A DNA stretch of 64,000 nucleotides from an uncultured Actinomycetes bacterium (GTDB lineage: Bacteria; Actinomycetota; UBA4738; HRBIN12). The notes below the pieces were generated by a model that was not told where the DNA came from, ran no database searches, and saw nothing but the letters and a program-made list of their open reading frames with translations. Position 1 is the first letter of the stretch. Every line of letters begins with the position of its first letter. The stretch is from positions 2,316,173-2,380,172 of the forward strand of contig CAVQPR010000001.1 of assembly GCA_963714865.1 (NCBI GenBank), given 5' to 3'. Of this stretch, positions 1-64,000 are shown piece by piece. A program made the translations under genes and the position numbers.

Positions 1-90
1 CTGCGGGTTGGCGATGCGGCCCCGCGCGTACGCGACGATCGCCCGCGCGAGGTCCTCGGTCTCGTCCGTGTAGCGGTGCATCTCCTGCAT
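1..90 (-). CDS. 5' end of an unidentified CDS running off the window (MQEMHRYTDETEDLARAIVAYARGRIANPQ...)
   Basis: ATG at 90 on the minus strand with a purine-rich stretch upstream. Open to the window edge. Lies directly downstream of the aminotransferase gene. Confidence 0.3.
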   Translation of the reverse strand, partial: MQEMHRYTDETEDLARAIVAYARGRIANPQ

Positions 91-155
91 GACTCACCCC
101 CGACACGCGAGAGCCGACCCGAGGGCCGGCCCGCCGCGTCTTGTCGCTGCCCGAT

Positions 156-1555
156 TCAGTTCGCGAGCGTCTGGCAGAACTCCCCGAACGCATCGACGTA
201 GACCTGGATGTCGTCTTCGGTGTGCTGCACCGAGATCGTCCACTGCTCCTCGTCGCCCGGGGTCATGAAGATGCCGCGGTTCATCATCCACGGGTACGAC
301 GCCCAGTACAGGTCGGGCAGCGTCTCGAGGAAGTCGCGATAGTTCGTGAGCTTGGTGGCCCGATACGACACGCACCCCTTGGCGCCCAGGTCGACCGTGT
401 GCGCCGGGATGCCGGTGTCGGCGATCGCTCGGTCGCATCCCTCGGCGAGCATCGTGCCGAGCTTGCCCAGGTAGTCGTAGGCATCCTTGGTGAGAACCTC
501 CGTCAGCGCCGCCAGGCCGGCCGCCACCGACAGCGGGTTGCCGTTGAAGGTGCCCTGCTGGGCGGCGCCCTTGCCGACGTATTCCATGAAGCGGGCCTCG
601 CCGCCGAAGGCGCCGATCGTCGCGCCGCCGCCGACCGCCTTCGCGAACGCCGCGAGATGCGGCTTCACGCCGTAGCGCTCGGCCGTCCCGCCGTAGGCGA
701 TGGTGCCGCCGCACTTGACCTCGTCGTAGATCAGGACCGCACCGGCCGCCTCGCAGGCATCGCGGAGCGCCTGCAGGTATCCGGGGGCGGGCTCGACGAT
801 GCCGATGTTCATCATCACCGGCTCGAGGATCACCGCGGCGACCTGGCCCTCGTTGTCACGCAGGGCCTCCGCCACGGCCGAGGCGTCGTTGAACGGCACG
901 ACGATCGTCGTGTCCCACAGGGCCTCGGGGACGCCCTTGGACGTGGGCTTCGTCGTGTACCAGGACTTGCCGCCCTGGTCGACGTCGAAGCGCATCCCGA
1001 GCGCGTCGGCCTCGGGCACGACGGAGAACAGCACCGAGTCGTGGTGGCCGTGGTACGAGCCCTCCATCTTGATGATCTTGTCCCGTCCGGTGGCGGCGCG
1101 CGCCACGCGGATCGCGTCCATCGTCGCCTCGGTGCCCGAGTTCACGAAGCGCATCTGCTCGCAGCTGGAAGCGCTCGCAGATCGCCTCGGCGAGCGTGAC
1201 GGTGGGCTCGGTCGTCACTGCGAAGTGGATCGCCTCGTCGGCCGCCCTGTGCAGGGCCTCGACGATCTTCGGATTCGCGTGGCCCACCACGTTCACGCCG
1301 AATCCGCCGTGGAAGTCCTTGTACTCGGTGCCGTCGACGTCCCATACCGACGATCCCCGGCCCTTGGCCAGGTAGACGGGGTAGGGGTCTCCGACCTGGA
1401 AGTTGGATGACCACGCCGCCCGGCAGGCTCTTGGTCGCCCGTGCGAACAGTCGCTCGGAGCCAGTCGTGCGTGACAGGAGCTGCTTGCCTTCGGATTCGG
1501 CGATCTCCGCCGCGCGCGCTTTGAGTCGATCGAGATCCACGCGTATCACCTCCAT
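156..1555 (-). pseudogene. Class-III PLP aminotransferase (glutamate-1-semialdehyde aminomutase-like), reading frame broken twice
   Basis: Three consecutive minus-strand frame segments join into one protein. Segment 1 is MEVIRVDL...KSLPGGV. Segment 2 is SSNFQVGDPYPVYLAKGRGSSVWDVDGTEYKDFHGGFGVNVVGHANPKIVEAL...AEAICERFQL. Segment 3 is EQMRFVNSGTEATMDAIRVARAATGRDKIIKMEGSYHGHHD... The length of 1400 nt equals 3n+2, consistent with two extra bases near 1160 and 1408. Confidence 0.7.
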
Positions 1556-1638
1556 AGAGTCGGTCAGATTACCCGGAGCCTGGTTGCTGAGGCAATGTGG
1601 CGTTGCGGTGGAACCCTTCTCACGCGGCCCGGCCGCGG

Positions 1639-2137
1639 TCAGGGGCGATAGTTCGTGAACTGCAGTGCGAGGCCGAAATCGTGGCCCTTGACCGCCGCTG
1701 ATGGCCTTCTGGAGGTCGTCCTTGCTCTTGCCGAGCACCCTGACCTGCGCGCCCTGGATCTGTGTCTGGGCCTTCGGGACGGCCTGGCGCACGAACTTGG
1801 AGATCTCCTTGGTCTTCTCGTCGCTGATCCCCGTCACGATCGTGATCGTCTGGCGGGCCGTGCCTTTGGCGGCGTCCTCGATCGGTCCGGCCTGCAGGGA
1901 CTTGACCGGGATCTGGCGCTTGATCGCCCGCTCCTGCAGCACCTGCCAGGCGGCCTTGAGCCGATCCTCGGTCGAGCTGTGAAGCTCGATCTTCTCCTCG
2001 CTGAGCTCAAGCGTGGTCCCGGTGTTCTTGAAGTCGAAGCGCTGGGAGATCTCGCGGGACGCCTGGTCGACCGCGTTGCGGACCTCCTGCAGGTCGACCT
2101 CGGAGACGATGTCGAAGGAGAACTGGTCTTTCGCCAT
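1639..2137 (-). pseudogene. yajQ: YajQ-family (UPF0234) nucleotide-binding protein, frame broken about 20 codons before the stop
   Basis: MAKDQFSFDIVSEVDLQEVRNAVDQASREISQRFDFKNT... aligns along its length with E. coli YajQ. After ...DDLQKAIS the canonical C-terminus VKGHDFGLALQFTNYRP-stop is found only in the adjacent frame. The length of 499 nt equals 3n+1. Confidence 0.75.
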
Positions 2138-2178
2138 GGGAGGGAGGATACCGGTTCGCTATCCTGTCGAGGCACCAC

Positions 2179-2263
2179 GGGAGGATGCCCGAGCGGCCAA
2201 AGGGAGCGGTCTGTAAAATCGCCGGCGATGCCTACGAAGGTTCGAATCCTTCTCCTCCCACCA
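2179..2263 (+). tRNA. tRNA-Tyr (anticodon GTA), type II long variable arm, CCA encoded
   Basis: Acceptor GGGAGGA/TCCTCCC, anticodon stem GCGGT/ATCGC with loop CTGTAAA, long variable arm, T-loop TTCGAAT, discriminator A followed by CCA. Confidence 0.9.
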
Positions 2264-2515
2264 ACCAACCAACGACACGACGACCGACGACGGTGGCCGT
2301 CCTCGAAACCCCAGGGGGAGAGCCACGTGCATCTTCTGCTGCTAGCCCCGGGCCCCGACGTCGCACGCTGAGGAAGCCCTGAGGTTCCATGGGTCCTCCG
2401 ATTCACGGATGACCTAGGAGCCGTGGGAGGAGGACGATCAGCACCGGGTGCTCAGTTTGAATAGGTCGTCATGAGCGGAGCTCGATACCTTTGATGGGAT
2501 CCCTAGGAGGTCTCG

Positions 2516-3550
2516 ATGCTCTCAACTTCTCGCGCCCGGCTGCTCTTGGTCGCGACAGCCACGCTGCTCGCTCTCGCGTCGTGCGGAACGTCCGATCCGG
2601 CAACCACCGATACCAACACAGACTCAGCGACGGATTCGACCACCGGCTCCTCCACGACATCGGACGGTCTGGATGTGGACAGATTCTTCGATGGCGCCTT
2701 CGCCGAGGAGGTCACCACGGAGGACTGCACCCTCAGCGGTGGCGAAGCGACCACCTGCTACCGGATCACCGTCGCCGGCTACCCGACCGACCATGACATC
2801 GGGCCGTTCTGCCCGGACACGATCACCGATGGCGCAGACGCGGGGGGCATCTGGTTCGACGGCGAAGGGGTGTACGACCTCTCCGGGCAGTTCATCAAGG
2901 ATCTGGCCACGACCTACGACGACGACAACTGGCACATGTACGACGACCAGGGCAACGTCCTGGTAACCGAGACCGCCGCCGAGTTCGAAGCCGCTGCCAG
3001 ACCCGACGTCGATCCGGCCCTCGAGAACCACTGCGTCGAGGGGCGACTCGCATGGCTCACGAACGGCGTGCCGATCACGACCACGGTGCTGATCCCGGTG
3101 ACTCCCGTGGCGGCCGACAGCAGTGCTGAGCCCCAGGGAAACCAGGGGGTCACGCTCGACGGGGTCGTGATCGCGGCGTCCGCTCCGGTGGATGCGATCC
3201 TGAGCGCCTACACGATCGCGGCGTTCGACGACTGCGGCGGCCACTTCAACCCCTTCGAGGGCTACCACATGCACGGCGCGGTCGGCTGCTCCGAAGTCGG
3301 TGAGGCCGCCGAAGGTGACACCCCGATCTTCGGCTACGCACTGGATGGCTACGCGCTCCACAGTCCGTTCGACGCCGGCGAGGAGCCGGCGGACCTGGAC
3401 GAGTGCAACGGCCACACCACCGATGCCGACGGGTACCACTACCACGCCAACAGCGCGGAGAAGAATCAGGTCGTGCAGTGCCTGGTCGGCCAGACCGTCG
3501 CAGTCACCGATGGAGCGGGTGGGGCGCCCGGCGGTGCCCCGCCAGGTTGA
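2516..3550 (+). CDS. YHYH-domain lipoprotein
   Basis: AGGAGG RBS 7 nt before the ATG. Signal peptide with lipobox LALASCG. C-terminal motifs GYHMHG and DADGYHYH are typical of the YHYH family. Confidence 0.7.
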   Translation: MLSTSRARLLLVATATLLALASCGTSDPATTDTNTDSATDSTTGSSTTSDGLDVDRFFDGAFAEEVTTEDCTLSGGEATTCYRITVAGYPTDHDIGPFCPDTITDGADAGGIWFDGEGVYDLSGQFIKDLATTYDDDNWHMYDDQGNVLVTETAAEFEAAARPDVDPALENHCVEGRLAWLTNGVPITTTVLIPVTPVAADSSAEPQGNQGVTLDGVVIAASAPVDAILSAYTIAAFDDCGGHFNPFEGYHMHGAVGCSEVGEAAEGDTPIFGYALDGYALHSPFDAGEEPADLDECNGHTTDADGYHYHANSAEKNQVVQCLVGQTVAVTDGAGGAPGGAPPG

Positions 3551-4090
3551 TCCATCCCGGCGTGAGGCCCTCAGGCCATCGGGTTTCAGGACGGTGAAAC
3601 GGGCGCCCTTCCCGGGCTCGCTCCCAGACCTGTCGGATTCCTTCGCCCGATACCGAGGCAACGCGTCACCGGCACATGCGACGCTTCCTCCTCGGCTCTC
3701 TTCGACGGCGGTGCCGTGCGCTCGGAGCGCCGACCCTGACACCCACACCCCAGAGCCCGACGACGTCGGTGCCGGGCACCTTCCTAGTCCAGCGCCGTCG
3801 GGGCCGGCGCTGACGCCAAGAACGATGAGGGCCCTGGCCCTCAGCCTCCTCCCCGGCGTCCCACTCGCGGGTGGCGTCTTCGGTGAGGGCAACAAGTCGG
3901 CCTCGGAGTACGGGGGCGCCGGGAGGCGGGCCGGCATGGCTCCGGGCGGGGCTCCCGCGGCGCCGCGGTGGTCGGTTCACGGCGGAGCTCTCGGAGCGTC
4001 ACGCGGTAGGAGGGCGCGACGCCGTCTTCCCGGTCAGACCGGCTCGTCAAACCGCAACCGCGCTGCGGTCGATCAGGTGGGGCTGCGACG

Positions 4091-5695
4091 TCACGGAGTT
4101 GCGAAAGGTGCGTCAGCCGCCGAATCCTCGGTATCGAGGAGATAGGTCACGACGTCGGTCGCCAAGTACCTGCGTCGACCGCCTCTCAGCAATCGACCCA
4201 GCGCCTTGACGTCGTCGCCGGCCGTCACGATCGGCGGCTCCTCGAGCCCCTGTCGACGTTGCCCGAGGCCCACCGTCGCGGCCAGGCCGTTGCACACGCA
4301 CTTTCGGCCATCGAGCTCGGTGGGAGCACCGCCCTTGCGCAGGTAGTCGGCGGCGGGCTCGGCCGGGCACCGGTATCCGAGTCGACCCTGCGGTGTCACG
4401 AACACCTCGCGCAGGTACCCGAGGTCGCACTTACGTTCGCGACCGATGGCTATCACTGTGTCCGAGAGCGTGCCCTCCAGGCTGACCACCTTGAACGGGA
4501 ACCCCGTGGGGGAAGCGAGCGGGTCCGTGAACACGGTCGCGGCCCCCGACTCCACCTCGTGGAGGACCTGTTCTCGTAGCGCCGGCGCGATGCCCGATTC
4601 CTCGCAGAACGCGAAGAGCGTTCCCACCTGGATGCCGACTGCCCCGGCCTCGAGTGCGAGGCGCAGCCGTTCGGGTGTGGCCTGCCCTCCCGCGAGCCAG
4701 AACGGGAGGCCGAGCTCGCCGACCTTCGCCAGGTCGACCTCGTCTCGAGGCCCGTAGACGGGCTGGCCCTCCTCAAGAGGGGCTGACCCCCGCGGCGGGG
4801 CGTTGTGACCCCCGGCCGTCGGCCCTTCGATCACGAACCCATCGACGCCCGGGGTCTTGCGGGCGAGGCTGATCGCGAGGGCCGTCGAGGCGATGATCGC
4901 CAGGAACATCGGTCGCGCCAGCGGCGGGCCCGGCTCCGACACGACGCGCTTCGGATCGAAGTCGAGGGTGACGCGGTCACCGTTCACGACGTGCAGCGGC
5001 AGGGCAACCCGGTGGTGATCGGCCAGCCCATCGAGTAGCTGGGGGATCTCGCGGGGGATACCTGCGCCGACGAGCACGGCATCGACTCCGGCGAGCATCG
5101 CCCCATACAGGGTCGGCGGCGTCGGCAACTGGACCTTTTCGAGGAAGTTGATCCCGACGACCCCGTCGTGGCCCTCCTTCGCGAGCCACACCTCAACGAA
5201 ACCACCCATCGTTGCGAGGTCGAGGCTTGGACCGCGTGGCTCGGCGGTGAACATCGGCACGGATCTGAAGGCCGCCTCAGGGTCGATGCCTCCCTTCACG
5301 AAGTAGCCGTCGAAGATCCGCTGGGCCACATCGGGGTCGGGGTAGGCCGCCATGGCCCGGCGGACATCGCCGTCGGGATCGCCCAACTGCAGCCGCCGGG
5401 CGAGCACCATGTCGAGTGCGGTGCCGGACACGACTCCGAGTTGCCCGGTGCGCGAGACCGCGCCAGCGAGCCGCCACCCTGAGACCGCCACGCCCATGCC
5501 GCCTTGGATGATCGGCGGCAGGTGGTTCACAACATGCCCCGAGCGAGGACTGAACGGAGCGAGATCTGGAGCAAGATCAGGAGCGAGCGTTGCACGCACC
5601 AAGGCTAGCAGGGGGGCGGCTCGGACCAGCGCGGTCGTCTCGCGGTTGCGGCCGGTGCCCGCCTCCCCAGCCGGTTGCTCGAGTCCGGCCGTCAC
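4091..5695 (-). CDS. Nitronate monooxygenase / NPD-family FMN oxidoreductase (start uncertain, possibly the GTG at 5530)
   Basis: LPPIIQGGMGVAVSGWRLAGAVSRTGQLGVVSG near the N-terminus and FVIEGPTAGGHN mid-protein. The first ~55 codons of the longest ORF (LAPDLAPDLAP low complexity) may not be translated. Confidence 0.7.
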   Translation of the reverse strand: MTAGLEQPAGEAGTGRNRETTALVRAAPLLALVRATLAPDLAPDLAPFSPRSGHVVNHLPPIIQGGMGVAVSGWRLAGAVSRTGQLGVVSGTALDMVLARRLQLGDPDGDVRRAMAAYPDPDVAQRIFDGYFVKGGIDPEAAFRSVPMFTAEPRGPSLDLATMGGFVEVWLAKEGHDGVVGINFLEKVQLPTPPTLYGAMLAGVDAVLVGAGIPREIPQLLDGLADHHRVALPLHVVNGDRVTLDFDPKRVVSEPGPPLARPMFLAIIASTALAISLARKTPGVDGFVIEGPTAGGHNAPPRGSAPLEEGQPVYGPRDEVDLAKVGELGLPFWLAGGQATPERLRLALEAGAVGIQVGTLFAFCEESGIAPALREQVLHEVESGAATVFTDPLASPTGFPFKVVSLEGTLSDTVIAIGRERKCDLGYLREVFVTPQGRLGYRCPAEPAADYLRKGGAPTELDGRKCVCNGLAATVGLGQRRQGLEEPPIVTAGDDVKALGRLLRGGRRRYLATDVVTYLLDTEDSAADAPFATP

Positions 5696-5715
5696 CGCGT
5701 GAGAGCATCGGCAGC

Positions 5716-6939
5716 GTGAGGCCCCGCGTGACGACCGCGCTCTACCAGTCCACCGCGCGCGTGTGGCTCACCCTCGCTGCACTTTCGTTCTTGCTCCCGA
5801 CCCGGTGGCGGGTCGGGCTCTGGTTGCCCCTGCACCTGACCCTGGCGGGCGCCGTTTCGACCGCGATCTCGGGCGCGATGCAGAACTTCATGCTGGCGCT
5901 GACCGCGTCCCCGGATCCGCCAGGCCGCGCGGTGCGGGCGCAGTTCGGTCTCGTGACGGCAGGGGCCGCGATGATCGCGATCGGGATGCCGACGACGACC
6001 CCTTGGCTCACCGGTCTGGGCGGGGTCGCGTTCGTCGGCGCGATGGTGCTGCTCGGTTGGATGCTCGTTCGGGCGTGGCGCCGTGCGCTGAACGTCCGCC
6101 ACGGCGTGCCGCTGTTCGCCTACGGCGCGGCGATCGGGTTCGCGCTGGTGGGCGGGGCGCTGGGCGCCCTGATGGGGACCCGGGCGGTGCCGGACGAGCT
6201 GTACCTCCAGGTCCGGCACGCCCATCTGACGGCGAATGTCCTCGGCTGGGCGTCGCTCACCGTGGTGGGCACGTTGATCACCCTACTGCCGACGGCTCTC
6301 CGGGTCAGGATGCCGCAGCGCAGGGAGCTCATCGTGGTGGGTCTGCTCGTGGCGGGTGTTGCCCTCCAGGTCGTGGGCTGGCTCGCCGACTCGACGCCCG
6401 TGCTTGCGGCCGGCGGGGTGGCGTTCGCGGCGGGGGCGGTCGGGTTCATCGGGTTCGTCGCAGCCGTGCTGCAAGCCGAACGCCGGTGGGCCGTCCCGGC
6501 CGCGGCCTTCCACATGCTCGCGGCGTTCGCGTGGTTCGTCGTGGGGTCGATCGGGCTCTCGATCGCCCTGTTCGACGGCCCTCCGGGCGCCGCCCGCTAC
6601 CGGGAGGTGTTCCTGACGGCGTTCGTCGGTGGATGGCTCGTACAGGTGCTGCTGGGGGCCTGGTCCTATCTGCTGCCCATGGCACGCCGGGGACACCCTA
6701 CGGACCGTCGTCGCTGGCTGTCGGTGTTCGAGCTGGCTGCGCCACCCCAAGTGGTACTTCTGAACGGCGGCCTGCTGCTGGTGGCGGGAACGGGAGCCGG
6801 GTGGCTCGGTCCCGGGCTCGGCAAGGTAGGCGCCGTGGTCGCGTTCGTGGGCGGCGGCACCGCCCTCGCGAAGACGTGGCTGTTCGCGGCGGCCGACTGG
6901 CCAGCGACGGCACGGGGGCGTGCCGTGTGGGGCGAGTAA
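5716..6939 (+). CDS. Polytopic membrane protein, unassigned (weak NnrS-like HAH motif)
   Basis: About 12 hydrophobic segments over 407 aa, including RHAHLTANVLGW. GTG at 5716 chosen as start; the longest ORF begins at 5590. Confidence 0.5.
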   Translation: MRPRVTTALYQSTARVWLTLAALSFLLPTRWRVGLWLPLHLTLAGAVSTAISGAMQNFMLALTASPDPPGRAVRAQFGLVTAGAAMIAIGMPTTTPWLTGLGGVAFVGAMVLLGWMLVRAWRRALNVRHGVPLFAYGAAIGFALVGGALGALMGTRAVPDELYLQVRHAHLTANVLGWASLTVVGTLITLLPTALRVRMPQRRELIVVGLLVAGVALQVVGWLADSTPVLAAGGVAFAAGAVGFIGFVAAVLQAERRWAVPAAAFHMLAAFAWFVVGSIGLSIALFDGPPGAARYREVFLTAFVGGWLVQVLLGAWSYLLPMARRGHPTDRRRWLSVFELAAPPQVVLLNGGLLLVAGTGAGWLGPGLGKVGAVVAFVGGGTALAKTWLFAAADWPATARGRAVWGE

Positions 6940-7017
6940 CTGCCGGATGTTGGGGAAAAGGTCCTACTCGATGATGGCCGAACGGCCCGGCGGTCTCGAG
7001 CTGGGAGCCTCGACGAT

Positions 7018-8100
7018 ATGGAAGACTCTGGACGGCTCACGTGGAGGGATCTGATGGATCGGACGCAGCGTGACGGGGGCGGCGCAGGGCGGCAGAGTCT
7101 GCGCGCGAGCATCGCAGGCGGCGTGGCTGCCGCGGTCCTGACTCTGCTGGTCTTCGCCGGGAGCGACGCCCTTCGCAACTTCGACGCCGCCCTGGTCGGC
7201 TACGCGACCGCAACGATCGTGCTCACGTTCGGCGTCGTCTACCGCTACGCGATGTGGGTGCAGACCCCGCCCACCCGCCGCTATCTCTTGAAGGGCTGGT
7301 CGGCGTTCTTCTCGATGCGCAACTTCCGGCGCTTCCCGACGATGGTGCCGCGGGCGCTCGTCGGGTACCTCGGGTTGCAGACGTTCATCAAGCGGCGAGG
7401 CGTCGCGAGGTGGGTCGCGCACCAGGCGCTCTTCTGGGGCGTGATGATCGCCACCCTCATGACGTTCACGCTTGCGTGGGGGTGGATCCATTTCGAGGCC
7501 ACCGACGAGCAGCAGTACGAGATGTTCGTCTTCAGCATGAAGGTCATGACGTTCGCGCCGTTCACGTGGTGGGCGTGGATCACGTTCCACGTGCTCGATG
7601 TCGCTGCGGTGCTAGTGGTCGCGGGATGCGGGTACTTCCTGTGGCGCCGCGTCCGCGATCGTGAGACAGGGAGCGGACAGCGGCTCGGCTACGACTTCCT
7701 GCCGCTGGTCGCGCTCGTCGCGATCTCGGTAACGGGCCTGCTGCTCACGTTCTCGAGCGCGCTGCTCGACGGTGCGGGCTACGAGTTCTTGGCGATCCTG
7801 CACATGGGGGTCGTCGTCTTGTCGTTGATCTTCATCCCGTTCGGGAAGTTCTTCCACGTGATCCAGCGACCGGCCACGGTGGGGGTGCATATGTACAAAC
7901 GAACATCACAGGAGCGCGACGGCATCGTGCACTGCGCTCGCTGCGGCGCGCCGCTCGAGGGCGCGGCCTTCTTGCAGAACCTGCAGGAGACGATGGATGA
8001 ACTCGACCTGAGGTATCGGGAGCTGGTCGAGACCTGCCCCCGGTGTAAACGCATCGAGCGCGGGCAGGCCTATCTGGACCAGGTGAAGCGAGGGTTCTAG
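7018..8100 (+). CDS. NarI/DsrM-like membrane b-type cytochrome subunit with C-terminal CxxC...CxxC zinc-ribbon
   Basis: Five to six TM helices with conserved His residues (VAHQALFWG, ILHMGVVV, IPFGKFFHVIQRP). The tail carries CARCGAPL...CPRCKR. The stop abuts the GTG of the Mo subunit with no gap. Confidence 0.5.
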   Translation: MEDSGRLTWRDLMDRTQRDGGGAGRQSLRASIAGGVAAAVLTLLVFAGSDALRNFDAALVGYATATIVLTFGVVYRYAMWVQTPPTRRYLLKGWSAFFSMRNFRRFPTMVPRALVGYLGLQTFIKRRGVARWVAHQALFWGVMIATLMTFTLAWGWIHFEATDEQQYEMFVFSMKVMTFAPFTWWAWITFHVLDVAAVLVVAGCGYFLWRRVRDRETGSGQRLGYDFLPLVALVAISVTGLLLTFSSALLDGAGYEFLAILHMGVVVLSLIFIPFGKFFHVIQRPATVGVHMYKRTSQERDGIVHCARCGAPLEGAAFLQNLQETMDELDLRYRELVETCPRCKRIERGQAYLDQVKRGF

Positions 8101-10389
8101 GTGAGCGACCTCTCGAGCTACCCGATCATCCCGCCCGGCGTCTCCGACTTCAGGGAGGCAGGCGGCGCGCCGCCTGGCGAACGGCGCGCTCCCGGGCCCG
8201 AGGACCTGCGCCTGGTGCCGACCCACTGCTGCTACTGCGGCGTTCAGTGCGGCATGTTCCTCAAGGTCGACGGGAGCGGCCGTGTCCTGGGTGTCGAGCC
8301 GAGTGACCACGACATCAACAAGGGGAAGCTCTGTCCGAAGGGTGTGACCGCCTACCAGCAGGTGAACCACCCCGACCGGATCATGCACCCCTTGATCCGC
8401 GACGCGCGTGGACATGATCTCCGACGAGCGTCGTGGGACGAGGCGCTCGATCGGGTGGCCTCAGAGATCCAGCGGATCCAGGGTGCGTACGGGCGGGATG
8501 CGTTCGGCGTGTACTCCGGATCCTCGCTCGTCACCGAGAACACCTACCTGATGGGCAAGTTCGCTCGCGTGGCGCTCCGCACGCGGCATATCGATTACAA
8601 CGGTCGCCTCTGCATGGTGAGCGCTGCCGCCGCGAACAAGAAGGCCTTCGGCATCGACCGCGCGGCGAGCCCGTGGCAGGACATGCTCTCCACGCAACTG
8701 ATGCTCTTCGCCGGTGCGAACGTCGCGGAGTGCTTCCCGGTGATGTCCCACTACGTGTGGGGCGCGCGGGACCGTGGGGCGAAGCTGATCGTGGTCGACC
8801 CGCGCGAGACGCCACTCGCGCGTACCGCCGATCTGCACGTGCCGCTGCGCCCGGGCACCGATGCCGCGTTCTTCAACGCCGTGCTGCACGTGATCGAGCG
8901 CGAAGGGTGGCTCGACGACGCGTTCATCTCCTCGCGAACCCTGGGTTGGGACGACGTTCGCGACGTCGTACGCACGTACGATCCCGGACGCGCCGCCGCG
9001 ATCTGCGGCATCGATCCCGAGCTGATCCTGCGGACCGCCACGATGTGGGGCGCGGCCGAGCGCGCGATGGCGTTCCACGCGCGCGGGATCGAGCATCAGA
9101 TCCAGGGCGTCGAGAACGCACTCAGCATCATCAATCTCGTGCTCGCCACCGGTCAGATCGGCGCCGAGGGCAAGGGCTACGGCACGATCACCGGTCAGGG
9201 CAACGGCCAGGGGGGCCGCGAGCACGGCCAGAAGTCGGATCAGCTGCCTGGCGCGCGCGACATCGAGAACCCGGAGCATCGCGCGTTCATCGCCGACTTC
9301 TGGGGGATCGACGAGGCCCAGCTCCCGCATGCGGGCGTGAGCGCCGTCGAGCTCGTCCACCTCATGGAGACGGGGGAGGTCCGAGGTTTCCTGGCCCTGT
9401 GCAACAACCCGTTCGTTTCGATGCCGAACGCGTCGCGGATCGAGGCCTGCTACGAGCGGCTCGAGTTCCATGTGCAACTCGACTTCTTCCTGAGTGAGAC
9501 GGCCGCGCGAGCCGATGTCGTGCTGCCCAGCACGACATGGGCCGAGGAGGGTGGCACCACGACGAACGCCGAGGGACGCGTGATCCTGCGACACCGCGCC
9601 GCCGAGCCGCCCGGCGAGGCGCGTCCGGACTGGTGGATCATCGGCCAGATCGCCGAGCGGCTCGGCGTAGGCGACAAGCTGACGTTCGGATCGGTGGAGG
9701 AGATCTTCGAAGAGCTGCGATGGGCCACGAAGGGCGGCGTGGCCGACTACAGCGGGATCACCTACGCTCGCCTCGAGGAGACCGGCGGCTTGTTCTGGCC
9801 GGTGCCGAGCGAGGATCATCCGGGGACGCCGCGGCTGTTCGAGGAGCGGTTCAATTTCCCCGACGGCAAGGCGCGATTCAACCCGGTCGAGTGGCACCAG
9901 CCCGCCGAGCCCGTCGACGACGACTACCCGCTCCGCCTCACGACCGGCCGTACCGTGGCGCACTTCCTCTCGGGGAATCAGACGCGGCGGATCGGCGCGC
10001 TGGTCGAGCAGACGCCCCGGCCGTGGGTCGAGGTGCATCCCTCGCTCGGGTTCGCGAGCGGCGACCCGGTGCGGGTCGCGACGCGTCGCGGCGAGATCAC
10101 GCTGCCTGCGCTCGTGACGGACACGATCCGGGCCGACACCGTCTTCGTCCCCTACCACTGGGCCGGAGCCGCCGCCGCGAACCTGATGACGGTCGACGCC
10201 TTGCATCCCGTGAGCCGGATCCCCGAGTACAAGGTGTGCGCGTGCCGCGTGGAGCTCGGAGCCAAGATCACGCCGTCGCCTGCACCACCGAACCCGCCGG
10301 GCTCGGCGGTGGACGCCGTGGCGTCGCTCACGACCTCCGATCTGCGGCAGCCGAGCGCGCCGCAGGGGAGGGGGACGTCGGACGCATGA
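8101..10389 (+). CDS. Molybdopterin (bis-PGD) oxidoreductase catalytic subunit, NarB/NasA-like
   Basis: N-terminal 4Fe-4S motif HCCYCGVQCGMF...KGKLCPKG. Other hallmark motifs are GRLCMVSAAAANKKAFG, ITGQGNGQGGREHGQK and a C-terminal TTGRTVAHFLSG...VPYHW barrel. No twin-arginine signal is visible. Confidence 0.85.
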   Translation: MSDLSSYPIIPPGVSDFREAGGAPPGERRAPGPEDLRLVPTHCCYCGVQCGMFLKVDGSGRVLGVEPSDHDINKGKLCPKGVTAYQQVNHPDRIMHPLIRDARGHDLRRASWDEALDRVASEIQRIQGAYGRDAFGVYSGSSLVTENTYLMGKFARVALRTRHIDYNGRLCMVSAAAANKKAFGIDRAASPWQDMLSTQLMLFAGANVAECFPVMSHYVWGARDRGAKLIVVDPRETPLARTADLHVPLRPGTDAAFFNAVLHVIEREGWLDDAFISSRTLGWDDVRDVVRTYDPGRAAAICGIDPELILRTATMWGAAERAMAFHARGIEHQIQGVENALSIINLVLATGQIGAEGKGYGTITGQGNGQGGREHGQKSDQLPGARDIENPEHRAFIADFWGIDEAQLPHAGVSAVELVHLMETGEVRGFLALCNNPFVSMPNASRIEACYERLEFHVQLDFFLSETAARADVVLPSTTWAEEGGTTTNAEGRVILRHRAAEPPGEARPDWWIIGQIAERLGVGDKLTFGSVEEIFEELRWATKGGVADYSGITYARLEETGGLFWPVPSEDHPGTPRLFEERFNFPDGKARFNPVEWHQPAEPVDDDYPLRLTTGRTVAHFLSGNQTRRIGALVEQTPRPWVEVHPSLGFASGDPVRVATRRGEITLPALVTDTIRADTVFVPYHWAGAAAANLMTVDALHPVSRIPEYKVCACRVELGAKITPSPAPPNPPGSAVDAVASLTTSDLRQPSAPQGRGTSDA

Positions 10390-10952
10390 TGAACCGGACG
10401 CTCTTCATCGACCCCGGCCGGTGCATCGGCTGCCAGGCGTGCGTGGCCGCGTGCAGCGAGTGCGACTCCCACCGAGGAAAGTCGATGATCAGCCTCGACT
10501 ACATCGAACAGGGTGCCACGGTGGCGTCGATGCCCACCGTGTGCATGCACTGCGAGGACCCCGTCGCACCGTGCGCCGAGGTGTGTCCCACCGACGCGAT
10601 CCTCGTGACCTCCGACGGCGTCGTGCACGAGGCCGCCAAGGAACGATGCATCGCGTGCGCGAACTGCGTCCACGCCTGTCCGTTCGGCGTTCCGAAGCTC
10701 GATATGGAGGAGATGCTCCAGTACAAGTGCAACATGTGTTACGACCGCACCTCGGTCGGGCTCGCCCCCATGTGTGCCGCCGTCTGCCCGACCGGCGCGA
10801 TCTTCTACGGGAGCATCGACGAGCTGCTGGCTGCCCGACCCGGCGCCGCCGCCACCGACCTGGTCGTCTTCGGTGAGCAGGAGGTCCGGACGGGCGTGGC
10901 CATGGTGGTGCCGGCCGAGTTCGAACACGACGCCGTGCCTGGGGTCCGGTGA
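10386..10952 (+). CDS. Four-cluster 4Fe-4S ferredoxin subunit (DmsB/FdnH/HybA-like)
   Basis: Four Cys groups: CIGCQACVAAC, CMHCEDPVAPCAEVCP, CIACANCVHACP, CNMCYDR...CAAVCP. ATGA overlap with the Mo subunit stop. Confidence 0.85.
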   Translation: MMNRTLFIDPGRCIGCQACVAACSECDSHRGKSMISLDYIEQGATVASMPTVCMHCEDPVAPCAEVCPTDAILVTSDGVVHEAAKERCIACANCVHACPFGVPKLDMEEMLQYKCNMCYDRTSVGLAPMCAAVCPTGAIFYGSIDELLAARPGAAATDLVVFGEQEVRTGVAMVVPAEFEHDAVPGVR

Positions 10953-10953
10953 G

Positions 10954-11445
10954 ATGGCTCGCTCGGTGAAGGAGCCCGCCGCCTCCGACGATCCGTTCGA
11001 GCGGATCCGTGCCGATGCTCCCGTCACGCGCCGCGACTACCTGCGGATCCTCGTGACGATCTCGGGCGGTCTCGCGATCGGTGCGTTCGCCATCGCAGCA
11101 GGCATCTTCCCGCGGCGCACGGGATCGGCCGGCGCCGTCAGGATCGCGGCGGCGATCGAGCCCGGCCGATCCGTGACCTTCGCGTACCCGGGGCCCGATG
11201 ACCGAGCCATCGCGATGCGCATGCCGAACGGGATGCTCGTGGCGTACTCGTCGATCTGTACCCACCTGTCGTGCGCCGTGCTGTGGAAGCCCTCGAGCGG
11301 CGAGCTCGTGTGCCCATGTCACGATGGGCGCTTCGATGCGGCGTCGGGGCGGGTGCTGGGCGGGCCGCCACCACGGCCGTTGCCGGTGATCGACCTCGAG
11401 GAACGCCCCGACGGGATCTACGCGATCGGAGCGAGGGTCCTATGA
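10954..11445 (+). CDS. Rieske 2Fe-2S protein with Tat-like signal anchor
   Basis: CTHLSC...CPCHDGRF cluster-binding boxes. N-terminal TRRDYLRILV followed by a TM helix. Starts 1 nt after the FeS subunit stop. Confidence 0.8.
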   Translation: MARSVKEPAASDDPFERIRADAPVTRRDYLRILVTISGGLAIGAFAIAAGIFPRRTGSAGAVRIAAAIEPGRSVTFAYPGPDDRAIAMRMPNGMLVAYSSICTHLSCAVLWKPSSGELVCPCHDGRFDAASGRVLGGPPPRPLPVIDLEERPDGIYAIGARVL

Positions 11446-11717
11446 GAAGCAGCGACCGGCGTCTGCGCGTTCATCCCGGCGCACCCGGTCCCGGACCGGG
11501 TGCCGGCGTCGACCGTGATCCCGAGCGCGCTGCCATCGCGGTGACACGGATCGCGCTCGTTGCCACCGTGGTCGTTGGGCAGCTATGGGCGCTCACGGTG
11601 GCGCTCAACGCCTTCTTCGAGGAGGACATGACGGTCGTCTGGTGGCTGCTCGGGTTCCAGGTGATCTCGTTCGTCCTCGCGCTGGGGATCTGGCTCCTCG
11701 CGCCGGGCGATCGATGA
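11442..11717 (+). CDS. Small two-TM membrane protein, unassigned
   Basis: ATGA overlaps at both ends, with the Rieske stop and with the TehA-like start. Two hydrophobic helices (IALVATVVVGQLWALTVAL and VVWWLLGFQVISFVLALGIWLL). Confidence 0.5.
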   Translation: MRSSDRRLRVHPGAPGPGPGAGVDRDPERAAIAVTRIALVATVVVGQLWALTVALNAFFEEDMTVVWWLLGFQVISFVLALGIWLLAPGDR

Positions 11718-12766
11718 GCGCGGAGTCGGCGACGAGGAGCGCTCGCCGGGGCGCCTCGACGGTCGCGTCCCTGTCCCCGGGATACTTCGCGATGGTGATG
11801 GCCACCGGGATCGTCTCGATCGCGGCCGACCAGCGGGGCTTCCGAGGGGTGGCGGTCGCGCTGCTCTGGTTGAACGTCGCGTTCTACGTCGCGCTGTGGG
11901 CCTTCACGCTGACGCGGCTCGGACGATTCCCCGAGCGGATGCGTGACGACCTCACGAGCCACCAGAAGGGCGCCGCCTTCTTGACGATGGTCGCTGGCAC
12001 GAATGTCCTCGGCAGCCAGCTCGCTGTGATCGTCGGACGTCCCGGCATCGCCGCGGTTCTCTGGTGGGTCGGGCTGGCACTCTGGGCGGGGCTCTTGTAC
12101 GGCTTCCTGGCGGGCGTGACGTTCCGGGAGCCGAAGCCGGATCTCGGATCCGGCATGACCGGCGTGTGGCTCCTCTTGATCGTCTCGACCGAGTCGGTGG
12201 CGGTCCTCGGCGTCCTCGTGGCGCCCCAGGTGGGACTCCACGGCGCGCTCTTCGTGGCGCTCATGGCGCACCTGATCGGCGCGATGCTCTACATCGTCGT
12301 GATCGGGCTGATCTTCTACCGATGGGTCTTCTTCACGATGGACCCTGAACAGGCGACCCCTCCCTACTGGATCAACATGGGTGCGCTCGCCATCACGACC
12401 CTCGCCGGGGCCGGCCTGATCCTCGCGGCGGACTCCTGGGATCTGTTGGCCGAGCTGACGCCCTTCCTCAAAGGCACCACGCTCCTCTTCTGGGCCTTCG
12501 CGACCTGGTGGATACCGCTGTTGATCCTCATGGGGATCTGGCGGCACGGCATCAGGCGGGTGCGGCTCCGCTACGACCCGCAGTTCTGGTCGCTCGTGTT
12601 CCCTCTGGGCATGTATTCGGTCGCGACCACGAAGATGATCACCGCGGTCGGTCTCCCCTTCGGCGCGTGGATCCCCTGGGTGGCGTTCTGGACGGCGGCC
12701 GTGGCGTGGACCATCACGTTCTTCGGGATGCTCGCCGCGGAACGACCGGGACCCCGCCACCGCTGA
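11714..12766 (+). CDS. TehA / TDT (tellurite-resistance/C4-dicarboxylate, SLAC1-like) family anion transporter
   Basis: N-terminal SPGYFAMVMATGIVSIA and about 10 TM helices, typical of the TDT family. Translationally coupled on both sides. Confidence 0.65.
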   Translation: MSAESATRSARRGASTVASLSPGYFAMVMATGIVSIAADQRGFRGVAVALLWLNVAFYVALWAFTLTRLGRFPERMRDDLTSHQKGAAFLTMVAGTNVLGSQLAVIVGRPGIAAVLWWVGLALWAGLLYGFLAGVTFREPKPDLGSGMTGVWLLLIVSTESVAVLGVLVAPQVGLHGALFVALMAHLIGAMLYIVVIGLIFYRWVFFTMDPEQATPPYWINMGALAITTLAGAGLILAADSWDLLAELTPFLKGTTLLFWAFATWWIPLLILMGIWRHGIRRVRLRYDPQFWSLVFPLGMYSVATTKMITAVGLPFGAWIPWVAFWTAAVAWTITFFGMLAAERPGPRHR

Positions 12767-13488
12767 TGGGTCGCTTCCGCGGCGTTCAATGGGAGGCCGT
12801 CGCGGGCGTGATGGCCGCTGTCGTCGCGCTCGTTCTTCACCTGCTGCACGTCGTGGACATCGACGTGGTCTTGACGGTGATCCTCGTCTTGCTCGCGATG
12901 ATCTTGCTCGGCCTCGTCCGCCGCGAAGGCAAGGAGGAGCGCGCCGACGAGACGCTCGCCGGCGTCGCCAAGGACGTGGCCGGCCTGCGGGCCGCCCTCG
13001 CGCCGCCTGATGCGATCCTGATCGGGCCGCGTGCCCTGCGCAGCGAGAGCGAGCGGTTCGCGAACCGAGCGCGCGGGGACATGACCTGGTTCAACGTGTG
13101 CCTGAAGATGTTCGTGCCACAGGCGCTGTTCGATGCGATGCTCCGACCGGCGATCGAGAATCCCGAGGTTCGCCGGATCCGATTCGTCCTCGACGAGCGG
13201 GAGCGAGATGCGTGGGCAACCGAGGTGATGCCCAAGATCGCTCGGTGCCGGGGCGCGGACAAGGTGGAAGAGCCCGTCTGGACGTCCTTGCCCGAGACCC
13301 TGTCGTTCATCCTCGCCGGGACCGACGAAGGCACGACCGAGGCGCACCTGAGCTTCTGGGGAGAGCCGTTCATGGCCCATTCGACCGGTCGCGACGTCCC
13401 TCGATACATCTTCCATGTGCAGGGTCATTCTGAGCTGATCGCGCGCCTGTCCGACCTCGAACGGGAACATCCGCGAAGTAGGGGCTGA
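12766..13488 (+). CDS. Hypothetical membrane-anchored protein
   Basis: TGATG overlap with the TehA-like stop. Two N-terminal TM helices, then a ~170-aa soluble domain with no motif I recognise. Confidence 0.5.
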   Translation: MGRFRGVQWEAVAGVMAAVVALVLHLLHVVDIDVVLTVILVLLAMILLGLVRREGKEERADETLAGVAKDVAGLRAALAPPDAILIGPRALRSESERFANRARGDMTWFNVCLKMFVPQALFDAMLRPAIENPEVRRIRFVLDERERDAWATEVMPKIARCRGADKVEEPVWTSLPETLSFILAGTDEGTTEAHLSFWGEPFMAHSTGRDVPRYIFHVQGHSELIARLSDLEREHPRSRG

Positions 13489-13585
13489 CGCAAGGAACGG
13501 CGGTTGGTAGGGAGGAGACAAGGATGAAGCGAGGGGGATCAGGAGCGGTCACCGAGCTCGGGGGAGCGTGCCAGGAGGATCGACC

Positions 13586-13903
13586 TTGACGCACGTCACG
13601 ATCCAGAACGCTGCTGAAGCCGTCGAGATCCAAGCCGGCGCGGTGGTATCCAAGGTCATCCATCGCGACGACGACGTCGACGTGACGGTGTTCGGGTTCG
13701 ATGCCGGCGAGGGTCTGACCGAACACACCGCCGCTCGACCGGCGATCGTGCAGGTGCTCTCCGGGCGCCTGCGCTTCACGATCGAAGGAGAAGACGTCGA
13801 GATGACTCCCGGCTCCTGGGTCAGCATGAGCCCGGGAGCTGCGCATTCGTTGAGCGCCGCGGAGCCGACGATCATGCTTCTCACGCTGCTGCGCTCCGGC
13901 TGA
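13586..13903 (+). CDS. Cupin-domain protein
   Basis: AGGAGG lies 7 nt before the TTG at 13586. Cupin motifs G.G..EH (DAGEGLTEHTA) and G....P.G..H (PGSWVSMSPGAAHS). Confidence 0.65.
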   Translation: MTHVTIQNAAEAVEIQAGAVVSKVIHRDDDVDVTVFGFDAGEGLTEHTAARPAIVQVLSGRLRFTIEGEDVEMTPGSWVSMSPGAAHSLSAAEPTIMLLTLLRSG

Positions 13904-14098
13904 CGCCCGATCGGCCACCCAGCTCTCGGGCTCGACCGACCGGATCGATCATCTGACGGGCCGTGGGTGTTACCCCGCTGAGTCCGTGGGTACTCCGTTG
14001 AAGTGGCCGCAAACCGTGCGGTCAGGGCGTTCTGAGACACCCCACGAACGAAGGAGCCAAACCCACGATCTCAGCAGCCGCCCATCACAACCCCCCGC

Positions 14099-16897
14099 TC
14101 AGGATCCTGTCGTGTCGGATCGGAACTTCGCTGCCAGTTCCGTGCGGGAGTGGATGCCGAGCTTTCGGTAGATCCGCTTGAGGTTGGCCTCCACCGTGTG
14201 GATGCTGATGAACAGCGCATCGGCTACCTCACGGTTCGTGCCGCCCGCGGCCACCAGCGTTGCCACCCTGTCCTCGGTCGGGGTCAGTTCGAGCGACGAG
14301 GGAGCCCGTCCGCCGATCCGCGCCAACTCCTCACGTGTCCTGTCCACCCACAACGCGGCACCCAGCCCGTCGAAGACCTCCAAGGCCTTCGTGAGCGTGT
14401 CCCGAGCCTCCCGCTTCCTCTTGGCACGGCGCTCCACCGCTCCGCGCACCAGGAGGGTCCGCCCCAGCTCGAACGGAAGGGGCAGGCGATCGTGTTCCCG
14501 CACGGCCTCATCGGCCGCGGCCGATGCACCAGCCAGGTCACCTCGCGCCGCCAGCACGAGCGCCCGGCACCTGGCTCCCGTGGCGATCGTCCAGGCCCGG
14601 TCGAGGTCCCTACCTGTCTCCTCGAAGGGATCAAGGAGCGCCTCGGCCTCGTCGAGCCGCCCGAGAGCGACGAGCGCCTCGACCTCATCGGGGACGAGGC
14701 GGAAGCAGGCGGGCTCACGAACACCCATCGCTTCCTCGAGATCGAGGGCCCTGGACAGGAACGCATCGGCCTCGGCGGGTTGGCCGAGGGAAAGCTCGAG
14801 GAACCCCAGGACCGACAGGTTCTGGATCAGCAGGAGGGTCTCGCCGGCCGCTTCGGCGAGCCGCAGCCCCTCCAGGGCTTCCAGCCTCGCCGAGTCGGCC
14901 TGCCCCAGATGGGCTTCCACGAGGGCCACCGCGAACTGGCCCTCCGACAACATCCACGCCCCCATGCGGAGTCGCTGGAAGGCCTCCCTGCTCTCCCGCG
15001 CGTGCTCCATCGCGGCATCCCAGTTGCCCGCCCGGCACTCCAGTTCGGCGAGGTGGTACCGCATCTCCGGGATCGGGATCTCAACGCCGTGCGCCGCGGC
15101 ATCACCCAGGAGTTCGGTGAACGTCTGGCGGGCCTCGTCCAGGCGATCGGTGAACTTGAAGAGCTGCGCGATGACGAAGCTCGCACGGATGACGTGGGAT
15201 TTGAACTCGCCCTCCAGGTGCCCTTCCAGGGCGATCCCTCGATCGAGCAGCTCCTGATCGACCCCTCGCCCGAGGAGGAACTCGACGAATGGATAATGAC
15301 CGATCGCTTCCGCCATCACCCGTGGTTCCTGCAGCTCCTCGGCCAACTGCATCGCAGCGCGAGCGTGCCGTTCGGATGCCGCGAGGTCTCCCATGAACAG
15401 CCAGGCGTACCCGAGGTTCTGCTCGATCCGTGCGCGCAGCGCGCGATCGTCCCCCGCCTCGCCCCGAGCGGCCTCGAACACGGCCCAGGCCCCCCGCCAT
15501 CCTTCGACCTCGCCAAGCCCCATCCCCAGGTCCAGCAGCACGCGGGCCCGAGCCGGCCCGGCCGCCGAGAGGTCCACGGCTTGCTCCAGGACGCTCCGCG
15601 CCAGCGAGTTGTCCCCGCACTCGTAGTGAGCCACGCCCGCTTGGTGGGTCCGACGCACCAGGTCCTCGCCTCGGTCCCGCGGTGTGGCTTGGCGGGCCAT
15701 CTCCCAGAGCTCGGCCGCGGATTGCGGCGCGCCCCGGGAGGAGGCCAGCTGGGCAGCCTCCTCGAGGGCGGCGGCGACGGCGAGGTCCGGGCCCTCGACG
15801 GACAGCGCCAGGTGGCGGGCTCGTTCCTCCGGATCGCGGACGATCGTCGCGAGCCGCGCGTGCAGCTCGCGGCGCCGGGCTCCCGGGATCACCTGATAGA
15901 CGGCGGACGCGAGGAGGGGGTGGGCGAACCGAAGGCGGTCGCCTATGACCTCGACGACCCCGTTCTCGATCGCCGGATCCAGGCGACGGTCGACCTCTGA
16001 GGGATCGGTCGCGGCGGCGATCGCATCCAGCGTCGGTGCCGATAGGGCCGAGACGGCCTCGAGCGCTTCGAGGGTCTGGGCGGGAAGCCCTTCGAGGCGG
16101 TCCTCGACGAGTTCCTGAAGCCGCTCGGGGATCGGCGGCTGCTCGCCGGCCGCCAGCTCACCTCCACGACGCAGGAGCGCGCGTCCGATCTCCTGGGCGA
16201 AGAAGGGATTCCCTCCCGAGGTCTCGTGGAAACGAAGGAGCGTGGTTGGCTCGAACTCATCGCCCACCCTGACGCGCAGCACCCGTTCGATCGCTTCGAC
16301 GGAGAGCGGCCCGACGTGGACGCGATGCATGTTCTCCTGGGGGAGGGATGCGGTGACACCCAAGGGATCGTCGTCGGGATCTGTGCCTCGAACGGCTGCC
16401 ATGAGGCCGACCGCCTCTTCCTTGAGGCGCCGCACGACGAACTGGAGTACCCGGACCGAGGGGAGGTCCATCCACTGGATATCGTCGATGGCCACGACGA
16501 CCGGTGTGCTGCTGGCCACCGATCGAAGGCATCCCAGGACGGCCAGGAAGACGGCCCGCTGGTTGGCCCGGGCGCCCGAGCTCGGGGCCCGCAGGAGGGC
16601 CACCTCCAGGGCCTGGCGTTGCGGCTCCGGCAGGGCTGGCAGCGTCTCCTCGAGGACCGGCTCGAGGAGGTCACCGAGGGCGGCGTACGAAAGACGCGTC
16701 TCCGCCTCGACCGGGCCGCATGAGAGCGTGCGGTAGCCTCGTTGCGCCGCACTCGCCACACCCTCCCTCCATACGGTGGTCTTCCCGATGCCGGGTTCAC
16801 CGAACAGGAGCAGAGCACTCGGCCCGGCCGGGATCGAGTCGAGGAAGCGATCGAGGATCGCGAGCTCGGCCTCGCGCCCGATGACGTCGTCGGCCAT
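14099..16897 (-). CDS. LAL-type (large ATP-binding LuxR family) transcriptional regulator
   Basis: Walker A GEPGIGKTT near the N-terminus, a long TPR-like helical middle, and a C-terminal LuxR HTH (LTPTEDRVATLVAAGGTNREVADALFISIHTVEANLKRIYRKLG). Start taken at MADDVIGREAELA. Confidence 0.85.
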   Translation of the reverse strand: MADDVIGREAELAILDRFLDSIPAGPSALLLFGEPGIGKTTVWREGVASAAQRGYRTLSCGPVEAETRLSYAALGDLLEPVLEETLPALPEPQRQALEVALLRAPSSGARANQRAVFLAVLGCLRSVASSTPVVVAIDDIQWMDLPSVRVLQFVVRRLKEEAVGLMAAVRGTDPDDDPLGVTASLPQENMHRVHVGPLSVEAIERVLRVRVGDEFEPTTLLRFHETSGGNPFFAQEIGRALLRRGGELAAGEQPPIPERLQELVEDRLEGLPAQTLEALEAVSALSAPTLDAIAAATDPSEVDRRLDPAIENGVVEVIGDRLRFAHPLLASAVYQVIPGARRRELHARLATIVRDPEERARHLALSVEGPDLAVAAALEEAAQLASSRGAPQSAAELWEMARQATPRDRGEDLVRRTHQAGVAHYECGDNSLARSVLEQAVDLSAAGPARARVLLDLGMGLGEVEGWRGAWAVFEAARGEAGDDRALRARIEQNLGYAWLFMGDLAASERHARAAMQLAEELQEPRVMAEAIGHYPFVEFLLGRGVDQELLDRGIALEGHLEGEFKSHVIRASFVIAQLFKFTDRLDEARQTFTELLGDAAAHGVEIPIPEMRYHLAELECRAGNWDAAMEHARESREAFQRLRMGAWMLSEGQFAVALVEAHLGQADSARLEALEGLRLAEAAGETLLLIQNLSVLGFLELSLGQPAEADAFLSRALDLEEAMGVREPACFRLVPDEVEALVALGRLDEAEALLDPFEETGRDLDRAWTIATGARCRALVLAARGDLAGASAAADEAVREHDRLPLPFELGRTLLVRGAVERRAKRKREARDTLTKALEVFDGLGAALWVDRTREELARIGGRAPSSLELTPTEDRVATLVAAGGTNREVADALFISIHTVEANLKRIYRKLGIHSRTELAAKFRSDTTGS

Positions 16898-17042
16898 CAG
16901 CACTCTCCCGGGGTCGGTTGACGCAAGGATTCTAGGGCGGGGGTCCGAACGCTGAGCAGACCCCGCACGGCGGCGCGCTCGAGGTTCGCCCGGTAGCTGA
17001 CCCGGGTGAACCTGAGCGCGAACTGCCGGCTCGATCATGGAG

Positions 17043-17435
17043 CTACCCGGCCAGCATGCGGCCTTCCATGGCTTCGAGTTTGCCCGCGTCCCAGAGGGGC
17101 GCTTCGATCCGAGCGCCCTCCGCGAGCATGCGGCCTTCCATCGCCTCGATCTTGCCCGCGTCCCAGAGCGACGCTTCGATCCGAGTGCTCTCCGCGAGCA
17201 TGCGGCCTTCCATCGCCTCGATCTTGCCCGCGTCCCAGAGCGACGCTTCCGCGCTCGCCACCTCGTGGATGCTGGTGCTCGTCTCGCCGGTCAACGCGCG
17301 ATCGCGCGCCGCCACCGTGAGAGCCACCGCGCTCATGATCAACGCCGCGACGGCCAGGGCGGACACGGCCACGTTCCAGAACGTGAACCCCGCCGGCCGG
17401 GATGAGACCCTGATCGCTTCAGCCTTCGTGCCCAT
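17043..17435 (-). CDS. Membrane-anchored protein with three 24-aa tandem repeats (ASLWDAGKIEAMEGRMLAExxRIE)
   Basis: GAGAGGAGGAAGAG lies directly before the ATG. One TM helix (FWNVAVSALAVAALIMSAVALTV) is followed by the repeats, the last cut by the stop. Confidence 0.65.
   Translation of the reverse strand: MGTKAEAIRVSSRPAGFTFWNVAVSALAVAALIMSAVALTVAARDRALTGETSTSIHEVASAEASLWDAGKIEAMEGRMLAESTRIEASLWDAGKIEAMEGRMLAEGARIEAPLWDAGKLEAMEGRMLAG
17055..17262 (-). repeat. 72-nt in-frame tandem repeat, about 2.9 copies
   Basis: On the plus strand, units start at 17055, 17127 and 17199, each with catgcggccttccat. The units at 17127 and 17199 are identical over their first 50 nt. The unit at 17055 differs at about 9 positions. 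Confidence 0.9.
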
Positions 17436-17582
17436 CTCTTCCTCCTCTCAGCTCGGTGCTGATCGTGAGTCCGAGGCTAAGGGGAGCGGCGACGCAAGGA
17501 ATCCCCGAAACCCGTACCTATCGAGACGGGGCCCGGTACGCATCGCGTTGGGAGTGGTCGTCGATCGTCTCGGGTCGTGCCG

Positions 17583-18749
17583 TCAGCGCACGGCGTCGAC
17601 GAGCGCTTCGGCTATCGCGCTGAGGTCGACTCCTACGTCGTTGCTCAGCACGACGACGACGGCGCCATCCTCCGGCAGGCACCCTGCCAAGGCCATGTAC
17701 CCGATGTGTTCGCCGCTATGTCCCAGGGTGCCCGGAGGGTCTGGCTGATACAGCCCCAATCCGTACCCGTCGCGCAGGGTCGTCATCTCGGTCAGCGACT
17801 CTTCGGAGACGATCTCGCCGGCGCAGAAGGCTCGCCACCAACGTGCCAGCGAGGGCGAGTCCGACGCCATGGCTGCCGCCGGACCATCAGAGGTTGCAGC
17901 AGCCAGGGATGGCAGGTATCCGCCGCCCTCTTCGAGCACATCGGTCGACTCGCCGAACGGCATGGCCATCGGCTCGGTCGGGATCTCATCCGGTTGATAG
18001 ATCAGCCGCTCGACCCCGTCGATGTTCAGGACGCCGTCGCGCAGCACCGCGGCGATCGGTCGTCTGCGTACCTGCTCGATCACCAGGCCGAGGACGAAGT
18101 AGTTGGTGTTCGAGTACTCGAAGGTCTCACCGGGAGGCTCGCGATCGGCCAGGACCATCGCCAGCATCTCGGCTGTCGTCCAGGCCCGTTGCCGATCCTT
18201 GGACGGGCTCTCCTGTCGGCCCGGGTCGAAGAGGCTTGGGTCATAGCCTGGGAGACCGCTGCGGTTTCCCAGCAGCTGGCGGATCGTCGCTCCGTTCGTG
18301 TCGAACTCGAGGTCCGGCGGGAGGTGATCGGCGGCTGGGTCGTCGAGGCCGAGCTCACCCGCCTCGACCATCTGCATCACCTGGGCAGCAACAACCGACT
18401 TCGTGATGCTGGCGATGGCGAACTGATCGTCGACGGTGAGGTCTCGTTCGCCGTCAGCCTTGCCCGCCGCCCCGCTCCAGGTGCCGTCGGCGGTCATCAC
18501 CGTGGCAGTCACCCCGGCCTTCCCGGCCAGATCCTCGAGGGTCGCCTGGAGCTCCGCCGCCGTCCCTTCGGAGACCGGGTCCTCGCTGATGTCGGCGAAC
18601 GCCCCGATCGGGAAGACGTTGGCCTGCGCGGTTGCCGAAGGCTGCGTGGGGGGCGTCGTTGCCGAGCTTGGCCTCGCCGCTGGGCCCGAACTGCTGCAGC
18701 CCGCCGAGATGGCAGCGACGACTACAGCCGCGATGACGGATCGGTTCAT
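17583..18749 (-). CDS. Serine hydrolase, beta-lactamase / DD-peptidase (class C-like) family lipoprotein
   Basis: Lipobox AISAGCSS and SxxK motif FAIASITKS. ATGA overlap with the upstream gene. Confidence 0.8.
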   Translation of the reverse strand: MNRSVIAAVVVAAISAGCSSSGPAARPSSATTPPTQPSATAQANVFPIGAFADISEDPVSEGTAAELQATLEDLAGKAGVTATVMTADGTWSGAAGKADGERDLTVDDQFAIASITKSVVAAQVMQMVEAGELGLDDPAADHLPPDLEFDTNGATIRQLLGNRSGLPGYDPSLFDPGRQESPSKDRQRAWTTAEMLAMVLADREPPGETFEYSNTNYFVLGLVIEQVRRRPIAAVLRDGVLNIDGVERLIYQPDEIPTEPMAMPFGESTDVLEEGGGYLPSLAAATSDGPAAAMASDSPSLARWWRAFCAGEIVSEESLTEMTTLRDGYGLGLYQPDPPGTLGHSGEHIGYMALAGCLPEDGAVVVVLSNDVGVDLSAIAEALVDAVR

Positions 18750-19501
18750 CCGTTGCTTCCTGGCGCTTCGACGGCCTCCTCTGGGCGCAGGTCGATCGTC
18801 TCGATCGCCGCATCGAAGTACCCGTGGCTGTAGGTCTCCCGCAGCCCCGGCTCATCCCGCACGATCAGGGCGATCACGAAGCCACGTGTGTCGGTCCAGT
18901 TGAGCGCCACGGCAAAGCTGCCGCACGCCTGGAGCTCGATCGCGCGGGCACCGTCGACCGGGAATGGCCCCCCCATTCCGTGCCCGCCCTCACCGGGCAA
19001 GCAGAGGGGGACCTGCCCTAGGCCGTCCCAATCGCCCGGGGCCGTCCCGTCCCAGTCGTGGGCCTCGCTGGGACTCTCGAACGGCTGGGAGGCCAGGACG
19101 AAGTAGAGGCGATCTCCGAACGTGGGGTGGAAGATGACGTCGGCCGCTGGCGATTCGAAGTTCAGTTCTCCATCTGTCCAGGGCTCGGTCGCTGGCCTGA
19201 TCTGCCATCCTGCCGGGCAATCGATCGAGATTCCGTGGAGGGGCGACTCGAACCGCCCCGTCGAAGGGCACGGGCTGGGGGTGGGTGGGGTGTCGGCGGG
19301 GATCGGCGCCGGCGCCGTCCGGATCTGGGCCGCGCCGGCGAACAGCACCGCGATCGCGGCCGCGACACCGAGCGCACCGACGACGACGGTCCTCGCGGCG
19401 CGGCGGTGGGCCCGGCGGGTCAGGGGTTCGGCGTCGAGGAACGGGACCGGCTCCTCTGCGGCCATGCGCTCGAGGAAGTTGCGGACGTCCTGATCGGTCA
19501 T
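18746..19501 (-). CDS. Single-pass membrane protein in anti-sigma position (no ZAS motif)
   Basis: ATGA overlaps with the ECF sigma upstream and the hydrolase downstream. Short cytoplasmic N-terminus, one TM (VVVGALGVAAAIAVLFAGAA), then a ~190-aa external domain. Confidence 0.55.
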   Translation of the reverse strand: MTDQDVRNFLERMAAEEPVPFLDAEPLTRRAHRRAARTVVVGALGVAAAIAVLFAGAAQIRTAPAPIPADTPPTPSPCPSTGRFESPLHGISIDCPAGWQIRPATEPWTDGELNFESPAADVIFHPTFGDRLYFVLASQPFESPSEAHDWDGTAPGDWDGLGQVPLCLPGEGGHGMGGPFPVDGARAIELQACGSFAVALNWTDTRGFVIALIVRDEPGLRETYSHGYFDAAIETIDLRPEEAVEAPGSNG

Positions 19502-20034
19502 GTCGTCACCTCGGGGATCTTGCGGAGGGCCTCGAGCCCGCGCGCGACGAGCGAGCGCACGGTCGCCGGACGGCAGCGAAGCAGGTCGGCGATCTCGGAC
19601 TCGTGAAGGTCTTCGTAATAGCGGAGGACGATCGCCGCGCGCTGCCGCTGGGGGAGCGAGAGCAGCGCCGTGCGCATCGAGTCGTACGAGGCGACGTCTC
19701 GGTCGGCGTGGCCTTCGCGGACCTCGGCGGTCTGTCGCTCCAGGTAGGAGCGCTCGAGCGCCCGCCGCCGGAAGGTGTCCTTCGACAGGTTGACGATCGT
19801 CCGGCGGAGGTAGGTGTCGAACGCCTCGGGGTCTCGTAGGTGGTGCAGGCGGCCCACGAACCGAAGGAACGCCTCCTGGACGAGATCCTCGGCGAGCGCC
19901 CGGTCGCCCGTCAGGAGGTAAGCGAGCCGGAACCCGGCCGGTGCCGACCGCACGTAGACCTCGGCCAGCCGGCTCGCGCCCGCCTCTTCGGCTCCCATGT
20001 CGGCGAGCATCGTAGTCGTCTTCTTCGTGCCCAT
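19498..20034 (-). CDS. ECF-type RNA polymerase sigma-70 factor
   Basis: Region 2 (LAEDLVQEAFLRF, DTYLRRTIVNL) and region 4 (LPQRQRAAIVLRYYEDLHESEIADLLRCRPATVRSLVARGLEALR). Confidence 0.85.
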   Translation of the reverse strand: MGTKKTTTMLADMGAEEAGASRLAEVYVRSAPAGFRLAYLLTGDRALAEDLVQEAFLRFVGRLHHLRDPEAFDTYLRRTIVNLSKDTFRRRALERSYLERQTAEVREGHADRDVASYDSMRTALLSLPQRQRAAIVLRYYEDLHESEIADLLRCRPATVRSLVARGLEALRKIPEVTT

Positions 20035-20041
20035 ATCACCA

Positions 20042-20068
20042 AGACGTACGAGGCCCCGAAAGTGTTGC
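20042..20068 (-). promoter_or_regulatory. Candidate ECF-type promoter GCAAC-N17-CGTCT, about 8 nt before the sigma gene ATG (would give a near-leaderless mRNA)
   Basis: Minus-strand reading is GCAACactttcggggcctcgtaCGTCTtggtgatATG. This is a motif match only. Confidence 0.25.
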
Positions 20069-20371
20069 GTAGTCGGTCGGTTTGCGTGTTGCGTTGTTCA
20101 CGCCGCGTGCCTCATTCCGCGATCACTCCGGGTCGGATGCATCGGGGCCACGGGCGTAGAGTCGCGCCTTCATGGAGATCGATCGCGGGGCACCCGTCTG
20201 GGCCGAACGAGAGGTGGAGATCGCCGCTCCGATCGAGGTGTCTGGGACGTCCTCTCTATCCCTGCCGACTATCCGCGGTGGTTCTCCCAGGGCGAGTCGG
20301 TGGCGCTCGGCTGCATGCTTGCCGAGGCCGCGCCAACGCCGAGTTCATACCTTTCAGACCGGCCAGACCGG

Positions 20372-21160
20372 TCAGGCGGAGCGTAGGAGCTCCCGGATCG
20401 GGCCGAGGACCAGCGCGCTCTCGCCTTCCGTCGAGAAGTGAGTGTGGCCCGGCAGGGACAGGAACCTCGCCGTCGGGATCTCGTCGGCCGCGCGGCGAGC
20501 GGCATCGTGCATCTCGTCGTTCTCACCGACATAGATCAGGCACGGCACTCGCCACCCGGACAAGTCGTCGGCGATCGCACCCTCCTCGAACACCGACGCC
20601 CACGCGGCGCGGATCGCCTCAGGATCGTTCCGCAGCTCGAGGGTTCGGGCGGGCTCGGGGAACCGGATGCCTACTCCCGCCTCGAAGACCTCCACGAACC
20701 CGTGCATCCCGCGGGTGGTCGCCGCCTCGGCCGCCGCGGCGACAGCCTTCGCGACCGGGGTGGACAGATCCCATCGGTACGGTTGATTCCCGCAGAGGAC
20801 GAGTCCGCGAACCCGATCGGGCGCGAACTGGCCGATCGCGAAGCCGAGTCGCGCTCCCCACGAGAACCCGATCACGTGCGCGCGATCGATCCCGAGCGCA
20901 TCGAGCACGGCGACGTGGTCGGCGACCCGGGTCTGCAGCGCGTACGCATCGGGTTCGTGCGGCGCCCCCGAGCGCCCGTGCCCTCGATGATCGGCGAACA
21001 CCAGTCGGAACTCGCCACGCATTGCACGAGCGATGCCCGAGGACTGCGCCACTTGGATCGGGTCGAGGAACCCGGTGTAGAACACGACCGGGATCCCCGA
21101 ACCCGACCAGTCCTCGAAGTAGATCGGGACCCCGTCGACCGGGTTCGATGCGAACGGCAT
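20372..21160 (-). CDS. Alpha/beta-fold hydrolase
   Basis: HRGHGRS oxyanion region and nucleophile elbow GFSWGA. Start taken at MPFASNPVDG. Confidence 0.75.
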   Translation of the reverse strand: MPFASNPVDGVPIYFEDWSGSGIPVVFYTGFLDPIQVAQSSGIARAMRGEFRLVFADHRGHGRSGAPHEPDAYALQTRVADHVAVLDALGIDRAHVIGFSWGARLGFAIGQFAPDRVRGLVLCGNQPYRWDLSTPVAKAVAAAAEAATTRGMHGFVEVFEAGVGIRFPEPARTLELRNDPEAIRAAWASVFEEGAIADDLSGWRVPCLIYVGENDEMHDAARRAADEIPTARFLSLPGHTHFSTEGESALVLGPIRELLRSA

Positions 21161-21239
21161 GTGGGAGCGCCTCCTCGTCGTCGAGGACCCATATGGCCAG
21201 TGGCATTCTGAGAGGCAGCCTACCGGCCCCATACATGGA

Positions 21240-21620
21240 TCACGAGGCGCTCCCGTCCTCTCCGGCGGCGCGCGCTATGTCGCGGGTCAGCCGTTCCTGC
21301 TCCCGGGTGACGTACCCGCCTTTCGCGTAGTTCGCGACGAGCGCCTCCACGAATCCGACCGGGTCGTCTCCGACGATCTCGCGGATCGGCGTTCCGTCCT
21401 CCGCGGCTCGCTCGAACAGGTCGGCGACGTCTTCGAGCAGCGAACCGGCGCTGTCGGCGTCCATCGGCCCGAAATACATGAGGTACCGCTCGATCGCCTC
21501 GACCGCGCTGCGATAGTTCGAGGGAAGCTGTCGAACTCGCGCCTTGTACGCCCGCCACCGCTTCTTCGGGCCGATCACCCTTGAGATGAAGCCGCTCTCT
21601 TCCGTGTCGGACATGGTCAT
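21240..21620 (-). CDS. DUF1048-like protein (usual PadR partner)
   Basis: ATGA overlap with the padR stop. KKRWRAYKARVRQLPSNYRSAVEAIERYLMYFG resembles DUF1048. Confidence 0.55.
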   Translation of the reverse strand: MTMSDTEESGFISRVIGPKKRWRAYKARVRQLPSNYRSAVEAIERYLMYFGPMDADSAGSLLEDVADLFERAAEDGTPIREIVGDDPVGFVEALVANYAKGGYVTREQERLTRDIARAAGEDGSAS

Positions 21621-21946
21621 CTGCCTCCTTCGCGGAGCTGTTCGAGGCGCTCTGTGAGGAAGCTCCAGGTCCTCCAGAACTCTTCGAGATAGTCCTGTCC
21701 GTGAGCGTTGAGGGAATACACCTTGCGGGGCGGCCCCTTGTCGGAGGGGACCTTTTCGACGTCGACGAGGCCCCGCCGCTCGACCCTGATGAGCAGCGCG
21801 TACACGGTTCCCTCGGCGATGTCGGAGAAGCCCTGCGCGCGCAGCCATGCCGTGATCTCGTAGCCGTACGCGGGCCGGCCGGACAGGATCGCGAGGACGA
21901 TGCCCTCCAGCGTCCCTTTGAGCATCTCCGTCACCTGCTTGCCCAT
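21617..21946 (-). CDS. PadR-family transcriptional regulator
   Basis: LKGTLEGIVLAILSGRPAYGYEITAWL...GTVYALLIRVERRGLV winged-helix signature. Confidence 0.85.
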   Translation of the reverse strand: MGKQVTEMLKGTLEGIVLAILSGRPAYGYEITAWLRAQGFSDIAEGTVYALLIRVERRGLVDVEKVPSDKGPPRKVYSLNAHGQDYLEEFWRTWSFLTERLEQLREGGR

Positions 21947-21963
21947 CGGACGTCCCTCTCTCC

Positions 21964-22009
21964 ACTACTCAGTGATAGCGACTACCGGTACATAGTAGCA
22001 CTGATTAGT
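21964..22009. promoter_or_regulatory. AT-rich imperfect inverted repeat upstream of padR (candidate operator)
   Basis: ACTACTCAGTGATA (21964-21977) pairs with the reverse complement of TAGCACTGATTAGT (21996-22009) at 12 of 14 positions. Locally AT-rich in a GC-rich genome. Confidence 0.3.
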
Positions 22010-22283
22010 CACGCCATCAGGCGAGGGGTGCCCTGAAGCGGTGGCATCCCGCTCTCAGTGCTGCAGGCATGCGAGGAGGTAGATCGCCTCGAAGTACAGC
22101 CACACGACCGTCGCCAGCAGTCCCCACGCCGAGTACTGGCTTGGCCTGCCTTGGGGGCTTGGCACGTGATCGGCGCTCGGAGCTGGCCGACGGGGTGACA
22201 TCCCCGGCGGGACAGATCCCGACGCGAGTTTCGAGGATCCGCACACCGGGTGGTGTGTGCTCTGTGCCTTGATGGCCGACGTG

Positions 22284-23918
22284 TCAACCTCGGCCGCGCC
22301 GACGCCACCGGTGCCGCTTGCGATCCCTGACGATCTCGCGGACGACGTGGTGACCCGGGAGCCCGGTCACCCCGCCGCCGGCGTGCGTGGCGGAGGATGC
22401 CTGGTAGAGCCCGCGGATCGGCGTGCGATAGTCCGCGTAGCCGGGCGCTGGGCGCATATGGAACAGCTGGTCCGCCGACAGCTCACCGTGGAAGATGTTG
22501 CCGCCGATCAGGCCCCACTCGTGCTCCATCTGCCACGGCCCGATGACCTGGCGACCAACGACCGCGTCCTTGAAGCCCGGCATGAAGTCGTCGTGGATGT
22601 CCACCAGCCGGTCCGCGTACGCCTCGAGCTCGTCCTGATGGCGCTCACGCGCCCACTCATGGGGGACCCATTGCGTGAACATCGACATCACATGCATGCC
22701 GTCCGGCGCGAGCGTTGTGTCGTAGTAGCTCGGGATGCAGGTCTCCGAGAAGGGCGCGTTGGAAGCCGTGCCGTCCCGCGCCTCCTCGAACGCCTTCTCG
22801 AGGTACCGGATGTTGGGCGAGATCATGATCGATGAGCCGGCGATCTCCGGATCCTCGCCGTCCGGGTCGTCTCGGAAGGCAGGCATCCGCGAGAGAGCCA
22901 GGTTGATCTTGACGGTTCCGCTCCGCGTCTTCCAGTTCTCGATGTCTCGGACGAACTCGCCCGGCAGGTCCTCACGGTCGATCTGGCTGAGGAAGGTGAT
23001 CTTCGGATGGCAGGCGGTGATGACGAGCGGTGCTTCGAATTCCTCGCCCGAACCGATCACTGCGCCGCGAACGGCGCCGGACTCGACCAGGATGCGTTCG
23101 ACCGGGCTGGAGACGCGGATCTGCGCGCCGAAGGACTCGGCGCTGGCGCGCAATGCGTCGGTGACGGCGCCCATCCCGCCGATGGGGTATCCCCACTCCG
23201 AGAGGTTGCCGTCGCCGAGGTCGCCGACGGCGTGATGCAGCAAGACGTAGGCCGTGCCGGGCTCCTCGGGTCCCGCCCACGTGCCGATGATGCCGTTGGT
23301 CGCGATGAGGGCCTTGAGCTCCGCCGACTCGAACCATTCGTCGAGCAGGTCGGCGGCGCTCATCGAGAAGAGCTTGGTGATGTCGGCGGCCTGACGGGAA
23401 CTCATGCCCCGTCGATGGCGCAGTGCGAACCGCGCCTGATCGGCGAGGTCGCCCAGCGCCAGGGATCCGAGGTTCACGGGCGTCTCCATCAGGAGCGGTC
23501 CGAGGAAGGCGGCGCTGCGCGCGAGCCACGCCGACCAGTCCTCGTGGACATCCGCGTCGGTCTTGGAGAATCGGGAGAGGGTCTCCCGGAACCGGTCGCC
23601 CTTCTTCTCGTCGTCACGGATACCTCCCGAACCCGGTTGGGGGGCGTAGGAGCCCGCCATGGGCACGACCTCGTAGCCGAAGGTCTTCAAGCGCAGATCG
23701 CGGACGATCGACGGCGGCATGAGGCTCATCACGTAGGACAGGGTCGTGACCCGGACGTCGGGATGCTCGGGGAACGGGGAGGACGTGTCGGCCGCGCCGC
23801 CCGTCGTGTGACGGGACTCGAGCACCACGACCTTCGCGCCAATCCTGGCGAGATACGCGGCGGCGACGAGCCCGTTGTGGCCCCCGCCGACGACGATCGC
23901 GTCGTACGGATCGGTCAT
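22284..23918 (-). CDS. Phytoene-desaturase (CrtI)-family FAD-dependent oxidoreductase
   Basis: N-terminal dinucleotide fold YDAIVVGGGHNGLVAAAYLARIGAKVVVLE and C-terminal GLYQASSATHAGGGVTG. Confidence 0.75.
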   Translation of the reverse strand: MTDPYDAIVVGGGHNGLVAAAYLARIGAKVVVLESRHTTGGAADTSSPFPEHPDVRVTTLSYVMSLMPPSIVRDLRLKTFGYEVVPMAGSYAPQPGSGGIRDDEKKGDRFRETLSRFSKTDADVHEDWSAWLARSAAFLGPLLMETPVNLGSLALGDLADQARFALRHRRGMSSRQAADITKLFSMSAADLLDEWFESAELKALIATNGIIGTWAGPEEPGTAYVLLHHAVGDLGDGNLSEWGYPIGGMGAVTDALRASAESFGAQIRVSSPVERILVESGAVRGAVIGSGEEFEAPLVITACHPKITFLSQIDREDLPGEFVRDIENWKTRSGTVKINLALSRMPAFRDDPDGEDPEIAGSSIMISPNIRYLEKAFEEARDGTASNAPFSETCIPSYYDTTLAPDGMHVMSMFTQWVPHEWARERHQDELEAYADRLVDIHDDFMPGFKDAVVGRQVIGPWQMEHEWGLIGGNIFHGELSADQLFHMRPAPGYADYRTPIRGLYQASSATHAGGGVTGLPGHHVVREIVRDRKRHRWRRRGRG

Positions 23919-24061
23919 GAACCTCTCCCCTCCGGAATGGCTGATCACCAACCGTACCTATCTAGCAGAGGAGCAGGTTCGACGACAGCGGCTCGCAGAG
24001 GTCTGCCCGGATCTCGACGTCGGTTCGCTATCGTGAGGCAGTCCTCGACGAGGGAGTCCGC

Positions 24062-24529
24062 ATGGGGAAGGGCAGGGCGCGCCTCCCGCCGCGGTGGTTC
24101 GTCGTTGCCGCATGGCATGTCCACCGGCGGATCGTCAGGGCCAGCGGGGGTCGCAAGGGGCTCTGGGCCCCGCGCCCGAACAAGTGGGGCGCCCTGCGGC
24201 TCACCACGGTGGGTCGCCGCAGCGGACAGCCTCGGGAGGTGATCCTCGGCTACTACGAGGACGGTCCCAACCTCGTCTCCATGGCCATGAACGGCTGGGG
24301 GGCGGCGGAGCCGGCGTGGTGGCTGAACCTGCAGGGGAATCCCGAGGCGGTCGTCGAGCTCGCCGGCGGGGTCCGGCGCGAGGTGATCGGGAGGGCCGCC
24401 GTCGGCGAGGAGCGTGACAGGCTGTGGCAGCGCTGGCGAGAACTCGACCGAAACCTCGACGACTACGCCGCGCGACGCCCGCATGAGACGGCGGTCGTCA
24501 TCCTCGAGCCGCGGGAGTGGGCACGATGA
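24062..24529 (+). CDS. Deazaflavin (F420)-dependent nitroreductase family protein (Ddn-like)
   Basis: LTTVGRRSGQPREVILGYYEDG...WWLNLQGNPEAVVEL... is typical of PF04075-type proteins. Confidence 0.7.
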   Translation: MGKGRARLPPRWFVVAAWHVHRRIVRASGGRKGLWAPRPNKWGALRLTTVGRRSGQPREVILGYYEDGPNLVSMAMNGWGAAEPAWWLNLQGNPEAVVELAGGVRREVIGRAAVGEERDRLWQRWRELDRNLDDYAARRPHETAVVILEPREWAR

Positions 24530-24593
24530 CCGGACGGTCGCAACGGCGCGAGGCTCTACCGGTCAGATCCCAGGCCGAGGAGTAACGCGACTC

Positions 24594-25784
24594 CTAGTCG
24601 GGGAGCAGCGGCACGTGAAGGCCCTCGCGCCGCCCGACGAGGACCCCCCGGGTGATGGCCGACGAGCCGTAGCGGTCACGAACGGCGTCGAGCGTGGCGT
24701 CCAGGGAAGATCCGAGCGGGTCATCGAACGGCAACGCCAGCTGGATCGCGCAGTCGTCGTGCAGGTTGGTGAAGCTCAGTCCGATCAGCGTGATGCCCCG
24801 ATCCCGGATCATCGGCATGGCGGCGGCGAGCAGGGCCTTCGCGACCTCGAGCGTCGCCTCGGTGTCGGCGGTGGCCTCGGGCAGCGTGTGCGACCGCGTC
24901 GCTTGGCCGAAGTCGTCGAACCGGAGGCGCAGAACCACAGTGCGACAGACCCGGTGAGCTGCGCGCAGCCGGCGCGCCAGGCGGTCCACCAACGCGATCA
25001 GATCGGCGTCGAGCTCCTCCGGCGATCGTGGCCTTCGGCCGAGCGCTCGTTGCGTGCCGATCGATCGGCGCCGGCGACCGACATCGACCCTGCGAGGGTC
25101 TCGGTTGTGAGCGAGCGCGTGCAGGTGACGCCCGACCGCGCGCCCGAGGATCCGCACGAGGGACGCCTCGCCGAGCGCCGCAACATCGGCCACCGTGGTG
25201 ATCGAGCGCTCCCGGAGCTTCGTTGCGGTCACCGGCCCCACCCCCCACAGGCGCTCAACGGGGAGCGGGTGGAGGAACTCGAGCTCCCCGTCGACGGGGA
25301 CCACCAGCAGGCCATCGGGCTTCGCGACCCCGCTCGCGACCTTGGCGAGGAACTTGGTCCGAGCAACTCCCACGCTGACCGGCAGCCCGACCCGGTCGAG
25401 TACCTGGCGGCGCAGCCGCACGGCGATCTCGGTCGGCGTGCCCGAGACCCGCCGCAGCCCCCCGACGTCCAGGAACGCCTCGTCGATCGACAGCCCCTCC
25501 ACGAAGGGCGTGGTGTCGTTGAACACCTGGAACATCGCCTTGCTCGCCTCGCTGTACGCGTCCATGCGCGGCGCCACGACGACCGCCTGCGGACACAACC
25601 GGCGGGCCTGGACCCCGCCCATGGGTGCGTGCACCCCGTACGCCTTGGCCTCGTAGCTGGCGGCGAGCACGACGCCGCCGCCGACGATGACGGGGCAACC
25701 CCTCAGCGTCGGGTCGTCGCGCTGTTCGACCGACGCGTAGAAGGAGTCGGCGTCCGCGTGCAGGATTGTGCCCTCGCTCGACAC
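24594..25784 (-). CDS. dinB: DNA polymerase IV (Y-family)
   Basis: ILHADADSFYASVEQRDDP, EGLSIDEAFLDV and VSVGVARTKFLAKVAS motifs. Confidence 0.9.
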   Translation of the reverse strand: MSSEGTILHADADSFYASVEQRDDPTLRGCPVIVGGGVVLAASYEAKAYGVHAPMGGVQARRLCPQAVVVAPRMDAYSEASKAMFQVFNDTTPFVEGLSIDEAFLDVGGLRRVSGTPTEIAVRLRRQVLDRVGLPVSVGVARTKFLAKVASGVAKPDGLLVVPVDGELEFLHPLPVERLWGVGPVTATKLRERSITTVADVAALGEASLVRILGRAVGRHLHALAHNRDPRRVDVGRRRRSIGTQRALGRRPRSPEELDADLIALVDRLARRLRAAHRVCRTVVLRLRFDDFGQATRSHTLPEATADTEATLEVAKALLAAAMPMIRDRGITLIGLSFTNLHDDCAIQLALPFDDPLGSSLDATLDAVRDRYGSSAITRGVLVGRREGLHVPLLPD

Positions 25785-25855
25785 GAGTTGATGTTCGCAT
25801 CGGCCTCCGACATGAGACGGGGCTGCTCGTCCGTCCTGCCGAGCCGCCGTCCGTC

Positions 25856-26227
25856 TTACCCCGCTACCCCGGCCGCGACTACCTGGTGGGCATTGTGCCC
25901 GTGCAGCCCCTTCTCCTCATTGTGCGTGGCGGGACGCAGGCCGAAGACCACCTCTTTGACGGTGCCGGTGAAGGCATACGGCGCCTTGTCCTCGTAGTCG
26001 AGGTCGACGACGAGGCCGTTGTCGCGACCGATGTCCATCCCCGAGTAGCTGGTGAACATGATCGGGACCGTCTTGGGCATGTCTCCCTCGCCGACCGCCT
26101 CGTCGTTGACGAACAGCGTCACGTGCCCGCCACTGCCCGGCGTGTACTCCGTCGACTTGAACAGCATCTTCACGCGCACGTCGCCCGTCGGCAGTGCCGA
26201 GGTTGCTGCCTGCTTGTAGGTCTCGAC
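25856..26227 (-). pseudogene. C-terminal remnant (~120 aa) of an arylsulfatase
   Basis: VETYKQAATSALPTGDVRVKMLFKSTEYTPGSGGHVTLFVNDEAVGEGDMPKTVPIMFTSYSGMDIGRDNGLVVDLDYEDKAPYAFTGTVKEVVFGL resembles the sulfatase C-terminal beta domain. No catalytic N-terminal domain lies upstream. Confidence 0.55.
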
Positions 26228-26229
26228 CC

Positions 26230-26364
26230 GTGGGAGACGAGGATGGCTCCTTCGATCTCGACGCTCTTCGACTCGACGAGTTGCATCAGCCCGTCGAAAT
26301 CGGTCGACGCTGCGTCGATATCCGAGTACACGGCCACGAGTACGTCGGTCGACATCTCAGTCAT
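26230..26364 (-). pseudogene. N-terminal 45-aa fragment of a DUF1269-like gene, joined out of frame to the sulfatase remnant
   Basis: MTEMSTDVLVAVYSDIDAASTDFDGLMQLVESKSVEIEGAILVS parallels the N-terminus of the intact neighbour (MAEKQLVLSFFGDEAAADAAAAMLKDSGL...LLVLD), then runs into nonsense. Confidence 0.45.
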
Positions 26365-26449
26365 CGGTGTCCCTGTCCTTACATCCAGGATGGTGTGTGC
26401 TCGGTGGCGGGCACTCGGCGAGCGAGTGCCCGCCACCGTATGTCCCTGG

Positions 26450-26920
26450 TTAGGCCGACTGCTCGTCCGCTGCGGCCGTGAGGGCTGCCTCGTCGACCAC
26501 GTCGTGGCTCGAGGTCGCCCCGCCGAGCTCCGTCAGTCGGCTCTGCACCGCTGGCGCCTCGTCGATCCGGGCAAGCACCCCGACCGCTGCCTTGCCGGCG
26601 CCGAGGTCGCCCGAGATCCGCGCGCGGTCCTCGTCGCTGAGCTTGAGCCCCTTGTGGTGCAGTCCGCCGGCCAGCGTGCCGCCGACGATGCCGACACCGA
26701 GCGCCGCGGGCCCGAGAACCAGCAGGCACGCCCCGATACCGGCGCCCGCTCCCCAGCTTCTGGCCCCTACCTTGTCCACCCTGAGGTTGCCCTCGGCGTC
26801 CAGGACCAGGAGGCCGATCGCCTCACCGGCGGTCAGGCCGGAGTCCTTCAGCATCGCGGCCGCGGCGTCCGCGGCCGCCTCGTCGCCGAAGAACGAGAGC
26901 ACGAGTTGCTTCTCTGCCAT
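26450..26920 (-). CDS. DUF1269-like membrane protein
   Basis: An N-terminal soluble module, then a Gly-rich TM pair (GAGAGIGACLLVLGPAALGVGIVGGTLAGGL). Confidence 0.55.
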   Translation of the reverse strand: MAEKQLVLSFFGDEAAADAAAAMLKDSGLTAGEAIGLLVLDAEGNLRVDKVGARSWGAGAGIGACLLVLGPAALGVGIVGGTLAGGLHHKGLKLSDEDRARISGDLGAGKAAVGVLARIDEAPAVQSRLTELGGATSSHDVVDEAALTAAADEQSA

Positions 26921-27009
26921 GACACATCCCCCCTACCGTCGCGCGACCCTCGCGCGACGCGCGAATCATAGTGGGCCCCGGGGGTGGGTCACTATGAGGG
27001 CCCGCGGGG

Positions 27010-27240
27010 CTAGATGATGAGGGCCGCGGGGCTAGTGCTCGGGAGCTTGAACCCAGACTTGTCGATGACGTGGTCCCGGGACTCGGCGGCCATCCGACGC
27101 ACCGCCGGCCAATCGACGTGGAGCAATTCGCCGTGGCGCTTCATCATCCGTCCCGCGATCACCACGGAGTCGACGTTGCCCGTGTCCATCCCCGCCACGA
27201 ACGCGGTCGCCGGGTCGTTGAGCGGGGTGACGTTGATCCG
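27010..27240 (-). pseudogene. C-terminal remnant (~76 aa) of an amidohydrolase (deaminase-like)
   Basis: RINVTPLNDPATAFVAGMDTGNVDSVVIAGRMMKRHGELLHVDW resembles amidohydrolase C-termini. The upstream part is replaced by the 3' end of the MFS gene. Confidence 0.45.
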
Positions 27241-27251
27241 ATCGGTCCGCT

Positions 27252-28877
27252 CTACGCATCCGGGCGGGTGGCCGCGTCTTCGGCTCGGTACTCCTCCAGC
27301 AGGTTGATCTCGTCTTCTCGACCCGGGAACATGAAGCGGACGAGGACCGCGCCCAACGTCACCGCCACGATCCCCGCGAGGTAGGCCCACTCGTCACCTT
27401 GGAGGAACGCCGTCTTCGCCGCCGCCGTGATCTGGTCCGCGTACTTCGGGTATTGAGCTCCGACCGCCTCGGCGCTCGCGAACGACTTGGTGAGCTGGGC
27501 CTGCACGCTGTCGTTGATGTGCTTGGGGGCGGCGGCGATCTGGGAGGCCATCGCGGAGGCGTACCCCGCGGCCAGCAGCGCCCCGAAGATCGACTGCAGG
27601 ATCGCGCCCCCGAGGTCACGTTGCAGGTCGGCCGTGCCCGACGCCATCCCCGCTCGGGACACGGGAACGGAACCGGTCAGCGAATGTGAGGCGGGGGTGC
27701 CCGCGAACCCGACACCGGCGCCCACGAACGCGTAGGCGAGCCCGACCTCCCAGTAGGGAGTCCCGTCGTCCCAGAGCAGGAGCATCGTGAAGAAGCCGAG
27801 CAGGCAGAGGGCGTAACCGGTGAGCAGGGTGAATCGCGCCCCCCTCGCCTCCACCAACTTGGCCGACCGGGGAGCGATCACGACCATCATGACGGCCGCC
27901 GGCAGGATCGCGAGCCCGGCGTCGAGGGTGTCGTACCCGAGCACGTTCTGGAGGAATTGCTGCCCGACGAACATCGCGCCCATGAGAGAGCCGAACACGA
28001 TGATCCCGGCGCAGGCGGCGACCCAGAAGATGCGTCGCCCGGCCACGTGCAGGTCGTAAAGGGGGTTGGCGGCGCGGCGCTGCCGGATGACGAACGCGAT
28101 GCCCGACGCGATCACGATCGCGCCGAGCCCGATCACGAGCGCCGTCGAGTTCGGGACGGCCGCGAAGTTGATCGACATCACGAACGCGGCGACGAGCACG
28201 ACCGAGAGCACGCCGCCGAGGTTGTCCACGGGCTCGGTCGACTCGTTGACATGAGCCGGGACGTACCTCGCGGCCAGATACAGCGCGACCACCGCGAGGG
28301 GGAGCGTGATCAGGAACACCGAGCCCCACCAGTAGTTCTCGAGCAGGAGTCCCGCGCACAGCGGGCCGAGCGCGGAGATGGCGCCGCCCAGGCCCGACCA
28401 CAAAGCGATGGACTTGGTGCGTCCGGGGCCCGACCACAGGGCGGTGATGAGCGCCAGCGTCGTCGGATACGCCATACCGGCGGCGAGCCCGCCGCCGAGT
28501 CGAGCGATGAAGAGCACCGTGTCGGATGGGGCCCAGGCCGCCAGCAGGCTCATCGGGATGGCCAGCGCCGTCCCGATGATCAGCACGGCCTTGCGGCCGT
28601 GGCGGTCGCCGAGCGCCCCGAAGTAGAGGACCGAGCACGCCAGCCCGAGCGAGTAGCCGACCGCGATGAGGTTCAGCGTGGTCTGTGAGGAGTCGAACGC
28701 TGCCCCGATCGACGGGAGCGCGACGTTGGCGACGGCGAGATTCAGGTTCGCGACGGCCGCGACGAGGATCAGCGCGGCGAGGACGAGGCCTTGCCGCGTA
28801 GGAGCTTCGGGAGTTTCCTTTGATGAAGCGATAGGCGAGGACCTTACCTCGGTCTCAATCCTCAGGCGAGCCGACAT
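27252..28877 (-). CDS. MFS transporter, DHA2/EmrB-like (14 TM)
   Basis: LNLAVANVALPSIG and GALGDRHGRK motifs and 14 hydrophobic segments. The start overlaps the cyclase 3' end by 23 nt. Confidence 0.8.
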   Translation of the reverse strand: MSARLRIETEVRSSPIASSKETPEAPTRQGLVLAALILVAAVANLNLAVANVALPSIGAAFDSSQTTLNLIAVGYSLGLACSVLYFGALGDRHGRKAVLIIGTALAIPMSLLAAWAPSDTVLFIARLGGGLAAGMAYPTTLALITALWSGPGRTKSIALWSGLGGAISALGPLCAGLLLENYWWGSVFLITLPLAVVALYLAARYVPAHVNESTEPVDNLGGVLSVVLVAAFVMSINFAAVPNSTALVIGLGAIVIASGIAFVIRQRRAANPLYDLHVAGRRIFWVAACAGIIVFGSLMGAMFVGQQFLQNVLGYDTLDAGLAILPAAVMMVVIAPRSAKLVEARGARFTLLTGYALCLLGFFTMLLLWDDGTPYWEVGLAYAFVGAGVGFAGTPASHSLTGSVPVSRAGMASGTADLQRDLGGAILQSIFGALLAAGYASAMASQIAAAPKHINDSVQAQLTKSFASAEAVGAQYPKYADQITAAAKTAFLQGDEWAYLAGIVAVTLGAVLVRFMFPGREDEINLLEEYRAEDAATRPDA

Positions 28878-30471
28878 CGACCCAAAGGACGCCCCGATCC
28901 TCGTCGGGCATGAGAGATAGGACAGCCCCGCCGGCCCGATAGAGCAGTTCGCTCTGATCCGTCACTGGATCCACCCGGTAGACCTCGCCGCCCGTATCGC
29001 CGACCCAGAGGGCGTCCAATCCGACGGCAAGCGCGCTGGGATCCGAGCCCACCTGTGCGGTGAGCGAGGAGCCCAACTCGAACAGCGTTCCACTCGACCG
29101 ACTGAGCACCCACAGCTCGCCATCGAGTAGCGCGATGGCGTCGACCCCATTCGTGATGACCTGGGGTTCATCCGGTCTCATCGTGCGCGGATCGACCCTC
29201 GTCACGGTGCCGGCGAACGAGTCGAAGGTCCACACCGAGTCCCCGTCGGCCACCACTCCGTCGGTCTGGGTGCCGTTGCCCTCCAGCGTTCGGATGTCCG
29301 TGGGATCCTCCGTGTTGATCCTCCACAGGGTGCCGTTGGCGTCCGCGAGCCAGACCCATCCACCGCCGACGGCGATGCCGTTCAACCAGAAGAACGTCGG
29401 TGTCCCGATCTTGAGTCGGGCGAACGGGGCGGCCTTGTCGTCGGTCGGGTCCACGGTATACAGATCCTTGACCGCGACCCACAGTCGATCGGCGCCGATA
29501 GCGATCGACTGTGGGTATCCGGTCTCCCCCCACGCCCCGTGTGTGATGGGTGGGTCACCCACCTCGTCGTGGTCGGGATCCACGTGGAGGATCACGCTGT
29601 CGCGGACGAGCCACACGCCACCCTTGCCGGCGACGCCCACCGAAGAAGCTGGGCTGTAGGAGAGAGACCGGGGCTGCAGATGGATCGGGATCACCTGGGT
29701 TGCGTCGCCGGTCTCCGGGTCGAGGCCCACCAGCGAGCTGGCGGGCGGACCGGTGGCGCCGGAGGGGGGTGTTGCGTCCGATCCCCGGTTGGTCATCACC
29801 GCCATCACGCCGGCGATCACCGCCAGCCCGACGACCCCTCCGACCAGGAGTGCCGATCGGCGGCTCCTTGTGGGCTCGGGGCCGCTCGACTCGTCCCGAC
29901 GGCGGCGCGCCAGGTCGGCGTCGGACTCGGGAGCCCCCACCGGCTCGCCGTCGAGCCCGGTGACCTCATATACATGGACCGCATCCTCGAGCCCCTTGAG
30001 GTGGTGCGCGCCGCGGTCGGCGAACGCGATACCGGCGCCCGGCATGATGTCCTTGACCGACGACGAGGTCAGCACCTGGCCGGCGCCCGCCTGGCCCATG
30101 ATGCGGGCCGCCGAGACCACCACGAGCCCTCCGGGTTTGCCGTCGACGTCTTCGACCTGGCCGAAGCTGACCCCGGCACGTATCTCGATCCCCAACGCCC
30201 GGACCTGGCCTTGGGTGGCGATCGCGCATCGCACTGCGTCGGCCGGGACCTCGAAGGTCGCGAAGAACCCATCGCCGGCCGTGTCGCGTTCACGCCCCCC
30301 GAACCGCTTGAGGTTGGCGCGCATGATCGAATGGTGTCGCGTGACCAGCACGCGCCAGCGCACATCCCCAAGCTCGGAGGCGATCTCGGTCGATCCGACG
30401 ATGTCGGTGAACAGCGCCGCGGCGAGTCGTCGGTCGCCGCCGCGTCGTCCCATCGGCGGAGTGTGCGTCAC
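28855..30471 (-). CDS. Class III adenylate/guanylate cyclase with TM helix and C-terminal extracytoplasmic beta-propeller-like domain
   Basis: AALFTDIVGSTEIA...RDTAGDGFFATF...IRAGVSFGQV cyclase core. Then TM ALLVGGVVGLAVIAGVMAVMT and repeated WV...G(T)L.R(I/V)DP blades. Confidence 0.8.
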   Translation of the reverse strand: MTHTPPMGRRGGDRRLAAALFTDIVGSTEIASELGDVRWRVLVTRHHSIMRANLKRFGGRERDTAGDGFFATFEVPADAVRCAIATQGQVRALGIEIRAGVSFGQVEDVDGKPGGLVVVSAARIMGQAGAGQVLTSSSVKDIMPGAGIAFADRGAHHLKGLEDAVHVYEVTGLDGEPVGAPESDADLARRRRDESSGPEPTRSRRSALLVGGVVGLAVIAGVMAVMTNRGSDATPPSGATGPPASSLVGLDPETGDATQVIPIHLQPRSLSYSPASSVGVAGKGGVWLVRDSVILHVDPDHDEVGDPPITHGAWGETGYPQSIAIGADRLWVAVKDLYTVDPTDDKAAPFARLKIGTPTFFWLNGIAVGGGWVWLADANGTLWRINTEDPTDIRTLEGNGTQTDGVVADGDSVWTFDSFAGTVTRVDPRTMRPDEPQVITNGVDAIALLDGELWVLSRSSGTLFELGSSLTAQVGSDPSALAVGLDALWVGDTGGEVYRVDPVTDQSELLYRAGGAVLSLMPDEDRGVLWVDVGSPED

Positions 30472-30507
30472 GGTGGGGCTCTGAGCAAGGGGATGTCAGC
30501 GTGTCGT

Positions 30508-31227
30508 TCAGCCGATGCCACCGCGGCGCGCCAGCGCCTCGCGGTTCGTGATGGACACCGTCCGTCCGTCGAGCTCGATGAATCCCCGTCCCTGGAGCGC
30601 GTGCAAGATCTGGTTCACGCTCTGGCGCGAGCCGCCCACCATCGATGCGAGGTCTCCCTGCGTCAGGCCGAGGTCGAGTTCGATCCCGTCGGCGGACTCA
30701 ACTCCGCGCTCGTCGGCCAGCTCGATCAACAGCTTGGCGACTCGCCCCTCCAGGTCCAAGAAGACGAGGTCGGCCGCGTGACTCGTCGTCCGCCGCAAGA
30801 GCCGGCCGCCCGAGCGCAGGAGGGAGTCCGCAACCGCGGGGGAGTGCGAGACGAGCTCGATGAAGTCGCTCCTGGGGATCGCGAGCGCCGTGACGTCCTC
30901 CAACGCCTCGACGCACGCGGACCGGGGCCCCCCGTCCAGCATCGACACCTCGCCGACGGTGTCGGGGGGGCGCAGGGTGGCAAGCACCATCTCTTGGCCC
31001 GCTCCCGATGAAACGAACACCTTCACGGTCCCTGATGCGAGTACGTAGAACGCGTCTCCGGCGTCTCCCTCGAAGAAGAGCGTCGAGCCGGTCCGGTAGG
31101 TGCGCACCTGTGTTCGTTCGGCCACCGCCTCGAGGGCGGGCCGATCGAGTGTCGAGAACAACTCTGCCGATGCCAGCGTCTCGAGCACACGCGTTCGCTC
31201 CACCGGCGCAGTGTATCCGCGTCTCAC
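30508..31227 (-). CDS. Crp/Fnr-family cNMP-binding transcriptional regulator
   Basis: cNMP domain (FFEGDAGDAFYVLASGTVKV...VGEVSMLDGGPRSA) and C-terminal HTH (LTQGDLASMVGGSRQSVNQILHAL). Confidence 0.85.
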   Translation of the reverse strand: MRRGYTAPVERTRVLETLASAELFSTLDRPALEAVAERTQVRTYRTGSTLFFEGDAGDAFYVLASGTVKVFVSSGAGQEMVLATLRPPDTVGEVSMLDGGPRSACVEALEDVTALAIPRSDFIELVSHSPAVADSLLRSGGRLLRRTTSHAADLVFLDLEGRVAKLLIELADERGVESADGIELDLGLTQGDLASMVGGSRQSVNQILHALQGRGFIELDGRTVSITNREALARRGGIG

Positions 31228-31240
31228 CCTCCGACGCGAT

Positions 31241-32074
31241 TCAGGCCGAGGAGCCGGGAGCCGCGGAGCCGACGTTTCGGGCCAGCGCCATCAGCACCGT
31301 CTTGGCTTGGAAGGCCGTGAGCTCGGGGTGCTTGGCCAGGATCAGGGTCAGGATGCCGGCGATGTGCGGGGCGGCGAACGAGTTCCCGGTCGCCACGATG
31401 GTTCCTCCCTCGAGCCAGGGCACCTCGATATCGATGCCGGGCGCTCCCCACTCGGCCGGGGGCGACGGATTGAAGTCGAAGGCGAAGGGGTCGTCGACGT
31501 CCTCGTGGGATGCGACCGAGAACACCGACGAGTACGTCGCGGGGAAGCTCGGCCCCGGCATGTTGTTGATGGCGCACACGAGCATCGATCGGCGAAAGGC
31601 GGCCTCGTCGGCCAACCGGTGGAAGACCGAGTAGTAGTCGCGCTTGCCGGTGGACAGCGAGAGGTTGATCACCCGCATGTCGTTGCGGATCGCCCACTCG
31701 AGCCCCGCCGCGAACACGAACCCCTTGCCGGTGAGCCTGGATCCGAGCACCCGCACGCTGTGGATGCTGCAATCGGGAGCCAGCCTGCGGATGATCCCGG
31801 CGCACGCGGTCCCGTGGCCGTACAGATCCTCGTGTTCGCCTTCGATGTACCGCACGCCGCTCGGAGCGTCGGGGTCGTACTCGAGGGCGATCCCGCCGTC
31901 AACGCCGCCGACCCACGGGTGATCCGCATCGATCCCGGAATCGAGCACGGCGACCTTCACGCTGGCACCCGTACTGTCGCCCCACGCCCACTCGGGCGTG
32001 ATGGCATGCGGGAGATCGATGTCGACGTGCTCGAGGGCACCCGGTTGGAAGGCCCACGACCATGCCGGACGCAC
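31241..32074 (-). CDS. S8 (subtilisin-family) serine peptidase, minimal catalytic domain without signal peptide or propeptide
   Basis: Catalytic triad motifs VAVLDSGID (Asp), HGTACAG (His) and GNSFAAPHIAG (Ser). The N-terminus is not hydrophobic. Confidence 0.85.
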   Translation of the reverse strand: MRPAWSWAFQPGALEHVDIDLPHAITPEWAWGDSTGASVKVAVLDSGIDADHPWVGGVDGGIALEYDPDAPSGVRYIEGEHEDLYGHGTACAGIIRRLAPDCSIHSVRVLGSRLTGKGFVFAAGLEWAIRNDMRVINLSLSTGKRDYYSVFHRLADEAAFRRSMLVCAINNMPGPSFPATYSSVFSVASHEDVDDPFAFDFNPSPPAEWGAPGIDIEVPWLEGGTIVATGNSFAAPHIAGILTLILAKHPELTAFQAKTVLMALARNVGSAAPGSSA

Positions 32075-32076
32075 GG

Positions 32077-32817
32077 CTAGCCCCGCTTCCCCTGCGCGTA
32101 GCGGAGCAAGGCGACGAGCAGCTCGGTGGCCGCCGCCCGTTCGCTCGGTCCGAGACGTCCGATCTCGTAGAAGAGGTCGAGGAGCTCGGCCAGGTTCTTC
32201 GATGTACCGCGCGACGTTCGAGCGATCTCCTCGAGGGCCGACTTGACGTCGCCGTCGCCCGCGGCCTCCGCTGCGGCTCGAAACATCACGCGTCCCAGGT
32301 GACCGAACAGCTTCGTCGTCTCGATGGCGACTGCGGCCTGATGCGCGAGAGAGGCGACGAGTCGGGCGTGCTCATGCCCGTGCTCCAGCCCCTCCTCGGC
32401 ATCGAGGATCTCCATCACGCCCATGAGTCCTGCGTCGGTCTCCAGAGGGATCGCGAACACGGACCGAGGCGTGAAGCCGGTCTTGGCGGCCACGTCGGCG
32501 GCGAACCGGGGGTCGCTGGGAGCGTCGGTGATCGTGATCGACTGACCCGAGGCGATCGCCCAACCTGCGATCCCATGCCCGGCGTCCATCTCGATCCCGA
32601 CGACCTGCTCGCCGGCGGAGCCCGCAGCAGCCACGAACGTCAGCTTCTCGGTTCGCTCGTCAAACACCGCGAGCGAGGCGCCCGCCGCACCGGTGATGTC
32701 CACCGCCGTCTGCGTGATCCACTCGAGCAGGTCCTGGTATCCGGGTGGCTCGATCGCGGGGCCGATGTCGGCTGCGGCCTGGGCGATCTCCTCGAAGGGT
32801 CGGACATCGTCGGTCAT
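32077..32817 (-). CDS. GAF-domain protein with helical C-terminal extension
   Basis: GASLAVFDERTEKLTFVAAAG...HGIAGWAIASGQSITITDAPSDPRF...SVFAIPLETDAGLMGVMEILD. Only a 2-nt gap to the S8 gene. Confidence 0.75.
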   Translation of the reverse strand: MTDDVRPFEEIAQAAADIGPAIEPPGYQDLLEWITQTAVDITGAAGASLAVFDERTEKLTFVAAAGSAGEQVVGIEMDAGHGIAGWAIASGQSITITDAPSDPRFAADVAAKTGFTPRSVFAIPLETDAGLMGVMEILDAEEGLEHGHEHARLVASLAHQAAVAIETTKLFGHLGRVMFRAAAEAAGDGDVKSALEEIARTSRGTSKNLAELLDLFYEIGRLGPSERAAATELLVALLRYAQGKRG

Positions 32818-32978
32818 CGCCGGGTGATGCTACCGGTCTTTCGTTCTTCGAGTGAGGACTGTCGGCGATCTGACAGCCCTCGTGTCCGATACATGACAGC
32901 ATCCTCGAGTTGCGTGAACGAAGATGCCCGTAGCAGGATGAGCTCGAGAGGCGAGCTCCCACCCGGAAGGAGGGTCGC

Positions 32979-33308
32979 ATGTCGGACCAGGAGATGCGCG
33001 AGCAGGCCGAGGAAGACGTCGAGGGCCAGCGGCAGAGCAAGCGCCTCGACGAGAGCGACGACGTCGAGGGTCAGAAGCGGCATCACCTCGCCGAGACCGA
33101 GGACGACGTCGAGGGTCAGAAGCGGCATCACCTCGCCGAGACCGAGGACGACGTCGAGGGTCAGAAGCGGCATCACCTCGCCGAGACCGAGGACGACGTC
33201 GAGGGTCAGAAGCGGCATCACCTCGCCGAGACCGAGGACGACGTCGAGGGCCAGGTGCGGCGGCATCTCGCCGAGGACGACACCCAGGGACAGATCAGGT
33301 CCATCTGA
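32979..33308 (+). CDS. Acidic tandem-repeat peptide 1 (109 aa; 4 x DVEGQKRHHLAETED plus related flanking units)
   Basis: GGAAGGAGG lies 6 nt before the ATG. G/C-rich third codon positions in this frame. A GC hairpin follows the stop. N- and C-termini are shared with the paralogue. Confidence 0.65.
   Translation: MSDQEMREQAEEDVEGQRQSKRLDESDDVEGQKRHHLAETEDDVEGQKRHHLAETEDDVEGQKRHHLAETEDDVEGQKRHHLAETEDDVEGQVRRHLAEDDTQGQIRSI
33060..33239 (+). repeat. Four nucleotide-perfect 45-nt in-frame tandem units
   Basis: gacgtcgagggtcagaagcggcatcacctcgccgagaccgaggac starts at 33060, 33105, 33150 and 33195. Degenerate units flank the array. Confidence 0.95.
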
Positions 33309-33326
33309 CGACAGAGCGCGCGATGA

Positions 33327-33350
33327 GGGGGCCGCCTTCGGCGGCCTCTT
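33327..33350 (+). terminator. GC-rich hairpin after repeat-peptide gene 1
   Basis: GGCCGCC-ttcg-GGCGGCC at 33330-33347. No T-tract. Confidence 0.4.
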
Positions 33351-33483
33351 CGCGTCCCCGCGGTAGTCGGGAACCAGACACCGCAAATGTCGGCGAACCG
33401 ACAGCGCTCCGCGAGCGCGTCGACGAGCGTGGTATCTGCGGATGGACTCGAGACACGAGCTCCTACCCGGAAGGAGGATCGGG

Positions 33484-33684
33484 ATGTCGGACCAAGAGAT
33501 CCGAGAGCAGCCTGAGGACGACGCCGAAGGTCTGCGTCAGAGCAAGCGCCTCGACGAGGCCGACGACGCCGAAGGTCTGCGTCAGAGCAAGCGCCTCGAC
33601 GAGGCCGACGACGCCGAAGGTCTGCGTCAGAGCAAGCGCCTCGACGAGGCCGACGACACCCAGGGGCAGATCAGGTCCCACTGA
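33484..33684 (+). CDS. Acidic tandem-repeat peptide 2 (66 aa; 3 x DAEGLRQSKRLDEAD)
   Basis: GGAAGGAGG lies 7 nt before the ATG at 33484. This start was chosen by homology to gene 1; the longest ORF starts at 33442. Shares MSDQEIREQ...DDTQGQIRSH with the paralogue and is followed by a hairpin. Confidence 0.6.
   Translation: MSDQEIREQPEDDAEGLRQSKRLDEADDAEGLRQSKRLDEADDAEGLRQSKRLDEADDTQGQIRSH
33520..33654 (+). repeat. Three nucleotide-perfect 45-nt in-frame tandem units
   Basis: gacgccgaaggtctgcgtcagagcaagcgcctcgacgaggccgac starts at 33520, 33565 and 33610. Confidence 0.95.
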
Positions 33685-33704
33685 CCTCAGCGGGATGCGA
33701 TGAC

Positions 33705-33724
33705 GGGCCGCCCTCGGGCGGCCC
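33705..33724. terminator. GC hairpin between convergent genes (peptide 2 and MFS-cNMP)
   Basis: GGGCCGCCC/GGGCGGCCC arms. Sequence-similar to the hairpin after peptide gene 1. Confidence 0.4.
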
Positions 33725-33733
33725 TCTCGCTGT

Positions 33734-35410
33734 TCAGGAGTGGCCCAGTTCCTCGTAGGGATCCGAGACCGCCAGTCGGTTCGCCACGACCGACGTCAGG
33801 GTCGTCGATAGCCGAGGCCCCTCGTTCAGGATGCGGAGGAAGGCCTCCCCCGAGATCCGGTAAAGGACGACATCAGTGAGGACCACCACCGAGGCCGTCC
33901 TTGGCCGCCTCTCCAGCAGTCCGATCTCGCCGAAGTAGTCGCCCGGCTCGAGGGTAGCCAGAAGCTCGCCCTCCTTGCGAACCTCGAGGTTCCCCGACAC
34001 GACTCCGAACAGATCGTCCGCCTCGTCGTCTTCACGGATCACGACATCTCCCGGCACCAGGCGTTCCTCGACGAGGCTCGCTGCCAGTCCTTCGAGTTGC
34101 TGAGGCGTCGCACCCTCGAAGATCCCGAGTTGCTCGAGCAACGCGACGCGCGGGGAGAGCTCGAGCGCGCGGGCCGCTCCCGCGCGGTCCATCGAGCGCG
34201 CCGTCGGGAGCGTCACGAGGGTGACGACGAGCAGGACCCCCCCGGCGAAGGCCGTAGCGACCGAGAGGCCGAAGACCTCGATCATCACCGGTGCTATCAG
34301 CGAACCGATCACCATCCCGATCACCGACACGGCGCCCAGGATGCCGAACGCGCTGCCGACCCGCTCGTTCGGCACGACCCGTTGCAGCGTGGTGGTCGTG
34401 ATCACGTCCGCCACGATCACCGCCGCTCCCTCCACGACGAGGAGGGCGATGGCGAGCGTCGGGTCGTGGACCACCGACAACAGCGTGAGCGGCACGCCGC
34501 CGATCAGGACCGCGAGCGTCAGCGCCCGGGCCGTGTGCGAGCGGGCGGCGAGGCGCGCTGCCAGGCCCGTGACGACGATCCCGCCGATCCCCGGTGCAGC
34601 GAACAGCAGTCCGGTGGCGTCGATGCCGATCCCCAGGGAATCTGCGGCGATCGGGCCGTAGAGCACGACCTCCTGACCGAAGGTGAGTCCGAACGCGAAG
34701 CCCAATCCGATCAACAGGATCGCCTCGCTCGAGCCCCTGATCACCGCGATCCCGGCGTGGATCCGAGACAGAAGGCCCTGTTCGGCCTCGACGTCGCCGA
34801 CCTTGCCCGTCACGCCCATCCGCGCAACGAGGAGTGCAGATACGAGGAAGGTCATACCGTTCACGGCGATGGCGATCGGGGGCGGCCCCAGCAAGAGCAG
34901 CACCGCCGACAGCCCGGGACCGAAGGCGAGTGCGAAGTTGTCGATGGTGCCTGCGAGCGCATTGGCTGCAGCGAGGTCCTTCTCGGGCACGACCGAGGGC
35001 GTGAGCGCGGTAACCGCGGGGTAGTAGGGAGCTGTGAAGGTGTTGTTCACGAACGTGAGGGCGATGACGACGATCACGGCCGTCGTCGACGATGAGGTGG
35101 CGACCACGGCCATCACACACATCACGGCAGCTCGGGCCAGGTCTGCGGAGATCAGCACCTTCCTGCGGTCGAACCGATCTGCGATCGCCCCGCCGAGCGG
35201 CTCGAACAGGACATACGGCGCGAGACGCACGACCGCGGCCACGCCGACCCAGACGGGGGAGTCGGTGGCCTCCAAGATGTAGATGACCGTCGCGGCCGCG
35301 TAGAGCCAGTTCCCGGTCTCGGATACCGCCAGGCTCGCGAGCAGGAGCCGGTAGTCGCGATGCGAGAGCGCCGACCTGAATCGTCGCTCGCGCGCCCTGC
35401 CCAGCGTCAT
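33734..35410 (-). CDS. MFS transporter fused to a C-terminal cyclic-nucleotide-binding domain
   Basis: Twelve TM helices, then FEGATPQQLEGLAASLVEERLVPGDVVIREDDEADDLFGVVSGNLEV...GDYFGEIGLLERRPRTASV (cNMP fold). Confidence 0.8.
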   Translation of the reverse strand: MTLGRARERRFRSALSHRDYRLLLASLAVSETGNWLYAAATVIYILEATDSPVWVGVAAVVRLAPYVLFEPLGGAIADRFDRRKVLISADLARAAVMCVMAVVATSSSTTAVIVVIALTFVNNTFTAPYYPAVTALTPSVVPEKDLAAANALAGTIDNFALAFGPGLSAVLLLLGPPPIAIAVNGMTFLVSALLVARMGVTGKVGDVEAEQGLLSRIHAGIAVIRGSSEAILLIGLGFAFGLTFGQEVVLYGPIAADSLGIGIDATGLLFAAPGIGGIVVTGLAARLAARSHTARALTLAVLIGGVPLTLLSVVHDPTLAIALLVVEGAAVIVADVITTTTLQRVVPNERVGSAFGILGAVSVIGMVIGSLIAPVMIEVFGLSVATAFAGGVLLVVTLVTLPTARSMDRAGAARALELSPRVALLEQLGIFEGATPQQLEGLAASLVEERLVPGDVVIREDDEADDLFGVVSGNLEVRKEGELLATLEPGDYFGEIGLLERRPRTASVVVLTDVVLYRISGEAFLRILNEGPRLSTTLTSVVANRLAVSDPYEELGHS

Positions 35411-35721
35411 CCGTGCTTCCCGTAGAGGTCGCTCTTCGGATCGAAGAACCCGCCGGCGGGGCGGGCGTGCGCATGCCAGTGGTCGGGGATGCGTCGGCGC
35501 TCACCGTCCACGTAGAAGCCGCCGTCCCCGTAGCGTTCGGCCGCCACGCGCTCGAGGTGCAGTAGCAGGCGCGCCTCGTGCTCGGGGTTCGGCAACCCAT
35601 GGCTGCGCCACACGACCATGGGCGTGCGGCACACCACACACTCGGCCACCCAACAGTCGTCGTCCTCGTGCAGCCAGTCGGTGAGGCGTTCGGCCGTGCA
35701 CAAGAGACAGTCCCCGTTCAC
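35407..35721 (-). CDS. Small Cys/His-rich protein, diverged HIT-like
   Basis: CLLC...CVVC plus a histidine-triad-like DHWHAHARP. ATGA overlap with the MFS-cNMP start. Confidence 0.4.
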   Translation of the reverse strand: MNGDCLLCTAERLTDWLHEDDDCWVAECVVCRTPMVVWRSHGLPNPEHEARLLLHLERVAAERYGDGGFYVDGERRRIPDHWHAHARPAGGFFDPKSDLYGKHG

Positions 35722-35730
35722 GGGCCAACC

Positions 35731-36204
35731 CTAGGGCGTCGTGAACTCGGCCGTATCGCCGACGTCGATGCCGTTGGCGGCGAACCATCCGGCCGGCGCT
35801 TCGGCTGCTGCCGTGTATGGGGCCGGAGCGGCGTACGTCGGGCACGGATCGGCCTGGCAGGGAGTCATCTCGTGGATCGCGACGATCGTGCCGGCGCGAT
35901 CCCAGAAGGCGATCGACAACGGGATCAGCGTGTCCTTCATCCAGAACGAGCCGGTGGTGGGCTCAGGCCAAACGAAGACCATCCCCGAGTCCTCGCCGAG
36001 ACTCGTCCGACCCATGAGACCCCGCGCTCGTTCGCCATCATCGTCGGCGACCTCGACGCTCAGCGTCGCGCCGCTGTCGGGGAAGGACACGATGGCGTCG
36101 GCGTTGGCGGTCGGGGTAGTGGCCGCCTCGGGCGAGCCTCGGCCACAGGCAGACAGCGTTGCGAACGCGAACGCGGCCAGGACACGAGTGACTCGAGGAT
36201 CCAT
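35731..36204 (-). CDS. DUF192-family lipoprotein
   Basis: Lipobox ATLSACG. RARGLMGRTSL...GMVFVW...FWMKDTLIPLSIAFWD is typical of DUF192. Confidence 0.7.
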   Translation of the reverse strand: MDPRVTRVLAAFAFATLSACGRGSPEAATTPTANADAIVSFPDSGATLSVEVADDDGERARGLMGRTSLGEDSGMVFVWPEPTTGSFWMKDTLIPLSIAFWDRAGTIVAIHEMTPCQADPCPTYAAPAPYTAAAEAPAGWFAANGIDVGDTAEFTTP

Positions 36205-36268
36205 GCCGACATGGTGCCACGGCGGTCATCCGGGGCCGGGCCGGCCATTGCTATCATCCCGGCGGCTC

Positions 36269-36343
36269 GCCGGAGTAGCTCAGGGGTAGAGCAACGCCAT
36301 GGTAAGGCGTAGGTCCGGGGTTCAAATCCCCGCTCCGGCTCCA
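36269..36343 (+). tRNA. tRNA-Thr (anticodon GGT), CCA encoded
   Basis: Acceptor GCCGGAG/CTCCGGC, anticodon stem ACGCC/GGCGT with loop ATGGTAA, T-loop TTCAAAT. Confidence 0.9.
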
Positions 36344-36348
36344 GGACG

Positions 36349-38976
36349 CTAGAAGGCCGTGAAGGTCTTCGAGAATCGACCGGCCGCCGGGTTGCCCGAC
36401 GCGTCCTCCAGCACGGCGGCCGGCACGTAGACGATCGTCACCGAGCCCACCGTGCCGAGGGATGCGCATCCGCTCCCTCCGCAGGTTCCTCCGACCGTCG
36501 CCGTGAGGATGTCATTCGGGGCGACGAGCGCGAGCTCGGAGCCCGTCCACGAGGCCGATGCACCGTTCGTTCCCACGTATCCGTCGTCGCCCGCGTCTAT
36601 GGAGCCCTGGATGAACCCCGCGATGGCAAGGCGGTCATCGCCAGACCCCGACGGGTCGGACAGCGTGAACGTGGTCGAGGGCGCCACGCTCGCCGGATCG
36701 AGCGGCTCGCTCCACTCGACCGTGAGCGAGTCACCCGCCTCGATCAGTCCGAGCGTGCCCGCGTTCTTCTTGCGCACCGCGATCGGAACGGGACCGGCCC
36801 GGTCGATCGGGGTCACCGCGCCGAGTGAAGGGCGGTTCCCGGCGGCGTCCTGGATCTGGTTCGGCGTCGTGAGTGACACCCTGAGGCTGCCGACCGTCGT
36901 GTCGTGATCACCCGCTCCCTCGGCGATCCGCAGCGTGGCGACGCTGCCGGATACCGACACGGATGCCAGGGTGCCCCTTGACGGGATGCCCGTCACGACC
37001 CAGCCCGCAACGCAGGCGCCGACACAGGATGCGAGCGGCTCGTTGAACAGGACCCGGATCGCGTCGATCCGCCCGTCGGAATCCTCGTCGAGCATCTGGG
37101 TGCCCGTCCGTCCCGGGGCCGTGCCGTCGCCAGGGTCCTTGACCCGGACGATCGTGAAGCGTTTCACCCGGTTGTTCGACCTGTTCGGGTCGAGGCCCCC
37201 CGCCGTCGCCCTCGGTTTGAAGACGACGGTCATCGGCTCGCCGGGAGCTCGAACGGTGAGTCTGATCTTCTGGGTCGCGCCCTTCGGGAGCTTGCGAACG
37301 ATGCAGGTCACCGTCGATCCCACCGAACACCATCCGGGCACCGACCTCAACGTGGTTCCGGCGGGGATCGGCGCCTTCACGACGATCCTCTTCGCCTTGC
37401 GTGGCCCCAGGTTGCCGACCTTCAGCGTGTAGGTGAGCGGCGTGCCCGGCGCGACCTTGTTCCAAGAGGCCACCGTCAATGAGACGTCGGCCGAGCCGCC
37501 CCCTCGCTTCACCACGGTCGTGGCCGCGGCGGAGTTGTTGCCGGACGAAGGATCGTTCGCGTTCGAGGCCACGCGCACTCGGTTGGTTCGCTTGCCGGCG
37601 GCTCCTGCGCGCGCCTTGATCATCACATCGATCTCCTCGCCGACATCGAGGTTGCCCAGGCTGCATGTCAGCGTTCTCGTGGCCGCGTCGAAGGCGCATC
37701 CGGCGTTGTCGCTGCGGTACGTGAGGGACGCCGGCAGCGTGTCCGTCACCACCACGCCGGTCGCCAGATCCGGTCCTGCGTTCGTCACCCTCGCCTGGTA
37801 GGTGATCATCGCGCCGGAGTTCACAGGATCGGGGGAGGCGGTCATCGTCACCCGCAGGTCGGCGCGGGACGCCAGGCCCGTGTCGGTGAACTGGGCGAAG
37901 TGCGGCGCGAACCTTCCCGCCACATGATCGAAGTCGCCACCCACGTACAACTTGTTGTTGTGGCCCTCAACCGCGAAGACACCGAGGAACCCGTTCGAAG
38001 TCGGCAGCCAACTCGTGTCCAGCGCGCCCGTGGCGGGGTCGACCCTCACGAGCTGCTGAACGGCCACCCCGTCGTAGGTGAAGAAGTGACCTCCGAAGAA
38101 CGCGAAGTCGCCCTGGACCCCCACCCCCTGGATGTTGCCGTCACCTCGCTCCTCCCACAGGCGGGCCCCGGTCGCCAGGTTCATCGCCGCCGCCCGGCCG
38201 CCTCCGCCGCCCCCGGCAAGGAACAGGCGCGCCCCGTCCGCCGCCATGTCGAGCACCGGGTACAAGGGGTGGTAGGGGATCGCGATGGAGGCGCCCGACG
38301 TCGGGTGAACGGCCGCCAGGCGCCCCTGGTTGGTTCCGTTGACCTGAACGAAGTTGCCGCCGAGGTAGACGCGACCAGAGGCGGGCACGATCGCGCGGAC
38401 GAGATCGTCCGCGGAGGGGTTCCAGGTCCCGAGGGAGGCGTCATCGACGTCGACGGACGCCAGACGCTCTCGAGCGGTTCCTCCGATCGACGTGAAACTG
38501 CCCCCCACGTACAGGGTGGTCCCGTCGACCGCCAGCGCGCGCACGGTCGAGTTCGGGGATGGAGCTTTCCACGGCAGGAGATCCCACGTTGTGGTGTCGT
38601 AGGCGGCGAGCTTCCGGCGGCTGATACCGTCCGCCTGGTTGAAGTTCCCGCCGACGAACAACGTGCCGCCGTCCTCGGAGAGCGCCAAGGCAAACACCTT
38701 GCCGTCCAGGTTGGGGTTCCATGTGGTCGGCTCTCCGGTCGAGGCGCTGAGCGAGCCCAGGAAGTTCCTCGTCACGCTGCTGGCTCGGTTCCGAAGTCGT
38801 CCGAAATCCCCGCCGAGGACGACGACGCTGCCCACCCGCAGGATCGCGTTCACGCGCTCGTCGGCCCCCCATATGTCGTCGGGTTGCTGCTGGACCGCGG
38901 CATGGACGGCGGGAGCGAACGTGGCGACGAGCGCGACGACGAGGGCGACCAGCACGGAGCGACGACCGATGTTCAC
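36349..38976 (-). CDS. Secreted multidomain surface protein (beta-propeller repeats, DUF11-type repeat domains, Ig-like C-terminal modules)
   Basis: Signal peptide ...VATFAPAVHA. Repeated GG.F....G..R..LAA blades. DUF11-like LRVTMTASPDPVNSGAMITYQARVTNAGPD...TDTLP. Confidence 0.7.
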   Translation of the reverse strand: MNIGRRSVLVALVVALVATFAPAVHAAVQQQPDDIWGADERVNAILRVGSVVVLGGDFGRLRNRASSVTRNFLGSLSASTGEPTTWNPNLDGKVFALALSEDGGTLFVGGNFNQADGISRRKLAAYDTTTWDLLPWKAPSPNSTVRALAVDGTTLYVGGSFTSIGGTARERLASVDVDDASLGTWNPSADDLVRAIVPASGRVYLGGNFVQVNGTNQGRLAAVHPTSGASIAIPYHPLYPVLDMAADGARLFLAGGGGGGRAAAMNLATGARLWEERGDGNIQGVGVQGDFAFFGGHFFTYDGVAVQQLVRVDPATGALDTSWLPTSNGFLGVFAVEGHNNKLYVGGDFDHVAGRFAPHFAQFTDTGLASRADLRVTMTASPDPVNSGAMITYQARVTNAGPDLATGVVVTDTLPASLTYRSDNAGCAFDAATRTLTCSLGNLDVGEEIDVMIKARAGAAGKRTNRVRVASNANDPSSGNNSAAATTVVKRGGGSADVSLTVASWNKVAPGTPLTYTLKVGNLGPRKAKRIVVKAPIPAGTTLRSVPGWCSVGSTVTCIVRKLPKGATQKIRLTVRAPGEPMTVVFKPRATAGGLDPNRSNNRVKRFTIVRVKDPGDGTAPGRTGTQMLDEDSDGRIDAIRVLFNEPLASCVGACVAGWVVTGIPSRGTLASVSVSGSVATLRIAEGAGDHDTTVGSLRVSLTTPNQIQDAAGNRPSLGAVTPIDRAGPVPIAVRKKNAGTLGLIEAGDSLTVEWSEPLDPASVAPSTTFTLSDPSGSGDDRLAIAGFIQGSIDAGDDGYVGTNGASASWTGSELALVAPNDILTATVGGTCGGSGCASLGTVGSVTIVYVPAAVLEDASGNPAAGRFSKTFTAF

Positions 38977-39144
38977 TGCGGGCTGGCCCTTTCGTCGTGG
39001 AACGTCGTAGGCACCCTACCGACGCGAACTCCGATGGTCATCGGGACCATGGTCGTAGGACGAACGGACCGAGAGCGACATCGGATCGTTCGGGCGAACA
39101 TGTGTGCCGTGGCCGCGTAGCGTCGGTAGACTTTCACGGCACCG

Positions 39145-39219
39145 GGCGGCGTAGCTCAGAGGTAGAGCAAGCGGCTCATAATCGCTGTGTCGGTGGTTCG
39201 AGTCCACCCGCCGCTACCA
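39145..39219 (+). tRNA. tRNA-Met, elongator type (anticodon CAT), CCA encoded
   Basis: Acceptor GGCGGCG/CGCCGCT (G1-U72), anticodon loop CTCATAA, and no GGG/CCC initiator signature. A lysidine-modified tRNA-Ile2 cannot be excluded from sequence alone. Confidence 0.8.
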
Positions 39220-39265
39220 CGCCGGTCGACCGGACCGACCAGATCGAGGGATGAAGGAACGGGTC

Positions 39266-40450
<1,185 letters not shown>

Positions 40451-40460
40451 GGATCCCGAG

Positions 40461-40625
40461 ATGGCCAAGGCGGACAACCGACCGAAGATCACGCTCGCCT
40501 GCGGCGAGTGCAAGCGGCGCAACTACCACACCGTGAAGAACAAGGTGAATGACCGCGACCGCATCGAGCTGAAGAAGTACTGCCGGTGGTGCCGGCAGCA
40601 CACCGTGCACAAGGAAACCCGCTAG
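40461..40625 (+). CDS. rpmG: 50S ribosomal protein L33 (54 aa; below the ORF-track cutoff)
   Basis: Own translation: [54 protein letters not shown], with a CxxC...CxxC zinc ribbon. Confidence 0.9.
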
Positions 40626-41347
40626 GCGGGTTCGACCTCCGACGCGGCGGCGAGCTCGCTGTCGGTCGATACGTCGACCGTCCTGACCTTCCCGTAGCGG
40701 ATGGCCGCGACGATGGCGTCGAGCTTGGAGTGCACGCCGAGCTTCGTGAGCACGTTCTGAGTGTGGGTGCGCAACGTGTGCCGGCTCATCCCGAGCTCTG
40801 TCGAGATCTGTTCGGGCGTGAGGCCGTCGGCCATCAGCTGCAGGATCTGCAGTTCTCGCGGCGTGAGGCGCTCGACCCGCTGTGCCAGGTTCCCGTCGAC
40901 GGCTCGTCGTAGCTTGAGCCGGCGGGCAGATTCCTCAACGGCGGCGCTGGCGTGCAGCGGCTCGCCGCGGTGGGCGCGGCGCACGGCCTCAGCCAGGTCG
41001 AGTACGGCGTCGCTCTTTGGCAAGAATCCGCGCGCTCCCGACTGGATCGCCTGCGCGAGCGACACCTCGTCCTCGTGGCCCGACAGGATGATCACGGCGG
41101 TGCCACGGGTTTCAGCGTGGATCCGACGGGCGGCCTCGATCCCCGAGACGCCGGGCATCTGCATGTCGAGCAGGATCACGTCCGGCTTGTGCCGGATCGC
41201 AGATTCCACGGCGGTCGTTCCGTCGGTGACAACCTCGACCACGCTGAGGTCGCTCTCGCGATCCAGGGCGACCTCGAGCGCCTCGCCGAAGGAGCGGTGG
41301 TCATCGGCGATCACCACCGTGATCGCATCGGAAGGGGTCGTGGGCAT
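40622..41347 (-). CDS. NarL/LuxR-family response regulator
   Basis: Receiver domain (VVIADDH...[12 protein letters not shown]) and LuxR HTH ([44 protein letters not shown]). The stop shares the palindrome CTAG with the rpmG stop. Confidence 0.85.
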
Positions 41348-41437
41348 CGCTTCGCGAATCGTAGGGTGCCACCAGCAGATATGCACGCATCTGGAGGCAA
41401 GTTGCCGTAGGTCGTTCGCCCCGGGTAGGTTCCGCGC

Positions 41438-41824
41438 GTGAACCCAGCGGCCGAAGGCACCGTCTACCCCGCCGCCTCGTTCGCCCTCGAGCCCGATCGA
41501 CTGGCAGCGTTCCGCGACGTGTTCGGGCAGACGGATGGCGTCCCGCCGACGTTCGTCACGGCCGCCGAATTCGCCGTGTTCCCTCAGATACTGGCCGACC
41601 CCGCGCTTGATATCGATCTCGCTCGGGTTCTCCACGGAGGCCAAGAGTATGAGTACCGTCGGCCGCTGATCGAGGGCGAGACGCTGACGGTCCGGGCGTG
41701 GATCGATTCGATCCGGGTGCGGACCGGTACGGGCTTCCTCGTGGTGGTGATGGAGATGAGCGACGAAGGGGGAGCCGTGGTTGCCGTGGCGCGTTCGACG
41801 TTGATCGAGCGGGGAGCGGCGTGA
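41438..41824 (+). CDS. MaoC-like hot-dog dehydratase, HadA-like N-terminal-type subunit
   Basis: Same position as mycobacterial hadA, between rpmG and tRNA-Trp/secE. Carries the ...VLHGGQEYEYRRPL... motif. Confidence 0.65.
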   Translation: MNPAAEGTVYPAASFALEPDRLAAFRDVFGQTDGVPPTFVTAAEFAVFPQILADPALDIDLARVLHGGQEYEYRRPLIEGETLTVRAWIDSIRVRTGTGFLVVVMEMSDEGGAVVAVARSTLIERGAA

Positions 41825-42234
41825 GATTCGACGACGTCGAGGTGGGGGAACGGCTGCCCGATCTGGCTCGAGTCGTGACCCGTAAGCACGTGCGGGCGTA
41901 TGCGCACGCGAGCGGCGATCACAACCCGCTACACCAAGACGACGACGTCGCGATGTCGGCCGGGTTCGATGGCGTCATCGCCCACGGGATGTTCACGATG
42001 GGGCACATGGCCGCGTGCATCACGCGCTGGGCCGGTCGAGACGCATCGGTCATGGCCATCTCGGCGCAGTTCCGTGCCCCGGTGCCGATCGGAGCGACCC
42101 TCGTCGCCGGCGGGAGGGTGACCTCCATCGATCCGGATGAGCGGACGGTCTCGATCGAGTCCTGGGTCACGATGATGCGCGGTGACCGCATGGAGCATCC
42201 GATCAAGCGCGGCGCGGCCGTGGTTCGCTTCTAG
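41821..42234 (+). CDS. MaoC-domain (R)-specific dehydratase, HadB-like
   Basis: GTGA overlap with the upstream gene. Hydratase motif YAHASGDHNPLHQDDDVA...IAHGM. Confidence 0.75.
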   Translation: MRFDDVEVGERLPDLARVVTRKHVRAYAHASGDHNPLHQDDDVAMSAGFDGVIAHGMFTMGHMAACITRWAGRDASVMAISAQFRAPVPIGATLVAGGRVTSIDPDERTVSIESWVTMMRGDRMEHPIKRGAAVVRF

Positions 42235-42238
42235 ACAC

Positions 42239-42267
42239 GAGAGGGGCGGCCCGAAGGCCGCCCTCTC
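42239..42267. terminator. Strong GC hairpin between convergent genes
   Basis: GAGAGGGGCGGCC-cgaa-GGCCGCCCTCTC, with one bulged G. Confidence 0.45.
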
Positions 42268-42285
42268 GCCTGGGAACCTGCGGGA

Positions 42286-43971
42286 TCAGCCGACGTCGTA
42301 GCGGCGTCCGGACCCCGACATGGCCCGGATCGCGTCGCCCATCCGCTCGATCACGACCTGGAGGTCGTTGCCGTATCCCTCGTCGACTCGGATCGTGAGG
42401 CGGTCGATCTTTTCGCCGAGCACCTCCGCGACCTTGATCATCGCTTCGGCCGTCGACTGGGTCTCGGTGTGGAGCTGATCCGAGACGGCCCTGAACCGCG
42501 TGTCCATCGATCCGACGACCTCGGTCGCCATGCCCGCCTGGAGCTCCTTCATCGTGCGCAGCGTCTCGCGCAGAAGCTCGGGATCGATCGACGGCGCGGG
42601 AGGCCCGCCGAACGAGGTATCGCCGAGCGCGGTTGCCAGGCGCTCGTTGTCCGAGCGGATCAGGCGCGCGATCGCCGTCATGCGGTCGTCGACGTGCTCC
42701 ATGAGCCGCCGCTCGGCCTCGGCCTGCACCTCCTGGAGGCGCTCCTCCGCCACTCCCTGCGACTCGGCCAGCATGGTGTCGATCCCGTCCATCGCCCCGA
42801 CGGACGTGTCCATCCGGGCCACCTGGGCCTCGATCTGTTGACGGATCTCCTCGACGTGGCGGTCCATCGCCGCGTTCGTCGCGGTTGCCAGGGCGGCTAC
42901 CTGTTCCTCCGCGGTCCTCGACACGACCTGAACCTGGCGCTCGGTCGCCACCGTGAGAGCCCGCATGTGCTCCTCGAACGAGGCCACGAGCGGGGCCGTA
43001 TCGACGGTTCCCTCGCCGTCGATCGTGACGGCCGTGCGCTGTTCGAACCGTTCGCGTAGGGCATTCGAATCGGACCGGATCAGCTCTCCCAATGAGCGCA
43101 TCCGAGCCTCTATCAGGGCCTCGATCGACTCACGGATCTGCCCGACGTTTGGATCGCCCACGCCGATCCGTTCCGACATCAGATCCAGACGCTCGGTCAG
43201 GGGCGCCATCGCGGCACCCACGTTGTCGCCGATGCTGTCGGCCAGGTGGGTGTCGAGCTGCGCGAACGCCTCCGCGTGTTGCTCGACGCGCTGTGCGAGA
43301 TACCCCATCGCTTCGGTGCCGCCCTGTACGTATCCCTGCATCGCCTCGCTGATCCGATTCGTCTCGCGGGCGATCAGCTCACCGTGCTCTTGGACCTGAC
43401 GAAGGACGCCCTCGGTCAGGGCGCGATCGCGCTCCTCCAGATGTTGGAACGTGGCGGCGATGTGGGCCTCCACCTGCTCGAGCTGGTCCCGGACCGCCTC
43501 GACCCCCTGGAGCGTGGGGGACTCGGCGATCGAGCGGATGGCAGAGGTCGAGTCCTCCATCGCCGCGCGGGTCTTCTGCCCGGAGGCCGCAAGCTCGGCC
43601 ACGTGATCCTCCAGGCGGGTGGAGCGAACGGACAACGCCTGGAACCGCTCGTCGGAGGAGGCGAGCAGGCTGCGGATCGCCTGGTCTCGTGAGAGCAAGG
43701 ACACGATGCGGTCCTGTTCGGGGCGCGCGTCACCCGCGCCCGAGCGCCAGACCTCCGACGCCACCTCGCGCATCAGGCTCGTGGCCTCCTGCTCTATCGT
43801 GTGCAGGCCGGCCTCGAGCCGCTCGTCGATCGTCCGCTGGAGCGCCTCGGCGATGCGGTGCTCCGACGGCGTCATCATCGGCTCTGAGGCCGCCGTGGAC
43901 TCCTGACGGCGAAACATCCCACGCCGAGGGGTACCGGCGTGTTCCGGCTGGTAGTTCGCTCGCTCATCCAT
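42286..43971 (-). CDS. 561-aa all-helical / coiled-coil-like protein, unassigned
   Basis: No TM segment or signal peptide. Rich in E/R/A/L/Q throughout. Internally recurring ...LIRSD(S/N)..L... segments. Confidence 0.6.
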   Translation of the reverse strand: MDERANYQPEHAGTPRRGMFRRQESTAASEPMMTPSEHRIAEALQRTIDERLEAGLHTIEQEATSLMREVASEVWRSGAGDARPEQDRIVSLLSRDQAIRSLLASSDERFQALSVRSTRLEDHVAELAASGQKTRAAMEDSTSAIRSIAESPTLQGVEAVRDQLEQVEAHIAATFQHLEERDRALTEGVLRQVQEHGELIARETNRISEAMQGYVQGGTEAMGYLAQRVEQHAEAFAQLDTHLADSIGDNVGAAMAPLTERLDLMSERIGVGDPNVGQIRESIEALIEARMRSLGELIRSDSNALRERFEQRTAVTIDGEGTVDTAPLVASFEEHMRALTVATERQVQVVSRTAEEQVAALATATNAAMDRHVEEIRQQIEAQVARMDTSVGAMDGIDTMLAESQGVAEERLQEVQAEAERRLMEHVDDRMTAIARLIRSDNERLATALGDTSFGGPPAPSIDPELLRETLRTMKELQAGMATEVVGSMDTRFRAVSDQLHTETQSTAEAMIKVAEVLGEKIDRLTIRVDEGYGNDLQVVIERMGDAIRAMSGSGRRYDVG

Positions 43972-44102
43972 GACGTCTCACGATCTGGGGCCGCCGCGGA
44001 ACGTCGTGGCGAGCATAGGCCACGACCCGGGCTGGAACACGCAAGCGAGCGGGAATCCTGCGCCGTGCTCGGAGTCGACCTCTCGGCCCGCACAGGCGAG
44101 CT

Positions 44103-44132
44103 TTGCCGGGACCTCCGGACGGACCCTATACT
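44103..44132 (+). promoter_or_regulatory. Candidate sigma-A promoter TTGCCG-N18-TATACT upstream of tRNA-Trp/secE/nusG
   Basis: -35 at 44103-44108 and -10 at 44127-44132. The tRNA 5' end lies at 44165. Confidence 0.4.
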
Positions 44133-44164
44133 GGACCCTCCGAAGTCCCCCGGGGGATCGGCGG

Positions 44165-44238
44165 AGGCGCGTAGCTCAATTTGGTAGAGCACCGGTCTCC
44201 AAAACCGGCGGTTGGGGGTTCAAGTCCCTCCGCGCCTG
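44165..44238 (+). tRNA. tRNA-Trp (anticodon CCA), 3' CCA not encoded
   Basis: Acceptor AGGCGCG/CGCGCCT, anticodon stem CCGGT/ACCGG with loop CTCCAAA, T-loop TTCAAGT. Confidence 0.9.
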
Positions 44239-44251
44239 CAAGGGAACGACT

Positions 44252-44557
44252 ATGAACAGAGAGATGAAGAGGATGCAGGAGCGCGCCGAGCGCTCCTCGA
44301 AGAAGACCGGCAAGGAACGCCGGGCGGCTCAGGCGACCGCGCAGCGACGTCCCGCGGCGCCCGAGAAGCGCAAGCGCACCGGCGCCCGCCAGTTCCTTCG
44401 GGAAGTCCGCCTCGAGCTCAAGAAGGTGGACTGGCCCACCAGACGAGAGCTCATCTCGTACACGATCGTCGTGCTCGCGACGATCATCGTGATGACCGCC
44501 TACGTGTTCGGGCTCGACTACGCGTTCTCGCGTGCGATCTTGAACGTGCTCGGCTGA
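44252..44557 (+). CDS. secE: Preprotein translocase subunit SecE
   Basis: Basic N-terminus, then [39 protein letters not shown]. Confidence 0.9.
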
Positions 44558-44574
44558 CGATCGAAGGACACGCA

Positions 44575-45705
44575 GTGACCACCGAAGACATCACACAGAC
44601 CAACGACGACCGCACTCCGATGGCCGACGCGTTGGAGGCGGCCGCCGAGGTACACGAGATCGCCGACGAGGCTGCCGCCGAGACCCTGGCCGAGGCCGTA
44701 GACGAAGCCGAGGCGGTGCAGGAGGTGGCCGACGTCACTGCGGCCGCGGTCCTTGAGGACGCCGCCGATGCCGCCGATGCTCTCGCCGAGGCCGGTGACG
44801 ACGAGGCCGCCGTCGACGCCCTCACGGCCGGCCTGACCGAGGCGATCGAGGTCGAAGAGACGGCCCAGCTGGTCGAGGAGGAGATCCTGGCGGAGGCCGT
44901 GATCGAGGCAGAGGTCATGGAGGAGACCGCCGACGAGATCGGCGCCGAACTCGTGACCGAGGCGGCCGAGACCGACCGAGACATCGCCGATTCCGAGTAC
45001 CTCGAGATGGAGGCCAACCAGGGCGACGGCGAGCTGCCCGTGGACCTGGGGCACGTCCAGGCAGCCGGGGGCGACGAGCCCGAGGCGGTCGGGCCGATCG
45101 CCCACGACACCCCCGCAGAGCCGATCGCCCACGACACCCCCGCAGAGCCGGTCGCCGATGATCCGTTCGGCGGCCCCGGCGAGTGGTACGTCGTGCACAC
45201 CTACGCGGGCTATGAGAACAAGGTGAAGACGAATCTCGAGTCGCGCATCCACACGATGCAGATGGAGGACAAGATCTTCCGAGTCCACATCCCGATGGAG
45301 GATGTGATGGAGATCAAGGGCGGCAAGAAGCAGGTCGTCCAGAAGAAGGTCTTCCCGGGGTACCTGCTCGTGAAGATGGAATACGACAACGACTCCTGGT
45401 ACGTGGTGCGCAACACGCCGGGCGTGACCGGGTTCGTAAGCGCCGGCACCGGTACCAAGCCGACGCCACTATCGCGTCGCGAGGTCGAGAAGATCCTCGT
45501 GGTCAAGAAGGAAGAGGCCAAGCCGGCGTTCCGCATCGGCTTCGAGGAGGGCGACGTCGTGCGGATCATCTCCGGGCCATTCGCCGACTTCAACGGCACC
45601 ATCAGCGAGATCAACGTGGACCAAAGCAAGCTGAAGGTCCTCGTCAACATCTTCGATCGGGAGACCCCGGTCGAGCTTGGCTTCGACCAGGTGTCGAAGG
45701 TCTAG
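44575..45705 (+). CDS. nusG: Transcription termination/antitermination factor NusG with ~200-aa acidic N-terminal extension (start uncertain: GTG 44575 or ATG 44620)
   Basis: NGN domain [22 protein letters not shown]... starts near 45178. KOW domain [22 protein letters not shown]. Confidence 0.9.
45094..45147 (+). repeat. Perfect 27-nt in-frame tandem duplication inside the nusG extension (PIAHDTPAE x2)
   Basis: ccgatcgcccacgacacccccgcagag at 45094-45120 and again at 45121-45147. Confidence 0.95.
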
Positions 45706-45765
45706 GACAACCGAGAGTGCGGGAGGCCGCCGCGTGCGGCCGCTAGGCACCGCAGGAGGTGGAAC

Positions 45766-46197
45766 ATGGCACCGAAGAAGAAGGTGCTCGCGTTGGTCAA
45801 GCTCCAGATCCGGGCCGGCTCGGCGACGCCGGCCCCCCCCGTCGGTACGGCGCTGGGGCAGCACGGCGTGAACATCATGGACTTCTGCAAGCAATACAAC
45901 GAGGCGACGCAGCAGTTCGGCGGCCAGGTCATCCCGGTCGAGCTCACGATCTACGAAGACCGTTCGTTCTCGTTCATCACGAAGCAGCCGCCGGCGGCCG
46001 AGTTGATCAAGCAGGCGGCCGGCATCGAGAAGGGCTCCGGCGAGCCGAACCGCGAGAAGGTGGCCAAGCTCTCGCAGGCCCAGGTTCGCACGATCGCCGA
46101 GCAGAAGATGGTCGACCTCAACGCCAACGACGTGGACATGGCGATGCGCATCATCGCCGGAACGGCACGCAGCATGGGCGTGGAGGTGGAGGCATGA
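45766..46197 (+). CDS. rplK: 50S ribosomal protein L11
   Basis: [45 protein letters not shown]... Confidence 0.97.
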
Positions 46198-46910
46198 GCC
46201 CCGGCAAGCGGTACCGCGGCGCGCTCCGCCAGTACGACCCCGAGCAGCACTTCATGCCGCGTGAGGCCCTCTCGATCCTGAAGTCGTTGCCGGACGCGAA
46301 GTTCGACGAGACGATCGAGGTCACGTTCCGGCTTGGGATCGACACCCGCAAGTCCGAGCAGTCGCTCCGCGGCACCGTGAGCCTGCCACACGGAACCGGC
46401 AAGTCGGTGCGCGTGGGCGCGTTCGCCGTCGGCGAGAAGGCACGAGAGGCGACCGAGGCGGGGGCCGACGTGGTGGGGGGCGAGGAACTGGTCGAGCAGG
46501 TCATGAAGGGGGAGATCGACTTCGACGCCGCCGTCGCGACCCCCGACATGATGGCCTCGGTCGGCAAGGCGGGCCGCGTCTTGGGGCCTCGGGGTCTCAT
46601 GCCCAACCCCAAGACCGGCACGGTGACGAACGACATCGGCAAGGCCGTGGCCGACATCAAGGGCGGCAAGGTCGAGTACCGGGCCGACCGCACCGGCAAC
46701 GTCCACATGATCATGGGCAAGAAGTCATTCGGCGAGGAGCAGCTGGTCGATAACTACATGGTCGCCGTCGAGGAGATCCTGCGCGTCAAGCCCTCCTCGG
46801 CCAAGGGCCGCTACATCAGGTCGCTCACGATCTCATCGACGATGGGACCGAGCATCCGGATCGATCCCACGAAGCCGAAGGGGGTCGACACGGTGGCGGC
46901 CGAGCTGTAG
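46194..46910 (+). CDS. rplA: 50S ribosomal protein L1
   Basis: ATGA overlap with the rplK stop. ...[34 protein letters not shown]... Confidence 0.95.
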
Positions 46911-46987
46911 CTGCGCTGCGGGCGTCGACTGCCTACCGCCCGCACACCCCAGTCGTGTAGCGTGGCCGCACCGTCGAGTCGGAGGAG

Positions 46988-48457
46988 ATGTTGATGGCAC
47001 GCCCCGTTCGGGCCCTCGGCAGCCTGGTAGCGCTCGCGATCGTGGCCGGCGCGGTGACGTTCGCGTCCATCGGCTCGGGACCGGGCCCCCGAGGCTCCAC
47101 CGCGCCCGGCGAGCTCGCGCGAGGAGGCAATCCGGAGCTGACCGAGCAGAGCGAGGTCACGACCGACCGGCTGGTGGCGCTCGCGGAGGCCGAGCTCGAC
47201 GGCGCCGCTTGGCGCTCGGGGCCCGTACGGCATCTGCGCACGCTCGGCTGGGCGGGGGAGCGTCGCGTGAGCGCGGTGCACGACGATTGGGAACCCGCGG
47301 TGGCGGCGGATCCGAACCAGCCCTACGTCTACGTGCTGGTCGACCGGTACAGCGGCAAGCGCGCATGCGAGCGGTGCCCGTTCCCGGCCATCATCTTGCG
47401 CCGCTCGACCGACGGCGGACAGAGCTGGTCGAAGGGGCGTTTCATCTGCAAGTGCCCGGGCGTGGGCGGCCAGTACGACCCGATCGTCGAGGTCGTCCCC
47501 GACTCCGGTGACGTGTACGCGGTGTGGATGAACAACTTCAAGGTGGTCTTCTCTCGTTCGACCGACCACGGCCGAACCTGGACCCCGCCCGTGGCCACCC
47601 ACGGCACCGTGCCCTGGAACGATAAGCCGGCGCTCGCCGTGAGCGATGACGGCCAGGACGTCTACGTCGGATGGAACGGGCCCAGCGCGGGCGACCCCTT
47701 CATCGCCCAGTCGCACGACGGCGGCAACACGTGGACCCAGAAGCGGCTGGCTCGCACCGATCGATACACGTTCGCCTTCGACGGCGACGTGCTGTCGGAT
47801 GGAACCGTGGTGTTGTCCGAGTCGGCTATCAGCTACGGACCCGACTTCACCTCTCCGGTCGGCAAGATCCGCCAGGACGCCTACGTGTCGTCCGATGGCG
47901 GCGCCAACTGGACGCGCGTGCGGGTCGCGCTCGTGCACGTGGGGCGCCGGTGTACCACGACCGGATGTCGCCCGGACTTCTACACGGGGCACAACTCCGT
48001 GAGCGCGGACGATGACGGGACGCTGGTCTATCTGTATGACGGGGCATCTCGCCACCTTGGCCCTCAGCGGATCTTCGCCGTGACGTCCACCGACGGGGGT
48101 CTCTCGTGGAGTGCGCCGGTCCGAATGTCCGCGTGGGGGGAGAACGCCTCCTCGCCGGCCGTTGAGGCGACCGGTAGCGGCGACGTGCGCGCGTGGTACA
48201 TGCAGACCACGGGCGGCCCGCACGCGTGGAACGTCTGGTACCGGACCTCGTCAGATGGGGGCCTCACCTGGAGCGCCCCGGTCAGGATCTCCGATGCCGT
48301 GTCCGGTGCCAGGTACAAGACCCAGGCCGGGTTCCGGGAGATGTACGGCGACTACGGCGAGATCGACATCTTGAGCGACGGCCGAACGATCGGAGTGTGG
48401 GGCGAGGGCACTAGCTACTACGGCCCAGGTCAGGTCTGGTTCAACATCGAGACCTGA
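46988..48457 (+). CDS. Secreted BNR/Asp-box repeat protein (sialidase-like beta-propeller)
   Basis: Signal peptide plus six SxDxGxTW-type boxes: STDGGQSW, STDHGRTW, SHDGGNTW, SSDGGANW, STDGGLSW, SSDGGLTW. Confidence 0.8.
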   Translation: MLMARPVRALGSLVALAIVAGAVTFASIGSGPGPRGSTAPGELARGGNPELTEQSEVTTDRLVALAEAELDGAAWRSGPVRHLRTLGWAGERRVSAVHDDWEPAVAADPNQPYVYVLVDRYSGKRACERCPFPAIILRRSTDGGQSWSKGRFICKCPGVGGQYDPIVEVVPDSGDVYAVWMNNFKVVFSRSTDHGRTWTPPVATHGTVPWNDKPALAVSDDGQDVYVGWNGPSAGDPFIAQSHDGGNTWTQKRLARTDRYTFAFDGDVLSDGTVVLSESAISYGPDFTSPVGKIRQDAYVSSDGGANWTRVRVALVHVGRRCTTTGCRPDFYTGHNSVSADDDGTLVYLYDGASRHLGPQRIFAVTSTDGGLSWSAPVRMSAWGENASSPAVEATGSGDVRAWYMQTTGGPHAWNVWYRTSSDGGLTWSAPVRISDAVSGARYKTQAGFREMYGDYGEIDILSDGRTIGVWGEGTSYYGPGQVWFNIET

Positions 48458-48478
48458 ACCACCTAGACTCCCGGCCCG

Positions 48479-50626
48479 ATGGCTGATCGGGGTGCGCACG
48501 CTAGGCCGACTCGGCGGCCGGTCCTGACCCCGCAGCGGCTGCCGCTCGCCGTGGTCGGACTCGCCGTCGCCTTCGGCCTGTGGAGCCTTCGGTCCGAGCT
48601 TGTGGACGTGTGGTCGCTGAACGACGCGTCCATCCATGCGTCGATGGTGAGGTGGGCCGCCGCGCGCGTGCGCGCCGGGCATCTGCCGTTCGATGGGTGG
48701 TACCCCTATCTGTCGCTCGGTTCGTCGAGGTTCCACCACTACCAGAGCCTGCCGCACATCCTGACGGGCGCCGTGTCGGTCGTCACGGGGCCCTCGACGT
48801 TTCGCTGGTCCATGTACCTGCTCCTCGCTTCCTGGCCGGTGTCCGTCTACGCCGGGGGACGCTTCCTGGGACTCGGCCGCTGGCCGGCCGCCGCCGCCGC
48901 GCTGCTGTCGCCGCTCCTGGTCAGCGAGCCGGGGCTCGGCTACGAATGGGGGAGCTATCTGTGGCGCGGATCGGGGACCTGGGCGCAGCTATGGGGGATG
49001 TGGGCACTCCCGCTGGCGTGGGGACTCGCGTGGCGAGCCGTCGCTCGAGGACACTCCATCGCGCTGGCAGCGGTCGTGGTGGGCGTCACGGTGGCCCTGC
49101 ATCTGCTCACCGGCTATCTGGCCCTGCTGTCGCTCGGCGTGTTCGTCGTCGCGACCCCGAGGGAGTTCGTCCGGCGTGGGGCCCGCGCGGCGCTCGTCGG
49201 ACTCGGGGCCATGGTCGCGGCCGCCTGGATGGTCGTTCCGCTGGTCCTCGACGCCGCCTGGACTATCCAGGACGAGTTCTCGCTGGGGACCATCTACTAC
49301 GACTCCTTCGGGGCGGGTCGCATCGGCCGGTGGGCGGTCAGTGGCGAGCTCTTCGATCGCGGGCGTCTGCCGCTGATCTCGATCCTGGTGGCGGTCGGCC
49401 TCGTGACCGCCGCGGTCGGCGGACGCCGGCGGGAGGCGCCACGGGTGATCCTCGGCCTGGGTCTGTTGAGCCTGGTCCTGTTCTTCGGACGACCAACTCT
49501 CGGCCCCGTGATCGACCTGTTGCCGGGCGGGGGTGACCTGTTCCTGCGGCGGTATATCTCGGGCGTACATCTCGCCGGTCTCTACTTGGGAGGACTCGGC
49601 CTCGTTCGGGTGGTGTCCTGGACTACTGGACTGGTTCGCAACCGCTGGTCGCCCGATCGGCGGTGGGTGGTGGCCGCCCTCACCGTGGCGATGGCGGGGG
49701 TCTTGATCGCGCCGGCCATCGCCGAGCGCACTGCATTCGCGCGCCGAGGCGCTCGGTGGGTCGAGGAGCAGCGTGTCGCCGAGGCAACCGATGGTGCCGG
49801 ATACGAGGCGCTCGTACGGCAGGCCCAGCGGCGTGGACCCGGCCGCATCTTCAGCGATCGGCGCTCGAGCGCTCCTTCCTACCGGGTCGGGCAGGTCCCG
49901 GCGTTCGCGATCCCGCTCAACCTCGATGCCGACTCGATCGGCTTCACGCGGCCCACGTGGTCCCTTGCCTCGGGCGTGGAGGCCAGGTTCTCGATCACCG
50001 ATCCGGACCACCCGTCGTTGTTCGGGGTGCGCTACCTGATCCTCGATGAGGACAGGCAGCCGCCTCCGGGCGCCTCAGAGCTCGCTCGTGCCGGCCGCCA
50101 TGTTCTATGGGAGATGCCGGACGTCGGGTACCTATCCGTCGTCGACACGATCGCGCCCATCGAGGTCGACCGCACCAACCTGGGGATCCGGATGGATTCC
50201 TACCTGACATCCGGGCTGATCGGTCAGGCCATGCACCCGACGCTCGGTTTCGGAGGTCGGATGGCTGCCGAACCAACCCTCGGTCCCGATCGGCTGCCCG
50301 CGGGGTCGCCGGGGGTCGTCGTGGAGCAGGCGGCCGGCCCGGCGGAGGGGCTGTTCGCCGGCACGGTCGAGGCGACCCGATCTGCCGTCGTTCTCCTGAA
50401 GGCCTCGTACGACCCTCGCTGGATCGCGTCGGTGGACGGCCATCCGGTGCCTCTCCAGATAGTGGCGCCCGGCTTCGTCGGGGCCCCCGTGAGCGAGGGG
50501 CGGCACGAGGTCGTGTTCGTCTATCGTTCCTTTCCCCGCTACGACGTGCTGCTGGCCATCGGCGTCGCCTGGATCGTCGTCCTAGCTCTCGGTGAGCGCG
50601 CCGTCCGCCGCCGAACCCCGCGATAG
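48479..50626 (+). CDS. Large polytopic membrane protein with C-terminal external domain (GT-C-like glycosyltransferase architecture; function unassigned)
   Basis: At least 12 TM segments in the first ~400 aa, then a ~300-aa soluble domain and a final TM. The family assignment comes from architecture only. Confidence 0.55.
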   Translation: MADRGAHARPTRRPVLTPQRLPLAVVGLAVAFGLWSLRSELVDVWSLNDASIHASMVRWAAARVRAGHLPFDGWYPYLSLGSSRFHHYQSLPHILTGAVSVVTGPSTFRWSMYLLLASWPVSVYAGGRFLGLGRWPAAAAALLSPLLVSEPGLGYEWGSYLWRGSGTWAQLWGMWALPLAWGLAWRAVARGHSIALAAVVVGVTVALHLLTGYLALLSLGVFVVATPREFVRRGARAALVGLGAMVAAAWMVVPLVLDAAWTIQDEFSLGTIYYDSFGAGRIGRWAVSGELFDRGRLPLISILVAVGLVTAAVGGRRREAPRVILGLGLLSLVLFFGRPTLGPVIDLLPGGGDLFLRRYISGVHLAGLYLGGLGLVRVVSWTTGLVRNRWSPDRRWVVAALTVAMAGVLIAPAIAERTAFARRGARWVEEQRVAEATDGAGYEALVRQAQRRGPGRIFSDRRSSAPSYRVGQVPAFAIPLNLDADSIGFTRPTWSLASGVEARFSITDPDHPSLFGVRYLILDEDRQPPPGASELARAGRHVLWEMPDVGYLSVVDTIAPIEVDRTNLGIRMDSYLTSGLIGQAMHPTLGFGGRMAAEPTLGPDRLPAGSPGVVVEQAAGPAEGLFAGTVEATRSAVVLLKASYDPRWIASVDGHPVPLQIVAPGFVGAPVSEGRHEVVFVYRSFPRYDVLLAIGVAWIVVLALGERAVRRRTPR

Positions 50627-50773
50627 CACCTACGTCATCCGTGCTACCAGGAACGGGGGATGTCTCCGGATGGTGTTTGCAGAGCGGCCCTTGGGTCGAG
50701 AAGCTCCGGATGTCCCAAGCTCACGCGCGGGGATAGCACCGCGCGGCTCGTATCCGCTGCGGAAGGAGACGTC

Positions 50774-51514
50774 GTGGCAGCTCGCCGACCGAGGTCCATG
50801 GCACGGGGTGTCATCGCTCTGTTCGCCGCCGTGTGCCTCGCGGGTGCTGCCTCAGCCGTCAGCGCGCTGGCCAACGGCGGAGGCAAGAACCGCGTGCATG
50901 CATGCATCAACAAGAACACGAAGGTCGTGCGGATCGTGACCCCCAAGAAGCAGTGCAAGGCGAACGAGACCGCCAAGCACTGGGCCGTTGCAGGCCCCGA
51001 AGGCCCCGCGGGCGCGACCGGTGCCACCGGTGCGAGCGGAGCCGCCGGTTCCACGGGCGCTGGGGCTACTGGCCCGATGGGACCGATAGGCGCCACCGGT
51101 GCCGATGGAACGGATGGCTCGGACGGCGCCGATGGCGCCACGGGAGCAGACGGTGCAACCGGGACGGCCGGCGCCGGCGCCACCGGGCCCATGGGGCCGA
51201 TGGGCGCTACCGGCGACACAGGCCCGCCAGGTGGCGTGGGCGCCACCGGCCCCGCCGGCCCGCAGGGACCGGCGATCTCCACCACGATCGTGTCGACGAC
51301 GTCGGCCTCGACCAGCTCGGGTCCGAAGACCGTGACGGCTACGTGTTCTTCTGGGTCCCTACTTGGTGGAGGCGCTCTCACGACGAACGGCGGAAACGAG
51401 GTGGCGCTGATCGCGAGCTACCCGTTCTCTTCAACGGCGTTTCGGGCGACGGCGACCGAGATAGACGGGACCTCGAACAGTTGGACGGTCACGGCGTTCG
51501 CCATCTGCGGTTGA
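50774..51514 (+). CDS. Secreted collagen-like (G-X-Y) repeat protein
   Basis: GGAAGGAG lies 6 nt before the GTG at 50774. Signal peptide ...[18 protein letters not shown] 94-aa G-X-Y tract (50993-51274) has two GA interruptions. Cys-containing globular ends. Confidence 0.7.
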
Positions 51515-51558
51515 ACTGACGCGCGCGGCAAGGCGATGGATCGCCTCGGTTGAGTCTG

Positions 51559-52098
51559 CTAGCTCGCGCTCTCCGACTCACTCGGTTCGATCGGAGCGCT
51601 CGTGAGGCGATCGGTCAGGGCCGGGTTGAGTGCGATGGCAGTCTGAAGCTCATCGGTGGCCTCCTTCTGCCTGCCCGCCTGCCGCAGGAGGAGGCCAAGG
51701 TTGAAGTGAGCGTTGGCGTTGCCCGGATCGGCCTCGAGGGCGCGCCGATACAGATCGATCGCCTCTTGCGTCGCGCCGACGCCGGCGCGCACGATCGCGA
51801 GGTTGTACAACGCGGCCTCGAGTCGCGGATCGATGTCGAGTGCCGAGCGGTAGAAGGCCTCGGCGGCTTGCGAGTCCCCCGTCGTCTGCGAGAGGAGCCC
51901 CAGGTTGTACAGCGCGGCCTTGTTCCTAGGATCCGCCTCGAGCACCTGCAGGTAGGCGTCCGCGGCCGCCTCCACGTTGCCGGCCTGCTGTTCGGCCAGC
52001 CCGCGTGCTAGGGCCTCGTCCGGATCGACCTTGCTGGAGCACGCGCCCATGGCAACGACGCAGACGAGCAGGGCGAGCCATCGCTTCACGACGCGCAT
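51559..52098 (-). CDS. TPR-repeat lipoprotein
   Basis: Lipobox VVAMGACSS and four TPR units (A..Y..AL..DP.N..A.YNLG..). Confidence 0.75.
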   Translation of the reverse strand: MRVVKRWLALLVCVVAMGACSSKVDPDEALARGLAEQQAGNVEAAADAYLQVLEADPRNKAALYNLGLLSQTTGDSQAAEAFYRSALDIDPRLEAALYNLAIVRAGVGATQEAIDLYRRALEADPGNANAHFNLGLLLRQAGRQKEATDELQTAIALNPALTDRLTSAPIEPSESESAS

Positions 52099-52123
52099 GC
52101 TAGTCGACGCTGCGCGCGCCGAA

Positions 52124-52153
52124 TTGTCATCGCGAGGGCGTCGCTCGTATCCT
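52124..52153 (+). promoter_or_regulatory. Candidate sigma-A promoter TTGTCA-N18-TATCCT for rplJL
   Basis: -35 at 52124-52129 and -10 at 52148-52153. Predicts a ~110-nt leader. Confidence 0.45.
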
Positions 52154-52224
52154 GACGCCGCCACAGACAGCAGGGGCGAAAGCACAATCCCCATCGGGTA
52201 CCTGCCGAGGCCAAGCGCGTTGCT

Positions 52225-52258
52225 ACGCGTCTCCGCTGTCTGCGGAGACGCGTTTTTT
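52225..52258 (+). terminator. Intrinsic-terminator-like hairpin plus T6 inside the rplJ leader (L10-leader attenuator candidate)
   Basis: Perfect 12-bp stem ACGCGTCTCCGC/GCGGAGACGCGT with loop tgtct, followed by TTTTT. It ends 14 nt before the rplJ ATG. Confidence 0.55.
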
Positions 52259-52272
52259 CATGAGGAGGCGCG

Positions 52273-52920
52273 ATGCCCAACCAAGAAAAGATCGAACGGG
52301 TTGCGGAGCTGAGGGCGCGGATCGAAGCGTCCGACGCGCTGCTGTTGACCGAGTACCGGGGGCTCACCGTGTCCGAGGTCACGGAGCTGCGGAGGTCGCT
52401 GGCCGAAGGCGGCGCCTCGTTCGCGGTGGTCAAGAACACGCTGATGAAGCTGGCCGCTGCCGACGCCGGGGTCGCCGAACTGGAGGCCTTGCTGACCGGG
52501 CCCTCCGCGATCACCTTCGTCGAAGGCGATGCCGTGGCGGCCGCCAAGTCGGTCGTCAAGGCCCAGAAGCAGTTCCCTGCGCTCGTCCTCAAGGGCGGGC
52601 TCATGGACGGCAAGATGCTCACGGCCGAGGAGGCCAAGGCGCTCGCCGACCTGGAGCCACGCGAAGTCATGCTCAGCAAGATCGCGGGGATGATGAAGAG
52701 CGAGATGACGCGCGCGGCAGCGATGTTGCAGGCGGGCCAGTCGAAGTTCCTTTCGTTGCTGACCGCCTATCAGGACAAGGTCCCCGGCCAGGAGCCCGAG
52801 GCAAGCGAGCCCGAGGCCACAGACGCCCAGGTCGATGACCCGGTCGGTGAAGGGCTCGCTCAAGACGAGGACACACACGCCACCGACGAGGCCGAGGCCT
52901 CGGATGAGGGGAAGGAGTAG
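52273..52920 (+). CDS. rplJ: 50S ribosomal protein L10 with ~45-aa acidic C-terminal tail
   Basis: [43 protein letters not shown]... Confidence 0.93.
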
Positions 52921-52925
52921 CCATC

Positions 52926-53309
52926 ATGGCGAAGCTCAGCAATGACGACCTCCTGGAGCACTTCAAGGAGATGACCCTGCTCGAACTGTCCGAGTTCATC
53001 AAGCAGTTCGAGGAGGCTTTCGACGTCACGGCGGCGGCGGCGGCGCCCGTGATGATGGCGCCGTCCGCCGGCGGTACGGCGGAAGCCGAAGTGGAGCAGG
53101 ACGAGTTCGACGTGGTCCTGACCGGCGCGGGCGACAAGAAGATCCAGGTCATCAAGGAGGTGCGCGCGTTGACGAGTCTCGGTCTCAAGGAGGCAAAGGA
53201 CCTCGTCGACGGCGCCCCACAGCCTGTCCTGGAGAAGGTCAACAAGGAGGCCGCCGACGCCGCCAAGGAACAACTGGAAGGCGCCGGCGCCACGGTCGAG
53301 ATCAAGTAG
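52926..53309 (+). CDS. rplL: 50S ribosomal protein L7/L12
   Basis: ...[57 protein letters not shown]. Confidence 0.97.
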
Positions 53310-53333
53310 CGATCGGCTCATGGCTCCAACTGC

Positions 53334-53358
53334 GAGGGGGTCCCAGGAGGGCCCCCTC
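53334..53358 (+). terminator. GC hairpin downstream of rplL
   Basis: GAGGGGGTCC-cagga-GGGCCCCCTC: a 10-bp stem with one G-U pair and no T-tract. Confidence 0.4.
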
Positions 53359-53477
53359 GGCGGCGTCCGGGAACCGGCGGATGGCCCATAGCTCATGGTT
53401 GAGTGCCCGTGCTATGGTCGCGCCGTCAAGGCCGGGGAGTGCCCCGGCATCAGCCAGCACGAGGGGGTACTGCCTGT

Positions 53478-53891
53478 ATGCACGACACCGGCGAACGACA
53501 CTTCGGGACTCGACTCCGCGAGGCGCGACTGGCCGCCGGGTTGAGTCAGTCCGAACTCGAGGAGCTGTCCGGGATCCCGAAGGCCCGCCTTTCCCGATAT
53601 GAGAATGGGCACGTCGAGCCGTCGATCCAGACGCTGGCGCGCCTGTCGCGGGCCCTCAACGTGTCAGAGGCATCTCTGTTGGGCGATGAGCGAGCGATCC
53701 TGGAGGACTTCTTCGCAGTACTGGCCGCTCGAGGCGTCCAGATCAGCACGAAGGAGCAGGGCCGTCGTCTCGCGGCATCCGTCGCCGACATGGTGCAGGC
53801 GCTCGGAGGTATCGAATCGGTGGCCGGTCCCGCGGACGGTGTGGGCGCAGCTCCCCCGCCCTCGTGGACGCCCACGAGCGCGATGACCTAG
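53478..53891 (+). CDS. XRE-family helix-turn-helix regulator
   Basis: FGTRLREARLAAGLSQSELEELSGIPKARLSRYENGHVEPSIQTLARLSRALNV. Confidence 0.8.
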   Translation: MHDTGERHFGTRLREARLAAGLSQSELEELSGIPKARLSRYENGHVEPSIQTLARLSRALNVSEASLLGDERAILEDFFAVLAARGVQISTKEQGRRLAASVADMVQALGGIESVAGPADGVGAAPPPSWTPTSAMT

Positions 53892-53993
53892 GCAGGGACG
53901 CAGGACCCTCGCTCATCGGCCGCGCGTCGGCCGGAAGATCGGCCGTGGCCGTTCGAGCTACGGTCCGAACGGTCGAGCGCCGATGACGACCAC

Positions 53994-55238
53994 ATGGACC
54001 GATCGGACTCCGAAGCGGTCGGCGGCCGCGCGGTCGCCGGTTCGGGTCACGGAGAGCGCCCGCGTGTGCTCGTGGTCGTCACGCGCCTGGGCTCGGGGGG
54101 CGTCACGTCCCAGGTGCTGGACCACACCGCCGGCCTGAAGGCTCGCGGCTTCGACGTACGCCTCGTGTGGGGGGCGTCGGAACGGAACGAGTCCGGTCAG
54201 CAGCCTCCTCCTGATCTGCCGAACACGCACGTTCCCTGGCTGGGCAGGGACCTGCATCCGCTCGACGACGTGCGTGCGGCCGCGGCGATCGACGGGATCG
54301 TGCGTCGGTGGCGGCCCGACGTCGTCCACACCCATCTCAGCAAGGCGGGTGCGCTTGCGCGACCGATCGCCCGCCGGGCCCGTGTGCCGGCTCTGGTGCA
54401 GACGTTCCACGGACCGGTGGCGCGCGCCGACCGCTCGGCGCTTCGCAACGCAGCCTACGGCCGTGTCGAACGTCGTCTCGCGATCTCGACCGACGCGCTC
54501 GTTGCCGTCGCGCCGCGAGTGCGCGACGAGCTCGTTGGTCAGGGGATCGGTCCGGCGACGCGGTGGCACGTCGTGGCTCCGGGGATCGACGTGTCGCGCT
54601 TGGCCTCGGGCTCAGGTCCGGCCCAGGGAGAGCGAGCACGCCTGGGGCTGCCGCACCGGGGTCGCGTGGTGGGGGTAGGCGGTCATCTGTCGGCAGGGAG
54701 CGACCTCGGCCTCGTGCTTCGCGTAGCCGAGCGCGTCGTACTCGAGCGCGACGATGTGACGTTCGCGGTCATCGGGACGGGCGCTGCGAGGGATGTGCTC
54801 GAGCGAGGGGCGGGAGCGTTGGGCGGATCGAGGATCCGTTTCCTCGATGCCGTGGACGACTACCCTGCGTTCCTTCGTGCATGTGATCTCGTCGCCGTGA
54901 CACCGTCGAGTGAAGCCGTCCCGGTCGTCGCCATCGAGGCCGCCGCTGCCGCCCGCCCTGTGATCGCCACCCAGGCGGGCTCGATCGCCTCGGTCGTGCG
55001 AGACGGCGAAACCGGGTTTCTTGCGCCCGTGGGCGACGACATCGCGATGGCGAGGCTCGTGATCGCCCTGCTGGGGGATCGTGTTCGCGGGCATGAGATG
55101 GGGCTCGCCGCCGCGGCCTGGGTGGAGGGGCGCTTCTCCCACCACCGTCAGGCCGATGAGATCGCCGACCTGTACGGCGAGCTCCTCGGCCGCGCGCGGC
55201 GCGGCCGTACCGTTGCCGGGGCTGGCGCTCGCAGGTAG
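53994..55238 (+). CDS. GT4-family (GT-B fold) glycosyltransferase
   Basis: N-terminal VLVVVTRLGSGGV and the C-terminal E...E-containing region VAVTPSSEAVPVVAIEAAAAARPVIAT..GS..SVVRDGETGFL. Confidence 0.75.
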   Translation: MDRSDSEAVGGRAVAGSGHGERPRVLVVVTRLGSGGVTSQVLDHTAGLKARGFDVRLVWGASERNESGQQPPPDLPNTHVPWLGRDLHPLDDVRAAAAIDGIVRRWRPDVVHTHLSKAGALARPIARRARVPALVQTFHGPVARADRSALRNAAYGRVERRLAISTDALVAVAPRVRDELVGQGIGPATRWHVVAPGIDVSRLASGSGPAQGERARLGLPHRGRVVGVGGHLSAGSDLGLVLRVAERVVLERDDVTFAVIGTGAARDVLERGAGALGGSRIRFLDAVDDYPAFLRACDLVAVTPSSEAVPVVAIEAAAAARPVIATQAGSIASVVRDGETGFLAPVGDDIAMARLVIALLGDRVRGHEMGLAAAAWVEGRFSHHRQADEIADLYGELLGRARRGRTVAGAGARR

Positions 55239-55301
55239 CCTCGCCGTGGCCGGGGTCTGGGTCGCCCCGCCAGCTGGCTTCGAAAGGGGATCTCGATCGG
55301 A

Positions 55302-55850
55302 TTGCAGGGCGTTCACGTCGTCCAGTTGTCGTCACACGCGGACGAGCGTGGGTCGTTGACCGAGACCTACCGTCACGCCTGGCTGCCCGCCGGCGCTCGC
55401 GCGATGGTGCAATCCAACCTGAGCCTCAGCGTGGCGGGCGTGATCCGCGGCATGCACATCCACCATCGTCAGGCCGACTATTGGTGTGTGCTCGCGGGCC
55501 GCGCGTTCGTGGCGCTGGCCGACCTTCGCACGGGTTCTCCAACCGAGGGGGAGGTCGCCACCCTGACGATCGATGCGGGGGAGCAGCGTCGAGCGATCTA
55601 CATCCCCCCCGGAGTCGCGCACGGGTTCTGCGCGCTCACCGATATGTCGCTGCAGTACATGGTCGATGCCTACTTCACCGGAGACGACGAGCACGGGTTC
55701 GCTTGGGATGACCCCGACGCTGCGATCGGGTGGCCGATATCTGACCCACGGCTGTCGGATCGCGATCGCTCGAATCCGTCGATGGCCGAGGCCCGGGTCG
55801 CCGTCCCCGACTACATGCCGCCCGAGCCCCCGGGGTCTATCGATAGCTGA
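55302..55850 (+). CDS. rmlC: dTDP-4-dehydrorhamnose 3,5-epimerase-like cupin
   Basis: DERGSLTETY...IRGMHIHHRQADYWCVLAGRAFVALADLR...IYIPPGVAHGFCAL...YMVDAYF. Confidence 0.75.
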   Translation: MQGVHVVQLSSHADERGSLTETYRHAWLPAGARAMVQSNLSLSVAGVIRGMHIHHRQADYWCVLAGRAFVALADLRTGSPTEGEVATLTIDAGEQRRAIYIPPGVAHGFCALTDMSLQYMVDAYFTGDDEHGFAWDDPDAAIGWPISDPRLSDRDRSNPSMAEARVAVPDYMPPEPPGSIDS

Positions 55851-57636
55851 CGAACAGGGTCAGCGGTCCGACGGGGGTACCGCCGTACCGCACCGACCGG
55901 CCGCCCGGCTCGAACTCCGGGGAGGTCGCCAGGATCGTTGCCCCCTCGGGCAGGAGGATGCGGATGCGAACGGACCCTCCCACGGCCAGAGGCTGAGGGA
56001 TGAGTCGCAGCGTGTACGTCGACGTATCCTCGGACCGAACGACTGCGTCGCGGCGCCCGTAGGTCACGAGCAGTGTCATCGTCCCGCGCGACCGTGCCGA
56101 GAGCTCGCCCCGCACGGCCGAGCCGCGCTCGTCTGCGACGATCTCGGTCACACTGGGCGTGCTCGTCTCCGCCGCCACGTCACCAACCCCGGACGGCAGT
56201 AGGAGTCGCACATCTGCGGCGAACCAGCCGACGGGCTCGGTGGCGAACTCGGGCCCCAGCAAGGCGGACGCAGGATCCGACGGCGCTCGGTTCCGCAGCT
56301 CAACCGTGGTCTTGACCTGGGCAGAGCCGTCGTCCGTGAGCGTGATCACGCTGGTGGTCACCCACTTCGCGAAGGTCCCGGCTCGGTTGTCGGCCGCGAG
56401 CGTCGCCGTGAAGGCGAGCGGGTTGTCTCCCGCAACGTATGAGCCTCCGGCACCCAGTCCCCGTATCCAACGACGCTCCCTGGGTCGAGTGGTGTACACG
56501 ATCAGATGCCGACCTGCCACGAGTCGGGACGTTGACAGCGCGAAGGCCTCGGTCGAGGGGCTTCGCTCCAGCACGGCGTCGATCGCGGCAGAGGAGAGCG
56601 CGGCCTGGTCGTCGTCGCCGAGGCCCGCGTCGGTTACCAGATAGGGCGTGCGCTCGAGCGCCGATATGGCGGTCTGGAACCTGAGCGGGCCCGACGTCGT
56701 TTCGACGTCGCCCACCATCCAGAGCAGGCCCTGGATCCCCACCGAGTCGGTCAGCAGCACTCCGTCGAGGGCGCCGAAGCCGGCCACTTCGGCCGCGGCG
56801 AGAAGCGCCCGGCTGGTCGTGGGTCCGTCGGGCGAGTCGGTTGCGGTCGCGAACGCCTTGCCTGCGGGCTGAAGCGGCTCGAGGCTCAGGACCCCGTCCA
56901 CCGCGCTCAGCACGCCGACGGGCCCTGCCCGGCCTCCCATCGGGAACGGCTGCCCCAGTCGCTGGACGGCAACCAGATACCGCCTCGGCTCGGACCCCCC
57001 GAACATCTGTGGCGCGAGCTCGGCGAGGTCGGCCGCATCGGAGGCGAGGTCGGCTCGTCGGACGAGTGACTCGACGGCGTCCTCGTACCCCGTGGCGACC
57101 GGGCCGACCAGGCGTAGCGAACCTTCGTTCACCAGGCTGTCACGAGTGTCGGCGAGCATCTCCTCGACCGTGCGTAGCAGCGGGGCCGCCGTTTCGACCG
57201 CCTCGAGATCGATCCGTCCGAGCCCGTCGATCGCCGGCAGTCGCAGGTCGTTCCATCGAAGTGCGATAGCGGCATCGACGAGAACGAGCCCCGCCTCGGC
57301 CGAGCGTCGCTCCGCCTCGGCGACCGCCACGACGCCGTCCACGTTGTCGCCGATCAACGGAAGGAGGCGTGCCAGTCGCATCGAAGGGTGTCCGGCAGCA
57401 TCGAGCGCCTGCTCGGATTCCGCGATCGCGTCGACGAAGGCCCGGCCACCCGGTCCCTGGTCGCCGGTGAGGACCGACTCGATGCCGGCCGACAGTGACG
57501 ATCGCGCCGACGTGACGCCCGAGATCATCGAACGTGCCGACCACACGCCATCGAGAGCGAGGAGCGCCAGCCCGGCGCACAACCCGGCGACGATGCCCCA
57601 GGTGATGGCCCGCCGCCGACCCCGAACGCCCTTCAC
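55837..57636 (-). CDS. DUF4012-like membrane-anchored envelope protein
   Basis: N-terminal TM (ITWGIVAGLCAGLALLAL) followed by a large external domain. The family call comes from memory of actinobacterial cell-wall clusters and is tentative. Confidence 0.5.
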   Translation of the reverse strand: MKGVRGRRRAITWGIVAGLCAGLALLALDGVWSARSMISGVTSARSSLSAGIESVLTGDQGPGGRAFVDAIAESEQALDAAGHPSMRLARLLPLIGDNVDGVVAVAEAERRSAEAGLVLVDAAIALRWNDLRLPAIDGLGRIDLEAVETAAPLLRTVEEMLADTRDSLVNEGSLRLVGPVATGYEDAVESLVRRADLASDAADLAELAPQMFGGSEPRRYLVAVQRLGQPFPMGGRAGPVGVLSAVDGVLSLEPLQPAGKAFATATDSPDGPTTSRALLAAAEVAGFGALDGVLLTDSVGIQGLLWMVGDVETTSGPLRFQTAISALERTPYLVTDAGLGDDDQAALSSAAIDAVLERSPSTEAFALSTSRLVAGRHLIVYTTRPRERRWIRGLGAGGSYVAGDNPLAFTATLAADNRAGTFAKWVTTSVITLTDDGSAQVKTTVELRNRAPSDPASALLGPEFATEPVGWFAADVRLLLPSGVGDVAAETSTPSVTEIVADERGSAVRGELSARSRGTMTLLVTYGRRDAVVRSEDTSTYTLRLIPQPLAVGGSVRIRILLPEGATILATSPEFEPGGRSVRYGGTPVGPLTLFVSYR

Positions 57637-57709
57637 GCAGGGACCCTACCGCACGTCCTGACCCGCAACGAGGCCGCGGAAGGGGGTCGAAACCGAGCTC
57701 GCCAGAGGG

Positions 57710-57738
57710 TTGACCCGGGTTGCCCGGCGGCGTACCCT
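57710..57738 (+). promoter_or_regulatory. Candidate promoter TTGACC-N17-TACCCT upstream of rpoB
   Basis: -35 at 57710-57715 and -10 at 57733-57738. Confidence 0.3.
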
Positions 57739-57772
57739 TCCCGCGTTCCCGCCCGGAGCACGGTCGGTGCCG

Positions 57773-57801
57773 TTGACGGTGCCCGGCTTCGTGCGTACAG
57801 T
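57773..57801 (+). promoter_or_regulatory. Candidate promoter TTGACG-N17-TACAGT upstream of rpoB
   Basis: -35 at 57773-57778 and -10 at 57796-57801. About 95 nt before the rpoB start. Confidence 0.45.
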
Positions 57802-57810
57802 ATCCGTTTG

Positions 57811-57870
57811 CCGTGCCGTCCACCGCGCATCGCCGTGCCGCCGTGCCGTTCATCGGGCATCGCCGTGCGC
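57811..57870 (+). repeat. Imperfect 30-nt tandem duplication in the rpoB leader
   Basis: ccgtgccgtccaccgcgcatcgccgtgccg followed by ccgtgccgttcatcgggcatcgccgtgcgc. Confidence 0.7.
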
Positions 57871-57898
57871 CGGTCTATGTTCCTGGGAGGGATCGTAC

Positions 57899-60800
57899 TT
57901 GCCTGACCAGCTCGTCCCTGTCCGCGATCGTGTCAGTTTCGCCAAGCTCGAGGAGGTTCTCCCTCTTCCCGACCTCGTGGGGATCCAGCGTGAGTCGTTC
58001 GACTGGCTCCTGAACGAGGGGCTCAAGGAGGTTCTCGACGAGGTCTCCCCGATCGAGGACTTCACCGAACAGTTCCAGCTCTACTTCGGGACGCACCACT
58101 TCAAGGAAGTGAAGAACTCCGAGGAGGAGTGCCGCGACAAGGACATCACCTACAGCCAGCCGTTGTTCGTCGAGGCTACGTTCGTCAACAAGGTCACGGG
58201 TGAGATCAAGGAACAAGAAGTCTTCATGGGGGACTTCCCGATCATGACCGAGCGCGGGACCTTCATCATCAACGGGACCGAGCGTGTCGTGGTATCGCAG
58301 CTTGTGCGCTCGCCCGGCACGTACTTCTCCCGCGATCTGGACAAGACGTCGGACAAGGAGGTCTTCGTCGCGAAGATCATCCCCAGTCGGGGTGCGTGGC
58401 TCGAACTCGACGTCGACAAGAAGGACACCGTCGGCGTCAGGATCGATCGCAAGCGGCGCCAGTTCGTCACGGTATTGCTCAAGGCTCTCGGATGGACCAC
58501 CGACGAGATCCTGACGTTGTTCGATAATGCCGAGTCGATCCGCAACACCCTGGAGAAGGACCACGTCGAGACCCAGGAGGAGGCGCTCGAGGACATCTAC
58601 CGCAAGCTCCGGCCGGGCGAGCCGCCCACCGCCGAGAGCGCGAAGACGCTGCTCGAGAACCTGTTCTTCAACCCGAAGCGCTACGACGTCGCCAAGGTGG
58701 GGCGGCACAAGGTCGACAAGAAGCTCGGGGCCGCCCAGGGCACCCTTCTCAAGCAGCTGCGCGCCCACCACAAGGGCCTCGGCGAGCTGGACAATCCGGA
58801 CAAGAAGGCCTGGGAGCAGACGAAGTACCGCGTCTTCGCCGACCAGCTCAAGGATGAGAAGGGCGCGGGCGCGCCCAAGTACAAGGCCGTGCTCACGTTC
58901 GAAGACATGCTGAAGACGGTGGCGTACCTCGTGAAGCTCCACGCGGGCGAGGATGGATACGACCCCGACGACATCGACCACTTCGGCAACCGGCGCCTGC
59001 GCTCGGTGGGCGAGCTGATCCAGAACCAGATCCGGATCGGCTTGTCGCGGATGGAGCGGGTCGTCAAGGAACGCATGACCACACAGGACGTCGAGGCGAT
59101 CACGCCCCAGACCCTGATCAACATCCGGCCCGTCGTCGCCTCCATCAAGGAGTTCTTCGGAACCTCTCAGCTGTCGCAGTTCATGGATCAGACGAACACG
59201 CTGGCAGGGCTCACCCACAAGCGGCGACTCTCCGCGCTCGGCCCCGGCGGCCTGTCCCGCGAGCGTGCGGGCTTCGAGGTCCGAGACGTGCACCCGTCGC
59301 ACTACGGACGAATGTGCCCGATCGAGACGCCGGAGGGTCCGAATATCGGGCTGATCGGGTCTCTGTCGACCTTCGCCCGCATCAACGAGTTCGGGTTCAT
59401 CGAGACGCCGTACCGTCGCGTGGAGCGTGGCAAGGTCACCTCGAAGATCGACTACCTGTCCGCCGACGAGGAAGACCGACACGTCATCGCACAGGCCAAC
59501 GCCGTGCTCGACGACTCCGGCAAGTTCGTCAATCCCCAGGTTCTGGTGCGCCGCAAGGGCGGCGAGGTCGACCCGGTGGCGCCGGACGAGATCGACTACA
59601 TGGACGTGTCGCCCAAACAACTGGTGTCGGTGGCGGCCGCGCTGATCCCCTTCCTCGAGCACGACGACGCGAACCGGGCGCTCATGGGCGCGAACATGCA
59701 GCGCCAGGCGGTGCCTCTCCTTCGCTCGGAGGCCCCACTCGTCGGCACCGGCGTCGAGTTCCGCGCCGCGGTCGACGCGGGCGACGTAGTCGTCACCGAG
59801 TCATCGGGCGTCGTCGAGGACGTGTCGGCTGACGAGATCGTCATCAAGGAGCGGTCGGGCGCACTCAAGGTGTACCCGCTGCTCAAATTCCGTCGGTCCA
59901 ATCAGGGCACGTGTCAGAACCAGAAGCCGATCGTGGCCACGGGCGACAAGGTCACGACGGGACAGGTGATCGCCGACGGCCCGTCGACCGAGGCCGGCGA
60001 GATCGCCCTGGGCAAGAACCTGTTGGTCGCCTACATGCCGTGGGAGGGCCACAACTACGAGGACGCGATCATCCTGTCCGAGCGACTGGTCAAGGACGAC
60101 GTCCTCAGCTCGATCCATATCGAGGAGCACGAGGTCGATGCCCGCGACACCAAGCTGGGTGCCGAGGAGATCACGCGCGACATCCCGAACGTGAGCGAGG
60201 AGATCCTCAAGGACCTCGATGAGCGCGGGATCGTGCGGGTGGGAGCCGAGGTCAACCCCGGCGACTACCTCGTCGGCAAGGTGACGCCCAAGGGTGAGAC
60301 GGAGCTGACGCCCGAGGAACGCCTGCTGCGCGCGATCTTCGGTGAGAAGGCCCGTGAGGTCCGCGACACCTCGCTGAAGGTGCCGCACGGCGAGTCCGGC
60401 AAGGTCATCGGCGTGCGCGTGTTCAATCGGGACGATGGCGACGAGCTGCCCCCGGGCGTCAACCAACTGGTCCGGGTGTACGTGGCCCAGAAGCGCAAGA
60501 TCTCGGACGGGGACAAGCTGGCCGGTCGTCACGGGAACAAGGGAGTCATCTCGACGATCCTGCCCGAGGAGGACATGCCCTTCCTCGAGGACGGGACGCC
60601 GGTCGACATCATCCTCAACCCCCTCGGCGTGCCCAGCCGGATGAATCTCGGTCAGGTGCTCGAGGCCCATCTGGGGCTCGCCGCACTGTGGGGCTTCACC
60701 AAGGACGGGGTGGACCACGAGGGCCCGGCCCACGTCGCCACTCCGGTATTCGACGGGGCCCGGGAACACGAGATCCTCGAGGCGATCCGGTCGGTGCACC

Positions 60801-61351
60801 CCAACCGCGACGGCCAGAAGATGGTCAACGACGTCGGCAAGGCGCAGTTGATCGACGGACGGTCGGGCGAGCCGTTCGAGGAGCCCGTGACCGTGGGCGT
60901 TGCCTACATCCTGAAGCTGCTCCACCTGGTGGACGACAAGATCCACGCGCGTTCCACCGGGCCGTACTCGATGATCACCCAGCAGCCGCTGGGTGGGAAG
61001 GCGCAGTTCGGGGGCCAGCGCTTCGGCGAGATGGAGGTCTGGGCGCTCGAGGCCTACGGGGCGGCATACGCGCTTCAGGAGCTGCTCACGATCAAGTCCG
61101 ACGACGTCCTGGGCAGGGTCAAGGTCTACGAGGCCATCGTGAAGGGGGAGAACATCCCCGAGCCCGGCATCCCCGAGTCGTTCAAGGTGCTGATCAAGGA
61201 GATGCAGTCTCTCTGCCTCAACGTCGAGGTCCGGTCGTCGACGGGCGAGGAGATCGAGCTCCGCGAGACCGACGAGGACGTGTTCCGAGCCGCCGAGGAG
61301 CTGGGTATCGACCTCAGCCGCCGCGAGCCGGCCGGGGCGGACTTCGATTGA
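57899..61351 (+). CDS. rpoB: DNA-directed RNA polymerase beta subunit
   Basis: GGGAGGG lies 8 nt before the TTG at 57899. [37 protein letters not shown]... is the canonical beta N-terminus. The longest ORF from 57710 would add an implausible Arg/Cys-rich leader. Confidence 0.95.
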
Positions 61352-61414
61352 GCGGGAACAAGCAAGCGTTGAACGAGATGTACGGCGAGCCACGCGAGGA
61401 GGCGAGCTAGAACC

Positions 61415-64000
<2,586 letters not shown>

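Follow-up and report, generated by a model that had tools for sequence, protein, structure and literature searches.

Acidic tandem-repeat proteins within a conserved cyclic-nucleotide gene module of Actinomycetota and Chloroflexota

Two repeat genes and their neighbours

The window, i.e. the whole 64-kb stretch of DNA that was analysed, contains two paralogous plus-strand mini-genes whose start codons lie 505 nt apart, as stated in the original prediction. Gene 1 (32979-33308, plus strand) encodes an acidic repeat protein of 109 residues with seven DD-x-[EQ]-G motifs and was assigned from its open reading frame, codon-position GC content and orthologues. Its paralogue, gene 2 (33484-33684, plus strand), encodes 66 residues and was assigned from the open reading frame, exact repeats and codon-position GC content. 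The conserved start of gene 2 is at 33484; a longer reading frame from 33442 begins at a non-conserved site. The GC fractions of the three codon positions are 0.82, 0.30 and 0.89 in gene 1 and 0.79, 0.39 and 0.81 in gene 2, in agreement with the predicted G/C-rich third positions in this frame.

The predicted exact 45-nt copies were recovered with TRF. Four exact units encoding DVEGQKRHHLAETED occupy 33060-33239 of gene 1 (plus strand; 4.9 copies, score 396), and three encoding DDAEGLRQSKRLDEA form the array of gene 2 (33517-33651, plus strand; 3.1 copies, 100%). In gene 1 the first unit belongs to the gene 2 type. One KR pair per unit had been predicted, which holds for all window units except the last one of gene 1, where RR takes its place. 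Both proteins share the ends MSDQE(M/I)REQ and DDTQGQIRS(I/H), as described before. Since the cassettes are 81% identical in the leader and 78% identical in C-terminus and terminator, i.e. outside the arrays, the proposed duplication of the whole cassette is upheld. Such an arrangement lies far outside what chance would produce, and orthologues laid out alike are present in each related locus that offers enough sequence.

A composition count found neither Cys nor aromatic residues in the two gene products. The N-terminus reads MSDQEMREQAEE and a hydrophobic stretch is absent throughout the protein, which means that there is no signal peptide. With isoelectric points of 4.6 (gene 1) and 4.4 (gene 2) and a GRAVY of -1.7, the earlier description of acidic proteins devoid of Cys and signal peptide was accurate. 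In the gene 1 protein 32% of the residues are acidic and 9 residues are His; the gene 2 protein has a single His. A counted Gly content of 6.4% together with the GRAVY value formally corresponds to a hydrophilin composition, but these criteria are unspecific. The single-sequence AF2 model of the gene 1 protein is a continuous helix from residue 3 to 107 (pLDDT 93); such a single-helix model is unsuited to fold comparison. With regard to the ER/K pattern of single alpha-helices, the units of both genes are rich in Asp and Gly, and the unit length of orthologues ranges from 10 to 18 residues.

The leader of gene 1 contains the stem-loop GAGCTCG-AGAGG-CGAGCTC (32940-32958, plus strand), which has its counterpart in gene 2 (33444-33462, plus strand; alignment A1). 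Covariation supports both: across 14 loci 98.8% of the cells are paired, with compensatory changes in three of six pairs, none of 500 shuffles reached the observed score and slid controls dropped to 18-60% paired. No Rfam family covers this stem-loop. A Shine-Dalgarno sequence, GGAAGGAGG, follows in gene 1 (32965-32973, plus strand; conserved in alignment A1) and in gene 2 (33469-33477, plus strand). The predicted GAGCTC...GAGCTC hairpin and ribosome site are therefore present, while the spacing to the ATG had to be corrected from 6-7 nt to 5 nt in gene 1 and 6 nt in gene 2.

A scan with E. coli-type consensus promoters and terminators, which are ill-suited to this GC-rich genome, returned no matches. 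In its place, promoter and terminators were assigned by comparative conservation and folding. A tentative gene 1 promoter (32910-32939, plus strand) consists of TTGCGT (32910-32915), an 18-nt spacer and CAGGAT (32934-32939); in alignment A1 TTGC and, within the second hexamer, the A/T show little or no variation. CAGGAT as the -10 element would put the start of transcription inside the leader hairpin, and the promoter assignment is therefore provisional. The GC hairpins expected after each gene were confirmed by folding. The terminator-like hairpin of gene 1 (33325-33351, plus strand; -23.9 kcal/mol, z -2.2) was missed by the consensus scan because it has no U-tract, and that of gene 2 (33688-33732, plus strand; -30.7 kcal/mol, z -3.7) is common to this gene and the convergent MFS gene.

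Divergent from gene 1 lies a gene for a GAF-domain protein of 246 residues (32077-32817, minus strand; Pfam GAF_2, 6e-16), in which the GAF domain is joined to a helical C-terminal region of about 75 residues; its single-sequence structure model has a pLDDT of 44. It is followed by an S8 subtilase of 277 residues (31241-32074, minus strand), cytoplasmic and with an intact D/H/S triad. Peptidase_S8 is the one domain matched in this protein, and propeptide, signal peptide and P-domain are all absent. Further along the minus strand are a Crp-family regulator (30508-31227; cNMP_binding and HTH_Crp_2 in a domain search) and a class III nucleotidyl-cyclase-like protein of 538 residues with a weak domain match (28855-30471; Pfam Guanylate_cyc, 5.4e-07). 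On the other side, convergent with gene 2, the domain search identified an MFS_3 transporter with a C-terminal cNMP-binding domain (33734-35410, minus strand).

The best solved relative of the S8 protein is subtilisin BPN', in which residue 166 forms the base of the S1 pocket; a Ser rather than an acidic residue is aligned to this position. Its best curated partial matches are QhpE and mycosin-type compact S8 proteases (94 and 95 bits). Of these, QhpE is a subtilase of small size that works in the cytoplasm and processes a small peptide partner. The module S8, however, scores far under the family cut-offs of 165 and 279, and neither QHNDH nor type VII secretion genes are found near it.

Operators and the Crp-family regulator

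A pair of palindromes precedes each repeat gene. Operator 1 of gene 1, TGTCGGCGATCTGACA (32860-32875), is an exact TGTC-N8-GACA and a putative Cmr/CooA-type CRP-family site with 4C/13G; operator 2, TGTCCGATACATGACA (32883-32898), begins 23 nt after it, resulting in a layout of 16+7+16 nt. The palindrome scan placed the gene 2 pair at 33365-33403, with AGTCGGGAACCAGACA (33365-33380) and TGTCGGCGAACCGACA (33388-33403) again 23 nt apart. Throughout the 64-kb window there are three exact matches to TGTC-N8-GACA, all before gene 1 or gene 2, and the only two tandem pairs with at most one mismatch in total are those of the two genes. The position of operator 1 is kept in 14 aligned loci. All 18 type-B repeat genes examined have TGTC-N8-GACA upstream; in 155 kb of type-B loci 23 palindromes were counted against 1.07 expected, 20 of them 100-160 nt ahead of the array. 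Type A, type B and distant family members have the 16+7+16 nt layout in common.

The Cmr/CooA-type site is a 16-bp palindrome, TGTCA-N6-(C/T)GACA, with the discriminators 4C/13G (PMC4705688, PMC5758884). The recognition helix of the window regulator reads S-R-Q-S-V-N, and R-Q (as R-Q-S-V-N) was found in eight of eight module regulators examined. In CRP_Mt a Glu at the position equivalent to this Gln reads 4G/13C (PMC5758884). The module regulator thus resembles Cmr (Rv1675c) and CooA in having 4C/13G operators and an altered residue where position 4/13 is read, but this residue is Pro in Cmr and Gln in the module. Moreover, a strict tandem pair with 23-bp spacing before one dedicated target is undescribed for Cmr. 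In overall sequence the module regulator is closer to GlxR/CRP_Mt (E 5e-42) than to Cmr, and it keeps the phosphate-binding residues G-E...R-S of the GlxR/CRP_Mt alignment. Taken together, control of the repeat genes by a cNMP-responsive Crp-family regulator is well supported by sequence comparison.

The repeat family and its module in related genomes

Exhaustive phmmer and profile searches yielded at least 693 proteins of the repeat family. The family was recovered only in this manner, i.e. by exhaustive search combined with a family profile; word-indexed single-protein searches gave a single match with gene 1 and no match with gene 2. Pfam and NCBIfam contain no matching family for the two window proteins and 14 relatives, all 120 of the 120 homologues listed are named 'hypothetical' and carry no Pfam domain, and a literature search on peptide motifs and gene context found no description of the family. 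Hence, the repeat family is undescribed so far, as had been supposed. A Pfam match of gene 2 to AKAP7_RIRII_bdg was rejected, its score being inflated by the repeats.

Members are small (about 45-150 residues), strongly acidic tandem-repeat proteins that are cytoplasmic by sequence. Their hallmark is L-x-E-D-D-[TAV]-E-G-[Q/H], recurring every 10-18 residues and followed by a variable, mostly basic spacer. The spacer is uniform within one protein and hypervariable between species. The original prediction regarded the proteins as punctuated by dibasic pairs. This feature is not conserved among orthologues: KR, KK or RR is missing from most units of five loci (L002, L007, L008, L011, L016) and from many type-B units, while DD-x-E-G-[Q/H] is invariant there. 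The hallmark of the family is accordingly the acidic motif and not the KR pair. His is likewise dispensable, being absent from the repeat proteins of L009, L010 and L014. Codons of the D-D-x-E-G core vary synonymously (Gly: GGC 42, GGT 33, GGG 7; Glu: GAG 64, GAA 18). Two points that had been put forward for checking in relatives were followed up. Copy number differs between near-identical strains (L009/L010, L039/L040, L041/L044), and the frame is kept through the arrays, with units of 36-48 nt, in all short-read assemblies. In long-read MAGs, the repeat mini-genes are systematically broken.

Repeat gene, Crp regulator, GAF protein, propeptide-less S8 and MFS_3-cNMP occur together in both Actinomycetota and Chloroflexota, at about 100 loci in all. 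The linkage to the GAF-S8 operon, first noted in the window, persists in two phyla and under three different gene orders. Class III cyclases usually lie close by and are found in most related loci. In type A the divergent mini-gene is present in 17 of 17 genome loci and in each metagenome locus with enough upstream sequence. Type B has the order MFS-cNMP > GAF > S8 > Crp > repeat (about 23 of 29 covered loci; GAF about 35% identical), and the Chloroflexota-like type C the order Crp > repeat > GAF > S8 > MFS-cNMP. Orthologues of the GAF protein were found at 97 loci, full length being kept down to 35% identity. S8 directly follows GAF in 69 of 80 metagenome loci, the contigs of the others being incomplete. 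The MFS-cNMP gene is syntenic in all type-A and most type-B and type-C loci. Conservation is highest in S8 among the module proteins (83-86% identity within type A, 62% to type B) and in the acidic motif within the repeat protein. An apparent GAF-S8 fusion in L001 was rejected as an indel artefact.

S8-GAF pairs also occur without a repeat gene; in annotated plasmid relatives with such a pair, the small neighbouring genes were rejected as family members. Approached from the repeat-protein side, three of nine informative contexts have no S8 or GAF gene within 3-9 kb, yet motif and operators are kept. Therefore, conservation of the motif cannot rest solely on an adjacent S8. The operator pair and the association with cyclase and Crp were seen in nine of these nine contexts, S8 linkage in six. 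Of all associations of the repeat genes, that with cyclic-nucleotide signalling (Crp operators, MFS-cNMP, cyclases) is the most universal; it had been overlooked in the original prediction. It is very probable that the repeat genes constitute a real family under Crp-type control within a cNMP module.

Possible functions and comparison with known systems

On the basis of the comparative evidence, a cNMP-responsive Crp(R-Q) would bind the two TGTC-N8-GACA operators and control transcription of the repeat gene as well as, in the window, the divergent GAF-S8 operon. Leader hairpin and strong Shine-Dalgarno sequence would provide high expression. The repeat protein may then be the dedicated substrate of the GAF-partnered S8, recognised by the invariant acidic motif, and the conserved GAF-S8 linkage makes such a precursor/protease relation plausible. 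Intact triad and missing secretion signal also speak for S8 as the partner. A single cut per unit, not at KR, would fit the subsites of subtilases, with T/A/V at P4, E at P3, G at P2 and Q/H/M/L at P1, and would release KRHHLAETEDDVEGQ in about four copies from the gene 1 protein and RQSKRLDEADDAEGL from that of gene 2. Spacers that are uniform within and variable between proteins match, by analogy, the recognition-sequence and core pattern of multi-core precursors. Against a precursor, concerted evolution alone can yield homogeneous spacers, and the AF2 model is a helix rather than an extended substrate. We judge the chances of the repeat protein being an S8 substrate to be just short of even and those of the whole chain up to this processing to be somewhat lower. 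Of the mechanisms considered, a cut by S8 at the motif with subsequent export would be the likeliest. Finally, the unit peptides might be exported by the cNMP-gated MFS_3, which we regard as doubtful; transporters of this type are best known for small molecules. A self-inducing circuit is also conceivable, in which S8-released unit peptides are exported by the MFS or sensed by TPR/STAND cyclases and cAMP acts through the R-Q Crp on the precursor gene, the spacers serving as pherotypes and the repeat number as gain control. As a complete scheme we consider it rather improbable.

The main competitor of the substrate reading is a protein that acts intact inside the cell, namely a cAMP/Crp-induced charged polyampholyte, disordered or forming a single helix. 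It might serve as a multivalent ligand of the GAF protein or of TPR/STAND cyclases, as a hydrophilin or as a scaffold, with S8 responsible for turnover and the MFS unrelated. The greater universality of operator pair and cyclase/Crp association over S8 linkage, the continuous AF2 helix, the formal hydrophilin composition and short repeated motifs whose variable spacing is that of independent linear motifs all favour such an effector. However, three rearrangements have not separated the precursor-sized gene from protease and exporter, and such a gene set is the classic make-up of a peptide-product locus. In addition, the spacer is hypervariable across species, the very fast gain and loss of units is unusual given a defined binding partner, and a single-sequence AF2 helix of a charged repeat is weak evidence. 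We therefore consider an intact effector unlikely, though a serious candidate; the original prediction had itself named a disordered hydrophilin-like or metal-binding protein as its alternative, and this competitor still stands. Improbable, in our estimation, is a buffer in which the carboxylate-rich DD-x-E-G-[H/Q] binds Ca2+, Mg2+, Mn2+ or transition metals and links cNMP to ion homeostasis. The acidic residues and His of the gene 1 protein, His-rich type-B units such as DDVEGHVHR and a Na+/H+ exchanger gene adjoining the repeat gene in L111 point in this direction, but His is dispensable, as seen in gene 2 and in the three loci with none, and the dedicated protease would be left without a role. 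Two specific forms of metal binding were rejected: the acidic residues are not placed as in the canonical EF-hand (DxDxDG) loop, and the His required for an ATCUN (X-X-His) reading of E-G-H is Gln in type A.

The original prediction had favoured a Kex2-like polyprotein cut at dibasic KR, releasing HHLAETEDDVEGQKR and LDEADDAEGLRQSKR as 15-mers. The KR or RR pairs of all window units and the linked S8 gene suit this view. Because the dibasic pairs are unconserved, the repeat protein has no signal peptide and S8 has no kexin P-domain, these 15-mers are probably in the wrong register; S8 being nearest to subtilisin BPN', with Ser at position 166, and the missing secretory-pathway context also count against them. 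This makes dibasic cleavage highly improbable. An anti-phage defence module of the Pycsar, CBASS or Avs kind, in which a cyclase signal activates cNMP-binding effectors and the protease, has a very remote chance of being correct. Cyclases, STAND NTPases (AAA_16, NB-ARC, TPR), cNMP-binding proteins and a protease do co-occur and PADLOC matched its PycTIR and PycC models, but these matches are confined to a generic cNMP-binding domain and a generic subtilase, and no PADLOC model matches the window cyclase. Furthermore, the module is syntenic and vertically conserved in many related genomes rather than patchy, and we know of no Pycsar or CBASS system that employs a transcription factor of the Crp type together with an operator dedicated to it. 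Hardly any weight is left for fortuitous reading frames over non-coding tandem-repeat DNA. Long spurious frames do overlap in other phases, as is usual at 68% GC, and several Nanopore-based MAGs have frame breaks in the array. On the contigs with such breaks, however, the adjacent GAF gene carries an obvious indel artefact as well, whereas short-read assemblies are all intact and the unit length is divisible by three in every case. Frame-specific GC3, synonymous variation under an invariant motif, a strong Shine-Dalgarno sequence and a conserved N-terminus argue for translation.

Among described peptide systems, cyanobactins (PatE, PatA/PatG) are similar in having a small multi-cassette precursor with conserved recognition flanks and short segments that vary strongly among species, cytoplasmic S8 protease domains and clustered genes (see also the RiPP protease review PMC10885120). 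In contrast, the window S8 reaches 16 bits against a cut-off of 421 in the PatA/PatG model TIGR03895, and the acidic DD-x-EG element and the cNMP wiring set the window locus apart. Genes for a cyanobactin-type heterocyclase, macrocyclase, DUF or prenyltransferase are absent from the window locus, in which only GAF, Crp, cyclase and MFS genes adjoin. The multi-cassette form with conserved flanks, which is found in the window family, does not by itself establish membership of the cyanobactins. Fungal Kex2-processed repeat proteins and repeat-type RiPP precursors (dikaritins; epichloecyclin GigA, KexB; PMC10540207, PMC9233826) likewise combine near-identical tandem units with a linked S8-family protease. 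Their precursors, however, have signal peptides and invariant dibasic sites and are processed by a P-domain kexin in the secretory pathway, whereas the window proteins have neither signal peptide nor conserved dibasic pair and the linked S8 consists of no more than a subtilisin-like core. In the Phr/Rap (RRNPP) systems of Firmicutes, a small precursor encoded beside its regulator is matured by subtilisin-family proteases to a species-specific active segment that is sensed by TPR receptors. TPR/STAND cyclases, present in relatives, are reminiscent of this arrangement. Phr precursors, in contrast, are Sec-exported, cut outside the cell and yield one or few peptides without acidic repeats, and no Rap-like gene is present in the 64-kb window.

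To our knowledge, cyclases, cNMP-binding transporters and CRP paralogues are numerous in the cNMP signalling of Actinomycetota, mycobacteria included, and for the most part their targets have not been identified. The module offers a testable cNMP output with one dedicated conserved target gene, a defined operator pair, a protease and a cNMP-gated transporter. In addition, at least about 700 small proteins that had no name can be given a family definition together with a genomic context and a regulatory motif. Should the repeat proteins be precursors, they would be the first case in bacteria of cytoplasmic peptide factories that are built from tandem repeats and controlled by a second messenger, and uncultured soil lineages might supply new signalling or bioactive peptides. 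The peptide-cAMP circuit, if true, would constitute a new class of signalling by peptides in the Actinomycetota and Chloroflexota. Repeat proteins that act intact would form a new class of cAMP effector proteins. The locus points to a new peptide or effector system of soil bacteria that is controlled by a signal.

The repeat mini-genes and their family

Gene 1 (32979-33308, plus strand, 109 aa) and gene 2 (33484-33684, plus strand, 66 aa), both read in the window sequence, are indeed the two paralogous plus-strand genes of the original prediction, with four exact 45-nt units at 33060-33239 and three at 33517-33651 (both plus strand), respectively; unit 1 of gene 1 belongs to the gene-2 type. 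Each is preceded by the Shine-Dalgarno site GGAAGGAGG. The common termini MSDQE(M/I)REQ (N-terminal) and DDTQGQIRS(I/H) (C-terminal) are present in both, as are the GC hairpins expected at the 3' ends (-23.9 kcal/mol, z -2.2 for gene 1; -30.7 kcal/mol, z -3.7 for gene 2, by folding). Since the cassettes are 78-81% identical outside the arrays, the entire unit was duplicated, as had been proposed. The GC content of the three codon positions is 0.82/0.30/0.89 in gene 1 and 0.79/0.39/0.81 in gene 2, which agrees with the G/C-rich third positions described earlier and, in a genome of 68% GC, identifies this frame as coding. Overlapping long ORFs in other frames are ordinary high-GC artefacts. A match of gene 2 to the Pfam model AKAP7_RIRII_bdg (27.4 bits, gathering cut-off 22.7) consists of two 16-residue stretches on the repeats and was judged a repeat-inflated false positive; the model describes a PKA regulatory-subunit binding helix, which is curious given the cAMP context.

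Single-sequence word-indexed protein searches returned one relative, on a contig syntenic with the window, and an exhaustive phmmer search returned small proteins in which D-x-E-G-[Q/H] motifs recur, amid low-complexity noise. A profile built from 26 members (E<=1e-3) recovered at least 693 family proteins of 60-130 aa, all named 'hypothetical' and none with a Pfam domain, from sources including Streptosporangiaceae and Candidatus Limnocylindria (Chloroflexota). All relatives are metagenome-derived. No Pfam or NCBIfam model covers the repeat proteins and no account of them was found in the literature search, in line with the earlier statement that no described bacterial family is known to match. 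Hence, the family is unnamed and undescribed in curated families, annotated records and searchable papers.

The motif was dissected in 57 distinct units, with positions counted from its Gly, which is invariant. Glu occupies -1 in 54/56 units, Asp -3 in 55/56 and -4 in 52/56, position -2 is Thr, Ala or Val, and Leu is found at -7 in 38 units. Position +1 is Gln (45 units), His (6), Met (4) or Leu (2); the related loci L004 and L029 differ here by a Gln-to-His exchange. The motifs are separated by about 3-7 mainly basic residues, which vary in sequence and length by species (e.g. KKH, RLGKH, VHRPK, KVTRPK, RRRQAG and QLRKPK in loci with the gene order of the window, type A; GYKRE, VHR, GSRPR, ATPHGR and FRR in type B). 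The predicted dibasic (KR) punctuation is not conserved, since most units of five orthologues lack a dibasic pair. The invariant core is encoded by synonymous codons, which shows selection on the peptide. Because the units of the members examined are 10 to 18 residues long, no structural periodicity is conserved, and each unit behaves like an independent short motif. AF2 without an alignment predicts a single long helix (pLDDT 93), which for a charged Asp/Gly-rich repeat is weak evidence. One sub-family (proteins P0004, P0006, P0015, P0023, P0039 and P0040, loci L020 and L026) combines a ~35-aa leader (…VAELIDPV..ELERELTSREW…) with longer aromatic spacers (EGQGYRWxGL); it has the operator pair described below and adjoins cyclase-STAND genes, with no S8 or GAF gene within the sequence in view.

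Exact unit identity is also found in loci L002, L005, L008 and L009. The suggested search for copy-number variation was successful: the near-identical strains L009 and L010 have 8 and 10 motifs, and the pairs L039/L040 and L041/L044 likewise differ. Array frames are broken only in Nanopore-derived MAGs, one with a broken neighbouring GAF gene too, and all short-read assemblies are intact. Such indel breaks in arrays and neighbour genes (long-read MAGs L001, L006, L013, L015, L017 and L018) cause gene callers to shorten or skip the mini-genes, and an apparent GAF-S8 'fusion' in L001 is of the same origin. In L042 (1-700, minus strand), a 1.2-kb contig, a mini-gene start (MSDQELQAQSDEDVEGH) is in frame with an HU/IHF-like DNA-binding protein, which probably reflects chimeric assembly and not a real fusion.

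The surrounding module

On the minus strand, the divergent operon comprises genes for a GAF protein (32077-32817), S8 subtilase (31241-32074), Crp-family regulator (30508-31227) and cyclase-like protein (28855-30471). Gene 2 converges on the gene of an MFS_3 transporter (33734-35410, minus strand) that has a cNMP-binding domain at its C-terminus. The S8 protein (277 aa) amounts to a subtilisin-like core whose Asp/His/Ser triad is intact; it has neither signal peptide nor propeptide nor P-domain. Among curated models its best partial matches, mycosin and QhpE, are both far under cut-off, and its nearest solved relative is subtilisin BPN'. The GAF gene appears leaderless (32815-32833, minus strand): a -10-like TAGCAT (plus-strand reading GATGCTAC, 32826-32833) lies 9 nt ahead of its ATG (32817) and is kept in all type-A loci. 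No relation was seen to other window genes, among them an 875-aa DUF11/beta-propeller repeat protein (36349-38976), EF-Tu (39251-40450) and a DinB-type polymerase (24594-25784).

The proposed check on co-occurrence with GAF-S8 pairs revealed linkage in three gene orders. MFS-cNMP, divergent mini-gene, GAF and S8 are ordered as in the window in 17/17 type-A genome loci, most having a Crp gene at a distance of 1-5 kb. In metagenome loci S8 follows GAF in 69/80, the remainder being truncated contigs, and every type-A metagenome locus with sufficient upstream sequence has the mini-gene. In type B (MFS-cNMP > GAF > S8 > Crp > repeat gene, MTEQNxTPD...DDTEGH...), GAF and S8 are ~35% and ~62% identical to the window type; the repeat gene is present in ~23/29 covered loci, with DDTTGH (L084) and a form with two motifs (L087) counted as variants, and such counts depend on contig extent and on the motif patterns used. 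Type C, on Chloroflexota-type contigs, reads Crp > repeat > GAF > S8 > MFS-cNMP. The module of L103 lies between two paralogous repeat genes (1662-1814, minus; 4936-5088, plus), both with an operator of their own; this duplication is independent of the window's tandem pair, to which it is analogous.

S8-GAF pairs without a DD-x-EG repeat gene (S8 41-46% identical) occur on a Miltoncostaea oceani megaplasmid (L108, NZ_CP064357) and a Streptomyces sp. NBC_00184 plasmid (L109, NZ_CP108138, adjoining a radical-SAM cluster), so S8-GAF may be a more general cassette. One pair follows a sigma factor and is itself followed by MBL and MFS genes; the other shows translational coupling to a 1052-aa cyclase and adjoins radical-SAM genes together with an 'aroma-sacti cluster' small protein. 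In the lineage of L097 (8205-9287) and L100 (2705-3362) the post-Crp operator is kept (L100, 2713) and is followed by a secreted trypsin-like protease gene, with no repeat gene.

Operators, regulator and leader

Each element of the region between GAF and the mini-gene is conserved across loci. These are, in order, two palindromes, TTGC, an A...T hexamer, a stem-loop, CCACCC, Shine-Dalgarno site and start codon (ATG). Exact TGTC-N8-GACA occurs three times in the 64-kb window, always ahead of gene 1 or gene 2. If one mismatch is tolerated, a pair appears before gene 2 too, with the 23-nt spacing of the gene 1 pair; the window has no other such pair. The 155 kb of 18 type-B loci contain 23 exact palindromes, where 1.07 would be expected and no more than 4 appear in any of 200 shuffles; 20 of the 23 lie 100-160 nt ahead of the array, invariably forming a 16+7+16 nt pair. 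Distant family members without S8 nearby have this pair in front of them as well.

The Cmr site of M. tuberculosis, TGTCA-N6-(C/T)GACA, is almost identical to the CooA site (PMC4705688), and its 4C/13G discriminate against CRP_Mt because Glu189 of CRP_Mt reads 4G/13C (PMC5758884). Judged by sequence, the module operators are of this Cmr/CooA type. The module regulators are GlxR/CRP_Mt-like by sequence, with Gln at the discriminating helix position (R-Q-S-V-N) in 8/8 examined. We infer that the module Crp would bind these operators, with the repeat gene as its dedicated target. Further sites (L114, 1039, 4954 and 9724, an identical 16-mer three times; L024, 494/517; L091, 5808) sit before AAA_16/cyclase genes, an SCO4226-like gene and a GAF operon; given those before AAA_16/cyclase genes, the R-Q Crp may count the cyclases themselves among its targets.

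Covariation supports the leader stem-loop, in which 98.8% of cells are paired, with compensatory changes in 3/6 pairs, and controls collapse; its role is probably transcript stabilisation. The best -35/-10 pair is a provisional one, as it would place the transcription start inside this stem-loop.

Possible fate of the repeat protein

The repeat proteins constitute a real gene family within a conserved five-part cNMP module, with an operator pair dedicated to it and a regulator helix to match. Through three gene orders, genes for a small repeat protein, a cytoplasmic protease and an exporter remain together, a composition that suggests a peptide-product locus. The most conserved protein of the module is S8, and within the repeat protein conservation is highest in the acidic motif. 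The motif also suits the subsite preferences of subtilases, with a small hydrophobic residue at P4 and an uncharged one (Gln, His, Met or Leu) at P1. On these grounds we tentatively favour a reading in which S8 would cut the repeat protein once per unit, at the acidic motif, and the products would leave through the cNMP-gated MFS; its probability is somewhat below even.

The main rival, an intact intracellular effector, is somewhat less probable. It draws on three protein-side contexts without S8 and on the more universal link to Crp and/or cyclase (9/9 informative contexts) than to S8/GAF (6/9). That the protein is a metal buffer is improbable, and a defence system is very improbable. Dibasic processing is slightly less probable than metal buffering. 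The least probable reading is a non-coding repeat, which hardly comes into consideration.

In its working the locus would come closest to multi-cassette precursor systems, among them the cyanobactins and the fungal Kex2-processed repeats, with an operator of the Cmr/CooA type. By the membership tests it falls outside each of these precursor families: it lacks the PatA/PatG protease and tailoring genes of the former, and the signal peptide, conserved dibasic site and kexin of the latter. Neither the repeat proteins nor the module are described in curated families, annotated records or searchable literature. With a biochemistry that is proposed and a parts list and regulation that are well supported, we rate the module as a new kind of system.
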